This document shows positions 1 to 64,000 of a stretch of 64,000 nucleotides of DNA, one piece after another (positions within the stretch are counted from its first letter, which is position 1; each line of letters begins with the position of its first letter). Where the stretch lies: IMG/VR virus record IMGVR_UViG_2875713109_000001; one strand, written 5' to 3'. Position numbers and translations under genes: made by a program. This stretch comes from a virus. Taxonomy: Duplodnaviria; Heunggongvirae; Uroviricota; Caudoviricetes. Below the pieces are notes generated by a model. The model was not told the origin of the DNA. It saw only the letters and a program-made list of their open reading frames with translations, and did no database searches.

Positions 1-272
1 TATACGAGAAACGTCCCCTAAATTAAGCCGTTTTATTGCGTCAACAATAGGGTCCACTGATGGCGCATTGGTCACAAAGTCAGGACGTGAATTTTCGATT
101 GTGCGATTTAATGCCGACACACTGCGAGAGACAGGATCAACAGTTGCAACTCGTTCCCCTTTCAAATCTTCAACAGCTTCCCGAATACCTGCAAGCTCTT
201 CCAGCTCTTTCGCGCTGGCGGTTTCAACTGTCCTTATAACATCGTCAATATTGGCGTTTTTTCTTTCCATGA
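1..272 (-). CDS. hypothetical protein, N-terminal part (gene runs past window start)
   Basis: Minus-strand ATG at 272 with GGTAGG-like SD upstream; reading frame open to the window edge, so absent from the complete-ORF track; co-oriented with neighbouring minus-strand genes. Confidence 0.3.
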
Positions 273-351
273 TCTTATCGCCTACCGTTTCGGTTTAAGT
301 TTTTCTTCCAGTTTCTCCAACAGGAAAAACGCATAGGATTCAGTAAGCCTT

Positions 352-1233
352 TCAGCGTCCTGAATCGGTATACCCCCATACAAAACCAGGTTGGACACTA
401 AGGTCTGATAGCTTTTCAATCCCCACCTGTGGAATGAAGTCGGTAGCCCGAAAGGGCACCCACAGACGGGTATATGCACCCTCTGTGGACTCCTTTTTAT
501 CCTGATTTGGGCATTTATGCGGCGGGAGACGAAGACGCATTTCACCTTTATCGATGTAGCACGGTAAACCATGTTCGAGCTTTTCATGAGCCAGTCGGAT
601 GTGTGCCGCCAGCTTCATAAATTCAGTATCAATGGCCATCCGTTTAATCGTTTCATAACGACGCTCAGCCTGATCTTCACGAGTACCGCTAACATCGTTA
701 TAAAGCTCACACTGATAAGCGAATTCCCAAAAACGCAAATCAACGATCGCTTCTTTGAATTCCGCGTCGTCTTCAGGTGGCAATGCTGCACGGCGCATCT
801 CCAGCATTTCCATTGCCCAACCATCAAGCGGCACGATACGCCATTGATAAGGTACTCCCTCTACAGACACCTCAATATCGTCAATGAAAGGTTCCACTTC
901 CAGGACCTGGATATCTTCAGCCAGAGCATTCATATCGCAATCGTAATAATGCTCTTTACCGCAATGTTTACAGGTGTAGGTGAATGTCTCGACCGGTGTT
1001 TCACGGGAGCCGGTAAATATCCACCATAACGCGGTAATCCGGTCCTGCGCCGTCCATGTCAGGGGATCATGTTTCGCGGGTTCAGCCAGCAAGGCTTTTA
1101 AATACGCCGTTGTCTGTTGTTCTTGTTCCTCCGGTGTTATCGAGTTGAAACGCATCGCATCAGCAATATTTGGCTGACGGAACTGGATCAATTCAGTTGG
1201 CCGCGATGGTAGCGGGAAAAGGGGTAAAAGCAT
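352..1233 (-). CDS. hypothetical protein (293 aa), probable morphogenesis block
   Basis: Long ORF in tight co-oriented minus-strand array; no recognisable catalytic motif. Confidence 0.45.
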   Translation of the reverse strand: MLLPLFPLPSRPTELIQFRQPNIADAMRFNSITPEEQEQQTTAYLKALLAEPAKHDPLTWTAQDRITALWWIFTGSRETPVETFTYTCKHCGKEHYYDCDMNALAEDIQVLEVEPFIDDIEVSVEGVPYQWRIVPLDGWAMEMLEMRRAALPPEDDAEFKEAIVDLRFWEFAYQCELYNDVSGTREDQAERRYETIKRMAIDTEFMKLAAHIRLAHEKLEHGLPCYIDKGEMRLRLPPHKCPNQDKKESTEGAYTRLWVPFRATDFIPQVGIEKLSDLSVQPGFVWGYTDSGR

Positions 1234-1247
1234 CCTTGCTCCTTAAT

Positions 1248-1859
1248 TCAAAGAGAAAAACTAAAGCCCAGAAGGGAAGCCAAAGAACTTGAGGATTGGT
1301 TAAACGTGCTGTGCAATGCGAAGGTCATTGGGAATGACTTAAATTCCGTAACCTGATCCCGCGCATAGGTGACATCGCCGGTAGTGACCGGGAATACCGT
1401 CATCTCATTTTCCAGTTTGGTTAAGCCGGAAGACAGCAACCGATAAATACGCACATTGAGCAAATATTTAGACGGTATATTCCCGGTACCGTCCGGATTG
1501 ATCACCCGACTTTTTGCCGTCTTAAACCAGTCTAAAACGAGGCCATCAACGGTATCCCTGACCATCATTGTTATCTGCCCAGGCGAACGCTCCGTTGGTT
1601 GAAGGATATTCCCTCCGCCGATTTTAATCGTTTCATATTCGATGCTGTAATCGTGGTAGGTAATGTCTTTGGCAAAGAAGTCTGCCCCCTCCAGTCCATC
1701 AACTTCGACAGAGAACTGCCATCCTTGCGCGAACAGCATTTTGTTCATGATGATTGACGTCAGCTTACCAACTTCCCGCTCACCAACGCCGGAGCCAAAT
1801 AATGTCGTCGTTAATGCCGAAGATACATAAGACTTTACTGAAGCAACATTAAGCCCCAT
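1248..1859 (-). CDS. hypothetical protein (203 aa)
   Basis: ORF packed 10-15 bp from neighbours in same orientation. Confidence 0.45.
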   Translation of the reverse strand: MGLNVASVKSYVSSALTTTLFGSGVGEREVGKLTSIIMNKMLFAQGWQFSVEVDGLEGADFFAKDITYHDYSIEYETIKIGGGNILQPTERSPGQITMMVRDTVDGLVLDWFKTAKSRVINPDGTGNIPSKYLLNVRIYRLLSSGLTKLENEMTVFPVTTGDVTYARDQVTEFKSFPMTFALHSTFNQSSSSLASLLGFSFSL

Positions 1860-1869
1860 ATCAGCCCCC

Positions 1870-2460
<591 letters not shown>

Positions 2461-2516
2461 TTAACAGATTCTACGAGTTGTCATTTGTGACAGTATGCTC
2501 GCAATCGTAGTGATTA

Positions 2517-3056
2517 CTACCACCAACTGCTAGCTTTCTTCTCTCTAGCTTTTCCTTCGCTTTGCAGTAAATCTTTACTTCCTGTAGAAATATTTCTATT
2601 TGCATCAGCCTCAGACTGAATTACATCTGTCTTAGCTGCTCTCTCCTTCAACTCCTGCTCTATAAAATCGTTTTCTCGCTGGACACGAGCCGCTTTTGCT
2701 TGCAGTTCGAGTTTCATGCTTTCGAGTTGCAGCTTGCGAAGCTCATCCTCATAAGCTTGATCTCGCTTCTTGTCATTTGCTAGCTCGGCTTCTCGTTTCG
2801 CTCTACGTTCATTTTCTGCAGCAACACGCTGTTTTTCGCGTGCAGCAGCGGCAGATGCTGCTTTTTCTCTTCTAATACGTTCAGCTTGTGCTTGTTGGCG
2901 AATAAGTTCTTTTCTGGCATCCTCAGCTTGCTGCTCTTTAGCTCGCCCTTCATTTTCCGCTTGAGCAATAGCAGCAATTTGACTTTGCAACGAGTTAGCC
3001 AAGGCAGTGCCTACACTAAACGTAGAAAAGATTAGAAATAAAATAATTTTATTCAT
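2517..3056 (-). CDS. secreted coiled-coil protein (signal peptide, A/E/K/R/Q-rich repeats)
   Basis: N-terminal hydrophobic signal MNKIILFLIFSTFSVGTALA followed by low-complexity charged helical repeats; located next to immI where P1 carries superimmunity (sim) genes. Confidence 0.5.
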   Translation of the reverse strand: MNKIILFLIFSTFSVGTALANSLQSQIAAIAQAENEGRAKEQQAEDARKELIRQQAQAERIRREKAASAAAAREKQRVAAENERRAKREAELANDKKRDQAYEDELRKLQLESMKLELQAKAARVQRENDFIEQELKERAAKTDVIQSEADANRNISTGSKDLLQSEGKAREKKASSWW

Positions 3057-3059
3057 AAA

Positions 3060-3581
3060 TTATTTCTTTTCTGGACAAGTAGCATTTGGCTGAATTCGAG
3101 TTTCATTATCTTTAGTTGAAATAAGCACAGCAAGCCCCGTTGTAAACTGGCATGCTTTACCAACTTGAGTTGAAGTGAACACCTTAGTTCCTTCTTTATA
3201 AGTCAGTGAAACACCTTCAACAATTGTTTTATCACTAACCAAAGAACCAGCCGCTGCACCAAGAGCCGCACCACCAGTACCGCCAGCTACAGCACCCAGT
3301 GTCGATGTGCCTTTAACATTATAACCGGCAACGCCCCCAGCAACAGCTCCCAGTACCGCACCAAATGTCTGTGCCGCTTCTTTATTAGCTTTATTATCAA
3401 CTTTCACTTTAGCTGGAAGCACAGAGATAATATTGACTGTCTTTGTTTCCTGCTTCGAATTCAATTGAGCGGTATCATAAACATCGGCAGCATAATCAGC
3501 ACCGCTAGATTGACACCCAGAAAGAAGAATTGCAGATACAACAAGAGCGCATAAAGTATACTTTTTAGACATAAGAATCAT
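3060..3581 (-). CDS. lipoprotein with glycine-zipper segment
   Basis: Lipobox LLSGC after hydrophobic N-terminus (alternative ATG at 3572); G/A-rich GxxxG repeats (GAVLGAVAGGVAG...). Confidence 0.55.
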   Translation of the reverse strand: MILMSKKYTLCALVVSAILLSGCQSSGADYAADVYDTAQLNSKQETKTVNIISVLPAKVKVDNKANKEAAQTFGAVLGAVAGGVAGYNVKGTSTLGAVAGGTGGAALGAAAGSLVSDKTIVEGVSLTYKEGTKVFTSTQVGKACQFTTGLAVLISTKDNETRIQPNATCPEKK

Positions 3582-3862
3582 CCCAGAAAAACAAAAACCG
3601 GCGAGAAGTTACCACGAGAACGGAAAGTAAACAAGAATACTCCCATTGACTTATATCAAATAATCAACTTTTTATAAGCTATCCCTAACTTATTGTGTAT
3701 AGCTGAAAAGTCAGAGATAAGTTCACCATCTGCATTATTTCTTAAGTTAATAGTTTATTGCTAACTTAATTTATGTATCGACTATTGATATCCATCTTAA
3801 AGTAACAATATCCCTCTGCATTATTTTTCATCACAAATAATACATCTATTGCACTACGCTCA

Positions 3863-3879
3863 CCTGCTCTAATAAATTT
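3863..3879 (+). promoter_or_regulatory. C1 repressor operator-like site upstream of immI
   Basis: cctgctctaataaattt, 15/17 match to ATTGCTCTAATAAATTT motif that recurs at more than 15 places in the window. Confidence 0.6.
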
Positions 3880-4066
3880 GTATTTTTAAGTCGCGAATGC
3901 TATCTTTTCGCATCATATTGACCTTTTAATCGTTCAGGCTTATAGTTTCGCCGTCGTAGCAAATTCTGCGACCAGGTTTGACAGCCTGAATGATTGTGCG
4001 GACAACCGCAGATTTCCGATATTGCGGTATTTTTGTGTCCGTTAAACCGCGTTACGCCCAAATTAT

Positions 4067-4143
4067 GGTGGGGCGTGATGGGGAGGCTTCGGCCTGCTGG
4101 TTTCACAATCGCCAGTCTGTCAACCCTGTCACGTCCTGCCACC
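4067..4143 (+). ncRNA. c4: c4-like antisense regulatory RNA (about 77 nt)
   Basis: Structured segment closed by ggtgg/ccacc with UUCG hairpin; internal cacaatc and caacc are complementary to gattgtg and ggttg found both upstream (3972-3999) and at the icd RBS (4146-4183), the a/b target layout expected for c4. Confidence 0.45.
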
Positions 4144-4193
4144 TGTTTGACAGCGGGTAGCAGGTTGTTAAACCTGATTGTGAGGCCGTAACT

Positions 4194-4415
4194 ATGGTTA
4201 ATGCCAATCCTTGCGCACGCCCAGAATTCATCTGGCGTTTCTATTCCTGTAAAAAACACCACTATCACTTCGTTATCGCAGCAACTGAAGACGAAGCACG
4301 CTCTCAATTGCCTGATGGCCCCTGCATTTTTACTGCCCGTTTTTCAACTAACTCGCGCAATTCACTTAGTTACTGGAGCCTCCCCTTCTCTGCCGACGTT
4401 CAGGGGGGTTTATGA
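4194..4415 (+). CDS. icd: Icd-like small protein (73 aa)
   Basis: 73-aa ORF directly upstream of and overlapping (ATGA) the antirepressor gene; paralog at 50988-51209. Confidence 0.65.
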   Translation: MVNANPCARPEFIWRFYSCKKHHYHFVIAATEDEARSQLPDGPCIFTARFSTNSRNSLSYWSLPFSADVQGGL

Positions 4416-5446
4416 AAACACCTCTCGTCACCCGTAATGAAATAGCCGAAGCGATCGCCTTGCATACTGCCTGTATGCCGACACGGGAGATCCCCGGCGC
4501 AATTGCTAACTATTTCATGATAACCAGACGTTTTTATACCCGAACAGATAAGGCTGTGATCAACAGGCTACTGATAGCCGAGATCAGGGATTATTTGATT
4601 GAACAAGGACGTCTACGTTACGCAACAGTGGCAGCAGAAATGAGAAAGGAGGCACATAGAATGACCGGTAATAATTTAAATGTTGAAAAACCAGCACCTG
4701 TTGCTTCAGCTACGCCAGCACCAGCCCTGAATGTCATCCCCAACACCGGAGACACAATCGACAGCCAAACATTGTTGAAGATGGTCAATGAGGCACGGAA
4801 ATTATGTAGCGAAAAACCAGTTCGCAACAATGATTTCATTGCCAGAGTTAAGGATGAGCTTGAAGGAGAAACCTACGAAATTTTCGTAGGTCAAAAAAAC
4901 GGCGCAGAAATAGATATTATAACCATGACCTACAAACAAGCCCTGCGAGTTGCCGCGCGCGAGTCAAAAGCGGTCCGCCGTTCGCTGATCGACAAACTGG
5001 AAGAATTGCAGCAGGCAAACTCCCCTACCCCATCGATCCCCCAAACATTACCAGAAGCTCTACGCCTGGCTGCCGAGTTGGCAGAACAGAAAATGCAGTT
5101 GGAACAACAGCTGGTGGCCGCAGCCCCTAAAGTCGATTTTGCCGACCGGGTATCAGTGGCCAATGGAATCCTGATCGGGAACTTTGCAAAGGTCGTTGGA
5201 CTTAAGCAAAACGCCCTTTTCTCATGGTTGCGCCAGAACGGCATTCTCATGGCTTTTGGTGCGCGCAAAAACGTACCGCGCCAACAGTACATCAACGCCG
5301 GGTATTTCACAGTGAAAGAAGTGGTGCTGGATGATGAAAATGGCTACCAGATACGGCTGACGCCCCAATTAACGGGTAAAGGCCAGCAGTGGTTAACTCG
5401 CAAGCTACTTGATGCTGGTTTGTTAAAACCAGTAGCAATAGGTTAA
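4412..5446 (+). CDS. ant: antirepressor Ant (Rha-like middle region, KilA-C-type C-terminal domain)
   Basis: 344 aa; C-terminal about 130 aa shared with KilA (5611-6411) and with the 371-aa paralog at 51206-52321; immI position after c4-like RNA and icd. Confidence 0.75.
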   Translation: MKTPLVTRNEIAEAIALHTACMPTREIPGAIANYFMITRRFYTRTDKAVINRLLIAEIRDYLIEQGRLRYATVAAEMRKEAHRMTGNNLNVEKPAPVASATPAPALNVIPNTGDTIDSQTLLKMVNEARKLCSEKPVRNNDFIARVKDELEGETYEIFVGQKNGAEIDIITMTYKQALRVAARESKAVRRSLIDKLEELQQANSPTPSIPQTLPEALRLAAELAEQKMQLEQQLVAAAPKVDFADRVSVANGILIGNFAKVVGLKQNALFSWLRQNGILMAFGARKNVPRQQYINAGYFTVKEVVLDDENGYQIRLTPQLTGKGQQWLTRKLLDAGLLKPVAIG

Positions 5447-5458
5447 CAAAAGAAAAAA

Positions 5459-5484
5459 ACCTGCCAGCAAACTGGCAGGTTTCT
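5459..5484 (+). terminator. intrinsic terminator-like hairpin after ant
   Basis: acctgccag-caaa-ctggcaggt stem-loop followed by TTCT, preceded by A-run. Confidence 0.45.
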
Positions 5485-5524
5485 GAGCAGATCGTCCAAC
5501 CCGATCTGGATCGAGTCAGAAAAA

Positions 5525-5541
5525 TTTGCTCTAATAAATTT
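5525..5541 (+). promoter_or_regulatory. C1 operator-like site upstream of kilA-repL
   Basis: tttgctctaataaattt, 16/17 match to operator motif, about 70 bp upstream of kilA ATG. Confidence 0.65.
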
Positions 5542-5610
5542 CGTTTTCTAAGTGCAAAGAATCACCATTTCGAGCTGGTGATTGAAGGTTGATGCAAATT
5601 TGGAGAAAAA

Positions 5611-6411
5611 ATGCAACAAACATTCAATGCGGATATGAATATATCAAACCTTCATCAAAATGTCGATCCTTCAACCACTCTGCCTGTTATTTGTGGTGTT
5701 GAAATTACGACCGACCGCGCTGGCCGTTACAACCTTAATGCTCTACACAGAGCGAGCGGACTCGGTGCCCATAAAGCGCCAGCTCAATGGCTAAGAACGC
5801 TGTCAGCCAAACAGCTCATTGAAGAGCTTGAAAAAGAAACTATGCAGAATTGCATAGTTTCGTTCGAAGGCCGTGGCGGCGGCACTTTTGCACATGAATT
5901 GCTCGCAGTGGAGTACGCAGGTTGGATTTCTCCCGCGTTTCGGCTGAAGGTAAACCAGACATTTATCGACTATCGAGCTGGAAGATTACAACCTGCTATT
6001 CCGCAGAGCCTCCCAGAAGCTCTCCGTTTGGCTGCTGACCTGGCAGAGCAAAAGCAACGGCTGGAGCAAAAAATGCTGATGGATGCACCTAAAGTCGAAT
6101 TCGCCGAACGCGTTGCTACCGCCAGCGGGGTTCTAATCGGCAACTATGCCAAAGTGCTCGGCCTGGGCCAAAACTATCTCTTCACCTGGTTGCGTGATAA
6201 CGGAATTCTGATCGCAACCGGTGAACGCAGGAACGTCCCCAAACAAGAATACATATCCCGTGGGTATTTCACCCTTAAAGAAACCGTGATCGATACAAGC
6301 AATGGAAGCAGGATTTCTTTCACGACTCGTATAACCGGCAAAGGTCAGCAGTGGCTGATGAAGCGATTGCTTGATGCTGGTGTGCTGGTACCTGTCGCGG
6401 CAACGCGCTAA
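5611..6411 (+). CDS. kilA: KilA (KilA-N domain plus KilA-C domain)
   Basis: 266 aa as in P1 KilA; N-terminal KilA-N-like region; C-terminal domain homologous to Ant C-terminus; GGAGAAAAA SD. Confidence 0.8.
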   Translation: MQQTFNADMNISNLHQNVDPSTTLPVICGVEITTDRAGRYNLNALHRASGLGAHKAPAQWLRTLSAKQLIEELEKETMQNCIVSFEGRGGGTFAHELLAVEYAGWISPAFRLKVNQTFIDYRAGRLQPAIPQSLPEALRLAADLAEQKQRLEQKMLMDAPKVEFAERVATASGVLIGNYAKVLGLGQNYLFTWLRDNGILIATGERRNVPKQEYISRGYFTLKETVIDTSNGSRISFTTRITGKGQQWLMKRLLDAGVLVPVAATR

Positions 6412-6440
6412 CAGACGTAGTAAGAACCACCAGCATTGTA

Positions 6441-7286
6441 ATGCTGGCTAAAGTCACTTTCCTGAGCTGTATAACGATGAGCGATTTTACTTTTTCTGGC
6501 TATGAATTGGCTTGCTTTGTAACACACTCCGGTCTATCCCGTAGCGCCGGGCATATCCTGTCGCAATGTGCAAATCTCGCGGCAACAACCAGTGAATACT
6601 TCATTCACAAGCCTCACCGCTTGATCGCGGCAGAAACTGGTTATAGCCAATCAACCGTCGTTCGTGCATTCCGTGAAGCTGTAAACAAAGGAATCCTGTC
6701 TGTAGAGATTGTTATCGGCGATCACCGTGAACGTCGCGCTAACCTGTACCGGTTTACACCATCCTTTTTGGCCTACGCACAACAAGCCAAAAATGCGCTG
6801 ATTGAAAGCAAATTAAAGATCTCTTCAGCCGCAACCAAGGTTAAAGCTGTTCTCGCTAAGACATTGGCTTTATTTAATTTTTTATCCACACCCCCATGTC
6901 AAAATGATACCCCCTCCCCCTGTCAGGATGACGTGGCAATAAAGAATAAGAAGTCACAAGTTAAAAAAACAAAAAGATCAGTTTCCGGCGGTGCCGGAAC
7001 GACCAGACTCAAAAAATTGACTTCATGGATCGCTGAGGCAAAAGCAAAGGCTGACAATCTGCGGTTATCCAAAAAACGCGCTCAAAAACATGAGTTCAAG
7101 CAGAAAGTAGAGGCGGCAGCGCGGAAATATGCTTACCTGAAGAACAAGCGTTCTCCTGATATTGACGGGGTATCAAACTTCGATAATTTGCCGCATTGCA
7201 TGACGGTAAACGAAGCTCTTAATGCGGTTTTAGCCAAAAATAAAGATAACGAACAATGGGGTATACCGGCAGGATTCAGAGGGTAA
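6441..7286 (+). CDS. repL: RepL lytic-replicon initiator (oriL expected inside the gene)
   Basis: 281 aa, size and position immediately after kilA match P1 RepL; basic K/R-rich middle region; alternative start at 6477. Confidence 0.7.
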   Translation: MLAKVTFLSCITMSDFTFSGYELACFVTHSGLSRSAGHILSQCANLAATTSEYFIHKPHRLIAAETGYSQSTVVRAFREAVNKGILSVEIVIGDHRERRANLYRFTPSFLAYAQQAKNALIESKLKISSAATKVKAVLAKTLALFNFLSTPPCQNDTPSPCQDDVAIKNKKSQVKKTKRSVSGGAGTTRLKKLTSWIAEAKAKADNLRLSKKRAQKHEFKQKVEAAARKYAYLKNKRSPDIDGVSNFDNLPHCMTVNEALNAVLAKNKDNEQWGIPAGFRG

Positions 7287-7328
7287 TGAATTGTTCTAAT
7301 TATAACCATGCATACTTTCAACGCCTCT

Positions 7329-7348
7329 AGTTTGCCATGAGGCAAACT
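7329..7348. other. perfect 8-bp-stem hairpin between repL and the AT-rich cassette
   Basis: agtttgcc-atga-ggcaaact. Confidence 0.4.
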
Positions 7349-7454
7349 CATAGGCGTCCTGGTAAGAGGGCACTGTTGCCAAAACTGGACGTCCCATTAT
7401 TGCAATTAATAAACAACTAACGGACAATTCTACCTAACAATAAGTGGAGTTAAC

Positions 7455-8159
7455 ATGTTGAACCGAAGAACATTTAATGTATTCTGCGATGAATCCTGTC
7501 ACCTACTAAATGATCATAATAAAGTCATGGTATTGGGTGCGCTTTGGTGCCCTGGCACTATCACAAAAAAAATTGCTAGAGACATCAAGGAATTAAAATT
7601 AAAACACAATCTAAAACCTGATTTCGAAATCAAGTGGACTAAAGTATCTGCGTCCAAGGTTGAATTTTACTTAGATGTCGTAGATTACTTCTTCAGCAAC
7701 CCAGCATTGCGCTTTAGAGGTGTTGTTGTTCCTGATAAAGAGCAACTGGACCATGCTCGATTCCATCAAGATCATAATACTTTCTATTATAAGATGTTTT
7801 TTTATGTCTTAAAAAACATAATAGAAAGTAACAACACATACAATATCTACCTAGATATAAAAGATACTTTAGGTATTGAAAAAATTGAGAAATTAAGAGG
7901 AGTTCTTCACAATGATCGCTATGATTACAATCATGAGTCGATAAACAGAATTCAACATATACGATCTCATGAAGTGCAACAATTGCAGCTAACGGATCTT
8001 TTCATTGGTGCGTTAGGCTACGTTCATCGAGGAATGAATAGCAACGCGGGAAAAATCCAAGTCATAAACAGGATAAAATCACATACAAACAGGGATTTAC
8101 TAAAAAGCACTCTTCCAACAGAAAGTAAATTTAATATTTTCGTGTGGGAGGCTCGCTGA
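7455..8159 (+). CDS. DUF3800-like protein (234 aa), AT-rich cargo gene
   Basis: ORF with GTGGAG SD; N-terminal FNVFCDESCH and C-terminal QLQLTDLFIGAL resemble the conserved ends of DUF3800 proteins (from memory, not searched); local GC far below flanks. Confidence 0.5.
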   Translation: MLNRRTFNVFCDESCHLLNDHNKVMVLGALWCPGTITKKIARDIKELKLKHNLKPDFEIKWTKVSASKVEFYLDVVDYFFSNPALRFRGVVVPDKEQLDHARFHQDHNTFYYKMFFYVLKNIIESNNTYNIYLDIKDTLGIEKIEKLRGVLHNDRYDYNHESINRIQHIRSHEVQQLQLTDLFIGALGYVHRGMNSNAGKIQVINRIKSHTNRDLLKSTLPTESKFNIFVWEAR

Positions 8160-8623
8160 TGCTTCAAATGCCAGATTTATTGTACTTCAATGGAAGTTGG
8201 CAAGAGTATATAGACGATGTATATTATGTTGTCAGAGAAGACATTTTAATCTCTAATATAACGTTTAAGGGTCTCCCTGTTCGGTTACGTTATTCACCGG
8301 AATATGATGGGAAAGAGTTCGGATTTTGGCATTTAGTATCAGAGGGAAAAATAGAAGAAGAACGAATACCTGATCTTGAACGGTGTAAGCGGATCCGCTG
8401 GATCGCGCATATGATAAGGAATTATAACCATTCCGATATATCATGTTGGTCTGAAAGACGAGGACCAACTGAAGAATGGGTAATCTGGAACGAGTGTGAA
8501 AACTACGTTGTTGTGCTATCCGCACGTAGAGACTATTGGCTTCTTAAAACAGCCTATGTTGTAACCTATAACAGTAAAATCAGAACACTCAAACAAAGCA
8601 GAAAAAGAGCGCTTGGGACATAA
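8159..8623 (+). CDS. hypothetical protein (154 aa) translationally coupled to DUF3800-like gene
   Basis: ATG overlaps upstream stop (TGATG) with GGGAGG SD; YD...(13)...LVSEGK spacing is compatible with a PD-(D/E)xK nuclease core (speculative). Confidence 0.45.
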   Translation: MLQMPDLLYFNGSWQEYIDDVYYVVREDILISNITFKGLPVRLRYSPEYDGKEFGFWHLVSEGKIEEERIPDLERCKRIRWIAHMIRNYNHSDISCWSERRGPTEEWVIWNECENYVVVLSARRDYWLLKTAYVVTYNSKIRTLKQSRKRALGT

Positions 8624-8630
8624 AAAAGCT

Positions 8631-8662
8631 GAACCCGACACATATTGCTATGTATCGGGTTC
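8631..8662. terminator. hairpin between convergent gene B and minus-strand ORF
   Basis: gaacccga...tcgggttc inverted repeat just after gene B stop, A-run upstream. Confidence 0.4.
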
Positions 8663-8789
8663 GATCGCTCTTTCTACACATGGTAGATGAGTAAGGCAAA
8701 TCTAACCGATCTACTTTAGCTTTTCAATAGCTAGCTATAACTTTCCGCACATATTCTTCTGATAATTCCAGTATGGCTGTTGGGTTTTC

Positions 8790-9086
8790 TTATGCTTTTC
8801 TGCGCAGAGGTGCACATTTATTCAGCAACAATAAATGTAATTCTTTGTTATTCCTAAGTATTTCGACACACCAATATCGTAACGTGTTCACTTCAAGTGT
8901 AGCCAGCACCTTATGTCGAAGTCCTCCCTCCCCTGCACATAACGATGACTGACATTCTGCTAAGGCACATAACCATGTATTGGCATCATAGAGAATCCAA
9001 TAATGCTCCTCTGAAATAGTTTTGCATCCAATTATTTCGAATCTTCGTTCTATCGTTTCAGGAGAGTATGAAAAATCAATTTCCAT
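8790..9086 (-). CDS. hypothetical Cys-rich small protein (98 aa)
   Basis: ORF only; weak RBS; sits between a minus-strand terminator and the cassette. Confidence 0.25.
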   Translation of the reverse strand: MEIDFSYSPETIERRFEIIGCKTISEEHYWILYDANTWLCALAECQSSLCAGEGGLRHKVLATLEVNTLRYWCVEILRNNKELHLLLLNKCAPLRRKA

Positions 9087-9126
9087 AATATGCTCAAAAT
9101 TTCGCTATACCAGCATAATTTAAGCA

Positions 9127-9152
9127 CAAAAAAAGCTCCCGCAGGAGCTTTA
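9127..9152 (-). terminator. intrinsic terminator of minus-strand structural operon
   Basis: agctcc-cgca-ggagct hairpin followed by T-run on minus strand, just downstream of ORF ending at 9171. Confidence 0.5.
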
Positions 9153-9170
9153 AAATACAAGGGATGACTC

Positions 9171-9680
9171 TTAATCCCACTCAATCCAGTTGTAAACGAT
9201 ACGAAGTGACGGGCGCACAGCGGCAGTCACATCTTCGGTACTAAAGTCGATTGCATCACTGTAGATTTTGCAGTCCAACATTTCAATTGTTGTAGCAGCT
9301 TTTGTCACAGCGTTAACCCCGGAAGATTTGGATTCAGGGGTCGCAGCCATCGTGATATCAACATAGTCCTTCGCCGCAATGCGATCTTTAATGAACTGAA
9401 GAATATCGCCTTCGATAGTCTCCACGCACTGGACCTGGATTTCCCCGGAGTTACGGATTGGACCGTGCTGGTTGAACTTCACACCATTCGGACCATAGTC
9501 CTCCACATCCTCGCGGGTCATTTCAGGAATTTGCGACGTGCGAACCAGTACGCTGATATCTTCATGGCCTGCAAAAGTGAGCTGGAATTCAGAAGATACC
9601 AGTCGTTCGCCTTTGGCCGCGTTGGCAGTATAGCGGCCCTTAATAAATTTACGGTTTCCCTTAGTGTTATTGTGCCCCAT
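9171..9680 (-). CDS. virion structural protein (169 aa), tail-tube-sized
   Basis: Last gene of co-oriented structural array; size typical of myovirus tube proteins; no motif confirmation. Confidence 0.35.
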   Translation of the reverse strand: MGHNNTKGNRKFIKGRYTANAAKGERLVSSEFQLTFAGHEDISVLVRTSQIPEMTREDVEDYGPNGVKFNQHGPIRNSGEIQVQCVETIEGDILQFIKDRIAAKDYVDITMAATPESKSSGVNAVTKAATTIEMLDCKIYSDAIDFSTEDVTAAVRPSLRIVYNWIEWD

Positions 9681-9691
9681 ATAAAATCCTT

Positions 9692-10273
9692 TTACTGGAA
9701 CGCCCGAACAATATCGGAGCTGTTATATATCGAAGAACCGGTCAACTGGAGGTTGACGGTGTTTTTCAGGAAATGCCCATTGCTGTCCCTGGGCGCATCG
9801 AGATCGAAACTTATGTCCTGGATAGCGACATCAATGATGTTGATCCGGCGACCAATGTTTAGCGTCACACGCTCCGGGATTCGACCACCAATACTGGCAT
9901 CTTTAAGTTCCGGGCTAATCATCGCTGACAATGCGGCGATAGCTCCTGAAACCTCCGTGAATGGGTCAAACAAAGCGATGAAAGTTACTGGCAGCGTGAA
10001 AGTCGGCGGTGTTCCCCCTTCCCAAACCATTAAGCTGTTCCAACGGGCAACCGACGTTGTTTCAGTACCAACCTGCGCAAAACCACTGAAGGCACCAGCA
10101 ACAGATCCCATGGACATACCGGTAAACGGCGCTTCCCAATTCTGGGCCATGTTCATTGCCGCTCCCTGGCTGATATATCCGGTAACCTGGTACTGAGAGT
10201 TCGTTAAAGTAACTTTCAGATATGGCGATACACCGTCAGCCTGGCTGTAAACCCCATAAGGTATAGGTGCCAT
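9692..10273 (-). CDS. virion-associated hypothetical protein (193 aa)
   Basis: ORF in structural array. Confidence 0.4.
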   Translation of the reverse strand: MAPIPYGVYSQADGVSPYLKVTLTNSQYQVTGYISQGAAMNMAQNWEAPFTGMSMGSVAGAFSGFAQVGTETTSVARWNSLMVWEGGTPPTFTLPVTFIALFDPFTEVSGAIAALSAMISPELKDASIGGRIPERVTLNIGRRINIIDVAIQDISFDLDAPRDSNGHFLKNTVNLQLTGSSIYNSSDIVRAFQ

Positions 10274-10308
10274 TCAAGTTAAAGGCCGGAGTTCTCCGGC
10301 CTCCTCCT

Positions 10309-11124
10309 TTAGCCAAGGCGCTTACGGCGCAGTTTCATTGACTTTTTGCGGGCAAGTTTTGCCGCGCCGGTCTGGGCTTTTCGACGCGCTTTTTTCAGCG
10401 CCGATTTTTGAGCCGCAGTCAGACGTTTTTTACGCAGGCGTTTACGGATGAGTTTGATCTCACCGTTACGAACAACCTTCTTAAATGCTTCAGTCAGCAT
10501 TTCATCAGAAGTGCCAGCAACAACAAACGCCGCTTCCAGTTCGTCGCGGTCGTCGCTATCTAAACCAGCGATAGAGGCACCAACATCAGCAGCAGCGTCG
10601 TCGTCTTCATCGTCAGCCAGTGCTTCGATCAGGTCATCATCTACACCGCATGCTGCGAGGAAGTCAGCAACATTTGCCCATGCTTCGTTATAGGCATCGT
10701 CCTGTTCTTCTGTAACTTCGGAGTCGTCGTCATCAGAGATACCAGCGATAGCCTGAACGAAACCATCAAGGGAGTCGAAAGTCAGATCACCGCTATCAGC
10801 CCAGGCGAAAACGGCGTCGGCCGCATCACTCAACGCATTCTGCATAGCACTTCGATTTGCAGCTTCCAGAATCATCTGGTGCGCCTGTTCGACGGTCCAT
10901 TCTTTACCGTCTTTCCCTTCCAGGATTTGCTCAGGAGCCGGGGCAGATGGAACGTTATCGTTAGTCTGTGCCGCCGGTTCCGGATTATTATTAATAACCG
11001 GATCTGTTGGCGGTTCGGCGCTTGCTCGGGCAGACTCCATCAGCTGCACAGGATCAGAGTTCAAAGCGAAACGGGACAGTCCATTCCCCAAAAATGCCCC
11101 GGATTGAAAAAAGTTTTTGCTCAT
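10309..11124 (-). CDS. acidic protein with highly basic C-terminal tail (271 aa)
   Basis: D/E-rich body, C-terminal KRLRKKRLTAAQK...RRKRLG; ATG start with SD. Confidence 0.45.
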   Translation of the reverse strand: MSKNFFQSGAFLGNGLSRFALNSDPVQLMESARASAEPPTDPVINNNPEPAAQTNDNVPSAPAPEQILEGKDGKEWTVEQAHQMILEAANRSAMQNALSDAADAVFAWADSGDLTFDSLDGFVQAIAGISDDDDSEVTEEQDDAYNEAWANVADFLAACGVDDDLIEALADDEDDDAAADVGASIAGLDSDDRDELEAAFVVAGTSDEMLTEAFKKVVRNGEIKLIRKRLRKKRLTAAQKSALKKARRKAQTGAAKLARKKSMKLRRKRLG

Positions 11125-11133
11125 TGTATTCCC

Positions 11134-12723
11134 TTACTTAATAAGCAGCGGTACGCCCTGGATACGACGGGCTACGCCAGTCGGGCAGCAGGCCCAGACT
11201 ACTTCCCATTTATCGAATTCCGCCTGCGTAACTTTCAGCACATACGGTTCTGTACCGTCAGCATCAGGATCACGAGGAGCCACCAGAGCGCCGGAGGCGA
11301 CAAAGCGATCCAAAAGTTTGGTCATCCCTTTAGTCAGACCAGCGGCAGTAATACCGTCAGGGCTATGCTTCATCTGGCGGGCTAACTGGACAAAGAAACG
11401 GCTGATTGCATTCATCAGGGATGGGACGTGCTGGAAGTGCAGATAGTTATCCTGCGTGCAGCAAGTTAAAGCATCGTCGATGATCATCTGGCCAGAGGTG
11501 CCAACAGATACTTTATTGAGGCGGCCCTTAACCATTGCTTCTTCGTCCGGGGTATCTTCCGGATACAGCGGTTGAATTGACGCACGAGCAATGACGGCAC
11601 GTTCTTCACCAGCCGGTGAGTAATGCCAACCGCCGACATCAGAGTTTTTCTTGACGCCACGAGCTTTCGCCGCATACGCCGCGCCAGACAGACCGAAGAC
11701 CACACGGGATTGGGTCCATTTGTCTTTGCAGGAGAACGGGAAGTGATAGACAGAACAGCTTACATAATCGGTACCAAGTAAACCGGTGCCCTCAACAGCT
11801 GTTAGTGCTTCTGCGTACCTTAATGTCGGTTTGACATCAAAGAAGCCATCAATCAGGCGATCTGCACAGATTTTACCTAATGCGGTGATAGCCGCATTGT
11901 CATAGCAGCCCAGGCCAAGAACAGCGGTGTACATGTACGGCGCATTGTTCAGCACCTTAACCGCACGCAGGTACGCAGCGGTTGAGATTTTCGACTGATC
12001 ACCGTTGGTACCACCAGTGAACGCCAACGATTTTTTGTTTGTTACTTTCGCTGTAGAAATCAGATCTTCATTAACAACCGCGCGCAGATATTTAGAACGA
12101 GCTTCCAGAGCCGTAGGCAGATAACACAAGCGGCCCATGTCATCTTTCGCTTCTTCCGCCAAAGACACAGTGTGTGTCTCCAGGGTCGTTACCACACCAA
12201 GCGAAGTCGTCTGGGTCAGTTTTAAGATGAAGCGTTCATTACTCGCGCTGTCCGCTGTTGCCGTTTCGATGGTTAACTCACGGGTAGGTGAAATACACGG
12301 ATCACCATCATCAACGTAGATAGCAAAGGCTTCGCCGCTATCAAGTTCAATTTCAGAACCGTATGGCAACGCACTGTAAGCCGGTTCGCCTGATTCATCG
12401 AACATAATAATCGGGAACTTCGCATCATCCGGAACAGCACGGACAACATAACCAGACGTTTGCTGAATAGCTTCGTACACATGGCGAATTGGTTCGAACT
12501 GTGAGCCGGTAGACGGCTTCAGCGGTTCGCCGAGAACATCTTCGTAATTGGATTCAGTAACCGCAAGAACAGTAAACGGCTTGCCACGCGCAAATACGCC
12601 AATACCAGCCCATAAGCTGCTATTTAATGCAACACCGGTAGATAACGTCGCATCGGCATTGATCGGGCTAACCGCGACGCCGGATGCATTACCTAATGAC
12701 TGTTGAATTGAATATTGAGACAT
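11134..12723 (-). CDS. large virion structural protein (529 aa), candidate tail sheath
   Basis: Long ORF with AGGGAA SD directly downstream of the capsid-like gene; assignment by size and position only. Confidence 0.35.
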   Translation of the reverse strand: MSQYSIQQSLGNASGVAVSPINADATLSTGVALNSSLWAGIGVFARGKPFTVLAVTESNYEDVLGEPLKPSTGSQFEPIRHVYEAIQQTSGYVVRAVPDDAKFPIIMFDESGEPAYSALPYGSEIELDSGEAFAIYVDDGDPCISPTRELTIETATADSASNERFILKLTQTTSLGVVTTLETHTVSLAEEAKDDMGRLCYLPTALEARSKYLRAVVNEDLISTAKVTNKKSLAFTGGTNGDQSKISTAAYLRAVKVLNNAPYMYTAVLGLGCYDNAAITALGKICADRLIDGFFDVKPTLRYAEALTAVEGTGLLGTDYVSCSVYHFPFSCKDKWTQSRVVFGLSGAAYAAKARGVKKNSDVGGWHYSPAGEERAVIARASIQPLYPEDTPDEEAMVKGRLNKVSVGTSGQMIIDDALTCCTQDNYLHFQHVPSLMNAISRFFVQLARQMKHSPDGITAAGLTKGMTKLLDRFVASGALVAPRDPDADGTEPYVLKVTQAEFDKWEVVWACCPTGVARRIQGVPLLIK

Positions 12724-12783
12724 AACTTTCCCTGTTATGCGCCCCGCACGGGGGCGCTATGTTAAACGGAGAACTTCCCGTGA

Positions 12784-14490
12784 TTACTCAGAGTCACCGG
12801 CATCAATCATGTTACCGGTCAGGAAGTTAATTCCGCCATTTTTGGCCATAGTCAGAGTTACACGCGTGAAGTAGTCAGCGCCGTTACGTGGGTGCATATC
12901 GTTGATAGCCGAACCCCACAGAGTGGTTCGGTTAACTAGTGCCGGGGTGGTCGGATGCTGGAATGGGACAGCCGGGACTGCATCACCAGTTACGAAGCCC
13001 GCTTTGCCCGGATTTTCATCACGGACGTAGCACAGCACATCCATTGGGCTGAACTGGATACCGTCGGCGGTCAGGTTCGTACAAATACCTTCTGGTACTT
13101 CGAACACTTTGACGTTGCCGAACAGATTGCCAATGTAGTGGACGTATGGGGTCTGGATGTAATCTTCTGCTGGCTGGAAGAAATCCTTCGGCAATTGTTT
13201 GAAGAAAGATGCCGCATCAGCACCGGCATACATCCCCATCGCACCAGAAGATTTAATACGCTCAATAATACCGCGATATACCGTCTGGAATTTGCCTCGA
13301 ATGATGGTTGCCCACACATCAAAGGACTGGTTAGCTGGCAGTGCAATATCAAAGGAGTCGGTCGCAAGAGTTCGCCAAATCATGATACGAAGACGAAGCA
13401 TATCTTGCTCATGGGACAGGTATTCCTTCAGGGTGCGGAACTGTAGGGAGCCAAGATCCAGACCAAATTCACGCTGTGCTTCATACGCCGCCTGTACCGT
13501 GTGCTCAGCCGCGATGACGAACTGGTTTGGGAACAGGGTGTAACTCTTCATTTCGTGGTTGATAAGTGGGATCAGCTCAGGAGCTGCTTCTATATTGATC
13601 TCCGCCTCAATGGCGATCTCTGTACCTTTATCTGGCGCTTTGGAGAACGACAGGACAATCTGACCAACGTTGTAATTCAAAGAGCAAGTAACAGTGATTT
13701 GTTCGCCTGCTTTGTTATTGAATGTGTGAAGCAGAGTGCCGGAGCCGTTATCAACAACAGACTTAATACGGTTAACGTAGATGTTTGTGCGACCTTTGCG
13801 AATCGGGACATTCTGACCTTCGACATCTTCCATCTTGAAGGTTGCAGTTTTGCTGGTGCCGTCGGAGCTTGCAACCAGCACATAGCGGCGGCGCAACTGG
13901 CTGTACACGCCAACGGATTGCATGTCCAGAACATCACCAATAGCATAAGAGCCAAAAGAAGAACCCGCTACGTTAAAGATTTCATAGATTTCGGACTTGT
14001 CACGCGTAACCGGAATGAATGTACACGCATCAGCGGTAGCTGCCCCCAACTGAACAGGCAGGATCATCGCCAGGAATAAAGGCAGACGCATAACCCCGTC
14101 AGAAACACTCATCATCTCTGCCGCGACTGATTCCAGCATCGCTTTATTGGTGGCATCCATGCTATTGCGGGTGGACTCAATCAGGCAGTTTTCCAGCGTC
14201 TGGTGGCAGGAGGCCAGAATTTCCGGACGTGGCATAGATTTATGTGTTGCGGCGTAGTCAGCCAGTGCACTTGCCCACGCTGTAGCGATTTGAGCGGTGG
14301 CATTATCAGAGATACCCGCAAAAATTGGGTCTTTACGTGCAGCTTCAAGGATAGATGCGGCACGCGCGGCATCATCTTTAATGAATTGGTTATCAGTACC
14401 GAACTGCGCAGTGCTTGCCCAGCCAAGCACAGCTTTAGAGCGTTTTGCGATATCTGCAATACGATTCTGGTATTCGCGTAAGTTACTCAA
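12784..14490 (-). CDS. large virion structural protein (about 568 aa), candidate major head protein
   Basis: Long ORF adjacent to parS/parB as gene 23 is in P1; probable TTG start at 14490 after AGGAAG SD (track start 14511 is also TTG). Confidence 0.35.
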   Translation of the reverse strand: MSNLREYQNRIADIAKRSKAVLGWASTAQFGTDNQFIKDDAARAASILEAARKDPIFAGISDNATAQIATAWASALADYAATHKSMPRPEILASCHQTLENCLIESTRNSMDATNKAMLESVAAEMMSVSDGVMRLPLFLAMILPVQLGAATADACTFIPVTRDKSEIYEIFNVAGSSFGSYAIGDVLDMQSVGVYSQLRRRYVLVASSDGTSKTATFKMEDVEGQNVPIRKGRTNIYVNRIKSVVDNGSGTLLHTFNNKAGEQITVTCSLNYNVGQIVLSFSKAPDKGTEIAIEAEINIEAAPELIPLINHEMKSYTLFPNQFVIAAEHTVQAAYEAQREFGLDLGSLQFRTLKEYLSHEQDMLRLRIMIWRTLATDSFDIALPANQSFDVWATIIRGKFQTVYRGIIERIKSSGAMGMYAGADAASFFKQLPKDFFQPAEDYIQTPYVHYIGNLFGNVKVFEVPEGICTNLTADGIQFSPMDVLCYVRDENPGKAGFVTGDAVPAVPFQHPTTPALVNRTTLWGSAINDMHPRNGADYFTRVTLTMAKNGGINFLTGNMIDAGDSE

Positions 14491-14534
14491 TTTACTCTTC
14501 CTTAAACACAAGGCACTTGTGTGAATCCCTTTTC

Positions 14535-14725
14535 GGAAGAGATTTTATTGAAAGTCACTTGTTGACTTTCTCGCGAAAAGTAATTTTTTAAATTTTTTTG
14601 TGCGGGGAGGAGAACGAGTAATACAGGCGTTAAATTGTGGGAATTTCAGCCTGAAATCTTTTATGAATATTTATATATATCATGCACTTATACATGAAAT
14701 CGGCGCGGGACATTTTAGGCAGAGG
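14535..14725. other. putative parS centromere region
   Basis: Non-coding AT-rich region downstream of parB with palindrome gaaagtcacttgttgactttc (14550-14570), TCGCGA hexamer and atttcag/ctgaaat inverted heptamers resembling ParB box elements. Confidence 0.35.
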
Positions 14726-14756
14726 AGGAGGCTAAAACCACCTCCCACCAGCTGGA

Positions 14757-15722
14757 TTATTCCCCAGCAGACATTTTCCCAATGATTTTTTTTATTGCTT
14801 CGTCAATTTCAGTTTGCACTTCAGACGGGAGTCTGGAGAACTCGTAGGCGACTACCCGTTTTTTCGGATCAGACTTCTTTCTGGCGTATTGACGACGGTC
14901 AGAGAAGTCTCGCAGCTTCTCAACCACCACAGATTTAACCGGCGCGGGCTTCAGGCTTTTGCTTTCCGCTTTGAAGATAGCCAGTATCTTCGCTTTATCC
15001 TCTTTCGCGCCCTCAGTCTCTGCAATTCGTTCGCGCACCGTATCAACCAGCTCTTCAATAGGTACGCTTTTAGCGTTGGCATCCTCGGAGATCTGGAGCA
15101 GTAACTGGTAATCTGGCAGGGCGAGATCGCTGGCAACAGGGAAGACAGCAATCATCTCATCCGGCACCGCTGCCGCCTGGAACGCGCGCGTAACTTTAGC
15201 CTTTGAAATGTTCTCAGCGCGGGCGATCTCTTCTTTGGTCATGCTCTTACCATACATAACCTCGAAGCGTTTACCCAGTTCGCGCAGGGTGTGTTCGCGG
15301 GCTGTCTGGATATCAATGGCCAGCTGGCGTGCATCCGCCAGGCTGATCTCATCTTTCGTCACCAGAATCTCAAATTTCGTTTCATTAAAGATACACGCAG
15401 CGCGGCGACGTGATCCGTCCAATACCTCAATGCGCTCCCCAACCATACGACCGATAGCCGGGAAGAACTGTTGCAATTTAATGGTGCGGGAAATATCGCT
15501 TACCGACTCAGGGGTGAGCAGAGACTGATCGCGGCCGTTAACTGCCGGGTCAACGAACGTGCGCGACTCAATCTCACCACTCAGCACAACGGTAAGCAAA
15601 AATTTAGCCTGGCGGCCAGATTTTAGGGTAAAGGTTTTGGTGCCTTCACTGCCTTCAAGCATGCGAGCAAACTCGGAGCTATTCTTGCCCAGCACTCGTC
15701 CACGGGAAACTATTTTTTTCAT
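14757..15722 (-). CDS. parB: ParB partition protein
   Basis: 321 aa immediately downstream of and overlapping parA; position between parA and centromere-like region. Confidence 0.75.
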   Translation of the reverse strand: MKKIVSRGRVLGKNSSEFARMLEGSEGTKTFTLKSGRQAKFLLTVVLSGEIESRTFVDPAVNGRDQSLLTPESVSDISRTIKLQQFFPAIGRMVGERIEVLDGSRRRAACIFNETKFEILVTKDEISLADARQLAIDIQTAREHTLRELGKRFEVMYGKSMTKEEIARAENISKAKVTRAFQAAAVPDEMIAVFPVASDLALPDYQLLLQISEDANAKSVPIEELVDTVRERIAETEGAKEDKAKILAIFKAESKSLKPAPVKSVVVEKLRDFSDRRQYARKKSDPKKRVVAYEFSRLPSEVQTEIDEAIKKIIGKMSAGE

Positions 15723-16930
15723 GCCGCCTCACCCCTAACAAACTCAATTCGATCAAACACAGCCTTAGTGAAACGCTCGGCCTCGGTTCGTGCCTTCTTC
15801 AGCGCCTCTGCGCTGCCTGGATACGATTGCGGGTTGGCACTGATTACGGTGTCGAAAGACTCGCCGCATCGCTCAAATCCATCCAGACGAGGCAGAGAAG
15901 AGTCCAGAATGTTGCTGGCGTAAACCTCACGCGCAAGGCTGTGTGATGTCTCGTGATCGCGCTTGCCGGTCATCTTCGACATAAAACCAATGCTGGCGCT
16001 TAAACGCGGTTCTACGCCTTCCTCCTCCAGTTGCTCCAGCATTTCTGGCAGACGGGTGAGATATTTCAGTGTTGAGTGGAAGTCAACCTGGGCTGGTGGG
16101 GTAGGGGTAAGCAGCAAATCGCTGGCCGCCAGACCGTTGAGCAGGAACGGATCCAGGTGTGGACCGGTATCAATAAAGATAAAGTCATAATCATCCGCAA
16201 CACGATCAATGATATTGCGTCGAAGGATTTCGTACTGATTTTGTCCGGGAAGATGCTCTTCAACCAGCTCTTTCCATTGGCTGGCAACAAAGCCATCGTC
16301 GATAGAGGCTGGAATCACGTCTACGCCAGGAACGATGGTCGGACGAATCACCTCTTTGCGTAGCGTCTCCGCGTCCAGGTCGTTCAGCATCGCCTGCGCA
16401 GCGGTTTCCAGGATGGAACCAATACTGTGAGTATGGTCGAGGAACATTGTGCTGGATGCCTGAGGGTCAAGGTCAATTACCAGAATACGCAGATCGTGAC
16501 GCAGTAAATCCTGATGCACACGCAGAGCGTGCGCCAACGTGACTGTGGAAACCGTTTTGGATACGCCACCCTTCAGGTTTACGACAAAAATAACGTAAGG
16601 CGATTTGTGAATGTCGCGATATTTTGGGATCTTACGGTGGGCATAGATATCAATGACGTTCTGGATGGTCAGCGCGTACTGTTCAACGTTACCGACCTGT
16701 TTCTTGTTGAACTGGTACCCATTATCTTCCATCTCTTTGATGGCCTGCTCCACAATGCGGCGGCTCAGCTTCGGCAACTTTGCCACAGCGTTACGAGTGA
16801 ACGTCTGATAATACTCGGTCTGATTGAACTCTTTGCGCTGATCTTCAATATCCTGACTCATGGCCTTAAGTAATGCGCTTGCACGAAGAGCTATGGTGCC
16901 GACACCGCCGTAATCGCGTTTCATCATCAT
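15719..16930 (-). CDS. parA: ParA partition ATPase
   Basis: Deviant Walker A KGGVSKT in YVIFVVNLKGGVSKTVSTVTLAHA; recognisable but diverged similarity to recalled P1 ParA (e.g. LPRLDGFERCGESFDTVISANP conserved). Confidence 0.85.
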   Translation of the reverse strand: MMMKRDYGGVGTIALRASALLKAMSQDIEDQRKEFNQTEYYQTFTRNAVAKLPKLSRRIVEQAIKEMEDNGYQFNKKQVGNVEQYALTIQNVIDIYAHRKIPKYRDIHKSPYVIFVVNLKGGVSKTVSTVTLAHALRVHQDLLRHDLRILVIDLDPQASSTMFLDHTHSIGSILETAAQAMLNDLDAETLRKEVIRPTIVPGVDVIPASIDDGFVASQWKELVEEHLPGQNQYEILRRNIIDRVADDYDFIFIDTGPHLDPFLLNGLAASDLLLTPTPPAQVDFHSTLKYLTRLPEMLEQLEEEGVEPRLSASIGFMSKMTGKRDHETSHSLAREVYASNILDSSLPRLDGFERCGESFDTVISANPQSYPGSAEALKKARTEAERFTKAVFDRIEFVRGEAA

Positions 16931-17038
16931 CTCCTTATCATTTCGTATGAGTGAATTGTACGTTTGATTCTGCTACGTGCAACTTATTTTGATTTGTGCG
17001 TAAATTATTGCACGTAAAAAATGGCGATGAGGCTATTA

Positions 17039-17323
17039 GATGTGTGCTGGAGGGATGATGCAGGACCAGAATGTGCGATAGAGGGAAGTCGCATTGAATT
17101 ATGTGTTGTGGAGGGATCGCTGGTATCAAATATGTGCGCTGAAGGGAAAGATAGAAGATTAGATGTGCGCTGGAGGGAAACTTGGATGGTTAGATGTGTG
17201 CTGGAGGGAATGTCTGGGCAAACTGCGTGGCGCAACCCTCCAGCGCACACCAAAAACAGGAAAATGGGCAGGCATTCCCGGCAGCGCACATTTTTCAAAT
17301 GCAGCTGCCCTCCAGCACACACT
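17039..17323. repeat. incA iteron array (9 copies of 19-bp RepA-binding repeat, 6 forward and 3 inverted)
   Basis: Repeats of GATGTGTGCTGGAGGGAAA-like units directly downstream of repA. Confidence 0.75.
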
Positions 17324-18183
17324 TATTCGGGAAGTTTCAGCTTTGGATTGCGAGAATGGACGATTACAAAACTTTCCCGGCCTTTCTTCTCAATTGAACA
17401 GTCGAGATAGCCGATTGTTTTAAGCTGTTCTATCGCTTTCTTAATGATACGGTTTTGCTCGCCAACAGCTGACTGCAAAGCCAGGCGCTCACGGATTCGC
17501 GCGAACGATAGCGGCAACGGGTTCTGCGGAAGGCTTTCGATGAAAGTGTAAATGGCTTGTGCAGCTTCTTTCTTCGGAAGGGCACGCAAGGCGTGGTGTT
17601 GCAACAGAACGCGATAATCAAGCTGGAACAGCTCCCAGAGCTTCGAATCGGCCTCCAGCTCTATCAGATCAAGGTCAGCATCAAAACGCCCGACCTTCAG
17701 CAGACCAGTCTGATAGCCGCCTTTAGCATCTTTTCCGCGCTTAAAAGCGATACCCTTGTTACGCAAGCGTCCAAGTGATTCATGAATGGTTAAACGCAGT
17801 TTCGCATCCAGACGTTTTGAGGGGAAACCACAGGCTTTAGCGAACTCCTGAAACGATAACTGGATGGTGTTTGAAGACAAGCCGTATTTGCTGAACGCGT
17901 AGATGACACCGATCCACGTTTTGAAATCAGTATCCATATCGAGTCGAGGACCGGTGATTTTAATATCATCGTAACCCTCGGCTTTAGCTATCTCCAGCTG
18001 GGAAAACGCTTTGGTGGCATCAATCTCTTTACTTTCTCCTTTGCTCTTTGATGGCTTCGGCACGAATACCCCCAAGCGCATCAACGCTACAGGCTGCACA
18101 GTGTTGTTTGAATTAACTGTTAGTTCTTTTGCCTTACTTTCAATGTCTGCGTAAAGAATATCGGAGATAAATGATTGATTCAT
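17323..18183 (-). CDS. repA: RepA plasmid replication initiator
   Basis: 286 aa as in P1 RepA; flanked by 5 iterons upstream and 9 downstream, with DnaA boxes and GATC cluster upstream. Confidence 0.85.
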   Translation of the reverse strand: MNQSFISDILYADIESKAKELTVNSNNTVQPVALMRLGVFVPKPSKSKGESKEIDATKAFSQLEIAKAEGYDDIKITGPRLDMDTDFKTWIGVIYAFSKYGLSSNTIQLSFQEFAKACGFPSKRLDAKLRLTIHESLGRLRNKGIAFKRGKDAKGGYQTGLLKVGRFDADLDLIELEADSKLWELFQLDYRVLLQHHALRALPKKEAAQAIYTFIESLPQNPLPLSFARIRERLALQSAVGEQNRIIKKAIEQLKTIGYLDCSIEKKGRESFVIVHSRNPKLKLPE

Positions 18184-18240
18184 ATTACTTTTTCCGAATT
18201 ATGTGGATAGTTTTTATAAGTGGTGATAACTACCCAGGCT

Positions 18241-18343
18241 TTCCCGTCAGCACACATCCTATATCCCGCCAGCACACATTAGCAACCCGTCAGCACACAT
18301 TTTTATCCCTCCAGCACACATCGTTTTCCCTCCAGCACACATC
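18241..18343. repeat. incC iteron array (5 direct 19-bp repeats) of oriR
   Basis: Five tandem TTTCCCTCCAGCACACATC-like units upstream of repA start. Confidence 0.75.
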
Positions 18344-18374
18344 GCGATACACTTCTAAGCCAGACGTGGCGCGG

Positions 18375-18460
18375 CCTGCAACGATCAGGGATCTATATGG
18401 ATCTAATTGGGATCTGTATGGACCTAATTATTGGATCTACCCAGTGGATAATGTGGATAA
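18375..18460. other. oriR accessory region: five GATC sites and two DnaA boxes
   Basis: GATC at 18383, 18390, 18400, 18411, 18434; agtggataa and tgtggataa (TTATCCACA reverse) at 18442-18460. Confidence 0.6.
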
Positions 18461-18500
18461 GTGAAAAACCGGCCAACATAGCCGGTTGGAAGGAAGGGTA

Positions 18501-18893
18501 TTATTCTACGCTTTCGATAAGAAGACCATGTTCATAACATTTAAGCTCATCGCCTTCGTACAGGAATTGGTATCCAATACCACCATTTTCATGGACATTA
18601 GGGAATAACTCATAACTCACTGAAGAGCAAATCACACCAATGCAGCGATCAACGCCTTCTCGTCCTTCAGTGCTGAAAAAATCCTCTTCGGTAAGAACAT
18701 GAGTACATTGCTCATCAGCATAGGTCGGAAATACATGCTCGATGCAATCCGGGTGTTTTAAACCAAGCTGATCGGCAAGCTCGAAAGCATGACGGTATTG
18801 TTCAGATCCTGGCTTGCCAACAGTGATGTGCTCAATTTTGTAGATTGAAGTCGCTTTGTTGATAGTTTTCTTTACTGTTACTTTATCAGACAT
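18501..18893 (-). CDS. hypothetical protein (130 aa)
   Basis: ORF downstream of spanin-like pair on minus strand. Confidence 0.4.
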   Translation of the reverse strand: MSDKVTVKKTINKATSIYKIEHITVGKPGSEQYRHAFELADQLGLKHPDCIEHVFPTYADEQCTHVLTEEDFFSTEGREGVDRCIGVICSSVSYELFPNVHENGGIGYQFLYEGDELKCYEHGLLIESVE

Positions 18894-18904
18894 AAAAATC
18901 CCTT

Positions 18905-19237
18905 TTAGTTACCTCTGATAGCGCGGTTGTAATCATTAACGTTGCGATTCTTCCTGTTAATCCCCATCAGCATCGTTTCTGTATCGAGGATATACGCTGG
19001 CAGATCATCAAAATATTCACTGCTAAACTCTGGCATCCTGCACATAAATGCACTTTTGGGGGCAGGGTGGTTAACCTTTGTCGGCGTCGGCGTTAAATTC
19101 GGTGATCGACTGCCGGAGCAACCGCTGAGTGTCAGCAGGAATGCGCTGGCGAACATTACCCGCCGCAACCAGTTGTTTCTGAACTTCAGCTTTTCGTTCC
19201 ATTTGCCTGTCAGCATATTTGGCTTGTTCTGATTCAT
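18905..19237 (-). CDS. o-spanin-like lipoprotein (Rz1-like), overlapping the 3' end of the upstream gene
   Basis: Lipobox LTLSGC, Pro-rich mature region with late Cys; AGGAAG SD before ATG 19237; frame-shifted overlap with 19071-19493 typical of Rz/Rz1 pairs. Confidence 0.4.
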   Translation of the reverse strand: MNQNKPNMLTGKWNEKLKFRNNWLRRVMFASAFLLTLSGCSGSRSPNLTPTPTKVNHPAPKSAFMCRMPEFSSEYFDDLPAYILDTETMLMGINRKNRNVNDYNRAIRGN

Positions 19238-19493
19238 TTTTCACTTCCTGGCTGTGAAAATGTTGCTCTGCTTTGTTCATCGTCTCAATGGTCTGGTTAA
19301 GATCCATTATTGACTTATCACGTTCCTTAACAGCCTGATCAAGACTGCCAATTTTCTCCATGGCTTGCTTTAGCTGATGACGTTCCCATGCAAACCCAGC
19401 ACCAACAAGTGTGCAAATCAGAACAAGAACACCAGTAGCAGCAAGTTTCTCCTTCAAAGACAAAGCTGTTTTTAACGTAGAAAAGAATGACAT
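19071..19493 (-). CDS. i-spanin-like protein (Rz-like): N-terminal TM plus coiled coil
   Basis: AGGAGG SD 5 nt before ATG at 19493; TM LAATGVLVLICTLVGAGFAW then charged helical region. Confidence 0.4.
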   Translation of the reverse strand: MSFFSTLKTALSLKEKLAATGVLVLICTLVGAGFAWERHQLKQAMEKIGSLDQAVKERDKSIMDLNQTIETMNKAEQHFHSQEVKNESEQAKYADRQMERKAEVQKQLVAAGNVRQRIPADTQRLLRQSITEFNADADKG

Positions 19494-19532
19494 GTCTTCC
19501 TCCTGAAGAAAAATTATCAATGAAGTCCTTTG

Positions 19533-20321
19533 TTACTGTGCCGCTTTGTTTAATTCATCAAGAACAGAATCAGGAACCAAAGCGGCAACTGCGCTGGCTG
19601 TGCTGACCTTATTTGCTGATGCTTCCGCAAGCGCGGTACCGATAGCATGGTTATAAGCAGTTATGGCTACGTTGGCGCTTTCATTCGCTCGTTCATACTG
19701 CTGTTGTAACGCAGTTGTGGGCGCTGTTGTCTGGTTGAAAACAACCCCAAACTGTTCAGTTGCTACTTTCAGAGATTCAATTTGCTCTTCTGTTAGTGCT
19801 GGTGGGGGAGTGGCAGTGCCGCCGCCTGAACCAGAGCCTGACGAGCTTCCTGAGCCAGTGTTAAGGGTCTGGTTAATCTCCCCCATAGCAGCGACTAAAC
19901 TTGATGTATTAAGCGCGTTAACAGCGTCCTCAAGCGATTTAGTAATATTCACATCACCAATGGCAATAGAGATCGGCAGTTCTGAAACTTCTCGCTCATT
20001 AGCACGGCAGTAAACATCCCAACCAATATCGAGTTGAAGCAGCATTGACAGATCTGCATAACCAGCCAACAGGTCCGCGTGCTTAGTTGCCAGTTCTCCA
20101 ATGTTCGTTAAGCCAGTTGTGGTTGTTCTGATCGTTGAAACATAGCTGGTAATAGTGTCGGGATAGACAATTGTATCCAGAATTAATCCGGTCAATTCTT
20201 CTGCAAGCAGTTTTGCTGTGTTAGCACTGTTTCGTGCCGATGTTATGGCACCAGGTGTTTTCATCCCACCGGCGGCGGCCAATTTTTTATATGCGGATAA
20301 CTGGTAGTCTTTTTCCAGCAT
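19533..20321 (-). CDS. hypothetical protein (262 aa) with Gly/Ser linker
   Basis: AGGAG SD before ATG 20321; central TGSGSSSGSGSGGG linker; overlaps end of PAAR-like gene. Confidence 0.45.
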   Translation of the reverse strand: MLEKDYQLSAYKKLAAAGGMKTPGAITSARNSANTAKLLAEELTGLILDTIVYPDTITSYVSTIRTTTTGLTNIGELATKHADLLAGYADLSMLLQLDIGWDVYCRANEREVSELPISIAIGDVNITKSLEDAVNALNTSSLVAAMGEINQTLNTGSGSSSGSGSGGGTATPPPALTEEQIESLKVATEQFGVVFNQTTAPTTALQQQYERANESANVAITAYNHAIGTALAEASANKVSTASAVAALVPDSVLDELNKAAQ

Positions 20322-20329
20322 GATATCTC

Positions 20330-20614
20330 CTAACTTACCTGAACCAGGCCGTCTCCGGACGCTACGGTAGATCCGCATGAAACAGGGTCACCAACGCATA
20401 CGATCCCTTTACCATTGACGGTAAACCATGCCCTGGTTGATATAGCTTGCCCACCGTGCGTACTGTTTCCATCGGTATGCTGTGCATATTGCTTACCATC
20501 AACTAACACTTCGACTCCGTTGACTTTAAGTAGTGGTTCACTCTCTACAGGAGGCCTGGATGGGAATCCTCCGTGCCCCGAACAAATGCTGTCTTTTGTT
20601 GCAATACTTGCCAC
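20330..20614 (-). CDS. PAAR-like domain protein (94 aa)
   Basis: Repeated H-G-G and GDPVSCG motifs with short beta-strand spacing as in PAAR spike-tip proteins (from memory). Confidence 0.4.
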   Translation of the reverse strand: MASIATKDSICSGHGGFPSRPPVESEPLLKVNGVEVLVDGKQYAQHTDGNSTHGGQAISTRAWFTVNGKGIVCVGDPVSCGSTVASGDGLVQVS

Positions 20615-20694
20615 GTCATCACCAATTATTTGCTCTGGTTTTCGTTATTTTAACTTAGGTTACTTGTGGTCTACATGGTGTTAACTATTAAATA

Positions 20695-20711
20695 ATTGCT
20701 CTAATAAATAT
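20695..20711 (+). promoter_or_regulatory. C1 operator-like site upstream of hrdC-dmt operon
   Basis: attgctctaataaatat. Confidence 0.65.
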
Positions 20712-20782
20712 TGTTTTTTATGTCGTGTTTTCGGTACCATTCAGCCATCGCCCTTCAATGGGTATTTGTTTGGAGTCGTCAG

Positions 20783-21067
20783 ATGCAGATGGAGCTAATA
20801 AGCCGCAAAGAGTTCGATAGCCGTGTAACCAGCGGTGAACTCGACAACTTGCAGGCTATCAAGGTGAAAGAAGGCTTTTGCCTCATTGGGAATCAGAGCG
20901 GAACAAATCGCGTTTTTATGCTTCGCCGTACGGATTTGAAGCCATTTGTCTGGAAGAACGAAATTGGTCCCAGCTCATACGCTCAAACTAGGGGGTGCCT
21001 CAACCTGGCCTTTTTCTACAAAAACGAGCTTTCTGTGGTTGATATTCAAGGGTTACAACATGTTTAA
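20783..21067 (+). CDS. hypothetical small protein (94 aa)
   Basis: ATG 20783 with GGAG SD; first gene after operator; overlaps hrdC start. Confidence 0.4.
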
Positions 21068-21965
21068 GCACTGGAAAAACATTACTATTTTTAAACTTTC
21101 TCGTGAGGCGGATCTGACCGACTTGGAAGATAAAAAGAAAATGATCCTTTTCACGCCATGCGGTAGTCAGGATATGGCCAAGTTCGGTTTTGTATCTCCA
21201 TTTGGTGATAATTCCGAAGTTATCGCTATGCATGGAAATGGTTTTATCCTTGTTGAAGCAAAGCGCGAAACAAAAATTCTTCCCCCGCCGGTTATCCAGC
21301 GAGCTATTCAAGAAAAAATTGAAAAACTCGAGCAAGAACAAGCGCGTAAACTGAAGAAAACAGAGAAGGACTCCCTGAAAGACGAAGTTCTGCATTCTCT
21401 TCTGCCACGGGCTTTTTCAAAGTTCTCTGTTATCCAGGCGATCTACGACGGTTCAACTAAACGTATCTATATCAATGCCAGCGCGCGGCAGGCAGAGGAT
21501 ATGCTCGCGCTTATGCGTAAATCTCTGGGTTCTCTTCCTGTTGTTCCCCTAAGTGTTGAAAATCCCATTGAATTAACGCTGACCGACTGGGTACGTGATG
21601 GTAGTGCTCCACAGGGATTTCAAATGGGGGATGCGGCAGAACTTAAGGCAGTGCTTGAGGATGGCGGTATTGCCCGAGTGAAAAAGCAGGACTTGGGAAG
21701 TGATGAAATATCCACACACCTGGAAGCTGGCAAGCTCGTCACTAAGTTGGCACTCGACTGGCAGAACCGCATTAAATTTACACTGGACCATAACTTCAGC
21801 CTTACCAGCGTCAAATTTGCGGATGAATTGCTTGAGCAGAACGCTGATATTGATAGTGAAGATGTTGCGCAGCGACTGGACGCAGATTTCTTCCTGTTGA
21901 CCAGTGAAATTTCGTGCCTGGTTGATGCTCTGGTAAATGCCCTTGGTGGAGAGGCTAAGCAGTGA
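21059..21965 (+). CDS. hrdC: RdgC-like recombination-associated protein
   Basis: Strong similarity to recalled E. coli RdgC along full length ([13 protein letters not shown]..., KILPPPVI..., [35 protein letters not shown]). Confidence 0.8.
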
Positions 21966-24226
21966 AAGAGCTGTGCTATGGATCTGTTTGCAGTGGAATT
22001 GAAGCCGCGAGTATTGCCTGGGAACCGTTGGGTATGCGTCCGGCGTGGTTTGCTGAAATCGAGCCTTTTCCATCTGCCGTTCTTGCGCACCGCTGGCCCC
22101 ATGTCGCCAACCTTGGCGACATGACAAAACTTGCCAAAAAAGTCCTGGCTGGGGAAATCGAATCCCCTGATGTGCTCGTCGGGGGAACACCTTGTCAGGC
22201 ATTCAGTATCGCTGGATTACGTGGTGGGCTTGATGATGAGCGTGGCGCGCTAACTTTAAAGTATGTGGAGCTTGCAAATGCAATTGACGACAAACGGGCT
22301 GAGTCATTTCTCAAACCAGCCGTTATCGTCTGGGAAAATGTCCCAGGAGTCTTGTCATCGGCAGATAACGCCTTCGGATGTTTCCTTGCCGGATTGGCTG
22401 GAGAAGATGCGCCATTTGAACCAGGTGATCGACCTGAATCAGGAAAAAGTAACGCGTTCTGGCGGTGGGATGGCAAAACCGGTTGCCATGCTCCAAAGTG
22501 GCCGCAGTGTGGTTGTATTTATGGACCGCAGCGAAAGGTGGCCTGGAGAATCCTTGATGCCCAATACTTCGGAGTGGCACAACGACGCCGACGCGTGTTT
22601 GTTGTCGCAAGTGCTCGAACAGACCTCGATCCCGCAACGGTACTTTTTGAGTTCGAAGGCGTGCGCCGGGATATTGCGCCGAGCCGAAAAAAGAAGGAAA
22701 TCGCTTCCGCCATTATTGCAAATGGCGCTGCAATCAGTGGCGAAAGCCTAAATCCATGCCTACATGCTGACATGCCACCCGGTATGAAATCGACGAAAGC
22801 CGTAAACGCTTTCAGGATGGCAGCATTTGGGGAATATATTGACGATGAAACCGCATCGACAGTAAAGGCAAGAGATTTTAAAGATGCCACTGACCTTGCC
22901 GTTTTTAGCAGCACAGGAGCAGCTTTTTGGTCAGAAGGGCATGGTACATTGCGGGCACGTGAGCAAGAAAGCCATGAGCATCTTGTTACATTGGCTTTTC
23001 CTGAGCGTATGAGCGGTACACAACATGCTGCAACTAAGAATACTTCACCATCTCTAATGGCTAAAAATCCAACAGCTGTTTGCTATGAAGTAAGAAACGC
23101 AGAAGTAGCTGTCCGCCGTCTTACCCCTGTCGAATGTGAAAGGCTGCAAGGTTTTCCTGATGGGCATACGTTGATCCCGACGGAAAAGCGTAAAAAAGTT
23201 AGTTCAGATGAACTGGCATATCTTCGCAATCACTATCCAGATTTAAGCGAAGAAGAGGCCGTGATGCTTGCAGCTGACGGACCGCGTTACAAAGCGATCG
23301 GCAATAGTATGGCAATACCAGTAATGCGCTGGATTGGCGATCGGATTACTAAGGCCGTATGTCGGCAGAAAGAAGGAAGTGAAACAAAAGAGCGAAAAGT
23401 TAAACCAGCGGCAGAATTCGAACGGTCCATATTCAAATGGGCTGGTGGAAAATTTGGTGTTCTGGAACAAATCTTTCGCTATTTGCCAGAAGGGAAGCGC
23501 CTGATTGAACCTTTCGTTGGTGGCGGAGCTGTCTTCATGAATGCCGGATACCAGGAAAATCTGCTAAATGATGTGAATGCTGACCTGATTAACTTTTACA
23601 AGACTCTGCAACGCGAGGCGCATTCACTTATCACTCTGGCACATCGTTTTTTCCTGGACTACAACACCCAGGAGGGATACTTGGCAGTACGGAATGCGTT
23701 TAACAAACAAGTCTATGATGATTTACATCGCGCAGCGGCGTTTTTGTTCCTGAACCGACATTGTTTTAACGGATTGACGCGTTACAACCAGGCCGGTGAG
23801 TTCAATGTCGGTTATGGGAAGTATAAAACTCCGTATTTCCCATTACAGGAGATGGAAGCCTTCCTCGGTGCGGAAGGGCGGTCTGAGTTTGTATGCGGTG
23901 ATTTTGCAGCGGTGATTGAAGCTGCCGGAGAAGGAGATGTCATCTTTTGCGATCCGCCGTATGAACCGCTCCCCAATACAGAGGGGTTCACGAACTATTC
24001 CGGTCATGACTTTAAGTTTGAAGAGCAAAAACGCCTGGTGTCTCTGTTGACGGATGCTCATCGTCGAGGTGCAAAGGTTCTCATTACTAACAGTGGCGCG
24101 CCAAACATCAGAGAGCTTTATCATGACAGTGGCTTCAGAGTGGAACCTCTTTTTGCCAGACGTTCTGTGTCTTGTAAGGGGGACACTCGAGGTGTAGCTC
24201 ATGACGTTTTGGGTATATTGCTCTAA
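21962..24226 (+). CDS. dmt: bifunctional DNA methyltransferase Dmt (N-terminal C5-cytosine MTase-like, C-terminal Dam-like N6-adenine MTase)
   Basis: 754 aa; [12 protein letters not shown] and ENVPG (C5 motifs IV and VI); C-terminal [13 protein letters not shown]..., DPPY (IFCDPPYEP). Confidence 0.85.
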
Positions 24227-24233
24227 TAAATTA
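24217..24233 (+). promoter_or_regulatory. C1 operator-like site at start of tRNA-ban operon leader
   Basis: attgctctaataaatta overlapping dmt stop; TAATAT -10-like hexamer 10 bp downstream. Confidence 0.6.
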
Positions 24234-24407
24234 ATTAGTGTAATATCGCCTCAATGAATCGTGATTTATAGAGCGATTTAGCTGTTAGCCGCGACAGGCG
24301 CGGCGGTAAGCATGGCTGGGCCTAGTCCTCCCAGACAAACCACCGAGTTGCCAGGTTGACCATGCGCCTAAGTGGCAACGCCGAAGTGCGTTACGAGCTT
24401 CCAGTTT

Positions 24408-24433
24408 GCCCATCTTCGGGTGGGCGTTTTTTT
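24408..24433 (+). terminator. intrinsic terminator or attenuator in operon leader
   Basis: gcccatc-ttcg-ggtgggc (UUCG tetraloop) followed by GTTTTTTT. Confidence 0.5.
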
Positions 24434-24899
24434 CAGGGTTTTCGTCATGGTTAGCGACTTTGCGGCGGTTTAGAAACTGACCATTAAAGTAAATGCAAAC
24501 GATGATCTGATGATGGTAGCGGCCTAAGAAACCAGATGCCACGGGGTATGAGTCGTCCCCCGTCAAAAAAATCGACCGCAGAGTGTCCCCGTCTGTGTAT
24601 TAGGGAACGGGGAGGCACAACAGGTAAGGGCGCTGGTGTGATTAACCAGATGAACGAGAAGGGGCCATCTGTTGGTCAGCGTCCTTTCCTGTTGCGTTTT
24701 CTTTTCAGCGTAACAGCGGTGCTTAACAGCACTTTGGGTACAGTTCCACGAATTTACGGGTATATCCCGTCATGCTGAAGGCGCTAATCACGCTGGAAGC
24801 CAGGGTTGTGCATCCCCTGTTACCGAATTGCAGCCAGGGCGCGGTGCGCCGAAAAGCATACGGAGGTGGAAGCCCTCGCCGGAGACGTACCCGGCAAGT

Positions 24900-24975
24900 G
24901 ATGGTGTAGCTCAGCGGTTAGAGCGGTTGACTGTTAATCAACGGGTCGATGGTTCAAATCCATCCACCATCGCCA
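24900..24975 (+). tRNA. tRNA-Asn (anticodon GUU)
   Basis: Cloverleaf folded by hand: acceptor gatggtg/caccatc, anticodon stem gttga/tcaac with loop ctGTTaa, T-arm gatgg-ttcaaat-ccatc, 3' CCA encoded. Confidence 0.85.
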
Positions 24976-24977
24976 AT

Positions 24978-25053
24978 GCCGGTTTAGCTCAGTTGGTAGA
25001 GCGCCTGCCTTGTAAGCAGGATGTCAGCGGTTCGAGTCCGTTAATCGGCACCA
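24978..25053 (+). tRNA. tRNA-Thr (anticodon UGU)
   Basis: Acceptor gccggtt/aatcggc, D-arm gctcagttggtagagc, anticodon stem cctgc/gcagg loop ctTGTaa, T-loop ttcgagt, CCA encoded. Confidence 0.85.
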
Positions 25054-25785
25054 GCACAACAGGTAAGGGTATTTTGCGACGCCGGAGATCGCCGAGCTTG
25101 GCAGAGGGTTCGAATCCCTACGAAGTACCCTTACCGTTGTGATGAAGTGCAGCTCTTTGAAGCAACCAGAAGATAAGCATCTGGCTTCACAACATAAACC
25201 GCAGGAACGACCAATAAACGGTAGTCCGTATGGAGAACACCCCGTTGAGGAAGAGGCCTGGCCGGAACCGTAACCGGCACTACAACGTTGAGAACACTGG
25301 CGTAACGGGGTCATATCCCAATCTACGAATAAATGTTGCGTTGCAGCGTGACAACCAGTGTTCTCAACATTGTGGTGAATGCACAGGCTGATGTGCCGCA
25401 ACTACAGTAGTGCGCGCTTTGCGGGGCTTGCTACAACCCTGTGTCGGAGTTCAGCACCGACCATCACAGTTTGATTCTCTGGCATGAGCATAACGCTGAA
25501 ATAAGTCCAGTCTGGTGCGGCCCGATCACCCGCCGTTAGCTCCACGAAACGGAGCACGTAACAGGTAAGAGCATTCTCCTGTAACGGGTTCATATCCCAA
25601 TCTACAGGTCCACCAAGAATGCTCTTTCCGTTGCGGTGAATGCGGCTAAGCGCACGCGGGGAAATGGTTATATCAGTCCATTCATTTCTCCTTGTTTCCC
25701 CGTCCACGGTGGATAACCAGCCAAAGGACACCGGGAGGCACCCGGCACCGCAGCTTTTTTATTCGTTAAATAATGGAGTGAGAGG

Positions 25786-26022
25786 ATGCAGAACAATCCG
25801 AACAAATGTCGAACGCTATGGGTGCGGTTATATATTTATGCCGTCCTCTGTTTGATTGTGTCACTGGTTCTGTATGTTTGGCTTTTGCCAAATATGATCT
25901 CATCTAACAGCACAATACTTGTATTGTTGGGAGTCCTTCTCGCGCTCATTTACCCGGCTTTCGCAGTAGTCTTTTTTCGTGAAAAAACCAGGAAATTAAT
26001 TAATGAAAAAAACGTTGATTAG
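25786..26022 (+). CDS. small membrane protein (78 aa)
   Basis: Two hydrophobic segments; overlaps start of downstream lipoprotein gene. Confidence 0.45.
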   Translation: MQNNPNKCRTLWVRLYIYAVLCLIVSLVLYVWLLPNMISSNSTILVLLGVLLALIYPAFAVVFFREKTRKLINEKNVD

Positions 26023-26830
26023 TGCAGCGATTATTTTGGGTTCTTTATGTCTGACCGGATGCGATCGGGTAGAGCCAGGTAACGTAGGGATCAAAGTAAA
26101 TAAGCTGGGGGATGATAAAGGTATCGGTGAAGTAGTTGGCGTTGGTCGCTACTGGACAGGCTTGAATACTGAAGTTTATATCTTCCCGACCTTTAAGCAA
26201 ATGAAGACATACGATGAGCCGTTCAGCTTCCAGATGAGCGACGGAACAACCATTGGTTACCACATCGGCGTAGCCTACAAGGTTGATCCAGCAAAAGTCA
26301 CAACGGTATTTCAGACCTATCGCAAAGGTGTAGATGATATTACTGATACCGATCTACGCCAGAAGGTTGCAGATGCTCTGAACCGGTTAGCCAGCAAAAT
26401 GACCACCGACAAATTTATCGACGGTGGCAAATCTGAATTGCTTGATGCAGCCCTTAAAGACATTCAGGAAGAAATGACGCCAATCGGCATTCAGGTGATG
26501 AGCCTCTCTTATGTAGGTAAGCCAGAATACCCGCCAACAGTTATTGACAGTATTAACGCCAAAGTCACGGCAAACCAAAAAACCCTGCAACGCGAGCAAG
26601 AGGTCAAACAACGTGAAGCAGAGGCCAACATGCTGCGCGCGGAAGCTGCCGGACAGGCTGATGCTATTCGCACAAAAGCCCAGGCCGAAGCTGATGCCAT
26701 TCGTTTACGTGGTGAAGCTCTGCGCCAGAACCCCGGTGTTATGGAGTTGGAAGCGATCAACAAATGGAACGGTACATTACCGCAGTATATGACCAGTAAT
26801 ACCGCTGTTCCGTTTGTTCCGGTGAAATAA
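26003..26830 (+). CDS. lipoprotein with SPFH/band-7-like domain and coiled-coil C-terminus
   Basis: Signal plus lipobox LTGC; central domain then EAEANMLRAEAAGQADAIRTKAQAEADAIR helical repeats typical of SPFH family. Confidence 0.5.
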   Translation: MKKTLISAAIILGSLCLTGCDRVEPGNVGIKVNKLGDDKGIGEVVGVGRYWTGLNTEVYIFPTFKQMKTYDEPFSFQMSDGTTIGYHIGVAYKVDPAKVTTVFQTYRKGVDDITDTDLRQKVADALNRLASKMTTDKFIDGGKSELLDAALKDIQEEMTPIGIQVMSLSYVGKPEYPPTVIDSINAKVTANQKTLQREQEVKQREAEANMLRAEAAGQADAIRTKAQAEADAIRLRGEALRQNPGVMELEAINKWNGTLPQYMTSNTAVPFVPVK

Positions 26831-26857
26831 AAGCGTAAGCAAAATTGGCAGTAATCC

Positions 26858-26933
26858 GGCCCTTTAGCTCAGTGGTTAGAGCTGGCGACTCATAATCGCA
26901 CGGTCACCGGTTCAAGTCCGGTAGGGGCCACCA
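26858..26933 (+). tRNA. tRNA with CAU anticodon, Ile2 (ileX)-type
   Basis: Near-identical over most positions to recalled E. coli tRNA-Ile2; acceptor ggccctt/aggggcc, anticodon loop ctCATaa, CCA encoded. Confidence 0.8.
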
Positions 26934-27219
26934 TATTTGGTTGTAACACGGCGTCTGGCACATGCGTCGTTAGCGGTCTGGTGACGTTAAAAGGGGGGAA
27001 CCTTGCCCCTAGCTCAGGCAACGAACCAGGTAGCCGGAATGTGCAAGCCACCGTTTGTTGTTTCTCGGGTAAAGGGATTCACCATCCTGGCGATTCGGTG
27101 TGACAGCCGGGAAGAGTCCGGCGCATTAATCCTGATTTTCTGGTGATGACTCATATCGTTAGGAGTGATTTGAGTATGCCGATTATATCTGACATTCAGC
27201 ACGCCTGGGTGGAGTGCTA

Positions 27220-28584
27220 ATGTCTGCATCCCCTCTTGAATCCATGCCAAATTCCCTTAGTGCAGAACAAGCTGTACTTGGTGGCTTAATGCTTGATAAC
27301 TGCCGCTGGGATGAAGTTGCAGATCGTATAGTTGCTGATGATTTTTATACCAGTGCTCATCGTGAAATTTTCAGTGAGATGGAGAGGTTATTAAGTCATG
27401 GCAAACCGATTGATTTGATAACACTTGCTGAAGCACTTGAACAGAACGGTAAATTAGAACGCGCCGGTGGTTTTGCGTACCTTGCGGAGATGTCAAAGAA
27501 CACGCCCAGCGCGGCAAATATTTGTGCTTATGCGGATATCGTTCGTGAACGCGCGGTTGTTCGTGAAATGATTTCCGTCGCAAATGAAATAGCCGAAGCT
27601 GGATATGCGCAGGATGGCAGGGGCAGCAATGAATTGCTAGATATGGCCGAGCGCCGCGTTTTTGAAATAGCTGAAAAACGACAAAAGAGCGGTAGTGGTC
27701 CAAAAGATATCGCCAGCATTCTCGATGCAACGGTATCTCGCATAGAAGAGTTGTTTCAGCGACCACATGATGGTGTAACGGGGCTTGATACGGGATTTAC
27801 CGATCTCAATAAGAAGACGGCAGGGCTTCAGCCGTCCGATCTCATCATTGTCGCCGCCCGCCCATCTATGGGGAAGACCACGTTTGCGATGAATCTCGTC
27901 GAAAATGCCGCAGTTCGTAACGATAAGCCCGTATTGGTTTTTAGCCTTGAGATGCCGAGCCACCAGCTGATGATGCGCTCACTGGCTTCTCTTGCACGCG
28001 TTGATCAGACTCGTATTCGGACAGGGCAACTTAACGACGAGGATTGGGCGCGGGTTTCTGGCGCAATGGGTATTCTGTTGGACAAGCAGAATATTTTTAT
28101 TGATGACTCAAGCGCCCTGACACCTACAGAGCTTCGTTCCCGCGCTCGTCGTGTTTATAAAGAAAATGGTGGTTTGAGCATGATTATGATCGACTACCTG
28201 CAACTTATGCGCGTCCCCGAGCTGCAAGATAACCGAACGCTGGAAATTGCCGAGATTTCTCGCTCACTGAAGGCGTTGGCGAAGGAATTACAAGTACCGG
28301 TGGTGGCATTGTCACAACTTAATCGATCGCTTGAACAGCGTGCGGACAAACGACCGGTAAATTCAGATTTACGTGAATCAGGAGCAATTGAGCAGGACGC
28401 AGACCTGATCATGTTTCTGTATCGCGACGAAGTTTATCACCCGGATAGCGAAATGAAGGGCATTGCCGAGGTAATTATCGGAAAGCAACGAAATGGCCCA
28501 ATTGGCACGGTGAGATTGGCTTTTAACGGCCAATACTCACGGTTTGATAACTATGCTGGTGCTGACTGGCAAGAGGATTATTAA
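27220..28584 (+). CDS. ban: DnaB-family replicative helicase Ban
   Basis: DnaB N-terminal domain and RecA-like domain with Walker A PSMGKTTF; GGTGGAG SD before ATG 27220 (track start 27214 is GTG). Confidence 0.85.
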   Translation: MSASPLESMPNSLSAEQAVLGGLMLDNCRWDEVADRIVADDFYTSAHREIFSEMERLLSHGKPIDLITLAEALEQNGKLERAGGFAYLAEMSKNTPSAANICAYADIVRERAVVREMISVANEIAEAGYAQDGRGSNELLDMAERRVFEIAEKRQKSGSGPKDIASILDATVSRIEELFQRPHDGVTGLDTGFTDLNKKTAGLQPSDLIIVAARPSMGKTTFAMNLVENAAVRNDKPVLVFSLEMPSHQLMMRSLASLARVDQTRIRTGQLNDEDWARVSGAMGILLDKQNIFIDDSSALTPTELRSRARRVYKENGGLSMIMIDYLQLMRVPELQDNRTLEIAEISRSLKALAKELQVPVVALSQLNRSLEQRADKRPVNSDLRESGAIEQDADLIMFLYRDEVYHPDSEMKGIAEVIIGKQRNGPIGTVRLAFNGQYSRFDNYAGADWQEDY

Positions 28585-29582
28585 TGCAATGGAATGAGGA
28601 AAAGCCGATGAACATCCTGATCATTGGGCGAAAATTTGAAGCTATCAGTGATGTGAAAACATATACGGAAATGTGGGCTTATAACCTGGCCTGCGCCTTT
28701 AGTGAGGCAGGGGTAACATTGCAATACCATCGTCCATATTCCCCTGGCGTCGAAAGCCCGGAGGATTATGTTGAAGCTGTGTTGACTGCTGCGACCGCAT
28801 GTTCTGCGAAGGCCATTTTGGCACCAGGATTGAGGTATTTTACTACGGTACCCAGGGAAATAGGCATGCAACTGTGTCGCCGATTCTCTGGATGGGTAGC
28901 CCAGGTATATGACGGTTCTATGCTGGATTCGGCACCAGTCGATATTACTTTTACTGTCCGCGATGATACCTGGCGGTACCTGGATAATCCCGGCAGGTTA
29001 GAGCGTCATAATCGTTTTAACAAACATGTTGGATGGGCAGCGAATCAGGAGCTGTTCCATCTGGAAACCAAAACAGACGATATTCTGCGTATTTTTGTAG
29101 ACCACGCTGCATTTGATGTTAGTGGTTTTGATCACTCCTTAAGTATCCTTATGAACCTTCAGCGTCTGACCGTTCCGTATGAGGCCAGAACGTTGACTGA
29201 TGACGGATTGGTTACCATTGATCCGGGGAATATTTCGGTAACTCCATACAGGCGGACGCCGGTGCCAGCAACCGAATTTGCAGCTGAATTGCGTAAGAGT
29301 GACGTTTTTATCGTTACGCATCCCGAAAGCCTTGGATTAACTGTTCTTGAGGCGGCAATGTGTGGAGCGTTGATATTAACTCCGCCCGATTGCCTTCCGC
29401 CGGATCGCCTGGAGTTGGTGAACCATATGGTTATCAAGTCGCGGATTGATTGGGATGAGGTTATTGCTCGCGTTGATCGCGTGAAAAATGCTGAAAAGGT
29501 CCAGTGTCACACCTGGTCGGCAATTGCGGAAAAGATGCTTGAGACGTTTATCACGCAGAAACCGTCGCGCGGTAACGGATAA
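28584..29582 (+). CDS. GT-B (family 1-like) glycosyltransferase-like protein
   Basis: N-terminal NILIIG Rossmann start; C-terminal ESLGLTVLEAAMCGALILTPP resembles GT1 EX7E region; overlaps ban stop. Confidence 0.45.
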   Translation: MQWNEEKPMNILIIGRKFEAISDVKTYTEMWAYNLACAFSEAGVTLQYHRPYSPGVESPEDYVEAVLTAATACSAKAILAPGLRYFTTVPREIGMQLCRRFSGWVAQVYDGSMLDSAPVDITFTVRDDTWRYLDNPGRLERHNRFNKHVGWAANQELFHLETKTDDILRIFVDHAAFDVSGFDHSLSILMNLQRLTVPYEARTLTDDGLVTIDPGNISVTPYRRTPVPATEFAAELRKSDVFIVTHPESLGLTVLEAAMCGALILTPPDCLPPDRLELVNHMVIKSRIDWDEVIARVDRVKNAEKVQCHTWSAIAEKMLETFITQKPSRGNG

Positions 29583-29604
29583 AAAATTGAACCCGTCATA
29601 ACAG

Positions 29605-29628
29605 AAAAGCCCGATCGCCGGGCTTTTC
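29605..29628. terminator. bidirectional terminator-like hairpin
   Basis: aaaagcccg...cgggctttt between convergent genes. Confidence 0.4.
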
Positions 29629-32775
<3,147 letters not shown>

Positions 32776-42041: not shown

Positions 42042-42251
42042 ATGGCTATCGCTGCAAGTTACACCATGCATCTCTATTGTGATTGCCTCCAGTGTACAGA
42101 TGGCAAATATAAGTCGCCAGACTTCGGTGAGTATATAGGTACGTCATGGGCTGGCTGTGCAAAAGAGGCGCGCAAGGATGGCTGGCGAATAAGCAAAGAC
42201 AAAACGCGTGCTTTTGCGCCCGGGCATAAAGTTTTGAGGATTAACAAATGA
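42042..42251 (+). CDS. small Cys-rich protein (69 aa)
   Basis: AAAGGAGAG SD; CDCLQC...C pattern. Confidence 0.45.
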   Translation: MAIAASYTMHLYCDCLQCTDGKYKSPDFGEYIGTSWAGCAKEARKDGWRISKDKTRAFAPGHKVLRINK

Positions 42252-42964
42252 CCACTATAACCAAAGAGCGACTGCTGACAATCAAGCAGTGGCGCGAAAC
42301 ATACGGACCTGGTAGCAACGTTGTACTGCCAGCAGAAGAAGCGGAAGAACTGGCACGAATTGCGCTGGCATCGCTGGAAGCAGATCCAGTTGCTTATATT
42401 TTCAAACATCCGGCCGGGAAATTATTCTGGGCTTTAACGGATGAAAGCAATAAAGAGCAAGCGGACGTTATTCCTGTTTATGCTGCCGCGCCTGCGTCGG
42501 TTGTGCCGGATAATGCATCAGAGCCTCTTGCTTATGCTTACAAAGAGCTTACGCCTGAGATTATGCGCAACCATTTAGCTGTATTCGAGCGATATGGAAT
42601 AGCCCCAAACGATAGCTCTACCACAATTCAGGCACTGCGAATCGCGCTGGATGGCATAGAGCGGAGCGACGCCATGCTTCATGGTGCCGAACCTGTAAGC
42701 CAAACTTACAAGTTGAACCAGCTATCGGGCAACTCTCCGGCAACTCCGGATGGTTGGATAAGCTGTAGTGAGCGAATGCCGAATACCAAAACAGCCGTTC
42801 TTGTTGCCGTGGAGTTTGACAGGAAAGGTGACTGGCGAATGAAATGGGCTACTTACATCCCCGGGCATCCTGACGCTAATGATGGGTGGATAATTCCTGG
42901 TGCGTCGTGGAAACCGTCACACTGGATGCCGCTACCAGAACCGCCGCAGGAGGTGAATCAATGA
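42248..42964 (+). CDS. DUF551-like domain protein
   Basis: C-terminal GWISCSERMP...W...HWMPLPEPP resembles DUF551. Confidence 0.45.
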   Translation: MTTITKERLLTIKQWRETYGPGSNVVLPAEEAEELARIALASLEADPVAYIFKHPAGKLFWALTDESNKEQADVIPVYAAAPASVVPDNASEPLAYAYKELTPEIMRNHLAVFERYGIAPNDSSTTIQALRIALDGIERSDAMLHGAEPVSQTYKLNQLSGNSPATPDGWISCSERMPNTKTAVLVAVEFDRKGDWRMKWATYIPGHPDANDGWIIPGASWKPSHWMPLPEPPQEVNQ

Positions 42965-43028
42965 GCTGGCCTGAAGCATTCACCACGGTAGGAATTGTGA
43001 TGGCGGCAGCACTGGGTTTGTATTCAAT

Positions 43029-43280
43029 TTGTCGCTGGTGGTAACGATGGGAAAAATAACTTTTGTAGTCGAATTTGAGGATGGCAAAGAGCCACCTGTT
43101 AGCGCCAATCTTGATGTTGCTGGTGGCAGGCTGGTTTCGGTTCTATTTGGTGATTACCGCGACGACTTCTTTCAGCCTGAAGAAGTTGATGTAGTGCGAG
43201 AAGCATTAAACGAGCTAAGTGTTGATAACGATGATGCTCATGCGGAAATCATCAAAAAAATGGAACTGCTAACTCACTAA
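43029..43280 (+). CDS. hypothetical acidic small protein (83 aa)
   Basis: ORF only. Confidence 0.35.
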   Translation: MSLVVTMGKITFVVEFEDGKEPPVSANLDVAGGRLVSVLFGDYRDDFFQPEEVDVVREALNELSVDNDDAHAEIIKKMELLTH

Positions 43281-43458
43281 ATTATCAATTATGGTGCTAT
43301 CACCTACGACACCGAGAGAAAATTTATAATGTCAAAAGTAAATGTTTTGATTTTTTCAGCAATTGTTGGCTTTGGTTTTACTGCCGGAGTGCAGATTTAT
43401 ATTGCGTGGGAAAAAATCATCAACTACGCATGGAGTTGTTTTATTAAGTGAGGTAAGT

Positions 43459-43752
43459 ATGTGGAGAGGTAATAGTCATGGCAAAAGCCAGATGATACTT
43501 ACCGAATATCAGTTTGACCATAAAACCAATAAATCACGTTCAGTATATTTGCTTCGGCACAATAGCCGCGTAAGGAATACCGTGCTGGAGCAAAATCTGA
43601 CTGTTGAAATGGATAATTACGGGGGCTTCAAGCCAACAATTTCGCTTGATGATTTTCCTCGTGGTTTAAGCGAAAGAGAAGCAATGCTGAAATTAGCAGA
43701 ATGGCTACAAAGATTAAGCATTGCTATTGAAGATAACTGGTCTGAACCTTAA
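43459..43752 (+). CDS. hypothetical protein (97 aa), AT-rich gene
   Basis: GTGAGG SD before ATG 43459; low GC. Confidence 0.4.
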   Translation: MWRGNSHGKSQMILTEYQFDHKTNKSRSVYLLRHNSRVRNTVLEQNLTVEMDNYGGFKPTISLDDFPRGLSEREAMLKLAEWLQRLSIAIEDNWSEP

Positions 43753-43758
43753 ATTTAT

Positions 43759-44133
43759 ATGATGACACTAAAACATTTTCTTGACCGCCCATTATGGGCG
43801 GCAGCCGCAGGCTATGACTTTAATTATATGGATTGCATGTCTTATACCGCCAATGCATACGACCATTCCTTCAGTCTGCTGTTTAATTCTTTAAGAATAT
43901 TGCCGCAAACAGAAGTTGGAGAGCTTCATTTATGGCTATTGGGCTTTATCGCGGCTGGAGTTGGTATTGCTGTATGGCCTTTTATTTTCTGGCTGGTGGC
44001 TGTTGTAGTGTGGTTTAAGTGCAAGACGTACCGGAAAAAGTATTTCTTAGGTGATGGAATGACTGATATTGCCAAAATGAACATTGAAAAATGGACTAAG
44101 GAATGTGAAAAGAAATGGCGCAAAAAGAAATGA
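43759..44133 (+). CDS. membrane protein (124 aa) with basic C-terminus
   Basis: TM LWLLGFIAAGVGIAVWPFIFWLVAVVVW then KKWRKKK. Confidence 0.45.
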   Translation: MMTLKHFLDRPLWAAAAGYDFNYMDCMSYTANAYDHSFSLLFNSLRILPQTEVGELHLWLLGFIAAGVGIAVWPFIFWLVAVVVWFKCKTYRKKYFLGDGMTDIAKMNIEKWTKECEKKWRKKK

Positions 44134-44774
44134 CTACTCTAACGACAGCATACTTACAGCAATTGGTATTTTTTGCAGGCGAGGCTACTTGTCATCCTGA
44201 CGCAAACTATTTATTGGAATTTGAGAGGTTAGCGTCACCCGGTATCGTTCTGGAACTGGCCCAACAGGTGCTGGCCTTAAGACAAAAAGAGCAACATGAA
44301 AGTAATACGTGTAGATTGAACTTTGAGCAGTGGCTGGAACAGCAACGCGGAAAAATCGATGTGGACTGTGGTTGTGTGTCTACTGAAACATTCATGCACT
44401 GGCTGCGGGTAGCTTACGAGGCTGGCAACTATCCGGATATTCCGGATAGTTCGGTGCCAGGGCCAGGAAAGGGCGTCACCGGTGAACGTATCCGCATTAA
44501 GCCGCATGTTTATCGCGAACTGGTTAACCGTCTCCACGATACAGCGATCAAGTGTGCTGGCACCCAGCAATTACGAGAAAGAATTAGCCGTGTTTTGGGC
44601 GACGTTATTAAGCCAGACCATCATAAACAAGCCGAGAAAAGTGGCCTGGAAAGGTGTCACCTTGAGGCGGCATTAAACATTAACCCGGGGCATACGCTTG
44701 GCATTATTGATGCACTATTGGTTCATAAGATGGCCAGGGCTTTATTGCCGCTGGTAGGGGGCAATGACAACTAG
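44115..44774 (+). CDS. hypothetical protein (219 aa)
   Basis: ORF overlapping upstream gene end. Confidence 0.4.
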   Translation: MAQKEMTTLTTAYLQQLVFFAGEATCHPDANYLLEFERLASPGIVLELAQQVLALRQKEQHESNTCRLNFEQWLEQQRGKIDVDCGCVSTETFMHWLRVAYEAGNYPDIPDSSVPGPGKGVTGERIRIKPHVYRELVNRLHDTAIKCAGTQQLRERISRVLGDVIKPDHHKQAEKSGLERCHLEAALNINPGHTLGIIDALLVHKMARALLPLVGGNDN

Positions 44775-44858
44775 GAAAAAATCGCATTACTGGTGGCAAA
44801 GCCATAACTACTGATACAATATTTCTAGGTTAAAGATCTGGCATTAGGTAGAGATAGC

Positions 44859-45323
44859 ATGTTTCTTCATATCAATCCCGATTGGGCATCAGCTATTGCG
44901 GCATTTGGGTCAGCAATAGCTGCTTTTATTAGTTTGCGCACAAGTAAAAATCTTGGATTATTCGATAAGGAAAAATTTTATAGTGAAGCATTGATAAACT
45001 TTGCTGATAGGGCAAATAAAATAGCAACAGGAAAAGCTGGATCAGACTGGGATGTTAATGACGCAAGTAATATAATTCTTTCACTAAATGCCGCAAAAGA
45101 AACTATTGAAAGTGCGCCAAAACCTATTCGAGAGAAACTAAAACAATATTACAAACATAATCTTTGCCATGAGATCATAACTGAATTAGAGGCTCACTCT
45201 CCCCCAGATTCAGTAATTGTAAGAGAACCATCAGAGTATGAAGGCAAGATCATGGGATTGTGGGATGAGATTAAAATATTTCTGGGTTATACAGTGGTAT
45301 CAGAAGCAGACCTTGAAGATTAA
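44859..45323 (+). CDS. membrane-anchored protein (154 aa), AT-rich gene
   Basis: N-terminal hydrophobic segment WASAIAAFGSAIAAFISL; low GC relative to neighbours. Confidence 0.4.
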   Translation: MFLHINPDWASAIAAFGSAIAAFISLRTSKNLGLFDKEKFYSEALINFADRANKIATGKAGSDWDVNDASNIILSLNAAKETIESAPKPIREKLKQYYKHNLCHEIITELEAHSPPDSVIVREPSEYEGKIMGLWDEIKIFLGYTVVSEADLED

Positions 45324-45430
45324 AGTTTGGTGTGACCACATCATTTCATCAATGATGCCCGAAGTGGGGAGTTTGACGATTGTCCGGTGATTTAAGCTGC
45401 AAAGTGCTGGTGCTTTATGCTTGTGAAGTT

Positions 45431-45458
45431 TATAATTGTGTACACATAACGAGTACAC
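45431..45458 (+). promoter_or_regulatory. phd-doc promoter/operator
   Basis: TATAAT at 45431 followed by palindromes tgtgtacaca and gagtacac just upstream of phd. Confidence 0.55.
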
Positions 45459-45467
45459 GAGGTGTTT

Positions 45468-45689
45468 ATGCAATCCATTAACTTCCGTACCGCACGCGGC
45501 AACCTTAGCGAAGTGCTCAATAATGTTGAAGCAGGGGAAGAGGTTGAAATCACCCGCAGAGGCCGTGAGCCAGCAGTAATTGTCAGCAAGGCTACTTTTG
45601 AAACCTACAAAAAAGCGGCGCTGGATGCTGAATTTGCATCCCTGTTTGACACCCTGGACTCCACCAACAAGGAACTGGTTAACCGATAA
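45468..45689 (+). CDS. phd: Phd antitoxin
   Basis: 73 aa [39 protein letters not shown]... matches recalled P1 Phd. Confidence 0.9.
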
Positions 45690-46069
45690 TGAGGCATATA
45701 TCACCGGAAGAACTTATTGCGCTTCATGATGCGAATATAAACCGCTACGGCGGCCTGCCGGGAATGTCAGATCCGGGTAGGGCTGAGGCCATTATCGGGA
45801 GAGTTCAGGCCAGAGTTGCCTACGAAGAGATCACCGACCTTTTCGAAGTCTCCGCCACCTACCTGGTGGCTACAGCGAGAGGGCATATATTCAATGATGC
45901 CAATAAGCGTACCGCGCTAAACAGTGCGCTGCTATTTCTACGCCGTAACGGGGTGCAGGTATTTGATTCACCAGAACTGGCAGACCTTACCGTAGGGGCT
46001 GCGACCGGAGAGATATCTGTATCTACTGTCGCCGCCACGTTACGTAGATTGTATGGTTCTGCGGAGTAG
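45689..46069 (+). CDS. doc: Doc toxin (Fic-fold kinase)
   Basis: 126 aa, ATG overlaps phd stop; [19 protein letters not shown] core motif. Confidence 0.9.
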
Positions 46070-46073
46070 ATTA

Positions 46074-46253
46074 ATGGCACGTAAATACAACAAATTGTCC
46101 CGTAGAGCGTTAAAGATGCTTCTTGATGGCGTGAGTCGCCGCGAGGTAAAGCAATACCTGGTTGGTAAGCAAATTGGTGCCAGGACCGCTATTGCTGTGT
46201 TATGCCGTCAGGAAATGGTTGTGCTTAAACAGAAAATGCCGGGCAGCAGATAA
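46074..46253 (+). CDS. small basic protein (59 aa)
   Basis: ATG overlapping doc stop; K/R-rich. Confidence 0.3.
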   Translation: MARKYNKLSRRALKMLLDGVSRREVKQYLVGKQIGARTAIAVLCRQEMVVLKQKMPGSR

Positions 46254-46280
46254 AGCCAAATCAGTGATGAAAGGTGTGAT

Positions 46281-47324
46281 GTGAAAGCCGTAATTACTCC
46301 CTTTGTACAAAAAGAGCTTGGCGTCGCCACATTCAAAGTGGATCAGGAAGTCAGAAAGCTGGTGGAGGCTGGCCGTAAATTTATTATGGAGCCGGTGCCG
46401 CGTGAGTTAATCGAGCACATGGACGACGGCCTCGTTGTTTCCGAGCAAACTATGGCAACAAATGAGGCGTTGCAGCCGTTTTTTAACAGCGATGAACTGT
46501 TTCGCCGTATTGGTGGAATTGACGCGCTGGTGGCGTGGTTGCGCAGGAAAGAGGGGCAATGCCAGGCCGCAGATCGTAGCTGGTGTGACAACCATATTGT
46601 CCACGCTGAACGAGACAACAGCGCGGTGTTGTTGTGCTGGCATCACGATAATCATTACCGGATGCGTGGTTTTAATGAGCTGAAAGAAACGCTGCATAAT
46701 AATCGCGTTAACTGGATACTGGATGTCGCTCGTCAGGAAATGGGCCTTTCTGATGGTCATGATTTAAGTATTCAGGAGCTGTGCTGGTGGGCTTTCATGC
46801 GCAACATGATCCACCTCATGCCGGAAGAAGTCTGCCGTATATCAATAAATAAGGTGAGGGCTGCAACGCAGGATAGCGGACCTCTGAAAGAGGCGGATAT
46901 TCGCCCGTATGACGATCGCGCTACAGCATATGTTCAGATGATGGAAGAACGCGCCGCGCCGATGCGTGCAAAAGTATGCCCTGTGGATGTTGACTCCGAC
47001 CCTGGCATGGCGCATTTCAAAATACCAAAACTGCAATCGCTAAAATTACCTGAGTACATGGACTTTGTTGCTTCCCGTCCATGCTGTGGGTGTGGAGCTG
47101 CGGGAGCTGGCGCTCACATTACGCCTTATATCGTTCGTCATAGTCGATTATGCGCGCATGACATTTACGCAATTCCTCTGTGCCAGTCATGCCAGCGTGA
47201 TATTGAGCGTGACCGCGATAATTGGGAGAAGACGCACGGCAGGCTGGCGATGCATCAACGATTGTTCTTTGATTACGCGCTTGGAGTCGGCGTTATCACA
47301 AGTCACTCGTCGAGCGTTAGATAA
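46281..47324 (+). CDS. Cys/His-rich protein (347 aa)
   Basis: GTG start with AAGGTG SD; clusters CWHHDNHY and PCCGCG...CAHD...PLCQSC suggest metal-binding or HNH-like module. Confidence 0.45.
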
Positions 47325-47325
47325 A

Positions 47326-47342
47326 ATTGCTCTAATGTATTG
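47326..47342 (+). promoter_or_regulatory. C1 operator-like site upstream of lpa
   Basis: attgctctaatgtattg. Confidence 0.55.
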
Positions 47343-47412
47343 CTATTTCTTTAATCGAGGGTATTATATTCGTCGTTGATTAGTTGACATGGGCTAATCA
47401 GTAGGTGACAGG

Positions 47413-47865
47413 ATGTTACTTAACTGGCAGGGACGCCACTTCATGGAAATAAATCACTCACGAATTACATCGTATGAGATTGCGGATTACATGATCCGCA
47501 CTAAATCTCTTCTATCAGCGAAAGAACTCGCAGCAATCCTTGAAAAGGAATACCCGCATCTGGATGTCGATAAGCGCGATGTTTATCTGCGCTTAAAGGC
47601 TATCGCTGTGTCTAAGTATTCGTCTGTTTTGATTGATGACAGTACACGCCCACGTAGATTTCAGATCCACTCTCTGAATCCTGAATTCTTTCGCCGCAGC
47701 CGCGCTCCGCGCCGGTTTGATGAAAAACTCCAGAACGAACTCTATATGACGCAGGACGAAAAGGAACGCCGGGAGCACCAGCCTTGGGTAATGGCGCGTC
47801 AACTTTTCAATAAGGTGGCCCGTCAGCACCGTCATTACGGTAATGCCACATCCGCACGTATCTGA
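47413..47865 (+). CDS. lpa: late promoter activator Lpa (tentative)
   Basis: 150-aa ORF immediately upstream of pacA and downstream of a C1 operator, as lpa is in P1; AGGTGA SD. Confidence 0.5.
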   Translation: MLLNWQGRHFMEINHSRITSYEIADYMIRTKSLLSAKELAAILEKEYPHLDVDKRDVYLRLKAIAVSKYSSVLIDDSTRPRRFQIHSLNPEFFRRSRAPRRFDEKLQNELYMTQDEKERREHQPWVMARQLFNKVARQHRHYGNATSARI

Positions 47866-47950
47866 TTGATTGCTTGCCCGTTCCGGGCCTTTTGACATGT
47901 GACTTTCGTTACCCTCGCGTCAAAAAGAGTTTTTACGAAAGGAAGCATAA

Positions 47951-49144
47951 GTGACCTGGGACGATCACAAGAAGAATTTTGCTCGCCTGGCGCGAGATGG
48001 TGGTTACACCATCGCACAGTATGCCGCCGAGTTTAATCTTAACCCTAATACCGCACGTCGTTATCTCCGTGCCTTCAAAGAAGACACCAGGACAGCGGAC
48101 AGCCGCAAGCCAAATAAGCCAGTCAGGAAGCCACTAAAAAGCATGATCATTGATCACTCTAATGATCAACATTCCGGTGATCACATTGCGGCTGAAATAG
48201 CAGAAAAACAAAGGGTTAATGCCATTGTCAGTGTCGCAGTCGAGAATGCGAAGCGCCAAAATAAGCGCATAAATGATCGTTCAGATGATCATGACGTGAT
48301 CACCCGCGCCCACCGGACCTTACGTGATCGCCTGGAACGCGACACCCTGGATGATGATGGTGAACGCTTTGAATTCGAAGCTGGCGATTACCTGATAGAT
48401 AACGTTGAAGCGCGGAAGGCCGCGCGCGCTATGTTGCGTCGGTCCGGGGCCGATGTTCTGGAAACCACTCTTCTTGAAAAGTCTCTTTCTCATCTCCTTA
48501 TGCTGGAGAACGCCAGGGATACGTGTATTCGCCTGGTGCAGGAAATGCGCGATCAGCAAAAAGCCGATGATGAAGGTACTCCGCCTGAATACCGTATCGC
48601 GAGCATGCTAAACAGCTGTTCCGCGCAGATAAGCAGTCTGATCAACACCATTTACAGCATCCGGAATAACTATCGAAAAGAAAGCCGGGAGGCGGAAAAG
48701 CACGCTTTGTCTATGGGGCAAGCTGGCATTGTTAAGCTGGCATACGAACGAAAGCGTGAAAATAACTGGTCAGTGCTGGAAGCAGCTGAATTTATCGAGG
48801 CGCATGGCGGGAAAGTGCCGCCCCTGATGCTGGAGCAAATCAAAGCCGATCTGCGTGCTCCTAAGACCAATACCGATGATGAGGAAAGGCAAACTGCCGT
48901 CGGTGGTCCTTCTCTTGAAGATCTGGACAAAGTTGCGCGAGAACGGGCCGCCAACCGCCGCGCCGATGCCGCATTGTGGATTGAGCAGCGTAGGGAAGAA
49001 ATCGCCGATATCGTTGATACAGGCGGTTATGGAGATGTTGATACTGAAGGTGTATCAAACGACCCATGGCTGGAACAAGACCTGGACGAAGACGAGGAGG
49101 AAGACGAAGAAGTTACCCGCAAGCTATACGGGGATGATGATTAA
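47951..49144 (+). CDS. pacA: PacA terminase small subunit (pac recognition)
   Basis: 397 aa as in P1 PacA; contains the pac hexanucleotide clusters; GTG start with AAAGGAAG SD. Confidence 0.85.
48144..48303. other. pac packaging site
   Basis: Four TGATCA hexamers (48144, 48151, 48163, 48178) and three TGATC(A/G) (48274, 48286, 48298) about 100 bp apart, the 4+3 Dam-site layout of P1 pac. Confidence 0.8.
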
Positions 49145-50628
49145 TGGCCAGAAGTTGCGTAACGGATCCACGTTGGCGCGAGCTGGTGGCGCTATATCGT
49201 TATGACTGGATTGCGGCCGCTGATGTTTTGTTCGGCAAAACACCTACCTGGCAGCAGGATCTGATTATTGAGTCTGTGCAGGAACAGGGTAGCAAGACAT
49301 CTGTTTCGTCTGGTCACGGTACCGGGAAATCAGACATGACTTCTATCATGATCATGTTGTTCATAATCATGTATCCCGGTGCCCGAGCCATTATCGTTGC
49401 GAACAAAATTCAGCAGGTAATGACCGGTATATTCAAGTACATCAAGATAAACTGGGCTACTGCCACCAGCCGTTTTCCATGGCTTGCTGATTATTTTGTT
49501 CTGACAGAAACCGCTTTCTATGAGGTTACTGGTAAAGGTGTATGGACTGTAGTACCGAAGGGCTTTCGTCTGGGAAGTGAAGAAGCTCTCGCCGGTGAAC
49601 ACGCAGATCATCTTCTGTATATTATCGATGAAGCCTCCGGTGTCAGTGATAGAGCTTTCGGTATCATCACCGGTGCTCTTACCGGACAGGATAACCGCAT
49701 CTTATTGCTGTCACAGCCTACACGCCCAAGCGGCTATTTCTACGATACACACCATAAACTGGCCAAGCGTCCTGGTAACCCTGATGGCGTTTATACGGCG
49801 ATCACGCTTAACAGTGAGGAATCACCGCTGGTAACGCCAGCATTTATCAAAATGAAGCTGGCGGAGTACGGCGGGCGTGATAACCCTATGTACATGATTA
49901 AGGTACGCGGGCTATTCCCTAAATCACAGGATGGCTTCCTTCTTGGACGTGATGAGGTTGAACGTGCAACGCGGCGGAAAGTCAAGATTGCCAAAGGATG
50001 GGGCTGGCTTGCATGTGTGGACGTTGCTGGTGGTACGGGAAGGGATAAGTCCGTTATCAATATCATGATGGTGTCCGGCCAGAGAAATAAACGCCGTGTA
50101 ATCAACTATCGAATGCTGGAATACACAGACGTTACAGAAACGCAGCTTGCCGCCAAAATTTTCGCAGAATGTAATCCTGAGCGATTCCCAAATATCACCA
50201 TAGCGATAGACGGCGATGGTCTGGGTAAAGCAACGGCGGATCTGATGTACGAGTATTATGGTATTACCGTACAGCGTATACGCTGGGGTAAAAAGATGCA
50301 TAGCCGTGAAGATAAGAGCCTGTACTTTGATAAACGTGCTTATGCCAACGTTCAAGCCGCAGAGGCCGTAAAATCTGGTCGTATGAGACTGGATAAGGGT
50401 AATGAAACTATTGAGGAAGCGTCGAAAATCCCTGTAGGGATTAACTCCGCAGGTCAATGGAAGGTGATGAGTAAGGAAGATATGAAGAAAAAACTCAACC
50501 TGCACTCACCGGACCATTGGGATACATATTGTTTCGCTATGTTGGCGAACTATGTTCCCCAAGATGAAGTGCTTAGCGTCGAAGACGAAGCGCAGGTTGA
50601 TGAAGCTCTGGCATGGCTTAATGAGTAA
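49144..50628 (+). CDS. pacB: PacB terminase large subunit
   Basis: 494 aa, ATG overlapping pacA stop; Walker A-like [10 protein letters not shown]. Confidence 0.85.
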
Positions 50629-50631
50629 AAA

Positions 50632-50648
50632 CTTGCTCTAATAAATTG
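50632..50648 (+). promoter_or_regulatory. C1 operator-like site upstream of second immI-like module
   Basis: cttgctctaataaattg. Confidence 0.6.
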
Positions 50649-50851
50649 TGTTTTTTGACTGCCGATGTTACATTGAACCTGACCTCTTGCGCCTTGAGGC
50701 ATTTTCGGTTTATGCTTATCAGGCACCTCATTAAAACGGGTGCCGGGATTGGAACCCCGGATAATGCAAAAGGCGACACAGACGCCAAAAGCGTCTTTTT
50801 TTGTGTCATGCCATCGCACAGCCATACGTAGCACATAGCTCCGAGATCAAT

Positions 50852-50926
50852 GGTAGTGCTGGCTGGGCTGCCGAAAGGCAGGCCGGTTCCCTTTTGCGCC
50901 GGTAGTTCCAACCCAGTCAGTGCTAC
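50852..50926 (+). ncRNA. second c4-like structured RNA (tentative)
   Basis: About 75 nt closed by ggtag/ctacc with GAAA-loop hairpin ctgcc-gaaa-ggcag; same position relative to the icd-like gene as 4067-4143. Confidence 0.3.
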
Positions 50927-50987
50927 CGCCATTGAGATTGGAACCTCACGCGGTAGCTCCTTAAGTTAGCAAAAGGAGGCTGCCATT

Positions 50988-51209
50988 GTGGCTACTATCC
51001 CTACCCCTGCTCATCCTGAATTTATCTGGCGCTTTTACTCCTGCCAAAAACGTCACTATCACTTCGTTATTGCACCGACAGAAGATGAGGCACGTTCTCA
51101 GCTTCCTGACGCCCCATGTATTTTCTCTGCCCGTTTTTCCACTGATTCACGCAATTCTCTCAGTTACTGGTGCCTCCCTGTTAACGCTTCTGCTCTGGAG
51201 GGGCTATGA
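50988..51209 (+). CDS. Icd-like small protein, second copy
   Basis: 73 aa, about 70% identical to 4194-4415 product; GTG start 8 nt after AAAAGGAGG. Confidence 0.6.
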   Translation: MATIPTPAHPEFIWRFYSCQKRHYHFVIAPTEDEARSQLPDAPCIFSARFSTDSRNSLSYWCLPVNASALEGL

Positions 51210-52321
51210 GAACATCATTAGTCACCCGTAAAGAAATGATCGAGGCAATTGAACAGCACACTGCCTGTATCAGTACCAGGGATATACCTGGCGTTATTGC
51301 CAACTACTTCATGATCACCAAACAACTTTACCGGAGAAAGGACAAAAACGCGGTTCACCGCATTCTGCTAACCGATATCCGTGAATACCTGCTCGAACAG
51401 GGTCATCTGAATTACGCAACCGTCGCAGCCGAAGCACGCAAGGAGGCACACAGAATGAAAGCAACTAACGTTAAATCAGAAAAAACTCATGCACCTTCAG
51501 TTCAGGAATCGGAGCTGGTGGTTGTTCAGAATCAGTCTGATGAAATTCCCGTTCTGGAATGGCTGGGAGTGCGTGTAGTGACAACTAAGATCCTTGCTAA
51601 GGGGTATGGGACAGATGCGGATAACATCAAGAAGAACTTTTCCCGTAATGCTGAACGTTTTTGTGAAGGCAAGCATTTCTATAAAGTTATTGGAGATGAT
51701 TTGAACAATTTGCGGGTGACTTTAAGTAACTCACAAAATCCTATCTCTCCTAAAGCCCGCTCACTCATCCTCTGGACGGAACGCGGCGCAGCCCGCCACG
51801 CTAAAATGATCGAAACCGATCAGGCATGGGCATTCTTTGAAAAACTGGAAGACAGCTACTTCCGACAAAAAGAACAGCAACCGATCGCAATCCCCCAGAC
51901 GCTTCCAGAAGCTCTGCGCCTTGCTGCCGAACTGGCTGAACAAAAGCAACTTCTGGAACAGAAAGCCCATCAGCTAAATCAGCAGCTGGTGGCCGCAGCC
52001 CCCAAAGTCGATTTTGCCGACCGGGTATCAGTGGCTAAGGGGATCCTGATTGGGAATTTTGCAAAGGTCGTTGGACTTAAACAAAATGCGCTGTTTGCCT
52101 GGTTACGGGAGAACGGCATTCTGATAGCGTCCGGCGGCCGTAAAAATGTACCGTTCCAGCAGTACATAAACGCCGGATATTTCACAGTGAAAGAAGTGGT
52201 GCTGGATGATGAAGAGGGCTACCAGATACGGCTGACGCCCCAATTAACGGGGAAAGGCCAACAGTGGTTGACGCGTAAACTGCTCGATGCTGGCTTGTTA
52301 AAACCGGTGGCGGCTGAATAA
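51206..52321 (+). CDS. antirepressor-like protein, second copy (ORF6N-like middle domain, KilA-C C-terminus)
   Basis: 371 aa; N- and C-terminal regions homologous to Ant, different central domain; ATG overlaps icd-like stop. Confidence 0.7.
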   Translation: MRTSLVTRKEMIEAIEQHTACISTRDIPGVIANYFMITKQLYRRKDKNAVHRILLTDIREYLLEQGHLNYATVAAEARKEAHRMKATNVKSEKTHAPSVQESELVVVQNQSDEIPVLEWLGVRVVTTKILAKGYGTDADNIKKNFSRNAERFCEGKHFYKVIGDDLNNLRVTLSNSQNPISPKARSLILWTERGAARHAKMIETDQAWAFFEKLEDSYFRQKEQQPIAIPQTLPEALRLAAELAEQKQLLEQKAHQLNQQLVAAAPKVDFADRVSVAKGILIGNFAKVVGLKQNALFAWLRENGILIASGGRKNVPFQQYINAGYFTVKEVVLDDEEGYQIRLTPQLTGKGQQWLTRKLLDAGLLKPVAAE

Positions 52322-52328
52322 TGGAAGA

Positions 52329-52350
52329 ATGCCCGGTTGATGCCGGGCAT
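52329..52350. terminator. bidirectional terminator-like hairpin between convergent ant-like and c1
   Basis: atgcccgg-ttgatg-ccgggcat. Confidence 0.45.
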
Positions 52351-52353
52351 AAT

Positions 52354-53205
52354 TTATTGCGCGCTTTCGGGGTTGTCGTTTACTGGCTGCCCCTTCTTGG
52401 TTTTACGGCTGCGCGTAACTGATGCGGCTGACTTAACCTTTTTCTCTTCGCGAGTGATGGCAATTTGTTTTTTTACATTTTCAATATCTGCCAGGCGATA
52501 TATTTTTGCTTGTGGCCAGCGGTCGCAGATGATCGGTTCTATGGAGTCATAAAGGCTAAATTTTGCTTTTTCGAATTCACCGTTGATGATGATTCCATCA
52601 CGGAGAGTTTCATCGCAGATAAACACGCCACACAGCGGTACATGGTAACTAACTGATTTACCATCATTGTAGTTAGGGCTACTGGAGATGTAGTGGACGC
52701 GCAGCATTGTTTCGCTAAAGCCGTGTACACGCATACGGAATTTTTCATCCTCCGGGTACTGCCTCATTAGCTCTTTTGTTGCTTCCAGGTTCTCTATGTA
52801 TTTCGCACTGTGCTCATTGATCCCCGCGCTTTTTTGGATGCGAATGTCCTTATCAATCAGATGAATAATGCGGCCAGCGGTCATGTTGACGCTGTTCACA
52901 GCTTCTGTCTGATAAGTTGTAACCTTGCGCACACCGCGAAGGATGTTAGGCACTGGATATAAAATAGTCTTTGGGATATTGAGGTCTGGGTACTGTTCCA
53001 GTTCCCGCGCCATTAAAGTCCATTTATCAATTTCAGCCTGAATGCTGTCAGTTTCTTTGAACGGTAGAACGACAACCGGGCGTACAGGACGACCGTCGCT
53101 GGCTGTATCAACGTGTTGGGCGCGTGCAACAGCTTTTTTTAGAAAGAGATCCCTGAAGCTGACGAACTCCTGGTACAGTTGTTCGCCGTAGACATAATTT
53201 ATCAT
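52354..53205 (-). CDS. c1: C1 master repressor
   Basis: 283 aa as in P1 C1; GGAGGAGG SD; genome carries many copies of its operator motif. Confidence 0.9.
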   Translation of the reverse strand: MINYVYGEQLYQEFVSFRDLFLKKAVARAQHVDTASDGRPVRPVVVLPFKETDSIQAEIDKWTLMARELEQYPDLNIPKTILYPVPNILRGVRKVTTYQTEAVNSVNMTAGRIIHLIDKDIRIQKSAGINEHSAKYIENLEATKELMRQYPEDEKFRMRVHGFSETMLRVHYISSSPNYNDGKSVSYHVPLCGVFICDETLRDGIIINGEFEKAKFSLYDSIEPIICDRWPQAKIYRLADIENVKKQIAITREEKKVKSAASVTRSRKTKKGQPVNDNPESAQ

Positions 53206-53315
53206 TGATCCTCCTCCAGAATTGACATGGTCAATAACGCCCGGCTGAGAAAACCGGTCATTACTGACCTATATTATAGAGGGATCAAACAAAAATAATA
53301 GATTTATTAGTGCAT

Positions 53316-53525
53316 TTATTGTGAGTCTAACTGGTTAGTTGCCATGAGATATTCGATTGTGTCAGTGAGGTCATCCAGGTCGTCTTGGGTGATGCGGTAC
53401 TCCTGATTGGATATCTTTGAGTAGTGTTCAGCAATGGCGCGGGCAGCGTCGGTTTCGGCAGGGTCTACAGATAAAGCGTTAGAGCAATGTCTAACGTCGT
53501 CGATGGTTGGTTGAATGAAAGCCAT
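53316..53525 (-). CDS. coi: Coi (C1 inactivator)
   Basis: 69-aa ORF immediately upstream of c1 on same strand, size and position as P1 coi. Confidence 0.75.
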   Translation of the reverse strand: MAFIQPTIDDVRHCSNALSVDPAETDAARAIAEHYSKISNQEYRITQDDLDDLTDTIEYLMATNQLDSQ

Positions 53526-53763
53526 AATTATGCCTCACTGTATTGACAACACAGAGCCTGAAGCTCTGACCTACTGTTTCACCCATGATCCATGCTGGGG
53601 TAATCTAACAACATTGCGCTGTGTGTAAGATGAGCAATGCATAGCTGTAATGCCGTTGTATAAGGTTTCCCTGTTTGCTCATTTCCTTCTGAGCCGCTCT
53701 ACAACGCTGAAGACACATTAAATAGTGAATCCAAAGTCGTATTACGTAACGGCGGCAAAACTA

Positions 53764-53780
53764 TAATTTATTAGAGCAAT
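53764..53780 (-). promoter_or_regulatory. C1 operator-like site (immC)
   Basis: taatttattagagcaat, reverse complement of operator motif. Confidence 0.65.
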
Positions 53781-53846
53781 TGTCAAACAACTATGAAAAA
53801 CAATCCAGTTTTTAGCTGGTGGAGTGGGATTTTTCTCTCTAAATTT

Positions 53847-53863
53847 ATTGCTCTAATAATTAT
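53847..53863 (+). promoter_or_regulatory. C1 operator-like site (immC)
   Basis: attgctctaataattat. Confidence 0.65.
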
Positions 53864-53906
53864 TGATTTTTGTGCACAGCTGGACGTAAACTCCTCTTCG
53901 GACCTG

Positions 53907-53940
53907 ATAACTTCGTATAGCATACATTATACGAAGTTAT
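53907..53940. other. loxP site-specific recombination site
   Basis: Exact 34-bp ATAACTTCGTATA-GCATACAT-TATACGAAGTTAT. Confidence 0.97.
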
Positions 53941-54129
53941 CTTAAGGGTTATTGAACATGATCAATTTACCTGTAAATCCATACAGTTCAATACCTTATC
54001 AGGTCAAATAGTGATCACTTGATCATTTGATCAAGGTTGCGCTACGTAAAATCTGCGAAATGTTGGCAGTGTTAGTGCTCCAGATTTCGCGTAGCGCACT
54101 TAGCACCACCAATCAATCAGAGGTGAAAA

Positions 54130-54351
54130 ATGGGATATTCAGCTGCTAAAGTGTCCACTCATCTTGAGCTTGAGAAAAACCGTGGTTACTGGCGGGCAAA
54201 AGGGTTTGATCGTGATAGTTGTCAACTGTCATTATCGCGCGGTGAAGAGAAAATAGAACGCACGCGCGGTCGCTGGCGTTTCTATGACGAGAACCATAAA
54301 CAGGTAAAGGCAGAGCCGATCCTGTACACTTTACTTAAAACCATTATCTGA
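54130..54351 (+). CDS. hypothetical small basic protein (73 aa) between loxP and cre
   Basis: GAGGTGA SD 6 nt before ATG; ends 7 bp before cre start. Confidence 0.3.
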   Translation: MGYSAAKVSTHLELEKNRGYWRAKGFDRDSCQLSLSRGEEKIERTRGRWRFYDENHKQVKAEPILYTLLKTII

Positions 54352-54358
54352 GTGTTAA

Positions 54359-55390
54359 ATGTCCAATTTACTGACCGTACACCAAAATTTGCCTGCATTA
54401 CCGGTCGATGCAAGGAGTGATGAGGTTCGCAAGAACCTGATGGACATGTTCAGGGATCGCCAGGCGTTTTCTGAGCATACCTGGAAAATGCTTCTGTCCG
54501 TTTGCCGGTCGTGGGCGGCATGGTGCAAGTTGAATAACCGGAAATGGTTTCCCGCAGAACCTGAAGATGTTCGCGATTATCTTCTATATCTTCAGGCGCG
54601 CGGTCTGGCAGTAAAAACTATCCAGCAACATTTGGGCCAGCTAAACATGCTTCATCGTCGGTCCGGGCTGCCACGACCAAGTGACAGCAATGCTGTTTCA
54701 CTGGTTATGCGGCGGATTCGAAAAGAAAACGTTGATGCCGGTGAACGTGCAAAACAGGCATTGGCGTTCGAACGCACTGATTTCGACCAGGTTCGTTCAC
54801 TCATGGAAAATAGCGATCGCTGCCAGGATATACGGAATCTGGCATTTCTGGGGATTGCTTATAACACCCTGTTACGTATAGCCGAAATTGCCAGGATCAG
54901 GGTTAAAGATATCTCACGTACTGACGGTGGGAGAATGTTAATCCATATTGGCAGAACGAAAACGCTGGTTAGCACCGCAGGTGTAGAGAAGGCACTTAGC
55001 CTGGGGGTAACTAAACTGGTCGAGCGATGGATTTCTGTCTCTGGTGTGGCTGATGATCCGAATAACTACCTGTTTTGCCGTGTCAGAAAAAATGGTGTTG
55101 CCGCGCCATCTGCCACCAGCCAGCTATCAACTCGCGCTCTGGAAGGGATTTTTGAAGCAACTCATCGATTGATTTACGGCGCTAAGGATGACTCTGGGCA
55201 GAGATACCTGGCCTGGTCTGGACACAGTGCCCGTGTCGGAGCCGCGCGAGATATGGCCCGCGCCGGAGTTTCAATACCGGAGATCATGCAAGCTGGTGGC
55301 TGGACCAACGTAAATATTGTCATGAACTATATCCGTAACCTGGATAGTGAAACAGGGGCAATGGTGCGCCTGCTGGAAGATGGCGATTAG
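54359..55390 (+). CDS. cre: Cre tyrosine recombinase
   Basis: 343 aa, essentially identical to recalled Cre (MSNLLTVHQNLPALPVDA...MVRLLEDGD), one substitution noticed. Confidence 0.97.
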   Translation: MSNLLTVHQNLPALPVDARSDEVRKNLMDMFRDRQAFSEHTWKMLLSVCRSWAAWCKLNNRKWFPAEPEDVRDYLLYLQARGLAVKTIQQHLGQLNMLHRRSGLPRPSDSNAVSLVMRRIRKENVDAGERAKQALAFERTDFDQVRSLMENSDRCQDIRNLAFLGIAYNTLLRIAEIARIRVKDISRTDGGRMLIHIGRTKTLVSTAGVEKALSLGVTKLVERWISVSGVADDPNNYLFCRVRKNGVAAPSATSQLSTRALEGIFEATHRLIYGAKDDSGQRYLAWSGHSARVGAARDMARAGVSIPEIMQAGGWTNVNIVMNYIRNLDSETGAMVRLLEDGD

Positions 55391-55407
55391 CCATTAACGC
55401 GTAAATG

Positions 55408-55424
55408 ATTGCTCTAATTCTTTG
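55408..55424 (+). promoter_or_regulatory. C1 operator-like site
   Basis: attgctctaattctttg downstream of cre. Confidence 0.55.
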
Positions 55425-55440
55425 ATATTTATGGTGACAT

Positions 55441-55752
55441 ATGAGAAAGGATTTCAACATCGACGGAAAATATGTAGTGCTGTCTGTAAGCACTAATATT
55501 CAGTCGCCAGCCGTCATTGTCACTGTAAAGCTGAGCGATAGAATGCCTGATATTGATTCAATATCCGTTGCGTTCCCTGTCAAAAGTATGCGTGGTGCTG
55601 AACATTTCGTGATGAATGCCACCGAGGAAGAAGCACGGCGCGGTTTTGCTAAAGTGATGTCTGAGTTTGGCGAATTTTTGGGGCACGTTGACAAAGCCCT
55701 CTCAATCAGTTCAGCAAGGTCCAAAGCGTTAACAGCTTCCATGATGAAATAA
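55441..55752 (+). CDS. small protein downstream of cre (Cra-like)
   Basis: 103-aa ORF following an operator, in the position of P1 cra. Confidence 0.5.
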   Translation: MRKDFNIDGKYVVLSVSTNIQSPAVIVTVKLSDRMPDIDSISVAFPVKSMRGAEHFVMNATEEEARRGFAKVMSEFGEFLGHVDKALSISSARSKALTASMMK

Positions 55753-55883
55753 AAAAAGCCTGGCAAGGAGCCAGGCTGCACAAAAGAGCGGGTTTGTATT
55801 CCGCATCCAATCAATCAAGAAGGAGTATAGCACACAGGTACTGAAGTGAAAAAATGTGATTCGCGAGAAACAAAATATCTACC

Positions 55884-55913
55884 ATTGCTCTAATTGATTG
55901 CTATAATTGAGCC
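55884..55913 (+). promoter_or_regulatory. two overlapping C1 operator-like sites upstream of ref
   Basis: attgctctaattgattg and attgctataattgagcc. Confidence 0.6.
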
Positions 55914-55999
55914 GCAGTTTTTGTCAACTACGAAGACGTTGCCATTACTTCACTCCTTGACATCATAGGCGGCCATTAGGCCGCCTTTTTTTTGACCAT

Positions 56000-56560
56000 A
56001 TGAAAACAATCGAACAAAAAATTGAACAGTGCCGCAAGTGGCAGAAGGCAGCCAGAGAACGAGCGATCGCTCGGCAACGGGAGAAGTTGGCTGATCCGGT
56101 CTGGCGAGAATCTCAATATCAGAAAATGCGGAATACTATCGATCGCCGTATCGCTAAACAGAAAGAGCGCCCACCAGCCAGCAAAACGCGGAAAAGCGCG
56201 GTAAAAATAAAATCTCGTGACTTGAAGGGACGAACACCGACGGCGGAGGAACGGCGCATAGCCAATGCTCTTGGCGCTCTCCCCTGCATTGCCTGCTATA
56301 TGCATGAAGTAATATCTGAAGAGGTGTCTCTGCACCATATCTCCGGTCGTACCGCGCCTGGTTGTCACAAAAAGCAATTGCCACTTTGTAGATGGCACCA
56401 CCAGCATGCAGCACCGGCTGAAGTAAGAGAAAAATACCCCTGGCTGGTCCCTGTTCATGCCGATGGTGTGGTTGGAGGCAAGAAAGAATTCACCTTGCTG
56501 AACAAGTCAGAGATGGAGTTGCTGGCTGACGCCTATGAAATGGCAAACATCATGCACTAA
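56000..56560 (+). CDS. ref: Ref recombination enhancement protein (HNH nuclease)
   Basis: 186 aa as in P1 Ref; Cys/His-rich HNH-like core CIACYMHE...HHISGRTAPGCHKK...CRWHHQH. Confidence 0.85.
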   Translation: MKTIEQKIEQCRKWQKAARERAIARQREKLADPVWRESQYQKMRNTIDRRIAKQKERPPASKTRKSAVKIKSRDLKGRTPTAEERRIANALGALPCIACYMHEVISEEVSLHHISGRTAPGCHKKQLPLCRWHHQHAAPAEVREKYPWLVPVHADGVVGGKKEFTLLNKSEMELLADAYEMANIMH

Positions 56561-56749
56561 TAAATATATTATTTTTAATCTTAAATGATTGACAACTGAC
56601 AAGTGACTTGAGTCAGAATCATCACACGCCCGGTACGGATGGATCCCTTTTCAAATATTCCATGGACGGCACAGTCTGAGTACCGGGCGCTACCTTCTGT
56701 TGTATTGCTAAGCCGCCGCTGGTGGCTTTTCTTTTTTGTAGGGGGCGCT

Positions 56750-57391
56750 ATGGATAAGAAAATATGCGTTGTTTCAATGAGCGTCGGCAAACCGGCGTCA
56801 ATGACTGCTGCATGGATCAACAATGAGCTGATAATGGCTGAGCGGACCAGCTACCCTGAACGCCGCCGCGATATGGAACTCCAGCTGCTGCGCGAATTGC
56901 GAGAAAAAGAGGAAAAGGGTTTTATCGTGCTGGTGGAAGAGGAAAACAGCTTTATTACCGGTCGAGTTGGCCAGCGTGTAAGGTTGCGTGATCCCTTCAT
57001 GAACGGTAGACCGGTACTGATTGAAGCAATGCAGATTTACAAGGAATTGGAACGCCAGAAAGCGATCAAGTTACCGCGCAAGGAATCCGGCAAATACATC
57101 CTCCACCAAAGCATCTTCGATTCCGAACATGACAAAAAAGGCGATGAATTTTTCAACATCAACTGGAGCGAAATAACGACAGAGCACGTTCTGACGTTGT
57201 TATGCTGCTTCGCAACGGAATACAACAACGTTGCAAACTCCGACTACATCAGGGCAATGGCTGGAGAAGTTGAGCCACGCCAGGAACCATCGTTACTAAG
57301 CCCACTGATTAACATAATTCGCGGCACACAGAGACTTGCGGAAAAAAGCGTTCCACATGGAATCTTAACTGGAAAGGGAAACTATTTTTAA
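56750..57391 (+). CDS. mat: Mat-like protein (tentative)
   Basis: ORF between ref and res as P1 mat; ATG 56750 preferred over upstream track start. Confidence 0.5.
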   Translation: MDKKICVVSMSVGKPASMTAAWINNELIMAERTSYPERRRDMELQLLRELREKEEKGFIVLVEEENSFITGRVGQRVRLRDPFMNGRPVLIEAMQIYKELERQKAIKLPRKESGKYILHQSIFDSEHDKKGDEFFNINWSEITTEHVLTLLCCFATEYNNVANSDYIRAMAGEVEPRQEPSLLSPLINIIRGTQRLAEKSVPHGILTGKGNYF

Positions 57392-57432
57392 CGACCTGAG
57401 CGCCACTTCTTTCAGGTCGTGTTGGATGTCAT

Positions 57433-57457
57433 AAAAAGGAGGTTTTCACCTCCTTTT
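57433..57457. terminator. bidirectional terminator between mat and res
   Basis: aaaaaggagg-ttttca-cctcctttt. Confidence 0.55.
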
Positions 57458-57466
57458 AAACTGGAA

Positions 57467-60379
57467 TTATGGTAATGCGCTCTTGATTAACTGATAAATA
57501 TCATCATTAGCAAACTGCGTTTTGAATTCAACTTTAACAGACTGACTTATTTGATTGAAAAGCGCCTGGGCATGTTCAATTTTCTTTTTTTCTTCAAGCC
57601 GTAAACTATCCTTACTATCTACGTTTTTTGTTTCAATGATAAAGTTAAGATAATCACCTTCTGCTGTTTTTACAACATAAGCAAAATCGGGTGAGTAAGT
57701 GTATCCACCAGCTACCGGGATCTTAATAGAATTCTTCGGTATCTTTGAAAAAACAACAACAGACTGGATCTCTCTATCTGTTATATTACGCCTTTCAAGC
57801 TCTGAATCATAAAAAACCTCTTCAAAAAGATAAGTATCTAATGGTGCTTTTGAATTATCCTGTAATACACCAAGATCACTTGATAATACCTCGTCTAGAG
57901 GCTTACCATCAGCATTTGTGAACTTTGTGGGATGAATTGAACCCGAAATCAAATTATATCCGAGGCTGAATTTGTTAAACGAATTGTTCAACAAATACTT
58001 ACTAAAACCAGATTTAATTTTTCTGATTGTTTGAATATTCAGGTATTCAGTGATATTAATAGTGTCTTTTATATCACAAAAAACTTTATGTAAAGTATCG
58101 TGTTTAACAAAAATAGTCTGTGATAAGTTATCGAGAAACTCTCGATAACTCATTGTGTTTAGCTTAGCAAAGTCATCGTCATCACTAACAATGCTTTTCG
58201 ACATTGCCATATCATTGTGGATGTAAATTTTATCAATGCGAGTATGAACGCCTGATTTGGTAAATCGTTCTGTTTCTTCGAGCATGAATGACTTGAAAAT
58301 GGATAAAAACTCATTTTCACTGTTTATTTTGTACTCAATCACCGCTTTTTGATTGATTAATTCCCATAGTTCTTTCAGCTCACTGAACTTACCAACACGC
58401 ATTTTAGTGCGTCTTTTTCCATCAGTAGCTTTTTTGATTTTACCTGGTTTCACTCCTATAGGGAATGCTGCTGGATATTTGGATTTTAAGCGGCTGTAGG
58501 CATCTGAATCTTTGAAATTATCATTTTCATCAATGATTTCATCATTGAAAAGTTCATTCATTAGTGCTCTGGATGAAAGCTCAGGATACTGAGCCCTGAT
58601 TTGTTCCTTAAGCTCTTGAGTAAACTTACTTGGAACCCTTTCTTTGAAAGAACTCTCATTGACCTCTTTAACAAGTGAGTCAACAAAATCCTTTTCTGTA
58701 AAATCGACATAATATTTAAGGGTAAAATTGCGGTCTTTCACTCGACACATGTATTCATTCACAGGAAGACGCAAACCGCGCCCTACCTCTTGAAGCTTGG
58801 ATGTGGTACTACCGCTCGAACGGAGCTTACAGATCTGAAAGACATTAGGATTATCCCATCCCTCACGCAACGTCCATTTGGAGAAAATGAAACGACGTGG
58901 ATTATCTAAAGACAGCAAAAGCTCTTTGTCATGAAGGATTTCGTTGATTTCCTTCTCGATTTTATCATCCTTATCACTGTTATCTTTTGAAAAATAACCG
59001 CCATGAACGGAAGATATATCTTTAACTGTTTTTTCAAGATAGTTACTATAAAACTCATCTTTTTCTATTTTTAACAGTTCATTAGCTTCTGCCAAAACAT
59101 ATTCTTCGAACTTAGCTTTCAAACTTCCGGCAATATTATTACCGTCACGATAACCTTCAATATCATCAATAAAGAAAAGAGTAAGAGGCTTTATGCGTGG
59201 CCTTTGTGTCAGAAACTCTTTTTCTAACTTAAAGTGTTCTTTGATAGCTTTCCTCATCATGCTGTCAGCAAGTGTCTGATCGTAAGAATAGGGGTTTATT
59301 GAGCAACCAATTTTTAGCTCAATACCATTACTCAACACTACTGTATTCTTGCCTAAGGCATCAAGAGTTAAATCGTGAATAGCACTATGTGTCTTAGATA
59401 GAGATTCACCTTTTGTTAACTTAAATAAAGTTTTCTTGTTATTTTCATTTAGCTCAAATGTAACTTCTTCCCCATCAGATTTAATGAACTTTAGGTTGGC
59501 GTCACCATCACCAACAATATCCTCAATGTACGCATCAATACCTTTAACAAGGTCTTCATTAAATGCATCCACAGCTGTAAGTCGATAAACTAAATTCTTA
59601 TAGCCTTCACTAAAGGTCGCACCGTAGCGGATAATATATTGAGCATTAAACTTCTCTATATTTTCCCATGTCTTTTTACCAGTAGGAAATTTATGTGGTT
59701 CATCAATGATAATGAATGGTTTTACCGCACCAAGAGCTGAAAAGGGAGAATCAAAATGATTGTCAAGCAAGCCAACATCATAAGTGGAATTTAAATTCTT
59801 AGAGTGAATCATTCCCGTGTTAATAACAAGAACGTGTATATATTTCTTATTGAAATTACTAGCTTCAACAAAATCATGTATAGCTTGAGGCATATACGAT
59901 TTTGTGCTTTTACCGGCATTTTTCTGACTTTCAACAACGTAAGTCTTTATTTCACGCTCATAATCATCTCTAAAGTGTTCTTTTAACGCATCGCTTTTCA
60001 AAAAGTTCACTGTTCCAGCTTTGATCGATAGAGTAGGAACAATAATGATAAACTTATTAATGCCAAATGATTTGTTCAGATCAAAAATTGTTTTAGTGTA
60101 GGTATACGTTTTACCTGTACCTGTCTCCATAGAAACATCGATTACGTTGCTTCCAGCATCGTAATTATTTTTTACATGTTCAATACCATTGAGTTCCTGA
60201 ACTTTTTTTATATTTTTATAGTATTGCTGTTCAGTAAGCCGTAATTCTGGATTAACTAACAGGCGAATAGAAACATTATCCTCCTGATGAGATGTCGCGG
60301 AAACAAAAACGTTCATCACCGCATCGACACCTGCTTTCTGATGCGGTAAGTTCTTTTCGAATGTGAACCCTTTTGACAT
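57467..60379 (-). CDS. res: type III restriction enzyme Res subunit
   Basis: 970 aa as in EcoP1I Res; helicase motifs METGTGKTYTY (Walker A) and IIIDEPHKF (DEAH-like); AT-rich. Confidence 0.9.
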   Translation of the reverse strand: MSKGFTFEKNLPHQKAGVDAVMNVFVSATSHQEDNVSIRLLVNPELRLTEQQYYKNIKKVQELNGIEHVKNNYDAGSNVIDVSMETGTGKTYTYTKTIFDLNKSFGINKFIIIVPTLSIKAGTVNFLKSDALKEHFRDDYEREIKTYVVESQKNAGKSTKSYMPQAIHDFVEASNFNKKYIHVLVINTGMIHSKNLNSTYDVGLLDNHFDSPFSALGAVKPFIIIDEPHKFPTGKKTWENIEKFNAQYIIRYGATFSEGYKNLVYRLTAVDAFNEDLVKGIDAYIEDIVGDGDANLKFIKSDGEEVTFELNENNKKTLFKLTKGESLSKTHSAIHDLTLDALGKNTVVLSNGIELKIGCSINPYSYDQTLADSMMRKAIKEHFKLEKEFLTQRPRIKPLTLFFIDDIEGYRDGNNIAGSLKAKFEEYVLAEANELLKIEKDEFYSNYLEKTVKDISSVHGGYFSKDNSDKDDKIEKEINEILHDKELLLSLDNPRRFIFSKWTLREGWDNPNVFQICKLRSSGSTTSKLQEVGRGLRLPVNEYMCRVKDRNFTLKYYVDFTEKDFVDSLVKEVNESSFKERVPSKFTQELKEQIRAQYPELSSRALMNELFNDEIIDENDNFKDSDAYSRLKSKYPAAFPIGVKPGKIKKATDGKRRTKMRVGKFSELKELWELINQKAVIEYKINSENEFLSIFKSFMLEETERFTKSGVHTRIDKIYIHNDMAMSKSIVSDDDDFAKLNTMSYREFLDNLSQTIFVKHDTLHKVFCDIKDTINITEYLNIQTIRKIKSGFSKYLLNNSFNKFSLGYNLISGSIHPTKFTNADGKPLDEVLSSDLGVLQDNSKAPLDTYLFEEVFYDSELERRNITDREIQSVVVFSKIPKNSIKIPVAGGYTYSPDFAYVVKTAEGDYLNFIIETKNVDSKDSLRLEEKKKIEHAQALFNQISQSVKVEFKTQFANDDIYQLIKSALP

Positions 60380-60381
60380 GA

Positions 60382-62322
60382 TTAGTTCCTTACCACTAAA
60401 TCTAACTCAATAGATTTTTTGTTAGCATAACTTTTTAGCGCCTCATTAAGCTCCCTTTGTTTTGCACTTTCAAAGTTACAACCATAAAACACGACTTTGT
60501 TTGGGGCAAAATCTTCATCTGAATCCAGCTTTTGGAGCAACGCTTTCAATGCTTCGCTAGTAAAATTAGGTGCAATCAAATACAGACGGCCATTGCAAAA
60601 GTGTGCTGTATAGCCACTAAGATCAACATCTTCAATAGGTGTTGTTAACAAGCTACCATCATATACACACCATGTAGTCAATAGGGCATCATACTGTTCA
60701 GGCGTTAATACCGCATCATCAAAGAATGTATGATTAGTGAGCGTAAGTTCAGACTCAACTTTTGCTCTAAAGTCATCAATAGTATGAATCACTTTGAAAC
60801 CTATTTTAGCCGCATTATCACTTGTGGTTGTGCTTTTTTTAAATACCTCCTGTATCCTTTTTTTTGTTATTTCAAAAATAGATCTATAGCCAAGAGAATA
60901 GGCATTCTTTGTTTTATTTATAACTTCATCTTTTTGTATGCATATAAAATTCCTACAGCCTGAATCTTTTTCATTTAAATATGCAACAGCTTCTGCTGTC
61001 GTACCAGAGCCAGCAAAAAAGTCAAGAACTAATGAATCCTTTTTTGTTCCTATTTTTACAAGATCGGTTATAAGAGGAACAGGTTTTGGTCCTTCAAATA
61101 ATTTTGCACCTAAAAGATTTTTAAGCTCAGTTGTCGCCGTGCTTGTACTATATTCAGGTTTATACCAAATTGATTTTGGCTTTTTAGTTGGTAGCTCTCC
61201 AAGAGCAGGCCGCTGTTTTTTATAGATATTTTTACCATCTTTTATATCTATTACTATTAGATTATAAAACTCATCATTTATTTTTTTCTTTCCCCACGAC
61301 CATGAAAGCTCTTCACCCGTAGGGCTTACTGGGTAAAGTACATAGTCATCTTCGTTAAGAGGTTTATCATCATCTGTTACATAAACCTTATTTTCTGAAT
61401 TGATGAATACCGGAAACCAACCTTTTGGTCTTGATTTTCTAGAAGCATCTTGGCCAGTACGCTTTAATGTATCAGCTCTTTTAAATAGCCCATATTCATC
61501 TTCATCCCACTCTTTTTCAACTTCACTTTCATCAATATCGAATTGCCCCAAACTACAAACATCTTTGTTTTTAGCGTATACATATATATATTCATGCGTA
61601 TCTGAAAAGCCAAAGTTATCATGATTGCCTTTGAGATTCATGATTGTAGGGAGTTTTGCAACAAAATTACCTTGCCCAAATACTTCGTCGCATAATAATC
61701 CCAACTGTTTATCTTCGTTATCGTCTATGGAGATGAATATTACTCCATCCTCTTTTAAAAGTTCACGTGCAATATAAAGACGAGGATAAATGAATGTCAG
61801 CCATGCACTATGACTGCTTGAACCCTTGGTGGTAAATTCAAGTATGCGGTTAGCCTCATCAAGCTCGATACCTGCCAGTTCAGAAAGCTGTTCTGGTGTA
61901 AACTTGCGATCATCGTTATAGACGAATCCATCTTTACCCGTATTGTATGGTGGGTCAATGTAAATCATATTCACCTTTTCAGCATAAGCATTAACCATAT
62001 GCTTCAATACTTCGAGGTTATCCCCTTTGATTAACAGGTTTTGACTGTTCTTGTTCTCTTCTTGTTGGTTATGTGTTTTATCTTCTGCCAACAACGTTTT
62101 CGGTGGTAGATTGGCCAACAAACGGGCATAAGATTTACCCAGCCAGTTTAAACTGTATGATTCTTTAGAGAGTTCAACCTCCGATGCTCTAATAATCTCA
62201 AGCAATTTTTCTTGAATGAAGGCTCCGTTTTTATCAAAACACTGTGGGAAATTAGCTTTCAACACAGCCAGTTGCTTGCTGTTAGCCGTTTCTACTTCGG
62301 AAAAAATCGTTTCTTTTTTCAT
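60382..62322 (-). CDS. mod: type III modification methyltransferase Mod subunit
   Basis: N6-adenine MTase DPPY (IYIDPPYNTGKD) and FxGxG (VLDFFAGSGTTAEA); start at MKKETIF gives 646 aa (track ORF begins 21 nt upstream). Confidence 0.9.
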   Translation of the reverse strand: MKKETIFSEVETANSKQLAVLKANFPQCFDKNGAFIQEKLLEIIRASEVELSKESYSLNWLGKSYARLLANLPPKTLLAEDKTHNQQEENKNSQNLLIKGDNLEVLKHMVNAYAEKVNMIYIDPPYNTGKDGFVYNDDRKFTPEQLSELAGIELDEANRILEFTTKGSSSHSAWLTFIYPRLYIARELLKEDGVIFISIDDNEDKQLGLLCDEVFGQGNFVAKLPTIMNLKGNHDNFGFSDTHEYIYVYAKNKDVCSLGQFDIDESEVEKEWDEDEYGLFKRADTLKRTGQDASRKSRPKGWFPVFINSENKVYVTDDDKPLNEDDYVLYPVSPTGEELSWSWGKKKINDEFYNLIVIDIKDGKNIYKKQRPALGELPTKKPKSIWYKPEYSTSTATTELKNLLGAKLFEGPKPVPLITDLVKIGTKKDSLVLDFFAGSGTTAEAVAYLNEKDSGCRNFICIQKDEVINKTKNAYSLGYRSIFEITKKRIQEVFKKSTTTSDNAAKIGFKVIHTIDDFRAKVESELTLTNHTFFDDAVLTPEQYDALLTTWCVYDGSLLTTPIEDVDLSGYTAHFCNGRLYLIAPNFTSEALKALLQKLDSDEDFAPNKVVFYGCNFESAKQRELNEALKSYANKKSIELDLVVRN

Positions 62323-62473
62323 ATCCATTTTAAACCAGATCATTTAGCAACAAAGCGCCGCCTCCCCAGCCCGTTAGAGCCAGAAGTTGTGGCACTATCA
62401 CTATCTATATGTTTGAAGAATCGTGCTTCTTTGAGCGATGCTCGGTGAGCAAACAGCCATAATTTGGGGAAGT

Positions 62474-62722
62474 TTAATCCGCATTGAGAAGCAATGCATT
62501 ATCTATGATGATCTGCTCCCATTCTTCGAATGCCCGGTCACGGACGCCCTGGGGAACGCTGTTAGTTTTGAAATCGACGACCGTACGCCATTTCCCGTCC
62601 GGACGGTACATGCGCAGAGCTTTACTTCCCCCTTCCCTGCGCACCTCAACGTTATGCTTATCAGCAAACTCTTGTAATGCTCGTAGCGTCCCATGCTTTA
62701 CTGTGTAGTATCGCTTTTTCAA
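62474..62722 (-). CDS. lxc: Lxc/Bof-like C1 corepressor
   Basis: 82-aa ORF directly upstream of mod, matching size and position of P1 lxc. Confidence 0.65.
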   Translation of the reverse strand: MKKRYYTVKHGTLRALQEFADKHNVEVRREGGSKALRMYRPDGKWRTVVDFKTNSVPQGVRDRAFEEWEQIIIDNALLLNAD

Positions 62723-63159
62723 GTTTTCTCTCCAGCCTGTGCCAAGGCTTCAACTTCCAAATCGTAAGACTCAAACTCATAGTCCTGGTCGTCAACTTCT
62801 TCAGGCACTGGCAGTAAATGCCAGGCTGAGTATATCTGACCATTATCAAAACGCTCCTGGCTGTAGAGCGTCGCGGCTATGAGTGTTAGCGCCGGGCGGT
62901 CATAACGGTAAATTTTGCGAACGTCACGGTCAACGAGACGACCGAAATTACCATAACCGCGCTCCAGTAATAATTTTTTAATTTCCGGCCAGTATGGACC
63001 ATAGCTGCGGTACAGGCGGGGATTTTTCAGTAATCGCCCGCGTAGCCCTGACAGGAAGAAATCAACGTATTCGTCTTCTGTCTTTCCTAACAACGCTGTA
63101 CGGAGTACCGCCTCAAGATATGTTTTATTCGGTTTTATTGTATCAGATAGTGTGGCCAT
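62719..63159 (-). CDS. hypothetical protein (146 aa), ulx position
   Basis: ORF overlapping lxc start. Confidence 0.45.
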   Translation of the reverse strand: MATLSDTIKPNKTYLEAVLRTALLGKTEDEYVDFFLSGLRGRLLKNPRLYRSYGPYWPEIKKLLLERGYGNFGRLVDRDVRKIYRYDRPALTLIAATLYSQERFDNGQIYSAWHLLPVPEEVDDQDYEFESYDLEVEALAQAGEKT

Positions 63160-63192
63160 ATTATGCGACGCCCGGCGAACCGGGCGCTCCTG

Positions 63193-64000
63193 TTATGCGT
63201 ATTGTTGGATGACGGCCAGAACGTCCGCCACGTTGTGTTTTGTCTCGATAATCCACCAGTTACCTGGGAAGTCGCTGTTCTTCGCCTTCGCTGGCAACCA
63301 GCGAGCGCCGAATTTCGCCTTGATTGCGTCTTTCGCACGGAAAAGAACCCCTTTCATGCCGGAGGCTTCCTGAAGCCCAAATACCTCGCCAGCGGCGAAT
63401 TTTGGTGCGTACATCATCTTCAGGTCGGCGGTGGATACGCGATAATTCAGACCAAGAGACTGAGCTATGCTGGTGGCATCACCCTGTATTGATGATAACT
63501 CTTCTTGTTTCTCGTTTCTGGCGGCAATTTCTTCCTCCGTGATGTTGCCAAGGGCCAGGTTTATCCGATCAGCATCTGCCTGTTTCTCTTCATCGGTGCG
63601 CCCGGCAAGTACCGTGTTAATTCTGTGCAATATCTCCACATGATTCTTGCGCATGCTGAGCAATTCCGGCGTAACCTCGTTAAGGTCCACCAGCCCAAGG
63701 ATGGCAAGGTCGGTAAACATTGATACCAGGTTGTAGGTCATGCGATAGCTGAGTTGCCCATAGGCTGATGGCAACTGCACCGCATCCATTTGATAGGCAT
63801 CCATAAATTTAGAGCCGTCGTTTACGACATCCGCAATTGCCGGTGTGATTTTCCCTGTGGTGGCGGCCTCCCTGATTGCTGTTACCCACGATTGAGTCAG
63901 CGCGGCGAATGCATGATTCAGATTGGCTTCCCGTTCTGCTGCGATGCGCGCGCTTGCTGCGTCCATTGCCTGCTTGATCTCGGCTTTATTGCTGTAAATG
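63193..64000 (-). CDS. C-terminal part of a large protein (possibly DarB-region gene); 5' end beyond window
   Basis: Minus-strand frame open from window end to stop at 63193; position upstream of ulx/lxc/mod. Confidence 0.4.
   Translation of the reverse strand, partial: IYSNKAEIKQAMDAASARIAAEREANLNHAFAALTQSWVTAIREAATTGKITPAIADVVNDGSKFMDAYQMDAVQLPSAYGQLSYRMTYNLVSMFTDLAILGLVDLNEVTPELLSMRKNHVEILHRINTVLAGRTDEEKQADADRINLALGNITEEEIAARNEKQEELSSIQGDATSIAQSLGLNYRVSTADLKMMYAPKFAAGEVFGLQEASGMKGVLFRAKDAIKAKFGARWLPAKAKNSDFPGNWWIIETKHNVADVLAVIQQYA

Follow-up and report, generated by a model that had tools for sequence, protein, structure and literature searches.

The locus between the ban promoters and the tRNA genes

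The window, i.e., the whole stretch of DNA that was analysed (64,000 nucleotides), is phage P1, and the annotation of AF234172 maps onto it with an offset of 20649. The part considered here extends from the C1 operator at 24217 to the tRNA genes and a hairpin that follows them. Its features are the following.

24201..24246, + strand: sigma-70 promoters P2ban and P1ban (P1ban −35 at 24218-23, −10 at 24241-46), from the deposited P1 annotation
24217..24244, no strand: bivalent C1 repressor operator Oban-ab (formerly Op72ab), from the AF234172 annotation and direct reading of the sequence
24253..24433, + strand: putative 5' RNA of ~180 nt ended by the terminator, its start being placed from the annotated −10 box
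24407..24433, + strand: intrinsic terminator with a G+C-rich stem of 7-8 bp (24408-24414/24419-24425), a UUCG loop and a U7 tract (24427-24433)
24434..24494, + strand: invariant 5' segment of the tmRNA-like module, GGTTTTCG...GCGACTTTGCGG...TTTAGAAACTGACCA...TAAAT, A/U-rich, found in all 81 non-P1-type loci
24495..24527, + strand: tag frame GCA AAC GAT GAT CTG ATG ATG GTA GCG GCC TAA = ANDDLMMVAA*, with resume codon GCA and 10 codons
24514..24534, + strand: P5-like hairpin, in which the last tag codons pair with downstream sequence and the stop codon is in the loop
24542..24576, + strand: pseudoknot a (stem 1 24542-46/24558-62; stem 2 24552-55/24573-76)
24577..24612, + strand: pseudoknot b (stem 1 24577-82/24592-97; stem 2 24587-91/24608-12)
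24612..24700, + strand: long irregular hairpin A with arms CAACAGGTAAGGGCGCTG / CAGCGTCCTTTCCTGTTG (−41.7 kcal/mol, z −5.4, 0/200 shuffles)
24701..24899, + strand: spacer specific to the P1 family, ending in hairpin GCCGGAGACGTACCCGGC (24878-24895) right before tRNA-Asn
24900-24975, + strand: tRNA-Asn (GTT), found by ARAGORN; Rfam tRNA 74.5 bits
24978-25053, + strand: tRNA-Thr (TGT), found by ARAGORN; Rfam tRNA 72.9 bits
25052..25140, + strand: long hairpin B (−38.1 kcal/mol, z −5.0), enclosing a tRNA-like unit

The operator that the initial annotation had placed at 24217 is the C1 operator Op72a/Oban-a, as read both in the sequence (ATTGCTCTAATAAATTA at 24217-24233) and in the P1 record. Oban-ab overlaps the stop codon of dmt (24224-26), and Oban-b and the two promoters overlap Op72a/Oban-a. 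A simple consensus scan finds no promoter at 24201-24246, P1ban and P2ban being taken from the P1 record only. The same record puts upl and plp, previously counted among the downstream genes of the operon, on the opposite strand.

It had also been stated that no plausible ORF precedes tRNA-Asn at 24900, and this holds. Two mechanical ORFs exist and both were rejected as genes: the 80-aa ORF (24536-24778) survives intact in only 5 of 33 distinct sequences from the P1 family, with variable sites spread evenly over the codon positions (44/47/40); the 93-aa ORF on the minus strand is intact in 3 of the distinct P1-family sequences; a Pfam search gives no match for either.

A single leader of 650 nt is on the other hand not confirmed: the stretch is made up, mosaic-like, of distinct RNA modules whose conservation is very unequal. 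Within the P1 family, 5-18% of the columns of the tmRNA-like module are variable (5% for its 5' segment) vs. 68-81% in its flanks, and the module is by far the most conserved part of the leader. The stretch between Pban/Op72 and tRNA-Asn is probably the front of a polycistronic stable-RNA operon and not a leader.

Arms of the type ACAACAGGTAAG(A/G)G...CTCTTTCCGTTGTG, as in hairpin A, are found again in other phages on both sides of the module, and the 15-nt arm of hairpin A is repeated at 25056. Hairpins of this type bracket RNA modules in many phages, and hairpin A may be a processing stalk or a cassette boundary. The spacer 24701-24899 has no match outside the P1 family, 68-79% of its columns are variable and its fold is not exceptional (z +0.6). 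By eye, its last hairpin (24878-24895) seems to resemble the 3' hairpin of STnc100/PasD-type RNAs. STnc100 (RF02076) has no match within 24217-24900, the nearest one being at 25632-25752 with 37.8 bits, i.e., below the cut-off of 47.

The terminator and the 5' RNA

A strong intrinsic terminator with a UUCG loop had been announced at 24408-24433, and the analysis bears it out: beyond its stem and U7 tract, the hairpin folds at −12.8 kcal/mol with a z of −3.15 (1 of 200 shuffles is as good), and it is kept in every P1-family variant, including one whose pairs have changed. Over the P1 family, variation affects 25% of the terminator columns vs. 81% of those upstream. Terminator-like sites as such are no more frequent in the region than chance predicts (2, both of them versions of the same hairpin, vs. 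2.4 expected), so the case for the terminator is made by the quality of the hairpin and by its retention in all P1-family variants.

A terminated RNA of ~180 nt, from Pban to 24433, is plausible. Its portion 24306-24400 is homologous to a segment of the Qin prophage upstream of dicF (local alignment score of 79 vs. a shuffle mean of 18, z 22.5) and includes a hairpin, GTTGCCAGG...CCTAAGTGGCAAC, at 24347-24379. The P1 record already labels ~24341-24442 as «dicF-like region». Like the locus of DicF (Qin prophage, RF00039), that of P1 closes with a terminator hairpin and a U-tract. Nevertheless P1 lacks an equivalent of the greater part of the 53-nt DicF: the alignment spans the region upstream of dicF and at most ~15 nt of DicF, and these first nucleotides fall on the P1 terminator hairpin. 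DicF has no Rfam match in the P1 leader, even at E up to 10. Pairing of the P1 RNA with ftsZ is not above shuffles, 306/500 being as good for the terminator-proximal 53 nt and 197/500 for the full 5' RNA, as compared with 17/500 for DicF and ftsZ. It follows that the 5' RNA is neither DicF nor an RNA of DicF-like action.

The initial annotation had proposed either an sRNA of ~200 nt or an attenuator controlling read-through. The terminated RNA keeps the first proposal plausible, and nothing specific to an attenuator was found (i.e., no competing fold, leader peptide or Rfam family). If the whole stretch were nevertheless a regulatory leader, 24408-24433 would attenuate transcription from Pban to the tRNAs and ban, or merely end a 200-nt sRNA. 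Such a reading takes its strength from the fact that the terminator is genuine and retained throughout the P1 family, and that it separates the only annotated promoter from the downstream genes; lying between a repressor-controlled promoter and the tRNAs and ban, it must be read through for these to be transcribed, and some regulation of this step is conceivable. It would also agree with the explanation by RNA modules, the terminator being then a point of partial termination. However, in simple folding of the whole 5' RNA the terminator hairpin stays in both the MFE and the centroid folds and no competing antiterminator fold appears; there is no conserved ORF in the leader that could serve as a leader peptide; and no riboswitch, leader or other sRNA family of Rfam matches the leader at E up to 10. 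This Rfam search, which had been suggested together with the attenuator, yields in its permissive form sub-threshold tmRNA matches and chance hits of microRNA type on long hairpins only. Moreover, the 470 nt past the terminator are separate conserved RNA modules, and in phage D6 the terminator hairpin travels with the tag module while the upstream region is different. This reading of the whole stretch is judged unlikely. Being directly upstream of the tag module, a terminator that looks so strong may also count against a sizeable output of module RNA from Pban.

The tmRNA-like module at 24434-24612

The segment 24434-24612 is likely to be a tmRNA-derived module of 180 nt, i.e., the message half of a tmRNA without the tRNA half. 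The tag is exactly 10 codons long in 128/128 copies examined, with 17 peptides and 32 nucleotide versions. The peptides have the form AN(D/E)(D/E/N)...(hydrophobic)-A/V-A. An in-frame TAG stands at codon −8 before the resume codon and no in-frame ATG, GTG or TTG is found ahead of that codon (128/128 copies). The entropy of the tag by codon position is 6.3/4.0/9.3, i.e., highest at third positions, and the Ala-Ala end is written with synonymous codon sets; the copies were gathered with a pattern fixing the first 8 tag bases and these positions are uninformative. The other two frames over the tag are under no constraint in the same 128 copies. The tag is under purifying selection as a coding frame.

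The helices downstream of the resume codon show covariation. In type 2, the larger subtype (57 distinct sequences), 97.1% of the predicted pair cells form, as compared with 33-51% with slid partners; 11/21 pairs are changed on both sides and the covariation score is reached by 0/500 shuffles. In this subtype the P5-like helix is paired in 100% of cases, and 25/57 sequences replace a G-C by an A-U pair in it; for the stems of pseudoknot a the figure is 99-100%, and 5 of their pairs differ on both sides; pseudoknot b has its two stems in the helix set and shows matched insertions (GCCCTGA/TCAGGGC). RNAalifold independently recovers the P5-like hairpin and the first stems of both pseudoknots, and for most type-1 variants the hairpin also appears when the sequences are folded singly.

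P1 belongs to the type-1 subfamily, where compensatory variants affect stem 1 of pseudoknot a and the two stems of pseudoknot b. The type-1 stems were scored by anchor-based extraction; the MAFFT alignment misregistered them and column pair counting was dropped. Stem 1 of pseudoknot a occurs as CGGGG/CCCCG, CTGGG/CCCAG, CAGGG/CCCTG and CAGGA/TCCTG. Stem 1 of pseudoknot b has six variants, all fully paired, and its stem 2 is either CCCCG/CGGGG or CCCCT/AGGGG. The «several GC-rich hairpins» formerly seen at 24560-24610 thus correspond to a real structure that had been misread, since they are strands of two pseudoknots with compensatory changes; as a plain fold, 24560-24610 is unremarkable (z −0.75).

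In the 5' segment, an 8-bp helix proposed in P1, ATGGTTAG/CTGACCAT, was rejected as it is not conserved in CS01. A helix UUUGCG/UGCAAA given by RNAalifold sits in invariant columns, where covariation is uninformative either way.

The module is spread over unrelated phage families. Matches to 24434-24640 were obtained in 267 phage records, where the DNA concerned is nearly always unannotated, and the carriers are Punavirus, Ackermannviridae, Schitoviridae (Gamaleyavirus), Drexlerviridae and Roufvirus. With a strict pattern, at least 120 IMG/VR loci are found vs. only 4 matches in 185,579 bacterial species genomes. Where tRNA genes are present near the module, they are mostly on the same strand. 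Several copies of the module lie directly downstream of a TTGACA-17-TAGATT promoter.

The comparison with the one-piece tmRNA (RF00023) shows (i) in common: a GCA resume codon after an A/U-rich stretch, a 10-codon tag that starts with AND and ends with hydrophobic-Ala-Ala (cf. ANDENYALAA of E. coli), a P5-type hairpin whose loop holds the stop codon, and H-type pseudoknots past the tag; (ii) in contrast: no acceptor stem, T-arm, CCA or PK1, two downstream pseudoknots vs. three, and a length of ~180 nt vs. 363 nt. The module further differs by being phage-encoded, in clusters of tRNAs and small RNAs, and by a similarity of sequence that is limited to the tag region; plain similarity to E. coli ssrA there is not significant (z 0 to 2.3). 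The two-piece permuted tmRNAs of Alpha- and Betaproteobacteria and of cyanobacteria (RF01849-51, RF04321) have a tag RNA separate from the acceptor piece, which is the arrangement suggested for the module, and the permuted models of Rfam are those that match the phage tag region. However, their two pieces come from one gene, the 5' acceptor strand is part of the coding piece, and conserved helices join one piece to the other; no acceptor strand, partner piece or inter-piece helix was identified in the module.

By default ARAGORN calls E. coli ssrA and reports no tmRNA in the window, in the related loci or in the 1.13 Mb of all loci, and RF00023 (tmRNA) has no match on the module. Neither ARAGORN nor Rfam detects at the module a tRNA-like domain, i.e., an acceptor stem with G3:U70, a T-arm and a 3' CCA, and it is for this reason that both miss the module. 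The Rfam models tmRNA_permuted, alpha and beta align below threshold over the tag region, tmRNA_permuted with 24-33.5 bits on the tag (cut-off 47); in two phages the E-value of these sub-threshold matches is ~7e-4. At 80-90% of its default thresholds ARAGORN reports exactly these tags, flagged «permuted»; at 80% its false positives are abundant, and the tRNA-like halves of the relaxed calls are not conserved between relatives. The ECBP1 call, for instance, was rejected, since its 5' acceptor strand falls within the hairpin upstream and has no conserved equivalent in L091. PK1 has no supported helix upstream of the tag in the 5' segment (RNAalifold); a GCGG there resembles the 5' strand of the PK1 helix and has no partner in cis.

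Several RNAs near the module are tRNA-like and none of them is universal (25052-25140 in P1; 1390-1515 in locus L132). The unit enclosed by hairpin B has a D-arm (GCGA...TCGC) and a T-arm (AGGGTTCGAATCCCT) and no anticodon arm. It directly adjoins the tag module in L013, L031, L051 and L067. As a universal missing partner this unit (25056-25136) was rejected, being present in 34/128 loci only. Likewise, a Kuttervirus T-arm followed by GCTCCA, which resembles the 3' end of tmRNA, was discarded because it is part of a separate cloverleaf-like RNA of 126 nt that related phages do not have next to the module.

Among the phage RNAs described so far, STnc100 and PasD are structured prophage RNAs of the same clusters; they have been described as sRNAs that act by base pairing and have no tag frame (RF02076; bioRxiv 10.64898/2026.05.13.724894), and they lie near the tag module but are distinct from it. 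A «no-CDS» tmRNA is known from mycobacteriophage DS6A and from some plastids, i.e., a tRNA-like domain without tag, and that of DS6A inhibits tmRNA (PMC4131195; PMC11915505). As in P1, the DS6A RNA is a phage-borne, incomplete tmRNA derivative with one functional half. The two are mirror images: in DS6A the tRNA-like domain has been retained, in the P1 module the tag, P5 and the pseudoknots. No description of a message-half-only tmRNA was found in tmRNA censuses or in other searchable papers, and this form has apparently not been described before.

Possible functions of the module

To our knowledge, tmRNA has always been described as needing both halves, the tRNA-like one for entry into the ribosome and the message for the tag, and of the incomplete natural forms, only those with the tRNA half have been reported. 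We know of no route by which a tag template without a tRNA-like domain could reach the ribosomal A site. A message-half-only form conserved as a coding frame in hundreds of phages, P1 among them, would mean either a new route of the tag template to the ribosome or a manipulation by the phage of host ribosome rescue and proteolysis during infection.

In the reading that is favoured, with moderate confidence, the tag would be read by ribosomes through trans-translation, the module being the coding piece of a split rescue RNA. The entry function could be supplied in trans, by the host tmRNA-SmpB or by a tRNA-like RNA of the phage itself, so that, in infected cells, a degradation tag specified by the phage would be added to proteins on stalled ribosomes. 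It can be further imagined that the 5' segment docks on the region of host tmRNA between PK1 and the resume codon (or on a phage tRNA-like RNA), and that the complex is then brought to stalled ribosomes with the help of SmpB and the host tRNA-like domain; these ribosomes would resume on the phage template and add the tag chosen by the phage. A coding-piece-only tmRNA working in this precise way in several phage families is a speculative proposal, to which only a small probability is given; if true, it would be a split tmRNA assembled in trans from RNAs of two genomes. The 5' segment is complementary to nt ~64-96 of E. coli tmRNA, 25-27/1000 shuffles being as good. Duplex screens of the module against the tRNA-like units of P1 itself are not above shuffles.

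The module might instead remain untranslated and act as an RNA mimic or antisense against host trans-translation, e.g., by titration of SmpB or by pairing of the 5' segment with the region between PK1 and the resume codon of host tmRNA. The lack of a tRNA-like domain at the module is in line with such a role. Its 5' core GCGACUUUGCGG(G)UUUUUAG can form ~18 bp with nt 67-92 of E. coli tmRNA, a site on which 30/31 distinct cores land, and the inhibition of tmRNA by the domain-only tmRNA of DS6A is a precedent in the opposite direction (PMC4131195; PMC11915505). On the other side, the complementarity is marginal with respect to shuffles and relies on U-runs and A-runs, and an untranslated RNA has no need of an exact frame of 10 codons, of an excess of variation at third positions or of a hydrophobic-Ala-Ala end. 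This role is accordingly held to be doubtful. That the module would be a functionless, decaying fragment of a captured ssrA, riding with phage tRNA clusters, is very improbable: the domain that defines tmRNA function is indeed absent and the RNA clusters are mosaic and prone to recombination, yet the module is kept in at least 5 phage lineages with compensatory changes in its helices, its frame is intact in all 128 copies and its variability is the lowest of the P1 leader. Translation in the conventional way into a small protein, from the GCA frame or from an overlapping frame ATG CAA ACG..., is scarcely credible. An ATG does overlap the resume codon in all copies (AAATGCAAACGA); nevertheless its frame has 5 to 9 codons (13 in one copy) and is not conserved, in every copy the GCA frame is closed by a stop 8 codons upstream and lacks a start codon, and no Shine-Dalgarno sequence is visible.

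The question can be addressed directly in P1 and E. coli by standard genetics and tag proteomics. As ARAGORN and Rfam require a tRNA-like domain, genes of this type are missed by automated annotation. The P1 «leader» needs to be re-annotated as an array of RNA genes, and this is probably also the case for the plp/upl region. Several phage records put hypothetical ORFs over genes of this type.

The leader, its terminator and its reading frames

The region is 99.4-99.8% identical to phage P1. Its main features, with their sources, are:

24201-24246: promoters P2ban and P1ban (AF234172 annotation)
24217-24244: bivalent C1 operator Oban-ab, formerly Op72 (AF234172 annotation)
end at 24226: dmt, 754 aa (AF234172 annotation)
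about 24341-24442: «dicF-like region» (AF234172 annotation)
start at 24900: tRNA-Asn (ARAGORN and P1 record)
start at 24978: tRNA-Thr (ARAGORN and P1 record)
downstream of tRNA-Asn and tRNA-Thr: ban (P1 record)

The region forms an array of RNA genes served by a repressor-controlled promoter, with a strong terminator after the first RNA. The operator sequence ATTGCTCTAATAAATTA is present at 24217, as proposed in the initial annotation. The same annotation listed plp and upl in the downstream operon; both are minus-strand ORFs in AF234172 and therefore are not downstream genes of the ban operon. In this P1 variant, 25786-26830 encodes a 275-aa SPFH/Band-7 protein (Pfam E 1e-30) with a 78-aa ORF ahead, at the position of tciA, tciB and tciC of reference P1, just upstream of trnI and ban. 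The tRNA gene at 26858-26933 is tRNA-Met (CAT) for ARAGORN and trnI in the P1 record, i.e., tRNA-Ile2 of the ileX type, whose modified CAT anticodon reads AUA.

The terminator is real (stem 24408-14/24419-25, UUCG loop, seven U at 24427-33; -12.8 kcal/mol, z -3.15). It is kept in every P1-family variant, one of them with altered pairs. Its support comes from hairpin quality and from this retention, not from the number of sites, since a simple scan counts no more terminator-like sites in the region than in shuffles. In phage D6 (locus L134, 1440-1540) the hairpin and the tmRNA-like tag module that follows it are kept together behind a different upstream region, where a structural gene is followed by a second terminator-like hairpin and dmt is missing; the hairpin thus travels with the module, not with Pban. 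The absence of a plausible ORF is also borne out: the 80-aa ORF 24536-24778 and the minus-strand 93-aa ORF are intact in only 5 and 3, respectively, of 33 distinct P1-family sequences, and neither has a Pfam match. The variable sites of the 80-aa ORF are flat over codon positions (44/47/40).

An sRNA or an attenuator had been suggested. For the 5' part of the leader, an RNA of some 180 nt ending at the terminator is plausible; the attenuator is not supported, though it keeps a small probability. When all 191 nt of the RNA are folded, no antiterminator appears and the terminator is present in both MFE and centroid structures. P1 24306-24400 aligns to the Qin prophage (z 22.5), on the DNA upstream of dicF, hairpin GTTGTCAGGTTGACCATACGCTTAAGTGACAAC included. 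Of DicF itself (53 nt), no more than the initial 15 nt align, onto the P1 terminator hairpin, and the Rfam DicF model has no match in the P1 leader, even at E up to 10. The pairing of real DicF with the ftsZ ribosome-binding site is equalled by only 17/500 shuffles, versus 306/500 for the terminator-proximal 53 nt of P1 and 197/500 for the full P1 5' RNA. The P1 5' RNA was therefore rejected as a DicF; «dicF-like» means homology of the locus, not of the sRNA or its action.

The tag module as coding frame and RNA structure

Within the P1 family, no part of the leader is better conserved than the tag module (24434-24612): variable columns make up 5% of its 5' segment, 12% of the tag and 18% of P5 and the pseudoknots taken together, versus 25% for the terminator and 68-81% for other leader parts.

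The P1 tag, GCA AAC GAT GAT CTG ATG ATG GTA GCG GCC TAA, encodes ANDDLMMVAA and one stop. Its counterparts in three unrelated phages are ANDNEFKVAA (one stop), ANDDVVLMAA (two stops) and ANDDLMLMAA (one stop), to be compared with ANDENYALAA (two stops) for E. coli ssrA. The tag has exactly 10 codons in all 128 collected copies, with 17 different peptides, while the other two frames have no length constraint. Summed entropy at codon positions 1, 2 and 3 is 6.3, 4.0 and 9.3 (32 distinct nucleotide versions), the first eight tag bases being fixed by the search pattern used to collect the copies. The terminal Ala-Ala codons are GCA GCC, GCG GCG or GCT GCT. Every copy has a TAG eight codons upstream of the resume codon and none has ATG, GTG or TTG before it; the length of the overlapping ATG frame varies between copies. 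Ordinary initiation is therefore excluded.

The structure considered is a P5-type hairpin with the stop codon, plus two H-type pseudoknots. In P1 the strands are:

24514-17 / 24531-34: P5-like hairpin
24542-46 / 24558-62: pseudoknot a, stem 1
24552-55 / 24573-76: pseudoknot a, stem 2
24577-82 / 24592-97: pseudoknot b, stem 1
24587-91 / 24608-12: pseudoknot b, stem 2

In the commoner subtype (61 modules with 57 different sequences), this structure pairs in 97.1% of cells versus 33-51% with partners slid by 1-3 columns. Both sides are changed in 11 of its 21 pairs, and the covariation score is reached by 0/500 shuffles. RNAalifold recovers independently P5 and the first stems of both pseudoknots. 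In some copies, stem 2 of pseudoknot b goes from GCCC/GGGC to GCCCTGA/TCAGGGC via matched insertions. P1 belongs to the second subtype, where fully paired compensatory variants (drawn from P1, phiEa2809, ECBP1 and other members) occur in stem 1 of pseudoknot a and in both stems of pseudoknot b. The «GC-rich hairpins» noticed initially at 24560-24610 are thus real structure but pseudoknot strands, which is why the simple fold is unexceptional there (z -0.75).

A tRNA-like domain was searched for and not found for the tag module. ARAGORN with default settings calls E. coli ssrA (control) and reports no tmRNA for the window, for the sequence flanking the 128 copies or for whole loci totalling 1.13 Mb. 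At relaxed thresholds it reports exactly the phage tags; the tRNA halves of these calls were rejected, being not conserved between relatives and false positives being abundant. The Rfam search proposed initially gave negative results with the DicF and standard tmRNA models, and the permuted, alpha and beta tmRNA models match the tag region only, below cut-off (24-33.5 bits vs. 47; E about 7e-4 in two phages). Some copies lie just downstream of a TTGACA-17-TAGATT promoter with few bases left before the conserved GTTTTCG, hence no room for an acceptor strand in those copies. Plain similarity to E. coli ssrA does not extend beyond the tag region and falls short of significance. In anatomy and coding the module is therefore a tmRNA derivative, and not one recently copied from the host gene.

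Distribution and possible function of the tag module

When the leader was compared with 50,697 phage records by distant BLAST, about 300 of them matched, and in nearly every case the match was confined to window 24437-24631, just past the terminator. With 24434-24640 as sole query, 267 phage records match, among them Ackermannviridae (phiEa2809, phiMAM1, Kuttervirus), Gamaleyavirus (ECBP1, Bp4, KP8), Drexlerviridae (CS01) and Aeromonas Roufvirus. The strict pattern is found in at least 120 IMG/VR loci, and 185,579 genomes of bacterial species yield only 4 hits; of these, L129 at least has the tag and downstream layout of P1. The matched DNA in other phages is almost always without annotated feature. 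«Hypothetical protein» ORFs, sometimes on the opposite strand, are laid over the module in OY978778, PP889499, NC_029042, ON018986, KU760857 and others, and one deposited phage genome carries a «RIIA lysis inhibitor» label there; such ORFs are probably a mis-annotated RNA gene.

The tmRNA censuses screened RefSeq viruses (PMC4131195; PMC11915505). The 2014 census has phage tmRNAs from mycobacteriophages and Bacillus phage G only (PMC4131195); that of 2025 totals 79 phage tmRNA sequences, explicitly rejects forms missing any required segment, and describes «no-CDS» forms with a tRNA-like domain only (e.g., phage DS6A) but not the converse, i.e., a tag without tRNA-like domain as in P1 (PMC11915505). 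The phage tag peptides do not occur in the searchable literature, and a search on phage tmRNA-like or mRNA-like-domain RNAs gave nothing relevant, the P1 genome paper and the CoCoNuT preprint v1 (tmRNA mentioned 54 times, Drexlerviridae once) being outside that search. The 2026 Pas/STnc100 preprint has no mention of tmRNA. In the literature covered, a module of this kind thus appears undescribed; leader and terminator are ordinary and partly annotated already.

The comparison of the copies shows selection on the tag as a coding frame and on the helices as RNA structure, in a tmRNA-derived module. That it is a functional tmRNA derivative is considered probable. The tag would be read in trans-translation, with host tmRNA-SmpB or a tRNA-like RNA of the phage providing ribosome entry in trans; actual translation in this manner is a tentative proposal, with somewhat less than an even chance.

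A non-translated mimic or antisense RNA is unlikely, in view of the coding constraint on the tag. There is little probability that the module is a dead relic or is read as a conventional small ORF, given the selection on frame and helices and the exclusion of ordinary initiation.

The invariant 5' core GCGACUUUGCGG(G)UUUUUAG (within 24455-24478) is complementary to nt ~67-92 (within 64-96) of E. coli tmRNA, i.e., PK1 3' strand, linker and GUC-GCA at the resume site, in a duplex of about 18 bp with one bulge (-24 to -30 kcal/mol). This site is reached by 30/31 distinct cores, which are not mutually independent, and pairing is kept in the ECBP1 variant. The pairing leans on U-runs vs. A-runs and is equalled by 25-27/1000 dinucleotide shuffles; the predicted docking is to be taken as a lead only.

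RNA cassettes around the module

The tag module is one cassette within arrays of structured RNAs. The array elements are tRNAs, tRNA-like units, STnc100/PasD-type units and long irregular hairpins, in which variable inserts lie between conserved arms (ACAACAGGTAAGAGCATT...AGTGCTCTTTCCGTTGTG). P1 has three long hairpins:

24612-24700: hairpin A, within the z range of the three (-5.0 to -5.7)
25052-25140: hairpin B, z -5.0
about 25278-25377, plus strand: third hairpin, -51.6 kcal/mol, z -5.7

A 15-nt stretch of hairpin A (CACAACAGGTAAGGG, at 24617) is found again in the 5' arm of hairpin B, at 25056. Hairpin B encloses a tRNA-like unit with D-arm (GCGA...TCGC, GG in loop) and T-arm (AGGGTTCGAATCCCT) and no anticodon arm; this unit is found in 34/128 loci, and in four phages other than P1 it directly adjoins the tag module. 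Kuttervirus Salmonella phage 38 (L132, 1390-1515; also L082, L103, L124) has a 126-nt RNA with a cloverleaf-like four-way junction, called by no tRNA finder, in which a T-arm and an encoded CCA accompany an acceptor stem of 6/7 bp (GCCGTTA/AAACGGC); its 3' end resembles that of tmRNA (GGGTTCGACTCCC...GCTCCA). None of the arrayed units is a universal tRNA-like neighbour of the tag module.

P1 25340-25400, 25520-25580 and 25600-25660 have counterparts in 18-21 loci of non-P1 type, and 25632-25752 gives a sub-threshold Rfam match to STnc100 (37.8 bits vs. cut-off 47). These elements and the third hairpin are on the plus strand of 25022-25780, under plp and upl; these two minus-strand ORFs may have been annotated in error on top of an array of RNA genes.

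The long hairpins would act as processing stalks or recombination boundaries. In several phage families (e.g., L010, L012, L014, L029, L105; P1 24617 and 25056), conserved imperfect inverted repeats, ACAACAGGTAAG(A/G)GCATT ... AGTGCTCTT(T/A)CCGTTGTG, whose A-G and U-U mismatches are constant, flank variable inserts 30-115 nt long and separate RNA modules. Their appearance is that of processing stalks of the RNase III type, or of cassette boundaries at which modules are exchanged. There is also another arm type, CCCACCAATGAGAGC...GCTCTCATTCGTGGG.

Follow-up and report, generated by a model that had tools for sequence, protein, structure and literature searches.

Why does a temperate phage-plasmid carry a small set of tRNA genes, and which of its codons, if any, do they help to read? 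The question is raised here by a 64-kb stretch of DNA (the window) that comes from a P1-like phage-plasmid. Its three tRNA genes had been read, in a first-pass annotation made from the sequence, as a codon supply for AT-rich cargo genes (res, mod and a cassette at 7455–8623), with the additional suggestion that phage-borne tRNAs buffer host defences that target tRNAs. We find that the tRNA observation is real but ordinary: the three genes and the rare-codon rationale are already known, since they are present in the reference P1 annotation.

Identity and setting of the tRNA genes

A search with ARAGORN yields three tRNA genes for the whole window and no more. They lie on the + strand, at the positions given in the first-pass annotation: a tRNA-Asn (GUU) at 24900..24975, a tRNA-Thr (UGU) at 24978..25053 and a tRNA with anticodon CAU at 26858..26933. 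The P1 annotation (NC_005856) has them in the same order, strand and position, as trnA, trnT and trnI (locus tags P1_gt070, P1_gt071 and P1_gt117). Against Rfam RF00005 they score 74.5, 72.9 and 64.7 bits, respectively, for a gathering score of 29, and the E-values of 1e-12 to 1e-16 place the three matches far beyond chance. Judged by covariance score and by the ARAGORN anticodon at position 34, all three are canonical elongator tRNAs, and all encode their CCA end. The tRNA-Asn has the discriminator G73 and the anticodon loop CUGUUAA; it is identical to E. coli asnT at 48 of 76 positions, and its acceptor stem is entirely different. The tRNA-Thr, with G1-C72, C2-G71 and the anticodon loop CUUGUAA, is closer to its host counterpart thrU (62/76).

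The third gene is labelled 'Met'(cat) by ARAGORN. Its sequence is identical to ileX at 68 of 76 positions, compared to 55/77 for metT/metU and 45/77 for the initiator metZ. It has C4:G69 and C5:G68, as in ileX, whereas metT and metU have U4:A69 and A5:U68, and positions 4:69 and 5:68 are the major identity elements of E. coli TilS (PMC11947777). These pairs, together with the overall closeness to ileX, identify the third gene at the level of sequence as an Ile2-type tRNA, so that the first-pass annotation named the genes, their anticodons and the Ile2 assignment correctly. The anticodon loop, CUCAUAA, is also that of ileX; the two depart from each other at 27-43, where the phage tRNA has a G27-A43 mismatch and ileX a G-U pair. 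RefSeq gives tRNA-Ile for copies of the same sequence on P1-like plasmids of E. coli, and the annotation of NC_005856 already names the gene 'tRNA-ile2 (CAT), 89 pct identical to ileX'.

At the tRNA locus, the identity to P1-like genomes is 99.9%, and the order dmt - Oban - trnA - trnT - ... - trnI - ban matches reference P1, ban (27214..28584, + strand), known from its ORF and from annotation, being the DnaB-like helicase gene downstream in the tRNA operon. Over the 281 nt of the Asn/Thr segment (24880-25160), identity is 99.3% to NC_005856 and 99.6% to other P1-like records; the parts of 24500-27300 that are common with NC_005856, CAU tRNA included, are about 99.4% identical. The interval between trnT and trnI differs: it holds tciA, tciB and tciC in reference P1, and in the window a small hydrophobic ORF of 78 aa (25786..26022, + strand), which is without Pfam or PADLOC match and overlaps the start of an SPFH/Band-7 lipoprotein gene (26003..26830, + strand; Pfam PF01145, 107.6 bits). 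In this comparison, which took in NC_005856, RCS47 and Ro157c2YLVW, the latter two have the small membrane ORF and the SPFH lipoprotein in the interval, like the window.

The Asn-Thr pair is found in 710 plasmid records. In Ro157c2YLVW, an Asn-Tyr-Thr cassette stands in its place, diverged but still intact, with compensatory changes in the stems, while P7 and D6 additionally carry a tRNA-Ser(UGA), reader of UCA, a codon that is 2.3-fold enriched in the window. N4-like, T4-like and other coliphages have the Asn-Thr pair in the same order as P1, 82–91% identical and often accompanied by Ile(CAU), Tyr and Ser. The wide retention, the intact replacement cassette and the recurrence in N4-like and T4-like phages argue for functional selection.

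Regarding control, a bivalent C1 operator, Oban (ATTGCTCTAATAAATTA and its partner), lies at 24217..24246 on the + strand. It was read in the sequence, and its offset places it on the annotated Obana/Obanb and the −10 element of P1ban in NC_005856; it overlaps the promoter P1ban/P2ban where dmt ends with its stop codon. In the P7 record, the tRNA genes are said to be controlled by Op(ban). Oban is thus where the ban operon, tRNAs included, is controlled, and the tRNAs would then be repressed in lysogens, when res and mod act. A 'dicF-like region' of the P1 annotation (24341..24433, + strand) lies between Pban and the tRNAs. It is near-invariant in four P1-like phages, it has no DicF match at E<1 in an Rfam search, and the terminator scan shows that it ends in a strong hairpin that resembles an intrinsic terminator (24404-24426), followed by a T run. 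That this hairpin separates Pban from the tRNAs speaks against codon supply. A strict sigma-70 scan of 24100-27300 returned 0 promoters, for 3.3 expected by chance, and since it missed the annotated Pban too, it is uninformative on promoters close to the tRNAs.

Codon usage and the AT-rich cargo

The codon-compensation criterion of Bailly-Bechet et al. is said to be that the phage uses the cognate codons more often than its host does. Our host reference consists of 29,324 E. coli codons, and genes were called as longest ORFs by the same greedy procedure in the window, E. coli, lambda and Mu; in one E. coli region, the greedy calls give 4.3 ATA and 5.5 ACA per 1000, compared to 3.5 and 4.7 for the annotated CDS. 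A transfer of gene calls from MH422554 was dropped, since this record, compared position by position with the window, shows 25,165 mismatches and is not collinear.

AUA and ACA are both rare in the host sample, AUA as the first-pass annotation had it. AUA occurs at 3.5 per 1000 in E. coli and at 12.3 in the phage (OR 3.5, p 1e-27), and ACA at 5.4 and 15.7, respectively (OR 2.95, p 2e-28). AUA ranks third and ACA fourth in enrichment among 61 codons, and ACA is first by absolute excess; the chance that two of three random tRNA species would be among the four that read the top four enriched codons is about 0.02. The absence of cognate enrichment, which had been named as the observation that would speak against codon supply, is therefore not what we see for these two codons. 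For AAC there is no enrichment (OR 0.94), and for AAU just a weak one (1.45-fold), which leaves the tRNA-Asn unaccounted for by codon bias. The most enriched codons of all, AGG (5.4-fold) and AGA (3.5-fold), are read by none of the phage tRNAs.

A comparison can be made with the ileZ-argN-argO tRNA genes of Stx and other lambdoid prophages (933W), which sit between Q and the lysis genes. There too a temperate coliphage carries an Ile2-type tRNA for AUA, for which a rare-codon supply has been proposed. P1 differs in having Asn and Thr rather than two Arg tRNAs, despite its excess of AGA and AGG, and in its control, by C1 at Oban instead of antitermination by Q. E. coli genomes contain up to 14 ileX-like copies.

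Phages without tRNA genes provide the calibration. Lambda uses 10.6 AUA and 13.5 ACA per 1000, neither of which differs significantly from the window (p 0.17 and 0.12, respectively), and Mu 6.2 and 13.0; ACA and AAU are enriched in lambda and Mu alike, AUA in lambda and less so in Mu. With a similar excess in tRNA-less phages, codon enrichment does not discriminate tRNA carriers. This is a calibrated negative result: the enrichment relative to the host is generic to temperate coliphages, with or without tRNAs, and so it is by itself no evidence that a phage tRNA supplies codons. The genes for tube, sheath and major head contain 0, 0 and 1 AUA in 1,372 codons, as if the host pool still constrained the most highly expressed late genes, which avoid this codon.

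The link to the AT-rich cargo can be examined in the same way. The GC content is 0.348 for res, 0.359 for mod, and 0.350 and 0.400 for the ORFs of the 7455–8623 cassette, and AUA is indeed frequent there, as had been claimed: these genes use 21.9 AUA, 26.3 ACA and 41.3 AAU per 1000, about twice the window average, and all three cognate codon families are raised in them. Relative to the host, AUA is about 6-fold and ACA about 5-fold more frequent in the AT-rich cargo, and both about 3-fold genome-wide. It could be, then, that the tRNA island mainly serves the expression of these four genes, but we consider this very improbable. They hold just about 20% of the AUA, ACA and AAU codons, about 80% of AUA and ACA being elsewhere; there is no correlation between the GC content of a gene and its AUA frequency (rho −0.13, p 0.32), and genes with a GC content of at least 0.42 still use 11.0 AUA and 14.1 ACA per 1000. 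The AUA/ACA excess is genome-wide rather than specific to the AT-rich cargo. Moreover, the tRNAs are kept in P1-like genomes with different cargo, and they lie behind a C1 operator, although restriction–modification must act in the lysogen, when they would be silent. Last, res and mod are dispensable, and the knock-down of trnT or trnI has no plating phenotype (PMC10695390). All in all, codon supply finds partial support: AUA and ACA are commoner in the phage than in E. coli, and commoner still in the cargo; the link to the AT-rich cargo itself is weak, and codon bias does not explain the tRNA-Asn.

The explanation that we favour, and which we hold to be about evenly balanced between right and wrong, is that trnA, trnT and trnI are under the control of C1 and that trnT and trnI modestly add to the decoding of ACA and AUA, as an accessory gain and not a requirement. 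Infection or induction would relieve the repression by C1 and allow the tRNA region to be transcribed; host RNases would free the tRNAs, and the long hairpins that flank them are plausible processing or stabilising signals. Host TilS would turn C34 of the CAU tRNA into lysidine, whereupon IleRS could charge the tRNA and AUA be read. The extra tRNA-Ile2 and tRNA-Thr(UGU) may in this way bring a modest gain in AUA and ACA decoding capacity, the effect of which would be on fitness and accessory. The identity of the genes, the Ile2-type determinants, the synteny, the place of the operator and the codon statistics are seen directly in the data; the timing of transcription, the lysidinylation, the processing and any translational benefit are what we infer. 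The RNA-seq papers on P1 infection that we examined do not mention the tRNAs.

Fitness data exist for P1. CRISPRi knock-down gave an efficiency of plating (EOP) of 0.92 for trnT and 1.4 for trnI, and both genes were scored as non-essential (PMC10695390). An EOP close to 1 is what one would expect if the tRNAs were largely neutral passengers of a mobile RNA island, made of tRNAs, hairpin modules and an sRNA and exchanged among temperate enterobacterial phages, or else a host-range accessory, with little or no benefit in E. coli K-12 and any gain in other hosts of this phage, whose host range is broad, or in slow growth. Lambda and Mu, which manage the same codon bias without tRNAs, are consistent with this proposal, as are the variation of the tRNA complement in close relatives (an added Tyr, an added Ser, a whole cassette replaced), the recurrence of the island modules in unrelated phages and the occurrence of the Asn-Thr pair on plasmids of Escherichia, Salmonella, Klebsiella, Shigella and Citrobacter. 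However, EOP by plaques is a coarse measure of fitness, all three tRNAs have perfect cloverleaves and their identity elements, the compensatory changes in the Ro157c2YLVW cassette are not those of a decaying one, and a presence in hundreds of plasmids is hard to square with strict neutrality. We regard the passenger proposal as unlikely.

Anticodon loops and tRNA-targeting defences

Another hypothesis is that the phage tRNAs are spare parts against host defences, which keep translation going in lytic growth. Phage tRNAs do rescue from PARIS, retron Eco7 and PrrC-type systems (PMC11555353 among other sources), and the tRNAs of T5 and others that neutralise these systems are phage copies of host species, expressed early. 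The target class of colicin E5 includes tRNA-Asn (PMC10264068), and a bacterial Schlafen cuts tRNA-Ile(CAU) among others, but it cleaves phage tRNAs as well (PMC13056530). The tRNA-Asn, which falls outside the codon-bias account, has a body very unlike that of its host counterpart, acceptor stem included; one relative adds a tRNA-Tyr, the target class of retron Eco7; and the adjoining slot holds exchangeable cargo (tciABC or SPFH).

On the contrary, the tRNAs with demonstrated anti-defence activity are tRNA-Lys and tRNA-Tyr, whereas the Asn and Thr of P1 keep anticodon loops identical to those of the host. According to van den Berg et al. 2023, evading phage tRNAs differ from the host tRNAs in the anticodon loop, at positions that anticodon nucleases recognise or cleave. 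Here the Asn, Thr and Ile2 loops are those of asnT, thrU and ileX, and the identity of the first two with the host means that the 'escape mutation' signature proposed by these authors is absent. The tRNA-nuclease literature that we examined names no nuclease that hits Asn, Thr(UGU) and Ile2 together. The proposed buffering of tRNA-targeting defences thus finds no support in the anticodon loops, and we think it doubtful that the tRNAs serve this purpose. The virulent T4-, N4- and T5-like phages, which degrade or outrun their host, carry 8 to 26 tRNAs, compared to three in temperate P1.

Hairpin modules around the tRNA genes

The tRNA genes are interspersed with long hairpins, all on the + strand and recognised as repeats. 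Module D (24615..24697; base CACAACAGGTAAGGG.../...CCTTTCCTGTTGCG; fold −45.3 kcal/mol, z = −5.4) sits 200 nt upstream of the tRNA-Asn. Module A (25054..25141; −42.8 kcal/mol, z = −4.8) begins directly after the CCA of the tRNA-Thr, and has an irregular stem of about 20 bp, topped by an apical domain that contains a T-arm-like AGGGTTCGAATCCCT; in Ro157c2YLVW its apex is swapped and its base kept, and RCS47 has one extra module. Module B (25278..25377; repeats I1 and D3; −49.6 kcal/mol, z = −5.5) has 23-nt arms and the loop motif GTAACGGGGTCATATCCCAATCTAC, and shares a 25-nt apical motif with module C (25558..25640; z = −5.0), whose constant base is CGTAACAGGTAAGAGCATT.../...AATGCTCTTTCCGTTGCG. 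Across the family, the stem is invariant, irregular and about 18 bp long (CACAAC-A-GG-U-AAGAGCAUUG / CAGUGCUCUU-U-CC-GUUGUG, then GUGAAU), while the apex is hypervariable (35-75 nt) and in some cases mimics a tRNA T-arm. Many temperate phages of enterobacteria share these modules: the module C family is present in at least 120 viral contigs, and the hairpin family also occurs in the Q-holin interval of a lambdoid prophage and upstream of tRNA-Ser/Arg in Sf11. Most units elsewhere have no Rfam family match, and a full-text literature search with the hairpin motif returned only unrelated rice primers.

The hairpins often precede an sRNA resembling STnc100/PasD, a family that is prophage-borne and Q-associated (bioRxiv 10.64898/2026.05.13.724894). 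In the window, such a segment (GTGAATGCGGCTAAGCGCACGCGG ... GGGAGGCACCCGG) spans 25632..25765 on the + strand and ends in a T run. Its first part (25632-25752) matches positions 31-147 of the 206 of Rfam RF02076 with 37.8 bits (E 5.6e-6), below the gathering score of 47. Matches in P7 (43 bits), D6 (39.6) and ST64B (35.1) are likewise sub-threshold, all scores being 33-43 bits for the 47 required, and the alignment leaves out the 5' part of the model. The segment is related to STnc100 at this sub-threshold level.

The interval between the tRNAs in which reference P1 has plp and upl looks non-coding: both are overlapped by the hairpin modules and are probably not genes. We rejected protein-coding plp and upl as the primary reading on account of the indels of 1, 13, about 160 and about 190 nt found in close relatives. 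A coding upl is also made doubtful by its ORF, of 109 aa in the window for a 192-nt CDS (about 63 aa) in reference P1, and a coding plp by its being antisense and overlapping the 3' end of the tRNA-Thr.

Other identities of the hairpins were considered and set aside. Y-RNA-like elements (YrlA) were rejected, as the sole match has 25.6 bits for a gathering score of 69 and spans two tRNAs, and so, on inspection, were integron attC sites, as the pattern RYYYAAC/GTTRRRY is not matched by the ends GCACAAC ... GTTGTGA, and an integrase is absent. HDV-like or hammerhead ribozymes that would process the 3' ends of the tRNAs are unsupported: the Rfam search gave no ribozyme match at E<1, and the long perfect stems are atypical. 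The tRNA cluster of T4 encodes small stable RNAs of no assigned function, which are a possible analogue.

Tentatively, the tRNAs may be one part of a mobile, modular RNA island with an apparently undescribed hairpin family, an idea to which we give a minor but real chance. Such an island may be common to P1-like phage-plasmids and to the late-leader (Q-holin) and other intergenic slots of temperate enterobacterial phages, and the plp and upl of the reference would then be mis-annotations of an RNA region. As to function, the hairpins might serve tRNAs and sRNAs as scaffolds for processing of the RNase III or RNase P type; a more speculative possibility is that they are protein-binding decoys tied to tRNA metabolism or defence. 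Following up the hairpin modules would correct the annotation of this region, and could clarify the processing of non-coding RNA islands in phages, and their exchange.

The three tRNA genes and their identity

ARAGORN finds exactly three tRNA genes in the 64-kb window, all on the + strand: tRNA-Asn(gtt) at 24900-24975, tRNA-Thr(tgt) at 24978-25053 and a tRNA with a CAT anticodon at 26858-26933. Their scores with the Rfam tRNA model are 74.5, 72.9 and 64.7 bits, respectively (the gathering score is 29), a signal that is far above chance, and the coordinates and anticodons given in the first-pass annotation proved exact. The presence of the three genes is confirmed and was already known: in reference P1 (NC_005856) they are annotated as trnA (tRNA-Asn), trnT (tRNA-Thr) and trnI, the latter with the comment "tRNA-ile2 (CAT) gene; 89 pct identical to ileX". 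Over the surrounding 2.8 kb, the window is 99.9% identical to the P1-like sequences MH422554, MH445380 and MH445381; NC_005856 matches 61% of the length of this region.

The assignment of the CAU tRNA to the Ile2 type, also made at first pass, is a well supported prediction, because the gene is closest to ileX (68/76 identical positions, versus 55/77 for metT/metU and 45/77 for the initiator metZ, all from E. coli), because its acceptor stem (GGCCC.../...GGGCC) has the same C4:G69 and C5:G68 pairs as ileX, and because identical copies are labelled tRNA-Ile in RefSeq. Positions 4:69 and 5:68 are the major identity elements for E. coli TilS (PMC11947777); metT has U4:A69 and A5:U68. One deviation from ileX is a G27-A43 mismatch in place of a G-U pair.

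The phage tRNA-Thr is identical to the host thrU at 62/76 positions, and tRNA-Asn to asnT at only 48/76, with an entirely different acceptor stem. The discriminator G73 of tRNA-Asn and the identity pairs G1-C72 and C2-G71 of tRNA-Thr are kept. All three anticodon loops, CUUGUAA (Thr), CUGUUAA (Asn) and CUCAUAA (Ile2), are the same as in the host. These comparisons bear on the proposal that the phage tRNAs buffer host defences that target tRNA. According to the literature, phage tRNAs rescue phages from PARIS, retron Eco7 and PrrC, the tRNA-Asn class is a target of colicin E5, and tRNA-Ile(CAU) is among the tRNAs cleaved by a bacterial Schlafen. For P1, the proposal finds no support in the sequence: anticodon loops equal to those of the host mean that the proposed escape signature is absent. 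The diverged body of the phage tRNA-Asn keeps the idea alive at low probability.

Codon usage, operator control and knock-down

The first-pass annotation saw in the tRNA set a codon supply for AT-rich cargo, namely res and mod, which form a type III restriction-modification system, and the cassette at 7455-8623. The latter (7455-8159 and 8144-8623, +) is recognized by PADLOC as the two-gene candidate defence system PDC-M04 (317 bits for PDC-M04A, a DUF3800 protein, and 173 bits for PDC-M04B).

Codons were tabulated in heuristically called ORFs (the longest of at least 100 amino acids, chosen greedily with overlaps of at most 60 nt), the same rule being applied to the window, to two 50-kb stretches of E. 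coli MG1655, to lambda and to Mu; the host background is therefore 100 kb, and the phage side 64 kb out of about 97 kb. In one E. coli region, the rule gives 4.3 ATA and 5.5 ACA per 1000 codons, versus 3.5 and 4.7 in the annotated CDS. The frequencies of AUA, ACA, AAU and AAC per 1000 codons are 12.3, 15.7, 23.0 and 21.5 in the window, and 3.5, 5.4, 16.0 and 22.8 in E. coli. The over-use with respect to the host that a codon supply predicts is thus seen for AUA (OR 3.5, p 1e-27) and ACA (OR 2.95, p 2e-28), but it is weak for AAU (OR 1.45) and there is none for AAC (OR 0.94). ACA has the largest absolute excess over the host of all codons. When the 61 codons are ordered by enrichment ratio, AUA and ACA come third and fourth, behind AGG (5.4-fold) and AGA (3.5-fold), which no tRNA of the window reads.

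The link to AT-rich cargo holds only in part. The four genes concerned contain 21.9 AUA, 26.3 ACA and 41.3 AAU per 1000 codons, about twice the window average, but they are not singled out: they make up 11.4% of the codons and only about 20% of AUA, ACA and AAU. The frequency of AUA shows no correlation with gene GC (rho -0.13, p 0.32), for ACA and AAU the correlation is weak (rho -0.31 and -0.33), and window genes with a GC of at least 0.42 still have 11.0 AUA and 14.1 ACA per 1000. Phages that have no tRNA genes largely match the window: the frequencies of AUA, ACA, AAU and AAC are 10.6, 13.5, 20.1 and 20.5 in lambda, and 6.2, 13.0, 21.3 and 21.6 in Mu. For AUA (p 0.17) and ACA (p 0.12), the difference between the window and lambda is not significant, and the window genes with a GC of at least 0.42 do not differ from Mu in ACA or AAU. 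The enrichment in AUA and ACA is real, genome-wide and generic for temperate coliphages, and it leaves tRNA-Asn unexplained. The top-expressed late genes stay adapted to the host pool despite the phage tRNA-Ile2: tube, sheath and major head (within 10309-14511, -) contain 0, 0 and 1 AUA, respectively, in 1,372 codons. Baseplate gene 5 (29629-30261) has 7 AUA in 209 codons.

In NC_005856, the annotated order is dmt, tRNA genes, ban (which codes for a DnaB-like helicase), with the bivalent C1 operator Oban and the promoters P1ban and P2ban upstream of the tRNAs; the P7 record states that the tRNA genes are controlled by Op(ban). The operator sequence ATTGCTCTAATAAATTA is read in the window at 24217-24233, where it overlaps the dmt stop codon, and a -10 element, TAATAT, at 24241-24246. 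Since they are located behind Oban, the tRNAs should be silent in the lysogen and switched on upon infection or induction, which would fit poorly with a role in the expression of res and mod in the lysogen. Between Pban/Oban and the tRNAs lies the "dicF-like region" of the NC_005856 annotation (24341-24433, +), in which the DicF family of Rfam has no hit at E<1 and whose end is formed by a strong terminator-like hairpin (24404-24426) with seven T behind it. A promoter scan, which also missed Pban, detected no promoter nearer to the tRNAs. After the hairpin comes a leader (about 24433-24530) similar to the one that precedes tRNA-Ser/tRNA-Arg in Shigella phage Sf11 (about 2290-2360 of the Sf11 stretch).

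In a genome-wide CRISPRi screen of P1, the EOP is 0.92 +/- 0.40 for trnT and 1.4 +/- 0.79 for trnI, and also about 1 for plp, upl, tciA-C and ban; all these genes were scored as non-essential in plaque formation (PMC10695390). These values argue against a strong requirement for trnT or trnI; a modest fitness effect of the tRNAs is still compatible with them, because plaque EOP is coarse.

Structured RNA and variable genes between trnT and trnI

In reference P1, the 730 nt that separate trnT from a small ORF are assigned to the minus-strand genes plp and upl (3524-4093 of the NC_005856 stretch), which correspond to window ORFs at 25024-25401 and 25402-25731 (-). We consider that plp and upl are probably not protein-coding. 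Close relatives have indels of 1, 13, about 160 and about 190 nt in this region, and those that are not multiples of 3 break or resize the ORFs among near-identical sequences; the "Upl" ORF has 109 amino acids in the window, upl being a 192-nt CDS (about 63 amino acids) in reference P1; the "Plp" ORF runs into tRNA-Thr in antisense; and structured RNA fills the region on the opposite (+) strand.

Fold and repeat analysis delineates four long and very stable hairpins on the + strand: A (25054-25141), directly after the CCA of tRNA-Thr, B (25278-25377), C (25558-25640) and D (24615-24697), upstream of trnA. They are predicted to fold with energies between -35 and -50 kcal/mol (z-scores from -4.8 to -5.5). 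A, C and D share an irregular base, CACAAC-A-GG-U-AAGRG.../...CUCUU-U-CC-GUUGYG, with unrelated apexes, and the arms of B are different; GUGAAU or a close variant follows the base in A and C, and A contains the T-arm-like AGGGTTCGAATCCCT.

Many unrelated temperate phages, including ST64B, Sasha and Sf11, carry pieces of the region in intergenic gaps that have no annotation; in Sf11, the piece follows the homologous leader and precedes tRNA-Ser/Arg. The 3'-arm motif GCTCTTWYCGTTGYGGTGAAT has matches in at least 120 IMG/VR contigs; among the matches listed, 39 mutually dissimilar apical inserts stand between near-invariant arms, and a tRNA gene lies less than 1 kb away in 38 of 121 units, on the same strand every time. 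In one lambdoid prophage, Q lies on one side of the unit and the holin gene on the other. The arms alone were aligned for 28 units, which had been selected by a pattern that itself fixes a large part of the 3' arm. In this alignment, pairing in the proposed 18-bp stem reaches 96.8%, and double-sided changes occur at seven pairs, with values that none of 500 shuffles reached. One-sided G-U changes are numerous, an indication that pairing takes place in the RNA of this strand. Rfam has no matching family for most units, and we found no indexed paper that describes the motif.

Downstream of module C lies a segment (25632-25765, +) that ends in a T run. Its part 25632-25752 has a sub-threshold match to Rfam STnc100 (37.8 bits, E 5.6e-6; gathering score 47), and such a match is also seen in P7, D6 and ST64B. 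STnc100 and PasD form a prophage sRNA family associated with Q (bioRxiv 10.64898/2026.05.13.724894, 2026 preprint). Elsewhere in the window, two C4 antisense RNA matches are seen at 50723-50933 and 3940-4146 (both +; 76.7 and 68.4 bits); an isrK match (62.4 bits) lies just upstream of one, the other has an a1/b1 target element, and the second C4/isrK unit is downstream of pacB.

The window differs from reference P1 in the trnT-trnI interval. As in RCS47 and Ro157c2YLVW, the slot of tciA/B/C (25786-26830, +) is occupied by a hydrophobic ORF of 78 amino acids and by an SPFH/Band-7 lipoprotein that scores 107.6 bits with Pfam; PADLOC finds no match in this slot. The SPFH gene is 86-87% identical to a gene of P88 and many Stx2 phages.

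Distribution of the tRNA set

The Asn-Thr pair is present on 710 PLSDB plasmids, mostly non-mobilizable and of about 93-112 kb in the records listed, from Escherichia, Salmonella, Klebsiella, Shigella and Citrobacter; 456 E. coli records contain the CAU tRNA with an identity of at least 99%. The tRNA set of the window is shared by P1, RCS47 and SJ46, and P7 and D6 have in addition a type-II tRNA-Ser(UGA), which reads UCA, a codon with a 2.3-fold enrichment in the window. This tRNA-Ser (2501-2587 and 2515-2601 of the P7 and D6 stretches) has its anticodon at position 33, scores 46.6 (P7) and 43.1 bits (D6), slightly below the gathering score of 47 of the tRNA-Sec model, and is followed by another hairpin module.

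The P1-like Escherichia phage vB_EcoM-Ro157c2YLVW carries a diverged Asn-Tyr-Thr cassette (2400-2646 of its stretch). Its Asn and Thr genes share only 67/76 and 63/76 positions with their counterparts in the window, the differences include compensatory stem changes, and the Thr loop has U32. Since the tRNAs have diverged and the flanks are near-identical, the comparison indicates that the tRNA block has been swapped as a unit, with function preserved.

Regarding the role of the tRNAs, codon supply is partly supported, AUA and ACA being over-used with respect to the host and more so in AT-rich genes; against it, the cargo is not singled out, Asn is not covered, phages that lack tRNAs match and no knock-down phenotype backs it. 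Last, N4-like, T4-like and other coliphages contain the Asn-Thr pair in the same order, 82-91% identical, and this recurrence speaks for selection for having these tRNAs, whatever the benefit may be.

Follow-up and report, generated by a model that had tools for sequence, protein, structure and literature searches.

Tandem two-part folded RNA modules in the ban-operon leader of phage P1

The ban-operon leader and its features

The 64,000-nt stretch of DNA analysed here (the window) is 99.8% identical to phage P1, and its repeats sit in the leader, approximately 3 kb long, of the C1-repressed ban operon: the P1 annotation (AF234172) places Pban/Oban 5′ of the repeats and ban 3′ of them. The repeats are tandem folded RNA modules with two parts, a long hairpin (A) and a domain that follows it (B). 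Positions 25055–25760, together with an extra hairpin copy at 24616–24696, are non-coding RNA of the + strand and belong to the untranslated leader of the operon. All features below are on this strand unless stated otherwise. CRISPRi and knockout screens of P1 found the region to be dispensable for plaque formation (PMC10695390), so any function would be accessory.

The promoters P1ban and P2ban and the C1 operator Oban (Op72) lie at 24201–24246, as carried over from AF234172 via a 99% identical alignment. A transcript starting at Pban carries all leader elements from the dicF-like region onward. This region (24341–24442) is a misc_feature in the P1 record and is closed by an intrinsic-terminator-like hairpin (24407–24433, from a terminator scan); the Rfam DicF model has no match to it at E ≤ 10. 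Next comes A1 (24616–24696), the most divergent copy of the long hairpin, which our covariance model R1 matches at 24609–24703 (28.0 bits, E = 8.5e-5; fold z-score −3.8) and which has no typical B domain downstream. Two tRNA genes follow, tRNA-Asn(GTT) at 24900–24975 and tRNA-Thr(TGT) at 24978–25053, both found by ARAGORN and by the Rfam tRNA model (74.5 and 72.9 bits, respectively). The sole match to YrlA / Y RNA (RF02553; 25.6 bits, gathering score 69) spans these two real tRNAs (24920–25037) and was rejected.

A2 (25055–25141; R1 53.2 bits; −42.4 kcal/mol, z-score −5.0) starts 2 nt past the CCA of tRNA-Thr and runs into B2 (25136–25193), a short B domain of type B-III with the layout GUUGUGAUG...CCAGA-AGAUAAGCA-UCUGG...CACAAC. 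Domains of this type are also found in SPN9CC (just 5′ of an N-like gene) and in Sashavirus, with compensatory changes in their closing helices. A conserved spacer (25194–25279) ends in a small hairpin, CCGG-AACCGUAA-CCGG, then CAC, and has 87% identity over 107 nt to Citrobacter phage phiNP. A3 (25280–25375; R1 48.8 bits; −49.6 kcal/mol, z-score −4.9) is an inverted repeat whose interior holds GUAACGGGGUCAUAUCCCAAUCUAC and a second small hairpin. It leads into B3 (25369–25470), a B-I domain with the layout AUUGUGGUG-AAU-GCACA GGCUGA UGUGC ... GUCGG AGUUCAGCA CCGAC-CAUCACAGU, for which the minimum free energy (MFE) fold is multibranched and closed, the closing helix is found and its type shows covariation (see below). 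The conserved spacer after it (25471–25556), with the terminal hairpin GCUCC-ACGAAAC-GGAGC, is approximately 83% identical to unannotated stretches of Klebsiella and Cronobacter phages, and in ENT47670 its counterpart is flanked by the Q and holin genes.

The last hairpin, A4 (25557–25635; R1 60.8 bits; fold z-score −4.4), is again an inverted repeat and holds GUAACGGGUUCAUAUCCCAAUCUAC within a CCUGU/ACAGG stem. B4 (25630–25760) is of type B-II and, by a partial Rfam match and its fold, related to STnc100; its closing helix pairs GUUGCGGUG (25630–25638) with CACCGCAGC (25746–25754), and a U6 run (25755–25760) comes next. By the ORF list, the coding part of the operon opens in this variant with genes for a 78-aa predicted membrane protein (25786–26022) and a 275-aa SPFH/Band_7 lipoprotein (26003–26830; Pfam Band_7 E = 9.7e-31), and they stand in place of tciABC of reference P1 (compared with AF234172 and MH160767). 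ARAGORN places a tRNA with a CAT anticodon, annotated in P1 as trnI (tRNA-Ile2), at 26858–26933, and ban starts 3′ of it at 27214 (ORF list and P1 annotation).

The preliminary description of this DNA held that no ORF explains the conservation of the repeats. This needs amending in one respect: the P1 record (AF234172) has plp (125 aa) and upl (63 aa) annotated exactly there, on the minus strand (25024–25593), and the window has ORFs of 125 and 109 aa in that place. It holds in another, since both ORFs are broken in close relatives: at 85–90% identity, there are in-frame stops, frame breaks and indels in each. Furthermore, plp has a TTG start and overlaps the tRNA-Thr gene, the annotations of P7, D6 and Ro157c2YLVW do without plp and upl, and substitutions track base-pairing, not codons. 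That these two protein genes are the cause of the conservation is scarcely credible, and the repeats are neither coding sequence nor tRNA genes.

Structure of the A hairpin and the B domain

Hairpin A is a long imperfect hairpin of 19–21 bp with four copies in the window. R1, a model that includes P1 sequences, finds exactly four + strand copies in the 64 kb (28–61 bits), and the units have fold z-scores of −3.8 to −5.0 relative to shuffled sequence, with 0/200 shuffles as stable. The conserved arms are CACAAC-AGGUAAGAGCAUUG ... CAGUGCUCUUUCC-GUUGUG, and the apical interior varies between phages. The repeats and stems of the preliminary description are confirmed, with small errors of position. 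The motif described as occurring three times does so as the 10-mer AACAGGTAAG, at 24619, 25058 and 25560 in the window (0.08 matches in shuffles; three copies reached in 0/100), but the starts first given were off by 1–4 nt, and the full 12-mer ACAACAGGTAAG has only two copies (starts 24617 and 25056), the third being GTAACAGGTAAG (start 25558). The inverted repeats of the two units of approximately 120 nt pair 25278–25300 with 25355–25377 (23 nt, 91% complementary) and 25564–25577 with 25616–25629 (14 nt, 93%), and their common interior motif, TCATATCCCAATCTAC, has just two copies in the window, at 25311 and 25590 (0.00 in shuffles). The stem described at 25062–25135 pairs 25062–25074 with 25123–25135 (13 nt, 92% complementary).

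Across 62 distinct units of the A family, 93.8% of cells are paired, double-sided changes occur at 10 of the 19 pairs, and there are 71 compensatory cells compared with 26 ± 4 after shuffling (the observed value was reached in 0/500 shuffles). Sliding the 3′ partners by 1–3 columns lowers pairing to 33–67%. G·U pairs outnumber A·C pairs by 103 to 15, which indicates that the structure is an RNA on the operon strand, and the nearest ORFs (at least 150 aa) on both sides are co-directional with A in 57 loci and opposite in 6. With 19 pairs and one bulge, A also has the kind of helix expected of an RNase III processing hairpin (approximately two turns, at least 20 bp, mostly Watson–Crick), which pairing in the interior lengthens in A2–A4.

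The interiors of A fall into at least 58 unrelated classes. A2 carries a T-arm as its payload, and A3 and A4 carry a common GGG-UCAUAU-CCC hairpin, which in its general form, GGG-(K)UCAUAU-CCC, is not a canonical T-loop. We looked for antisense targets of the payloads and found no complementarity of 13 nt or more elsewhere in the window, with 11–12-mers at chance level.

B domains follow A2, A3 and A4 and have a multibranched, cloverleaf-like topology. The 9-bp closing helix of B shares GUUGUG with the 3′ end of A, so the lower stem of A and the closing helix of B cannot both form fully. A perfect 9-bp partner lies beside a CCGG hairpin in 94 of 121 distinct downstream tails; the helix was located by requiring complementarity, so its percentage paired is biased. 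The fold is closed in 84 of 86 distinct B domains, with three to four branches in 65 of them, and the centres form 50 classes. In type B-I, double changes occur in all three helices (21 cells, compared with 5 ± 2 in shuffles; 0/500). Compensatory base changes support the structures of both A and B.

The same description offered degenerate tRNA genes or processing elements as possible identities. The first is not supported as worded: ARAGORN yields only tRNA-Asn, tRNA-Thr and tRNA-Ile(CAT) in the window and nothing in 25055–25790, the Rfam tRNA model has no match in that interval even at E ≤ 10, and the compensatory changes in the arms point to a selected structure, not a decaying pseudogene. 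Processing elements are the reading we prefer, on grounds of anatomy and context. A connection to tRNAs is nevertheless real. The T-arm-like element first noted in A2 has a 5-bp stem and a G-TTCRANN-C loop (GAGGG-TTCGAAT-CCCTA, 25103–25119, 3 nt 5′ of the 3′ arm), and canonical T-arms occur in 16 of 93 distinct A interiors of the family (0.05 in shuffles), usually 0–5 nt 5′ of the 3′ arm, a tRNA-like placing.

A with its T-arm and the cloverleaf-like B could be tRNA-like RNAs, which might be handled by RNase P, the CCA-adding enzyme or TruB/TrmA, or might act as decoys for tRNA-targeting host defences. B has an acceptor-like closing helix, then, 3 nt further on, a hairpin where a tRNA has its D arm, and lastly a hairpin (P3) that abuts the 3′ strand as a T-arm does, and one B variant has a perfect T-arm, GCCGG-TTCGATT-CCGGC; the usual P3 loop, however, is 9 nt (AGAUCAGCA) and not a T-loop. 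Stem lengths of 19–21 bp (A) and 9 bp (B) also differ from the 7 bp of tRNA, most A interiors have no T-arm, and ARAGORN and the Rfam tRNA model are silent in 25055–25790. CCA follows the closing helix in 14 of the 50 centre classes across the family, but not in B2, B3 or B4 of the window. The modules adjoin or lie within tRNA arrays, and the precursor of the P1 C4 RNA is an RNase P substrate, both of which count in favour of such mimicry. Taking the two sides together, we regard it as rather unlikely.

The arms also invite comparison with the host small RNA GcvB, for which the modules might be a sponge or mimic, like the prophage anti-sRNA AgvB. CACAACA is the consensus target of the GcvB R1 seed (PMC4104026), the A 5′ arm carries it, one CACAAC copy is unpaired in either fold, and the A2 3′ arm CUUACCGUUGUGAUG matches GcvB CUUACGGUUGUGAUG at 14 of 15 positions. 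This similarity was noticed after the fact, and the best GcvB duplex energy across the region (−26 kcal/mol) is no better than the shuffled mean (−30). Many members read CAUAAC, CGCAAC or UGCAAC, or carry GAUGAG arms that match GcvB over at most 6 nt, and the Rfam AgvB model has no match, making a role in GcvB control very improbable.

Related RNAs and distribution among phages

A known relative of part of the modules is STnc100, an experimentally detected prophage small RNA (PMC12370729; bioRxiv 10.64898/2026.05.13.724894) that was recovered with Hfq. According to a 2026 preprint, PasD is in the same wider family, and both are Hfq-associated prophage small RNAs. B4 matches the Rfam STnc100 model (RF02076) at 25632–25752 with 37.8 bits (E = 2.8e-6), which is below the gathering score of 47; model positions 31–147 align, and the 21-nt 3′ motif is exact. 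B4 has the core domain of STnc100 (GGUGAAU at the 5′ end, a hairpin, CACCGGGAGGCACCCGGCACC at the 3′ end and a closing helix, the last present in the MFE fold). We conclude that B4 belongs to a wider family that includes STnc100, with the Rfam score remaining sub-threshold. Canonical STnc100 of 933W (207.7 bits) is a B4-type domain plus a terminator, whereas B4 is without the 30-nt 5′ part and has no counterpart of the separate terminator hairpin (model positions 148–206), only U6 directly after the closing helix. In canonical STnc100, moreover, the closing helix is GCAUGGUG/CACCAUGC, and no A hairpin lies 5′ of the RNA.

STnc100 and PasD share with B domains a closing helix around a multibranch interior whose centre varies, and they resemble the modules in lying in the late leader of lambdoid phages (the 933W STnc100 gene is 75 nt 3′ of stx2B). 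The Rfam STnc100 model leaves B-I, B-III and lambda-type domains unmatched. For A, Rfam searches of the window, lambda and 16 other loci, in both gathering and E-value modes, gave no family, and matches to the miRNAs mir-142, mir-5985 and mir-465 reflect only the long hairpin. The A family is absent from Rfam and from the public annotations that we checked, and its arm sequences were not found in the literature searched. A search of that literature also found nothing on ban-leader RNAs, on processing of the lambda late leader or on P1 and lambda transcript ends. None of the ten P22 small RNAs reported in the literature corresponds to A or B. A P1vir Δhfq transcriptome preprint gives changes for trnA, trnI, ban and dbn, and the repeat region is outside its coverage.

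Known processing stems include those of rRNA operons, the T7 early RNase III sites R1–R5 and the RNase III hairpin of the lambda N leader. Like A, they are imperfect helices of approximately 20 bp with a conserved bulge or mismatch, they occur in phage leaders, and they are repeated along one transcript between independently folding units and are related to each other in sequence. A differs in its arm sequence, which is conserved across very different phages, in its variable apical payload of 24–170 nt and in a 3′ arm that is also the 5′ strand of the next domain; cleavage is also an inferred property for A. The T4 tRNA cluster encodes stable RNAs of unknown function, species 1 and 2, which are likewise small structured non-tRNA RNAs co-transcribed among phage tRNA genes. 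The modules, however, also occur in tRNA-free leaders, and T4 is from a different phage group. Finally, the C4 antisense RNA of P1/P7 (RF01695; copies elsewhere in the window at 4061–4146 and 50846–50933) and DicF are cut from longer operon transcripts by host RNases. Both are small RNAs encoded by this phage or by related prophages, and the ban leader opens with a dicF-like region, but neither has sequence or structural similarity to A or B.

Modules are present in at least 120 viral contigs and recur in many temperate phages of enteric bacteria, and bacterial copies are in prophages of Enterobacterales. A genome-wide pattern scan gave 99 matches; of the 80 loci checked with R1, 24 were confirmed, and these are almost all from Enterobacterales, whereas the unconfirmed matches fit a rough estimate of approximately 70 chance hits. 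K-12-derived matches cover only the lambda-like part of the query (among the matches listed). The A arm sequence is near-invariant across phages of Escherichia, Klebsiella, Pantoea, Erwinia, Serratia and Rahnella, a conservation that is overstated because the family was gathered with a pattern that fixes the 3′ arm. Of 101 distinct contexts, 93 have a tRNA, a terminator or a small hairpin before A. In 12 of the 101, A starts no more than 12 nt from the 3′ end of a tRNA, and in 62 a small hairpin ends within 6 nt of A.

The modules are located in the leaders of PR′, PL or Pban, or inside tRNA clusters. Their 5′ neighbours include Q antiterminators, cI-like repressors and the P1 methylase gene dmt, and their 3′ neighbours are often holins. 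In lambda, for example, the module (44788–44943) lies directly after tR′, and in the virulent phage FV3 related modules are inside the tRNA cluster. Such a location, just 3′ of promoters that are regulated in these phages (PR′, beyond tR′; PL, beyond the cI gene; Pban), could mean that the modules are transcription elements of the leader, i.e., nut-like or put-like antitermination or anti-Rho RNA signals. The rrn boxA region has the sequence CACTGCTCTTTAAC, to which the consensus A 3′ arm CAGTGCTCTTTCC is close, purine-rich loops are frequent in the small hairpin that precedes A (GCCTG-GAAAGA-CAGGC), and in SPN9CC a B-III domain is directly 5′ of an N-like gene. The boxA-like letters are, however, buried in a 20-bp helix and are not kept in A1–A3 (TCCTTTCC, TACCCTTAC and TGTTCTCAA). 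A lambda-type nut site, with single-stranded boxA (YGCTCTTTA), boxB and N protein, was rejected in the same way: TGCTCTTT is present in A4 and the family consensus but is base-paired, and it is missing in A1–A3. To our knowledge, P1 has no N or Q antitermination protein, and the lambda element comes after tR′, where Q-modified polymerase already reads through. Tandem copies, and copies in the tRNA cluster of a virulent phage, are also ill-suited to a one-per-operon signal, and we consider an antitermination role improbable.

The leader is a mosaic of pieces common to unrelated phages, conserved arms surround unrelated interiors, and one payload core occurs in three different frames, those of lambda, D6/P7 and FV3. 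Each of these observations would suit DNA-level elements, whether recombination linkers or boundaries of mosaic phages or a mobile palindrome of the MITE or integron attC kind. Selection for RNA on one strand is what the 103:15 ratio and the compensatory changes argue for instead, and module orientation tracks the direction of transcription. In E. coli genomes that carry the modules, the median copy number is one, and every copy lies in a prophage leader rather than being scattered, unlike the many dispersed copies of a MITE or REP repeat. As for attC (RYYYAAC/GTTRRRY), GTTGTGG and GTTGCGG break the RRR rule of the core, and no integron integrase was seen nearby. A purely DNA-level explanation is accordingly also improbable. 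Payloads may still be exchanged by recombination at the arms, which is compatible with the RNA-based explanation that we prefer.

A possible framing and processing role

Our best explanation, to which we give about an even chance, is that the modules would frame a long leader and allow it to be processed into stable small RNAs and tRNAs. It builds on the observed structures, strand, conservation, distribution and genomic context; the parts that we infer are that the RNA is cut at all, which enzymes would cut it and what its products might regulate. The modules may frame the individual RNAs of a polycistronic non-coding transcript and keep them apart; these would be one DicF-like RNA, two tRNAs and the B-type small RNAs. 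During transcription, A would fold first and serve as a double-stranded spacer and a putative RNase III-type substrate. Once A has been cut or opened, GUUGUGGUG could re-pair with the downstream CACCACAAC, and this re-pairing would close B into a compact, exonuclease-resistant RNA with paired ends. Any phage-specific activity would then be carried by the variable centres and payloads. One point stands against the RNase III view: the enzyme needs only double-stranded RNA, which does not account for the near-invariant arm sequence.

More tentatively, A and B together might be a cassette system for phage small RNAs, a possibility that we find less probable than not but worth stating. Interchangeable payloads would be framed by conserved closing helices, which RNases shared by hosts across Enterobacterales would read, and the arms would be both processing signals and homology arms for payload swapping. 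If so, phages would express many small RNAs, most of them uncharacterised, from the PR′, PL and Pban leaders and from their tRNA clusters, and lambda and P1 would both carry such expression sites.

If the modules turn out to be processing spacers only, the result would still be a useful annotation of approximately 1.3 kb of P1 and of hundreds of prophage leaders, which current records label as intergenic or as a hypothetical protein. If they are functional, lambda and P1 would carry a conserved structured RNA family that is missing from Rfam, the annotations checked and the literature searched, and STnc100 and PasD would fall within a much larger family of framed, variable-centre RNAs. The P1 genes plp and upl would be explained as annotation artefacts, and the conserved frames could find use as portable scaffolds from which to express small RNAs. 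There would also be a testable reason why small RNAs and tRNAs gather in the insertion-tolerant (“moron”) region 3′ of Q.

The ban operon leader

The window is phage P1, its stretch 24228-25790 being 99.8% identical to P1 records. The gene order in AF234172 is dmt, Pban/Oban (promoters and operator under C1 control), a 'dicF-like region', tRNA-Asn, tRNA-Thr, about 730 nt with plp and upl annotated on the opposite strand, tciABC, trnI and ban, and the modules described here therefore sit within the long ban operon leader. In place of the tciABC of reference P1, the window has at 25786-26830 genes for a 78-aa membrane protein and a 275-aa SPFH/Band_7 lipoprotein, the latter labelled 'putative serine protease' in one public record (MH160767). 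The annotated dicF-like region (24341-24442) has no match to Rfam DicF even at E <= 10. A clean terminator hairpin (24407-24433) closes the region, and an operon transcript must read through it to reach the tRNAs and ban.

The preliminary description of repeated, structured elements was borne out as a whole, with small errors of coordinates. The motif AACAGGTAAG does occur three times (24619, 25058 and 25560; 0.08 expected from shuffles), but the 12-mer originally quoted occurs only twice. All three inverted repeats are real, the shared interior motif is a 16-mer, TCATATCCCAATCTAC, present exactly twice, and the T-arm-like element is a canonical T-arm inside the second unit. Each of the four units folds much better than shuffled sequence (z-scores -3.8 to -5.0).

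It was also right that no ORF explains the conservation. On the minus strand, plp and upl (AF234172, NC_005856; window 25024-25731) overlap tRNA-Thr and the modules, and both ORFs are interrupted in relatives 85-90% identical, so conservation is not explained by coding. A coding origin is barely credible, and because both frames are broken in relatives, plp and upl are probably annotation artefacts.

Structure and strand of modules A and B

Module A is a long imperfect hairpin with the consensus gCACAAC-A-GGUAAGAGCAUUG [interior] CAGUGCUCUUUCC-GUUGUG. A covariance model of A, which includes P1 sequences and whose E-values are rough, finds exactly four copies in the 64-kb window, all on the + strand: A1 (24609-24703, 28.0 bits), A2 (25048-25148, 53.2 bits), A3 (25274-25381, 48.8 bits) and A4 (25550-25642, 60.8 bits). 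Their membership of the family is established. Module B, a multibranched domain, lies 3' of A and comprises, in order, GUUGUGGUG, AAU, hairpin P1, a variable centre, hairpin P3 and CACCACAAC. The inter-module spacers 25194-25279 and 25471-25556 are conserved too, with counterparts 83-87% identical in Citrobacter phiNP and in Klebsiella and Cronobacter phages, and both have at their end a small hairpin and then (G)CAC, an arrangement like the P3 hairpin and CACCACAAC at the 3' end of B.

The RNA structures of both modules, and the strand on which they act, are established. Among 62 distinct A units trimmed to their arms, standard pairs fill 93.8% of cells, both sides change in 10 of 19 pairs, and 71 cells are compensatory (26 ± 4 in shuffles, with none of 500 reaching 71), part of the 3' arm being fixed by the collection pattern. 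Pairing falls to 33-67% once the 3' partners are slid by 1-3 columns. For B, 94 of 121 distinct tails contain a perfect 9-bp partner, the closing helix having been located via required complementarity; minimum free energy folding yields closed multibranch structures, 65 of the 86 having 3-4 branches. In type B-I, to which B3 (the domain after A3) belongs, all three helices carry compensatory changes (21 cells vs 5 ± 2 in shuffles).

The A arms contain 103 G·U and 15 A·C pairs, an excess that fits + strand RNA and not a DNA palindrome or minus-strand RNA. It is therefore improbable that the elements are DNA-level recombination linkers or mobile palindromes. In 57 loci the elements point the same way as the large ORFs flanking them on both sides; in 6 they point the opposite way to both.

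The GUUGUG that ends A doubles as the start of the B closing helix, so that helix and the lower 6 bp of A cannot form at the same time. Covariation extends to all three strands, which in A4/B4 read CGUAAC, GUUGCG and CACCGCAGC. The lambda closing helix pairs GUUGUGCUG with CAGCACAAC. Energy minimisation leaves A fully formed in units 2 and 3 and prefers the B closing helix in unit 4 and lambda. A sequential order, in which A would form first and B would close after A is cut or opened, appears the most economical account.

Family members and their genomic settings

Pieces of 25124-25663 recur, unannotated and at 80-95% identity, in unrelated temperate phages, including P22-like phages, Sashavirus, Citrobacter phage phiNP, and Cronobacter and Klebsiella phages. 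A pattern built from the A 3' arm matches at least 120 IMG/VR contigs; when 80 pattern loci from a species-level genome collection were scanned, the covariance model confirmed 24, nearly all in Enterobacterales. What the modules enclose is highly variable: A interiors range from 6 to 169 nt (median 47, n=105 distinct units) and make up at least 58 classes unrelated in sequence, and the centres of 86 distinct B domains make up 50. The arms of A can evidently exist without a payload, as minimal 62-nt hairpins nearly without an interior (about 46 bits) occur in phage D6, where the hairpin lies downstream of trnI (L004 3932-3993), and in two further comparison sequences (L049 3578-3639, L083 5727-5788). 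Salmonella phage SPN9CC has a type B-III domain (GAUGCGAUG...CCAGAAGAUAAGCAUCUGG...CAUCGCAUC) without an A hairpin (L005 1990-2060), immediately upstream of an N-like antiterminator gene, i.e., at the expected nutL position.

A Pfam scan of 42 upstream ORFs (at least 120 aa) matched cI-like repressors (Peptidase_S24) in 10 members, Q antiterminators of three Pfam families in 5, 5 and 2, and D12 methylases of the P1 dmt type in 5; downstream, holins are frequent. Annotated E. coli prophages have the order Q, element, holin, and a single variant is enough to match 726 of 5,426 complete E. coli genomes. In lambda, A (44788-44863) and B (to ~44943; together L131 989-1145) lie between the 6S terminator tR', which they follow directly, and a second terminator-like hairpin (L131 1233-1275) that precedes gene S, over a stretch with no annotation in the reference record. 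That the modules are themselves transcription signals, nut- or put-like, is a poor prospect. Accessory genes insert in the leader: among the ORFs just 3' of the modules in IMG/VR loci, 1 matches Tad2-like (Thoeris anti-defence), 3 match RdgC and 2 the gp49/gene 66 family.

Known RNAs, tRNAs and a proposed role

B4 (25630-25754; type B-II) matches positions 31-147 of Rfam STnc100 at 37.8 bits, short of the gathering score (47). In Stx phage 933W the canonical STnc100 scores 207.7 bits and is the same domain with a terminator added; it is convergent with AsxR and lies 75 nt beyond stx2B. STnc100 has been detected experimentally (PMC12370729) and is reported to be structurally related to PasD, an Hfq-associated small RNA (bioRxiv 10.64898/2026.05.13.724894, a 2026 preprint). 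Within the STnc100 family, B represents a new and divergent branch. The A hairpin is missing from Rfam and from the annotations checked, and none of the papers searched contains its sequence.

The A2 3' arm CTTACCGTTGTGATG (25130-25144) is identical at 14 of 15 positions to CTTACGGTTGTGATG of E. coli gcvB (L132 253-267), and its 5' arm includes CACAACA, the GcvB target consensus. Duplex energies, however, are no better than with shuffled sequence, making a GcvB sponge or mimic very improbable. Elsewhere, C4 antisense RNA matches two window loci, 4061-4146 (68.4 bits) and 50846-50933 (76.7 bits), near a c4-a1b1 target match (3940-3992) and an isrK match (50723-50801), respectively; the pattern suggests that a single P1-like genome has two immunity-type antisense modules (3940-4146, 50723-50933).

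A2 starts 2 nt after the tRNA-Thr CCA, and in D6 and P7 an additional tRNA-Ser(UGA) is followed directly by an A hairpin. Across 101 distinct contexts, A is preceded by a tRNA 3' end within 12 nt in 12, a terminator-like T-run in 19, a small hairpin ending within 6 nt in 62 and other sequence in 8. A canonical T-arm occurs in 16 of 93 distinct A interiors (0.05 in shuffles), mostly 0-5 nt upstream of the 3' arm. Virulent rV5-like phages share the core of the lambda B payload (87% identity); their copy directly follows an unannotated tRNA-Ser(UGA) within the tRNA cluster and is closed by a different helix. This core is also the payload of the D6/P7 A hairpin, so payload cores acquire different closing helices, and hence new frames, from one phage to another. 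In the FV3 cluster (NC_019517), ARAGORN reports a tRNA-Ser(tga) and a 99-nt tRNA-like gene with a four-base anticodon (atcc), both unannotated in the record (L233 1695-1785, 1884-1982), with a lambda-type B core between them.

Of the two initial suggestions, degenerate tRNA genes or processing elements, the first fails, as the modules are not tRNA genes, and a processing role for these structured, tRNA-linked modules is plausible. That they are tRNA-derived mimics, handled by RNase P or tRNA enzymes, is unlikely.

The family is established as restricted to Enterobacterales phages and prophages, where its modules occupy the leaders of strong regulated phage operons and tRNA arrays. CRISPRi and knockout screens found trnT, plp and upl dispensable for plaque formation (PMC10695390), and any role is therefore accessory. 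We propose, at roughly even confidence, that the modules act as elements for framing and processing a polycistronic non-coding transcript, within which A would be a double-stranded spacer and B a compact small RNA whose ends are paired.

What the first reader, a model, noticed from the sequence alone, without database searches (positions are those of the whole stretch)
25786..26830. Membrane protein plus SPFH/band-7 lipoprotein embedded in the tRNA-ban operon
SPFH-domain lipoproteins organise membrane microdomains and recur in phage exclusion and defense contexts. Here one is co-transcribed with tRNAs and the replicative helicase, with a small two-TM partner overlapping its start. In P1 the equivalent locus additionally carries tciABC, which are absent here.
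Basis: partly seen in the sequence, partly recalled or inferred. Interest (0 to 1): 0.35.

Follow-up and report, generated by a model that had tools for sequence, protein, structure and literature searches.

The report
Phage SPFH lipoprotein with hairpin partner
Two real, overlapping genes in a P1-like phage encode a small two-helix membrane protein and a lipid-anchored SPFH (HflK/prohibitin-like) scaffold; the pair is a widespread, already catalogued but uncharacterised phage module, and here it takes the place of P1's tciABC genes.

Summary
Window 25786-26022 encodes a 78-aa two-helix membrane protein. Window 26003-26830 encodes a 275-aa lipoprotein with a Band_7/SPFH domain (Pfam E=1e-30; the model matches prohibitin, HflK/C, erlin and stomatin). 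The genes overlap by 20 nt and both are under purifying selection.

The window is a P1-like phage. The 1088-bp cassette (25761-26848) replaces P1's tciABC rather than sitting beside it. The two versions are about equally common in plasmids (189 vs 191). P1's "Plp" is an unrelated minus-strand ORF.

Identical cassettes are already deposited and annotated (RCS47 and others), and both proteins have PHROG families (1130 and 200).

What I add is that the pair is a conserved unit. At least 69 of 77 distinct SPFH genes examined have the partner upstream, and 4 of 4 distant partners lie beside a Band_7 gene. It occurs in P2-like, Stx, N4-like, Pseudomonas and Rhizobium phages, always among early genes.

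No defence model matches. Its presence in virulent phages, and behind the C1 operator here, argues for a role in the lytic cycle.

Best guess: an inner-membrane, periplasm-facing SPFH cage with a hairpin "fence". The physiological role is unknown. Interest is modest.

The parts
24217..24232 (+). C1 repressor operator of the ban operon (Oban), overlapping the P1ban/P2ban promoters; the only upstream control element found for the cassette
   Evidence: Perfect match to ATTGCTCTAATAAATT. This stretch is about 99% identical to P1, where it is annotated as Obanab/P1ban/P2ban.
24900..25053 (+). tRNA-Asn (24900-24975) and tRNA-Thr (24978-25053), upstream members of the ban transcription unit
   Evidence: ARAGORN; Rfam tRNA 74.5 and 72.9 bits.
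25761..26848 (+). 1088-bp exchangeable cassette that replaces P1's 716-bp tciABC segment
   Evidence: BLAST against NC_005856: the flanks 24200-25760 and 26849-27300 are 99-100% identical to P1, and the interior is absent from P1. 189 plasmids carry this cassette and 191 carry tciABC.
25786..26022 (+). 78-aa helical-hairpin membrane protein (PHROG 1130). TM1 is about residues 15-33 and TM2 about 44-62. The conserved turn has invariant P35 (25888-25890) and S39 (25900-25902) and near-invariant G49 (25930-25932). Both termini are basic.
26003..26830 (+). 275-aa SPFH/Band-7 lipoprotein (PHROG 200). Signal peptide with lipobox L17-T18-G19-C20 (26051-26062) and Asp at +2. Band_7 domain at residues 22-208 (26066-26626). 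Long coiled-coil helix at 178-242 (26534-26728). Conserved C-terminal KWNGTLP tail.
26003..26022 (+). 20-nt overlap of the stop region of the small gene with the start of the SPFH gene (likely translational coupling)
   Evidence: Coordinates. Homologous pairs overlap by 4-20 nt in most loci.
26858..26933 (+). tRNA with anticodon CAT (called Met by ARAGORN; annotated trnI, tRNA-Ile2, in P1), 27 nt after the SPFH stop codon
27214..28584 (+). ban, DnaB-like replicative helicase, downstream member of the unit
25024..25731 (-). plp (25024-25401) and upl (25402-25593, ORF extendable to 25731) on the opposite strand, between the tRNAs and the cassette. This is the real P1 'Plp' and is unrelated to the SPFH lipoprotein.
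   Evidence: ORFs; P1 annotation of the homologous positions.

Best explanation
A two-gene accessory membrane module of phages.

The SPFH protein is exported, lipid-modified at Cys20 and, because of Asp at +2, retained on the periplasmic face of the inner membrane. There it oligomerises through its SPFH domain, long coiled coil and C-terminal tail into an HflK/C- or prohibitin-like cage.

The co-translated 78-aa hairpin protein has both ends in the cytoplasm and a conserved P-x-x-x-S turn at the periplasmic surface. It supplies the transmembrane 'fence' that classical SPFH proteins carry in their own N-termini, so that together the two proteins delimit a patch of inner membrane.

In this P1-like phage the pair is made from the C1-repressed ban transcription unit, that is, early after induction or infection and not in the lysogen. 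Its most likely job is to organise or protect the inner membrane of the infected cell: keeping it intact and energised against premature failure (holin, abortive-infection effectors), or sequestering a host membrane protein.

Shown: both genes are real, the fold is SPFH, the lipobox and Asp+2 are present, the pair is conserved, the genomic position is as stated, and the cassette is allelic with tciABC.

Inferred: localisation, cage formation, contact between the two proteins, timing of expression, and the physiological role.
For: Fold and architecture:
- Pfam Band_7 E=1e-30.
- The AF2 core (residues 65-240, pLDDT about 80) has the SPFH beta/alpha unit plus a 65-residue helix.
- The top Foldseek PDB hits are all cage-forming SPFH proteins (prohibitin, HflK/C, erlin, stomatin, flotillin, MVP), probability 1.00. 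A profile search of PDB finds HflK, HflC and prohibitin-2.

Anchor: lipobox LTGC. Asp is at +2 in 103 of 108 close homologues that have a lipobox. The E. coli '+2 rule' is from my own knowledge.

Partner:
- Hairpin model and purifying selection.
- All tested partners belong to PHROG 1130.
- P35 and S39 are invariant and G49 is near-invariant across sequences only 12-29% identical to the window's partner.

Coupling:
- 69 of 77 distinct SPFH genes have the partner just upstream, mostly with a 4-20 nt overlap. Five of the 8 'misses' have it with a variant motif.
- 4 of 4 distant partner homologues sit next to, or one gene from, a Band_7 gene.
- One natural partner-SPFH fusion exists.

Lytic role:
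- The pair occurs in virulent N4-type, N4-like and Seunavirus phages.
- In temperate phages it sits in early operons: P2-like between cox and A, Stx2 between cI and xis-int, and here behind Oban.
- The neighbours are replication, nucleotide-metabolism or host-takeover genes.
Against: - There is no experimental datum for any phage SPFH protein in the papers searched.
- The model is only moderately confident overall (pLDDT 64.5; residues 14-63 and 245-275 are below 50).
- No multimer or complex prediction could be run, so the cage and the partner contact are analogy.
- Arg at +3 may weaken Asp+2 retention (own knowledge). Non-enterobacterial homologues have other +2 residues.
- The promoter scan is insensitive: it also missed the annotated Pban promoters.
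- A terminator-like hairpin lies between Pban and the cassette.
- The sample of loci is biased towards Enterobacterial and Pseudomonas prophages.
- The 'protection' role is not distinguished from the rivals by any result here.
Confidence: 0.45

Rival explanations
1. Superinfection exclusion or anti-phage defence. The membrane complex blocks DNA entry by, or aborts infection of, competing phages.
For: - Inner-membrane or periplasmic location is typical of exclusion proteins (own knowledge: T4 Imm/Sp, P1 Sim, HK97 gp15).
- The alternative occupant of the same slot is TerB-like TciA with small membrane proteins. A paper notes that ter operons have been implicated in phage inhibition.
- Early expression would fit exclusion during the lytic cycle.
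- The slot is one of eight hypervariable regions of P1-like elements.
Against: - PADLOC gave no match for the SPFH protein and only E=0.023 for the partner.
- No literature link was found.
- The pair lies behind the C1 operator with no promoter of its own detected, so it is probably off in lysogens.
- The family is found in hundreds of virulent phages of Gram-negative and Gram-positive bacteria and of archaea. This calls for a generic role rather than a receptor-specific one.
Confidence: 0.2
2. HflK/C mimic. The cage captures or competes for the host FtsH protease (or another inner-membrane protease). This would stabilise phage or host proteins that FtsH degrades.
For: - HflK and HflC are among the best structural and sequence matches, and the only NCBIfam hits are hflC and hflK.
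- The predicted side of the membrane, periplasmic, is the same as for HflK/C.
- In Stx2 phages the pair lies between cI and xis-int. By analogy with lambda, that places it in the leftward early (pL) operon, where lambda keeps its FtsH inhibitor cIII (own knowledge).
Against: - NCBIfam scores are far below the equivalog cut-offs (24.7 vs 134.4 bits and 23.3 vs 159.4 bits).
- There is one SPFH gene, not a K/C heteropair, and no N-terminal TM helix.
- Prohibitin, erlin and stomatin match equally well, so the similarity is at superfamily level.
- Nothing here tests FtsH binding.
Confidence: 0.15
3. Lysis-timing or secretion helper. The scaffold organises holin, antiholin or Sec-dependent lysis enzymes in the membrane.
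For: In Staphylococcus Kayviruses the distant homologue MbpS (about 26% identical) lies between the endolysin gene lysK and tgl, next to the holin-like MbpV. The authors suggest it may aid export of Tgl.
Against: In P1-like, P2-like, Stx, N4-like and the metagenomic loci the pair is among early replication or nucleotide-metabolism genes, not lysis genes. The Kayvirus partner is a different kind of protein.
Confidence: 0.1
4. Lysogenic-conversion lipoprotein acting on the animal host (a TLR2 agonist or virulence factor) rather than on phage biology.
For: A prophage-encoded HflK/C-like protein of Pasteurella multocida (PM0222) is released in outer-membrane vesicles, triggers TLR1/2 signalling and contributes to virulence.
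Against: - TLR2 stimulation is generic for bacterial lipoproteins (own knowledge).
- Asp+2 predicts inner-membrane retention.
- The pair is probably repressed in the lysogen.
- The family is common in virulent phages of plant and environmental bacteria.
- Homology of PM0222 to this family was not tested.
Confidence: 0.05

Closest known systems
E. coli HflK/HflC (FtsH-modulating SPFH cage)
   Same: SPFH domain, long coiled coil and C-terminal tail. The bulk of the protein is on the periplasmic side of the inner membrane. Among the best structural matches.
   Different: One gene rather than a K/C heteropair. A lipid anchor instead of an N-terminal TM helix. A separate 2-TM partner. 14-20% identity. 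NCBIfam scores are far below the equivalog cut-offs. No evidence of FtsH binding.
Prohibitin, erlin and stomatin cages (eukaryotic SPFH)
   Same: Same fold and element order. These are the top Foldseek hits, at probability 1.00.
   Different: Similarity is at superfamily level only (13-20% identity). Different membranes and anchors.
Bacterial and archaeal SPFH-NfeD operons (e.g. QmcA-YbbJ, YqiK-YqiJ, Pyrococcus stomatin PH1511-PH1510)
   Same: An SPFH gene in a two-gene operon with a membrane-protein partner.
   Different: The partner here is a 60-90 aa hairpin with no NfeD/OB domain. None of 16 diverse partners hit Pfam NfeD. The partner lies upstream of the SPFH gene and overlaps it. The SPFH protein is a lipoprotein.
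PHROG 200 ('lipoprotein') plus PHROG 1130 ('membrane protein') of other phages: RCS47, vB_EcoM-Ro157c2YLVW, P88, Stx2 phages, Erwinia S6, N4-type 3HA13, Pseudomonas 5400, Rhizobium LG08
   Same: The same two families in the same order and overlap. The cassette is 96.5-100% identical in several deposited P1-like genomes.
   Different: Nothing of substance; this is what the finding is. None of these has a tested function.
P1 TciA/TciB/TciC (TerB-like protein plus two small membrane proteins)
   Same: Occupies exactly the same slot between upl and trnI in the ban unit. It is also a soluble or peripheral protein plus tiny membrane proteins, and also of unknown function.
   Different: No homology. 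TciA is a TerB domain and TciB is DUF3927/PHROG 1470. hhalign of the partner profile against TciB gives 1.7% probability.
Kayvirus MbpS/MbpV
   Same: A phage SPFH protein adjacent to a small membrane protein.
   Different: About 26% identity. It lies next to lysis genes. MbpV is a single-TM, holin-like 102-aa protein.

Membership tests
SPFH / Band 7 superfamily (Pfam PF01145) | Band_7 domain scoring above Pfam's gathering threshold | tested here: met
   107.6 bits against a cut-off of 23.6, E=9.7e-31, residues 22-208.
SPFH / Band 7 superfamily (Pfam PF01145) | SPFH alpha/beta fold followed by a long coiled-coil helix | tested here: met
   The AF2 model has strands 65-94 and 163-175, helices 96-161 and helix 178-242. 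Foldseek probability is 1.00 to prohibitin, HflK/C, erlin and stomatin. Target-normalised TM-score is 0.71-0.79 to isolated stomatin SPFH domains, at 2.4-3.6 A rmsd.
SPFH / Band 7 superfamily (Pfam PF01145) | N-terminal membrane anchor | tested here: met
   A signal peptide with lipobox L-T-G-C20 replaces the usual TM helix or hairpin. Lipidation itself was not tested.
SPFH / Band 7 superfamily (Pfam PF01145) | Assembly into a large ring or cage oligomer | not testable with these tools
   Only monomer prediction is available.
HflK / HflC (FtsH modulators) | Equivalog-level sequence match | tested here: not met
   TIGR01932 hflC 24.7 bits against 134.4; TIGR01933 hflK 23.3 bits against 159.4.
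HflK / HflC (FtsH modulators) | Two paralogous SPFH subunits, each with an N-terminal TM helix | tested here: not met
   A single SPFH gene with a lipobox. The neighbour is a 78-aa non-SPFH hairpin.
HflK / HflC (FtsH modulators) | Physical association with FtsH | not testable with these tools
   -
SPFH-NfeD operon | Partner protein carries an NfeD (OB-fold) domain | tested here: not met
   No NfeD hit at E<=1 for the window protein, nor at E<=0.1 for 16 diverse partners.
Phage pair PHROG 1130 + PHROG 200 | Both proteins match the two PHROG profiles | tested here: met
   E=6.4e-16 and E=2.3e-113.
Phage pair PHROG 1130 + PHROG 200 | Partner immediately upstream on the same strand, usually overlapping, with the conserved P-x-x-x-S...G turn | tested here: met
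   A 20-nt overlap here. 69 of 77 distinct SPFH genes, plus 5 with a variant motif. Invariant P35 and S39 and near-invariant G49.
Known anti-phage defence systems (PADLOC-DB 2.0) | Match to any defence-system protein model | tested here: not met
   No hit for the SPFH protein. The partner gives only E=0.023 to the candidate model PDC-M18B.
P1 tciABC / Ter-type module | TerB-domain protein and DUF3927 protein | tested here: not met
   The cassette replaces tciABC. There is no TerB or DUF3927 hit for the window proteins. hhalign against TciB gives 1.7% probability.

The most novel reading that the evidence does not exclude
The PHROG 1130 + PHROG 200 pair is a 'split' SPFH nanocompartment. The lipoprotein builds the periplasmic dome, and a 1:1 co-translated hairpin protein builds the transmembrane palisade. 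Unrelated virulent and temperate phages deploy it early in infection as a generic counter-measure that keeps the host inner membrane intact and energised, for example against membrane-targeting abortive-infection effectors or premature holin firing. It would then be a membrane-level anti-defence or host-takeover device, and the smallest genetically tractable SPFH cage known.
Probability: 0.25. Interest if true: 0.6.

Novelty: new variant of a known kind. Interest (0 to 1): 0.33.

Why it matters
Despite recent cage structures, what SPFH proteins actually do in bacteria is still poorly defined, and nobody has assigned a function to the many phage-encoded ones. This is a compact, non-essential, two-gene version. 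It is naturally allelic with another cassette in an easily manipulated phage (P1), so clean swap experiments are possible.

For annotation, three points follow. The small partner gene is often not called: under the matches, the E. coli RefSeq and PLSDB gene tables list only the SPFH gene, and it is unannotated in the Stx2 record. The label 'serine protease' still attached to many copies has no support from any domain or fold match found here. And 'Plp' should not be confused with this lipoprotein.

None of this is surprising to a specialist. The sequence itself is already in hundreds of records.

Tried and rejected
- Homology between the partner and P1 TciB, which would have meant both alleles share a small membrane protein: rejected. 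hhalign probability is 1.7% and the PHROG and Pfam families differ.
- NfeD-type partner: no hit.
- Defence-system membership: no PADLOC hit.
- A promoter of its own for the cassette: none found by the consensus scan, and the sequence just upstream of the ATG leaves no room for one. The scan is insensitive, since it also missed Pban.
- A terminator at the left junction: the hairpin at 25731-25745 followed by a T-run folds no better than shuffled sequence (z=-0.58).
- Rfam on 24000-27400: only the three tRNAs, a sub-threshold STnc100 match and a sub-threshold Plastid-ycf2 match on the minus strand over tRNA(CAT). The P1 'dicF-like' region gave no Rfam hit at E<=0.01.
- A possible third allele of the slot (pE2855-2, which matches only the first 123 nt): it is an IS1203 insertion and deletion, not a new cassette.
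- Eight literature searches for a function of phage SPFH proteins, and for a description of the tciABC/SPFH swap, found only statements that the function is unknown. The P1 genome paper (PMC523184) is not held.
- A scan seeded with the Rhizobium LG08 protein returned a single locus.
Full report
**What the window is.** The region 24200-27300 is 99.9% identical over its whole length to deposited P1-like phages (MH422554, MH445380/1). It is 96.5-99.6% identical to vB_EcoM-813R1, RCS47 and vB_EcoM-Ro157c2YLVW. The gene order is dmt (21962-24226), tRNA-Asn, tRNA-Thr, plp and upl on the minus strand, the two ORFs of the finding, a tRNA with anticodon CAT, ban (27214-28584) and dbn.

**Check of the observation.**
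- The ORFs are at exactly the stated coordinates. They are 25786-26022 (78 aa) and 26003-26830 (275 aa), both on the + strand, overlapping by 20 nt in different frames.
- The large protein matches Pfam Band_7 at E=9.7e-31, 107.6 bits against a cut-off of 23.6. It matches PHROG 200 'lipoprotein' at E=2e-113.
- Its N-terminus is a signal peptide ending in the lipobox L-T-G-C20, followed by Asp. Asp occupies +2 in 103 of the 108 close homologues that show a lipobox. By the E. coli +2 rule (my knowledge, not tested) this predicts retention in the inner membrane, facing the periplasm.
- The small protein matches PHROG 1130 'membrane protein' at E=6e-16. It has two hydrophobic segments, 15-33 and 44-62, and is modelled as a helical hairpin, H5-38 and H43-77.
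- Against a 71%-identical Salmonella P1-like homologue, its dN/dS is 0.19 in frame. The two other frames give about 1.6 and contain stop codons.
- The SPFH gene has dN/dS 0.02 against a 93%-identical copy.
- Both genes are therefore real and under purifying selection.

**Fold.** An AlphaFold2 model built on 32 homologues has mean pLDDT 64.5 but about 80 over residues 65-240. It shows the SPFH beta/alpha unit followed by a 65-residue helix, 178-242. Foldseek against the PDB returns only SPFH cage proteins at the top: prohibitin, HflK/C, erlin, stomatin, flotillin and major vault protein. Probability is 1.00. Target-normalised TM-scores to isolated stomatin SPFH domains are 0.71-0.79, at 2.4-3.6 A rmsd. 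A profile search of PDB sequences finds HflK, HflC and prohibitin-2 at E about 1e-3.

**Relation to P1.**
BLAST against NC_005856 shows 24200-25760 and 26849-27300 at 99-100% identity, while 25761-26848 (1088 bp) has no counterpart. It sits exactly where P1 has the 716-bp tciA-tciB-tciC segment.
- The junctions are sharp. The left one is about 25 bp before the first start codon. The right one is 9 nt before the tRNA.
- P1's Plp ('putative lipoprotein') and Upl are minus-strand ORFs. They are also present here at 25024-25401 and 25402-25593 and are unrelated to the SPFH protein.
- In PLSDB, 189 plasmids carry the SPFH cassette over at least 80% of its length and 191 carry tciABC. Nearly all are about 90-100 kb and non-mobilisable.
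- This matches a published survey that lists tciABC as one of eight hypervariable regions and says 'nearly one-half' of P1-like elements lack it (PMC9603915).
- Among 5,426 complete E. coli genomes, 460 hold a copy of the SPFH gene similar enough for megablast, and 192 hold the full P1-type cassette.
- TciB (DUF3927, PHROG 1470) is not related to the small partner; hhalign gives 1.7% probability.

**The pair is a conserved phage module.**
- The same two genes, in the same order and usually overlapping by 4-20 nt, occur in several unrelated phages:
  - the P2-like phage P88, between cox and the replication gene A;
  - Stx2 phages, between cI and xis-int, where the small ORF is not annotated;
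  - the N4-like Erwinia phage S6 and an N4-species coliphage;
  - Pseudomonas phage 5400 and Rhizobium phage LG08.
- In phage 4MG and one Pseudomonas phage the small gene is two genes upstream.
- Eight of the nine homologous small proteins tested (all but that of Rembedalsseter) hit PHROG 1130.
- Across the loci I held, 69 of 77 distinct SPFH sequences have an upstream two-TM ORF with the turn motif P-x-[LM]-[IV]-S-[SA]-x-[DS]. Five of the eight misses have it with a slightly different motif.
- In alignments of partners only 12-29% identical to the window's, P35 and S39 are invariant and G49 is nearly so.
- The reverse test also holds. Four diverse partner homologues (Dyella and three metagenomic contigs) all lie directly upstream of, or one gene from, a Band_7 gene. 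Their neighbours are SNF2 helicase, ThyX and ribonucleotide reductase genes.
- A profile search of 1.84 billion representatives finds 511 partner clusters, almost all 60-90 aa.
- One hit is a 365-aa natural fusion of partner, linker and SPFH that retains an internal lipobox. It was seen on a single 4.7-kb contig, two genes from an Acb2/Tad1-hairpin protein. This is weak 'Rosetta-stone' support.
- The SPFH family itself is in 795 phage records. These include Kayviruses, crAss-like and Lak phages and haloviruses.

**Expression context.**
- The only C1 operator near the cassette is the perfect ATTGCTCTAATAAATT at 24217-24232. This is the annotated Oban overlapping P1ban/P2ban in P1.
- The consensus scan found no sigma-70 promoter in 24100-27300. 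It is insensitive, because it missed Pban too. The sequence just upstream of 25786 leaves no room for a promoter plus ribosome-binding site.
- No terminator-like site lies between the cassette, the tRNA and ban.
- One good terminator-like site (24404-24426 plus T7) follows the dicF-like region, upstream of the tRNAs.
- I therefore infer, but have not shown, that the pair is part of the C1-repressed early unit and is silent in the lysogen.
- This, together with its presence in strictly virulent phages and in the early operons of P2-like and lambdoid phages, points to a function in lytic growth.

**Mechanism.**
- What is supported: a lipid-anchored SPFH protein with all the elements that form cages in solved relatives, made together with a hairpin membrane protein whose conserved residues sit at the periplasmic turn.
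- What I infer: the lipoprotein forms the dome on the periplasmic face of the inner membrane. The hairpin supplies the transmembrane palisade that HflK/C-type proteins carry in cis. The overlap, or the fusion, ensures equal amounts of the two.
- The physiological role is open. I favour organisation or protection of the infected cell's inner membrane.
- The rivals are superinfection exclusion, an HflK/C-like effect on FtsH, lysis timing (as suggested for Kayvirus MbpS, PMC7150955) and a host-directed lipoprotein effect (Pasteurella PM0222, PMC9872710).
- PADLOC has no model for the pair. Papers state that the function of phage SPFH genes is 'poorly understood' (PMC7760394) or 'remains unclear' (PMC13239085).

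**Comparison and novelty.**
- The protein is a member of the SPFH superfamily, with domain and fold both tested and met.
- It is not HflK or HflC. NCBIfam scores are 24.7 and 23.3 bits against cut-offs of 134.4 and 159.4, there is one gene, and there is no TM helix.
- It is not an SPFH-NfeD pair, because the partner has no NfeD domain.
- It is not a catalogued defence system.
- The exact cassette is already deposited and annotated in many genomes, and both proteins have PHROG families. The finding is therefore not a discovery of new sequence.
- What is not described in the literature I could search is the tight, bidirectional conservation of the pair and its allelic relation to tciABC.
- I rate it an uncharacterised variant of a known kind, of modest interest.

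Noticed in passing
window 24341-24442, with the terminator-like hairpin at 24404-24426 plus a T-run: The stretch annotated 'dicF-like region' in P1 is conserved here and ends in a strong intrinsic-terminator-like hairpin (8-bp stem, 7 T) between Pban and the tRNAs. Rfam gave no DicF hit at E<=0.01. How transcription reaches the tRNAs, the cassette and ban past this site is unclear.
   Followed up: partly
window 25632-25752 (+): A sub-threshold Rfam match to the sRNA family STnc100 (37.8 bits against a gathering score of 47, E=6e-6). It lies antisense to the upl ORF, just left of the cassette junction.
   Followed up: no
window 26858-26933: ARAGORN calls the tRNA with anticodon CAT tRNA-Met, but P1 annotates it as trnI (tRNA-Ile2, ileX-like). 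The cassette's right junction is only 9 nt upstream of it.
   Followed up: no
window 25024-25053 (- strand against + strand): The minus-strand plp ORF (25024-25401) overlaps the 3' end of tRNA-Thr (24978-25053). In this allele the P1upl/P2upl promoters annotated in P1 lie in the replaced segment, so plp and upl would need a different promoter here. The upl ORF is extendable to 109 aa (25402-25731).
   Followed up: no
L094 (AP026456, plasmid pMTY1886_NA2) 2026-3070 against window 25786-26830: Mosaic divergence inside the cassette. The small gene is nearly identical (dS 0.04, no amino-acid change), while the adjoining SPFH gene has dS 0.5. This implies a recombination breakpoint near the gene boundary.
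   Followed up: partly
L169 (NZ_AP018798, pE2855-2) 3501-4879: In this P1-like plasmid the cassette is cut after its first 123-148 nt by an IS1203 element. The SPFH gene and ban are absent from the stretch shown, and tail-related genes follow directly after the IS. It also has an extra tRNA-Tyr between tRNA-Asn and tRNA-Thr.
   Followed up: partly
L087 (N4-species phage vB_EcoP_3HA13) 907-1221: The gene immediately upstream of the pair matches Pfam PF17420 'Superinfection exclusion gene product 17' (E=1e-55) and PHROG 1510. In the Vi01-like phage PhiSH19, the gene next to the SPFH gene is likewise annotated as a superinfection exclusion protein (PMC3220722).
   Followed up: partly
L175 (metagenomic contig SRR31638522_16550) 218-1807: A single-ORF fusion of the hairpin partner and the SPFH lipoprotein (365 aa, internal lipobox retained) lies two genes downstream of an Acb2/Tad1-hairpin (anti-CBASS/anti-Thoeris sponge) family gene. 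It was seen on one contig only, so a sequencing or gene-calling artefact is not excluded.
   Followed up: partly
window, 13 sites (e.g. 5525, 20695, 24217, 40219, 50632, 53765): Thirteen matches to the C1 operator consensus with at most 2 mismatches (0.07 expected by chance). These map the C1 regulon of this phage. There are none between 24233 and 34453.
   Followed up: no
Many database records (e.g. LC567830, FO818745, AP026456): The SPFH lipoprotein is still labelled 'serine protease' in many records. No protease domain was found: the Pfam, NCBIfam and fold-search matches are all SPFH-type (a weak PHROG hit, E=8e-4, carries the label 'protease'). The small partner gene is missing from the E. 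coli RefSeq and PLSDB gene tables under the matches and from the Stx2 phage record examined.
   Followed up: yes
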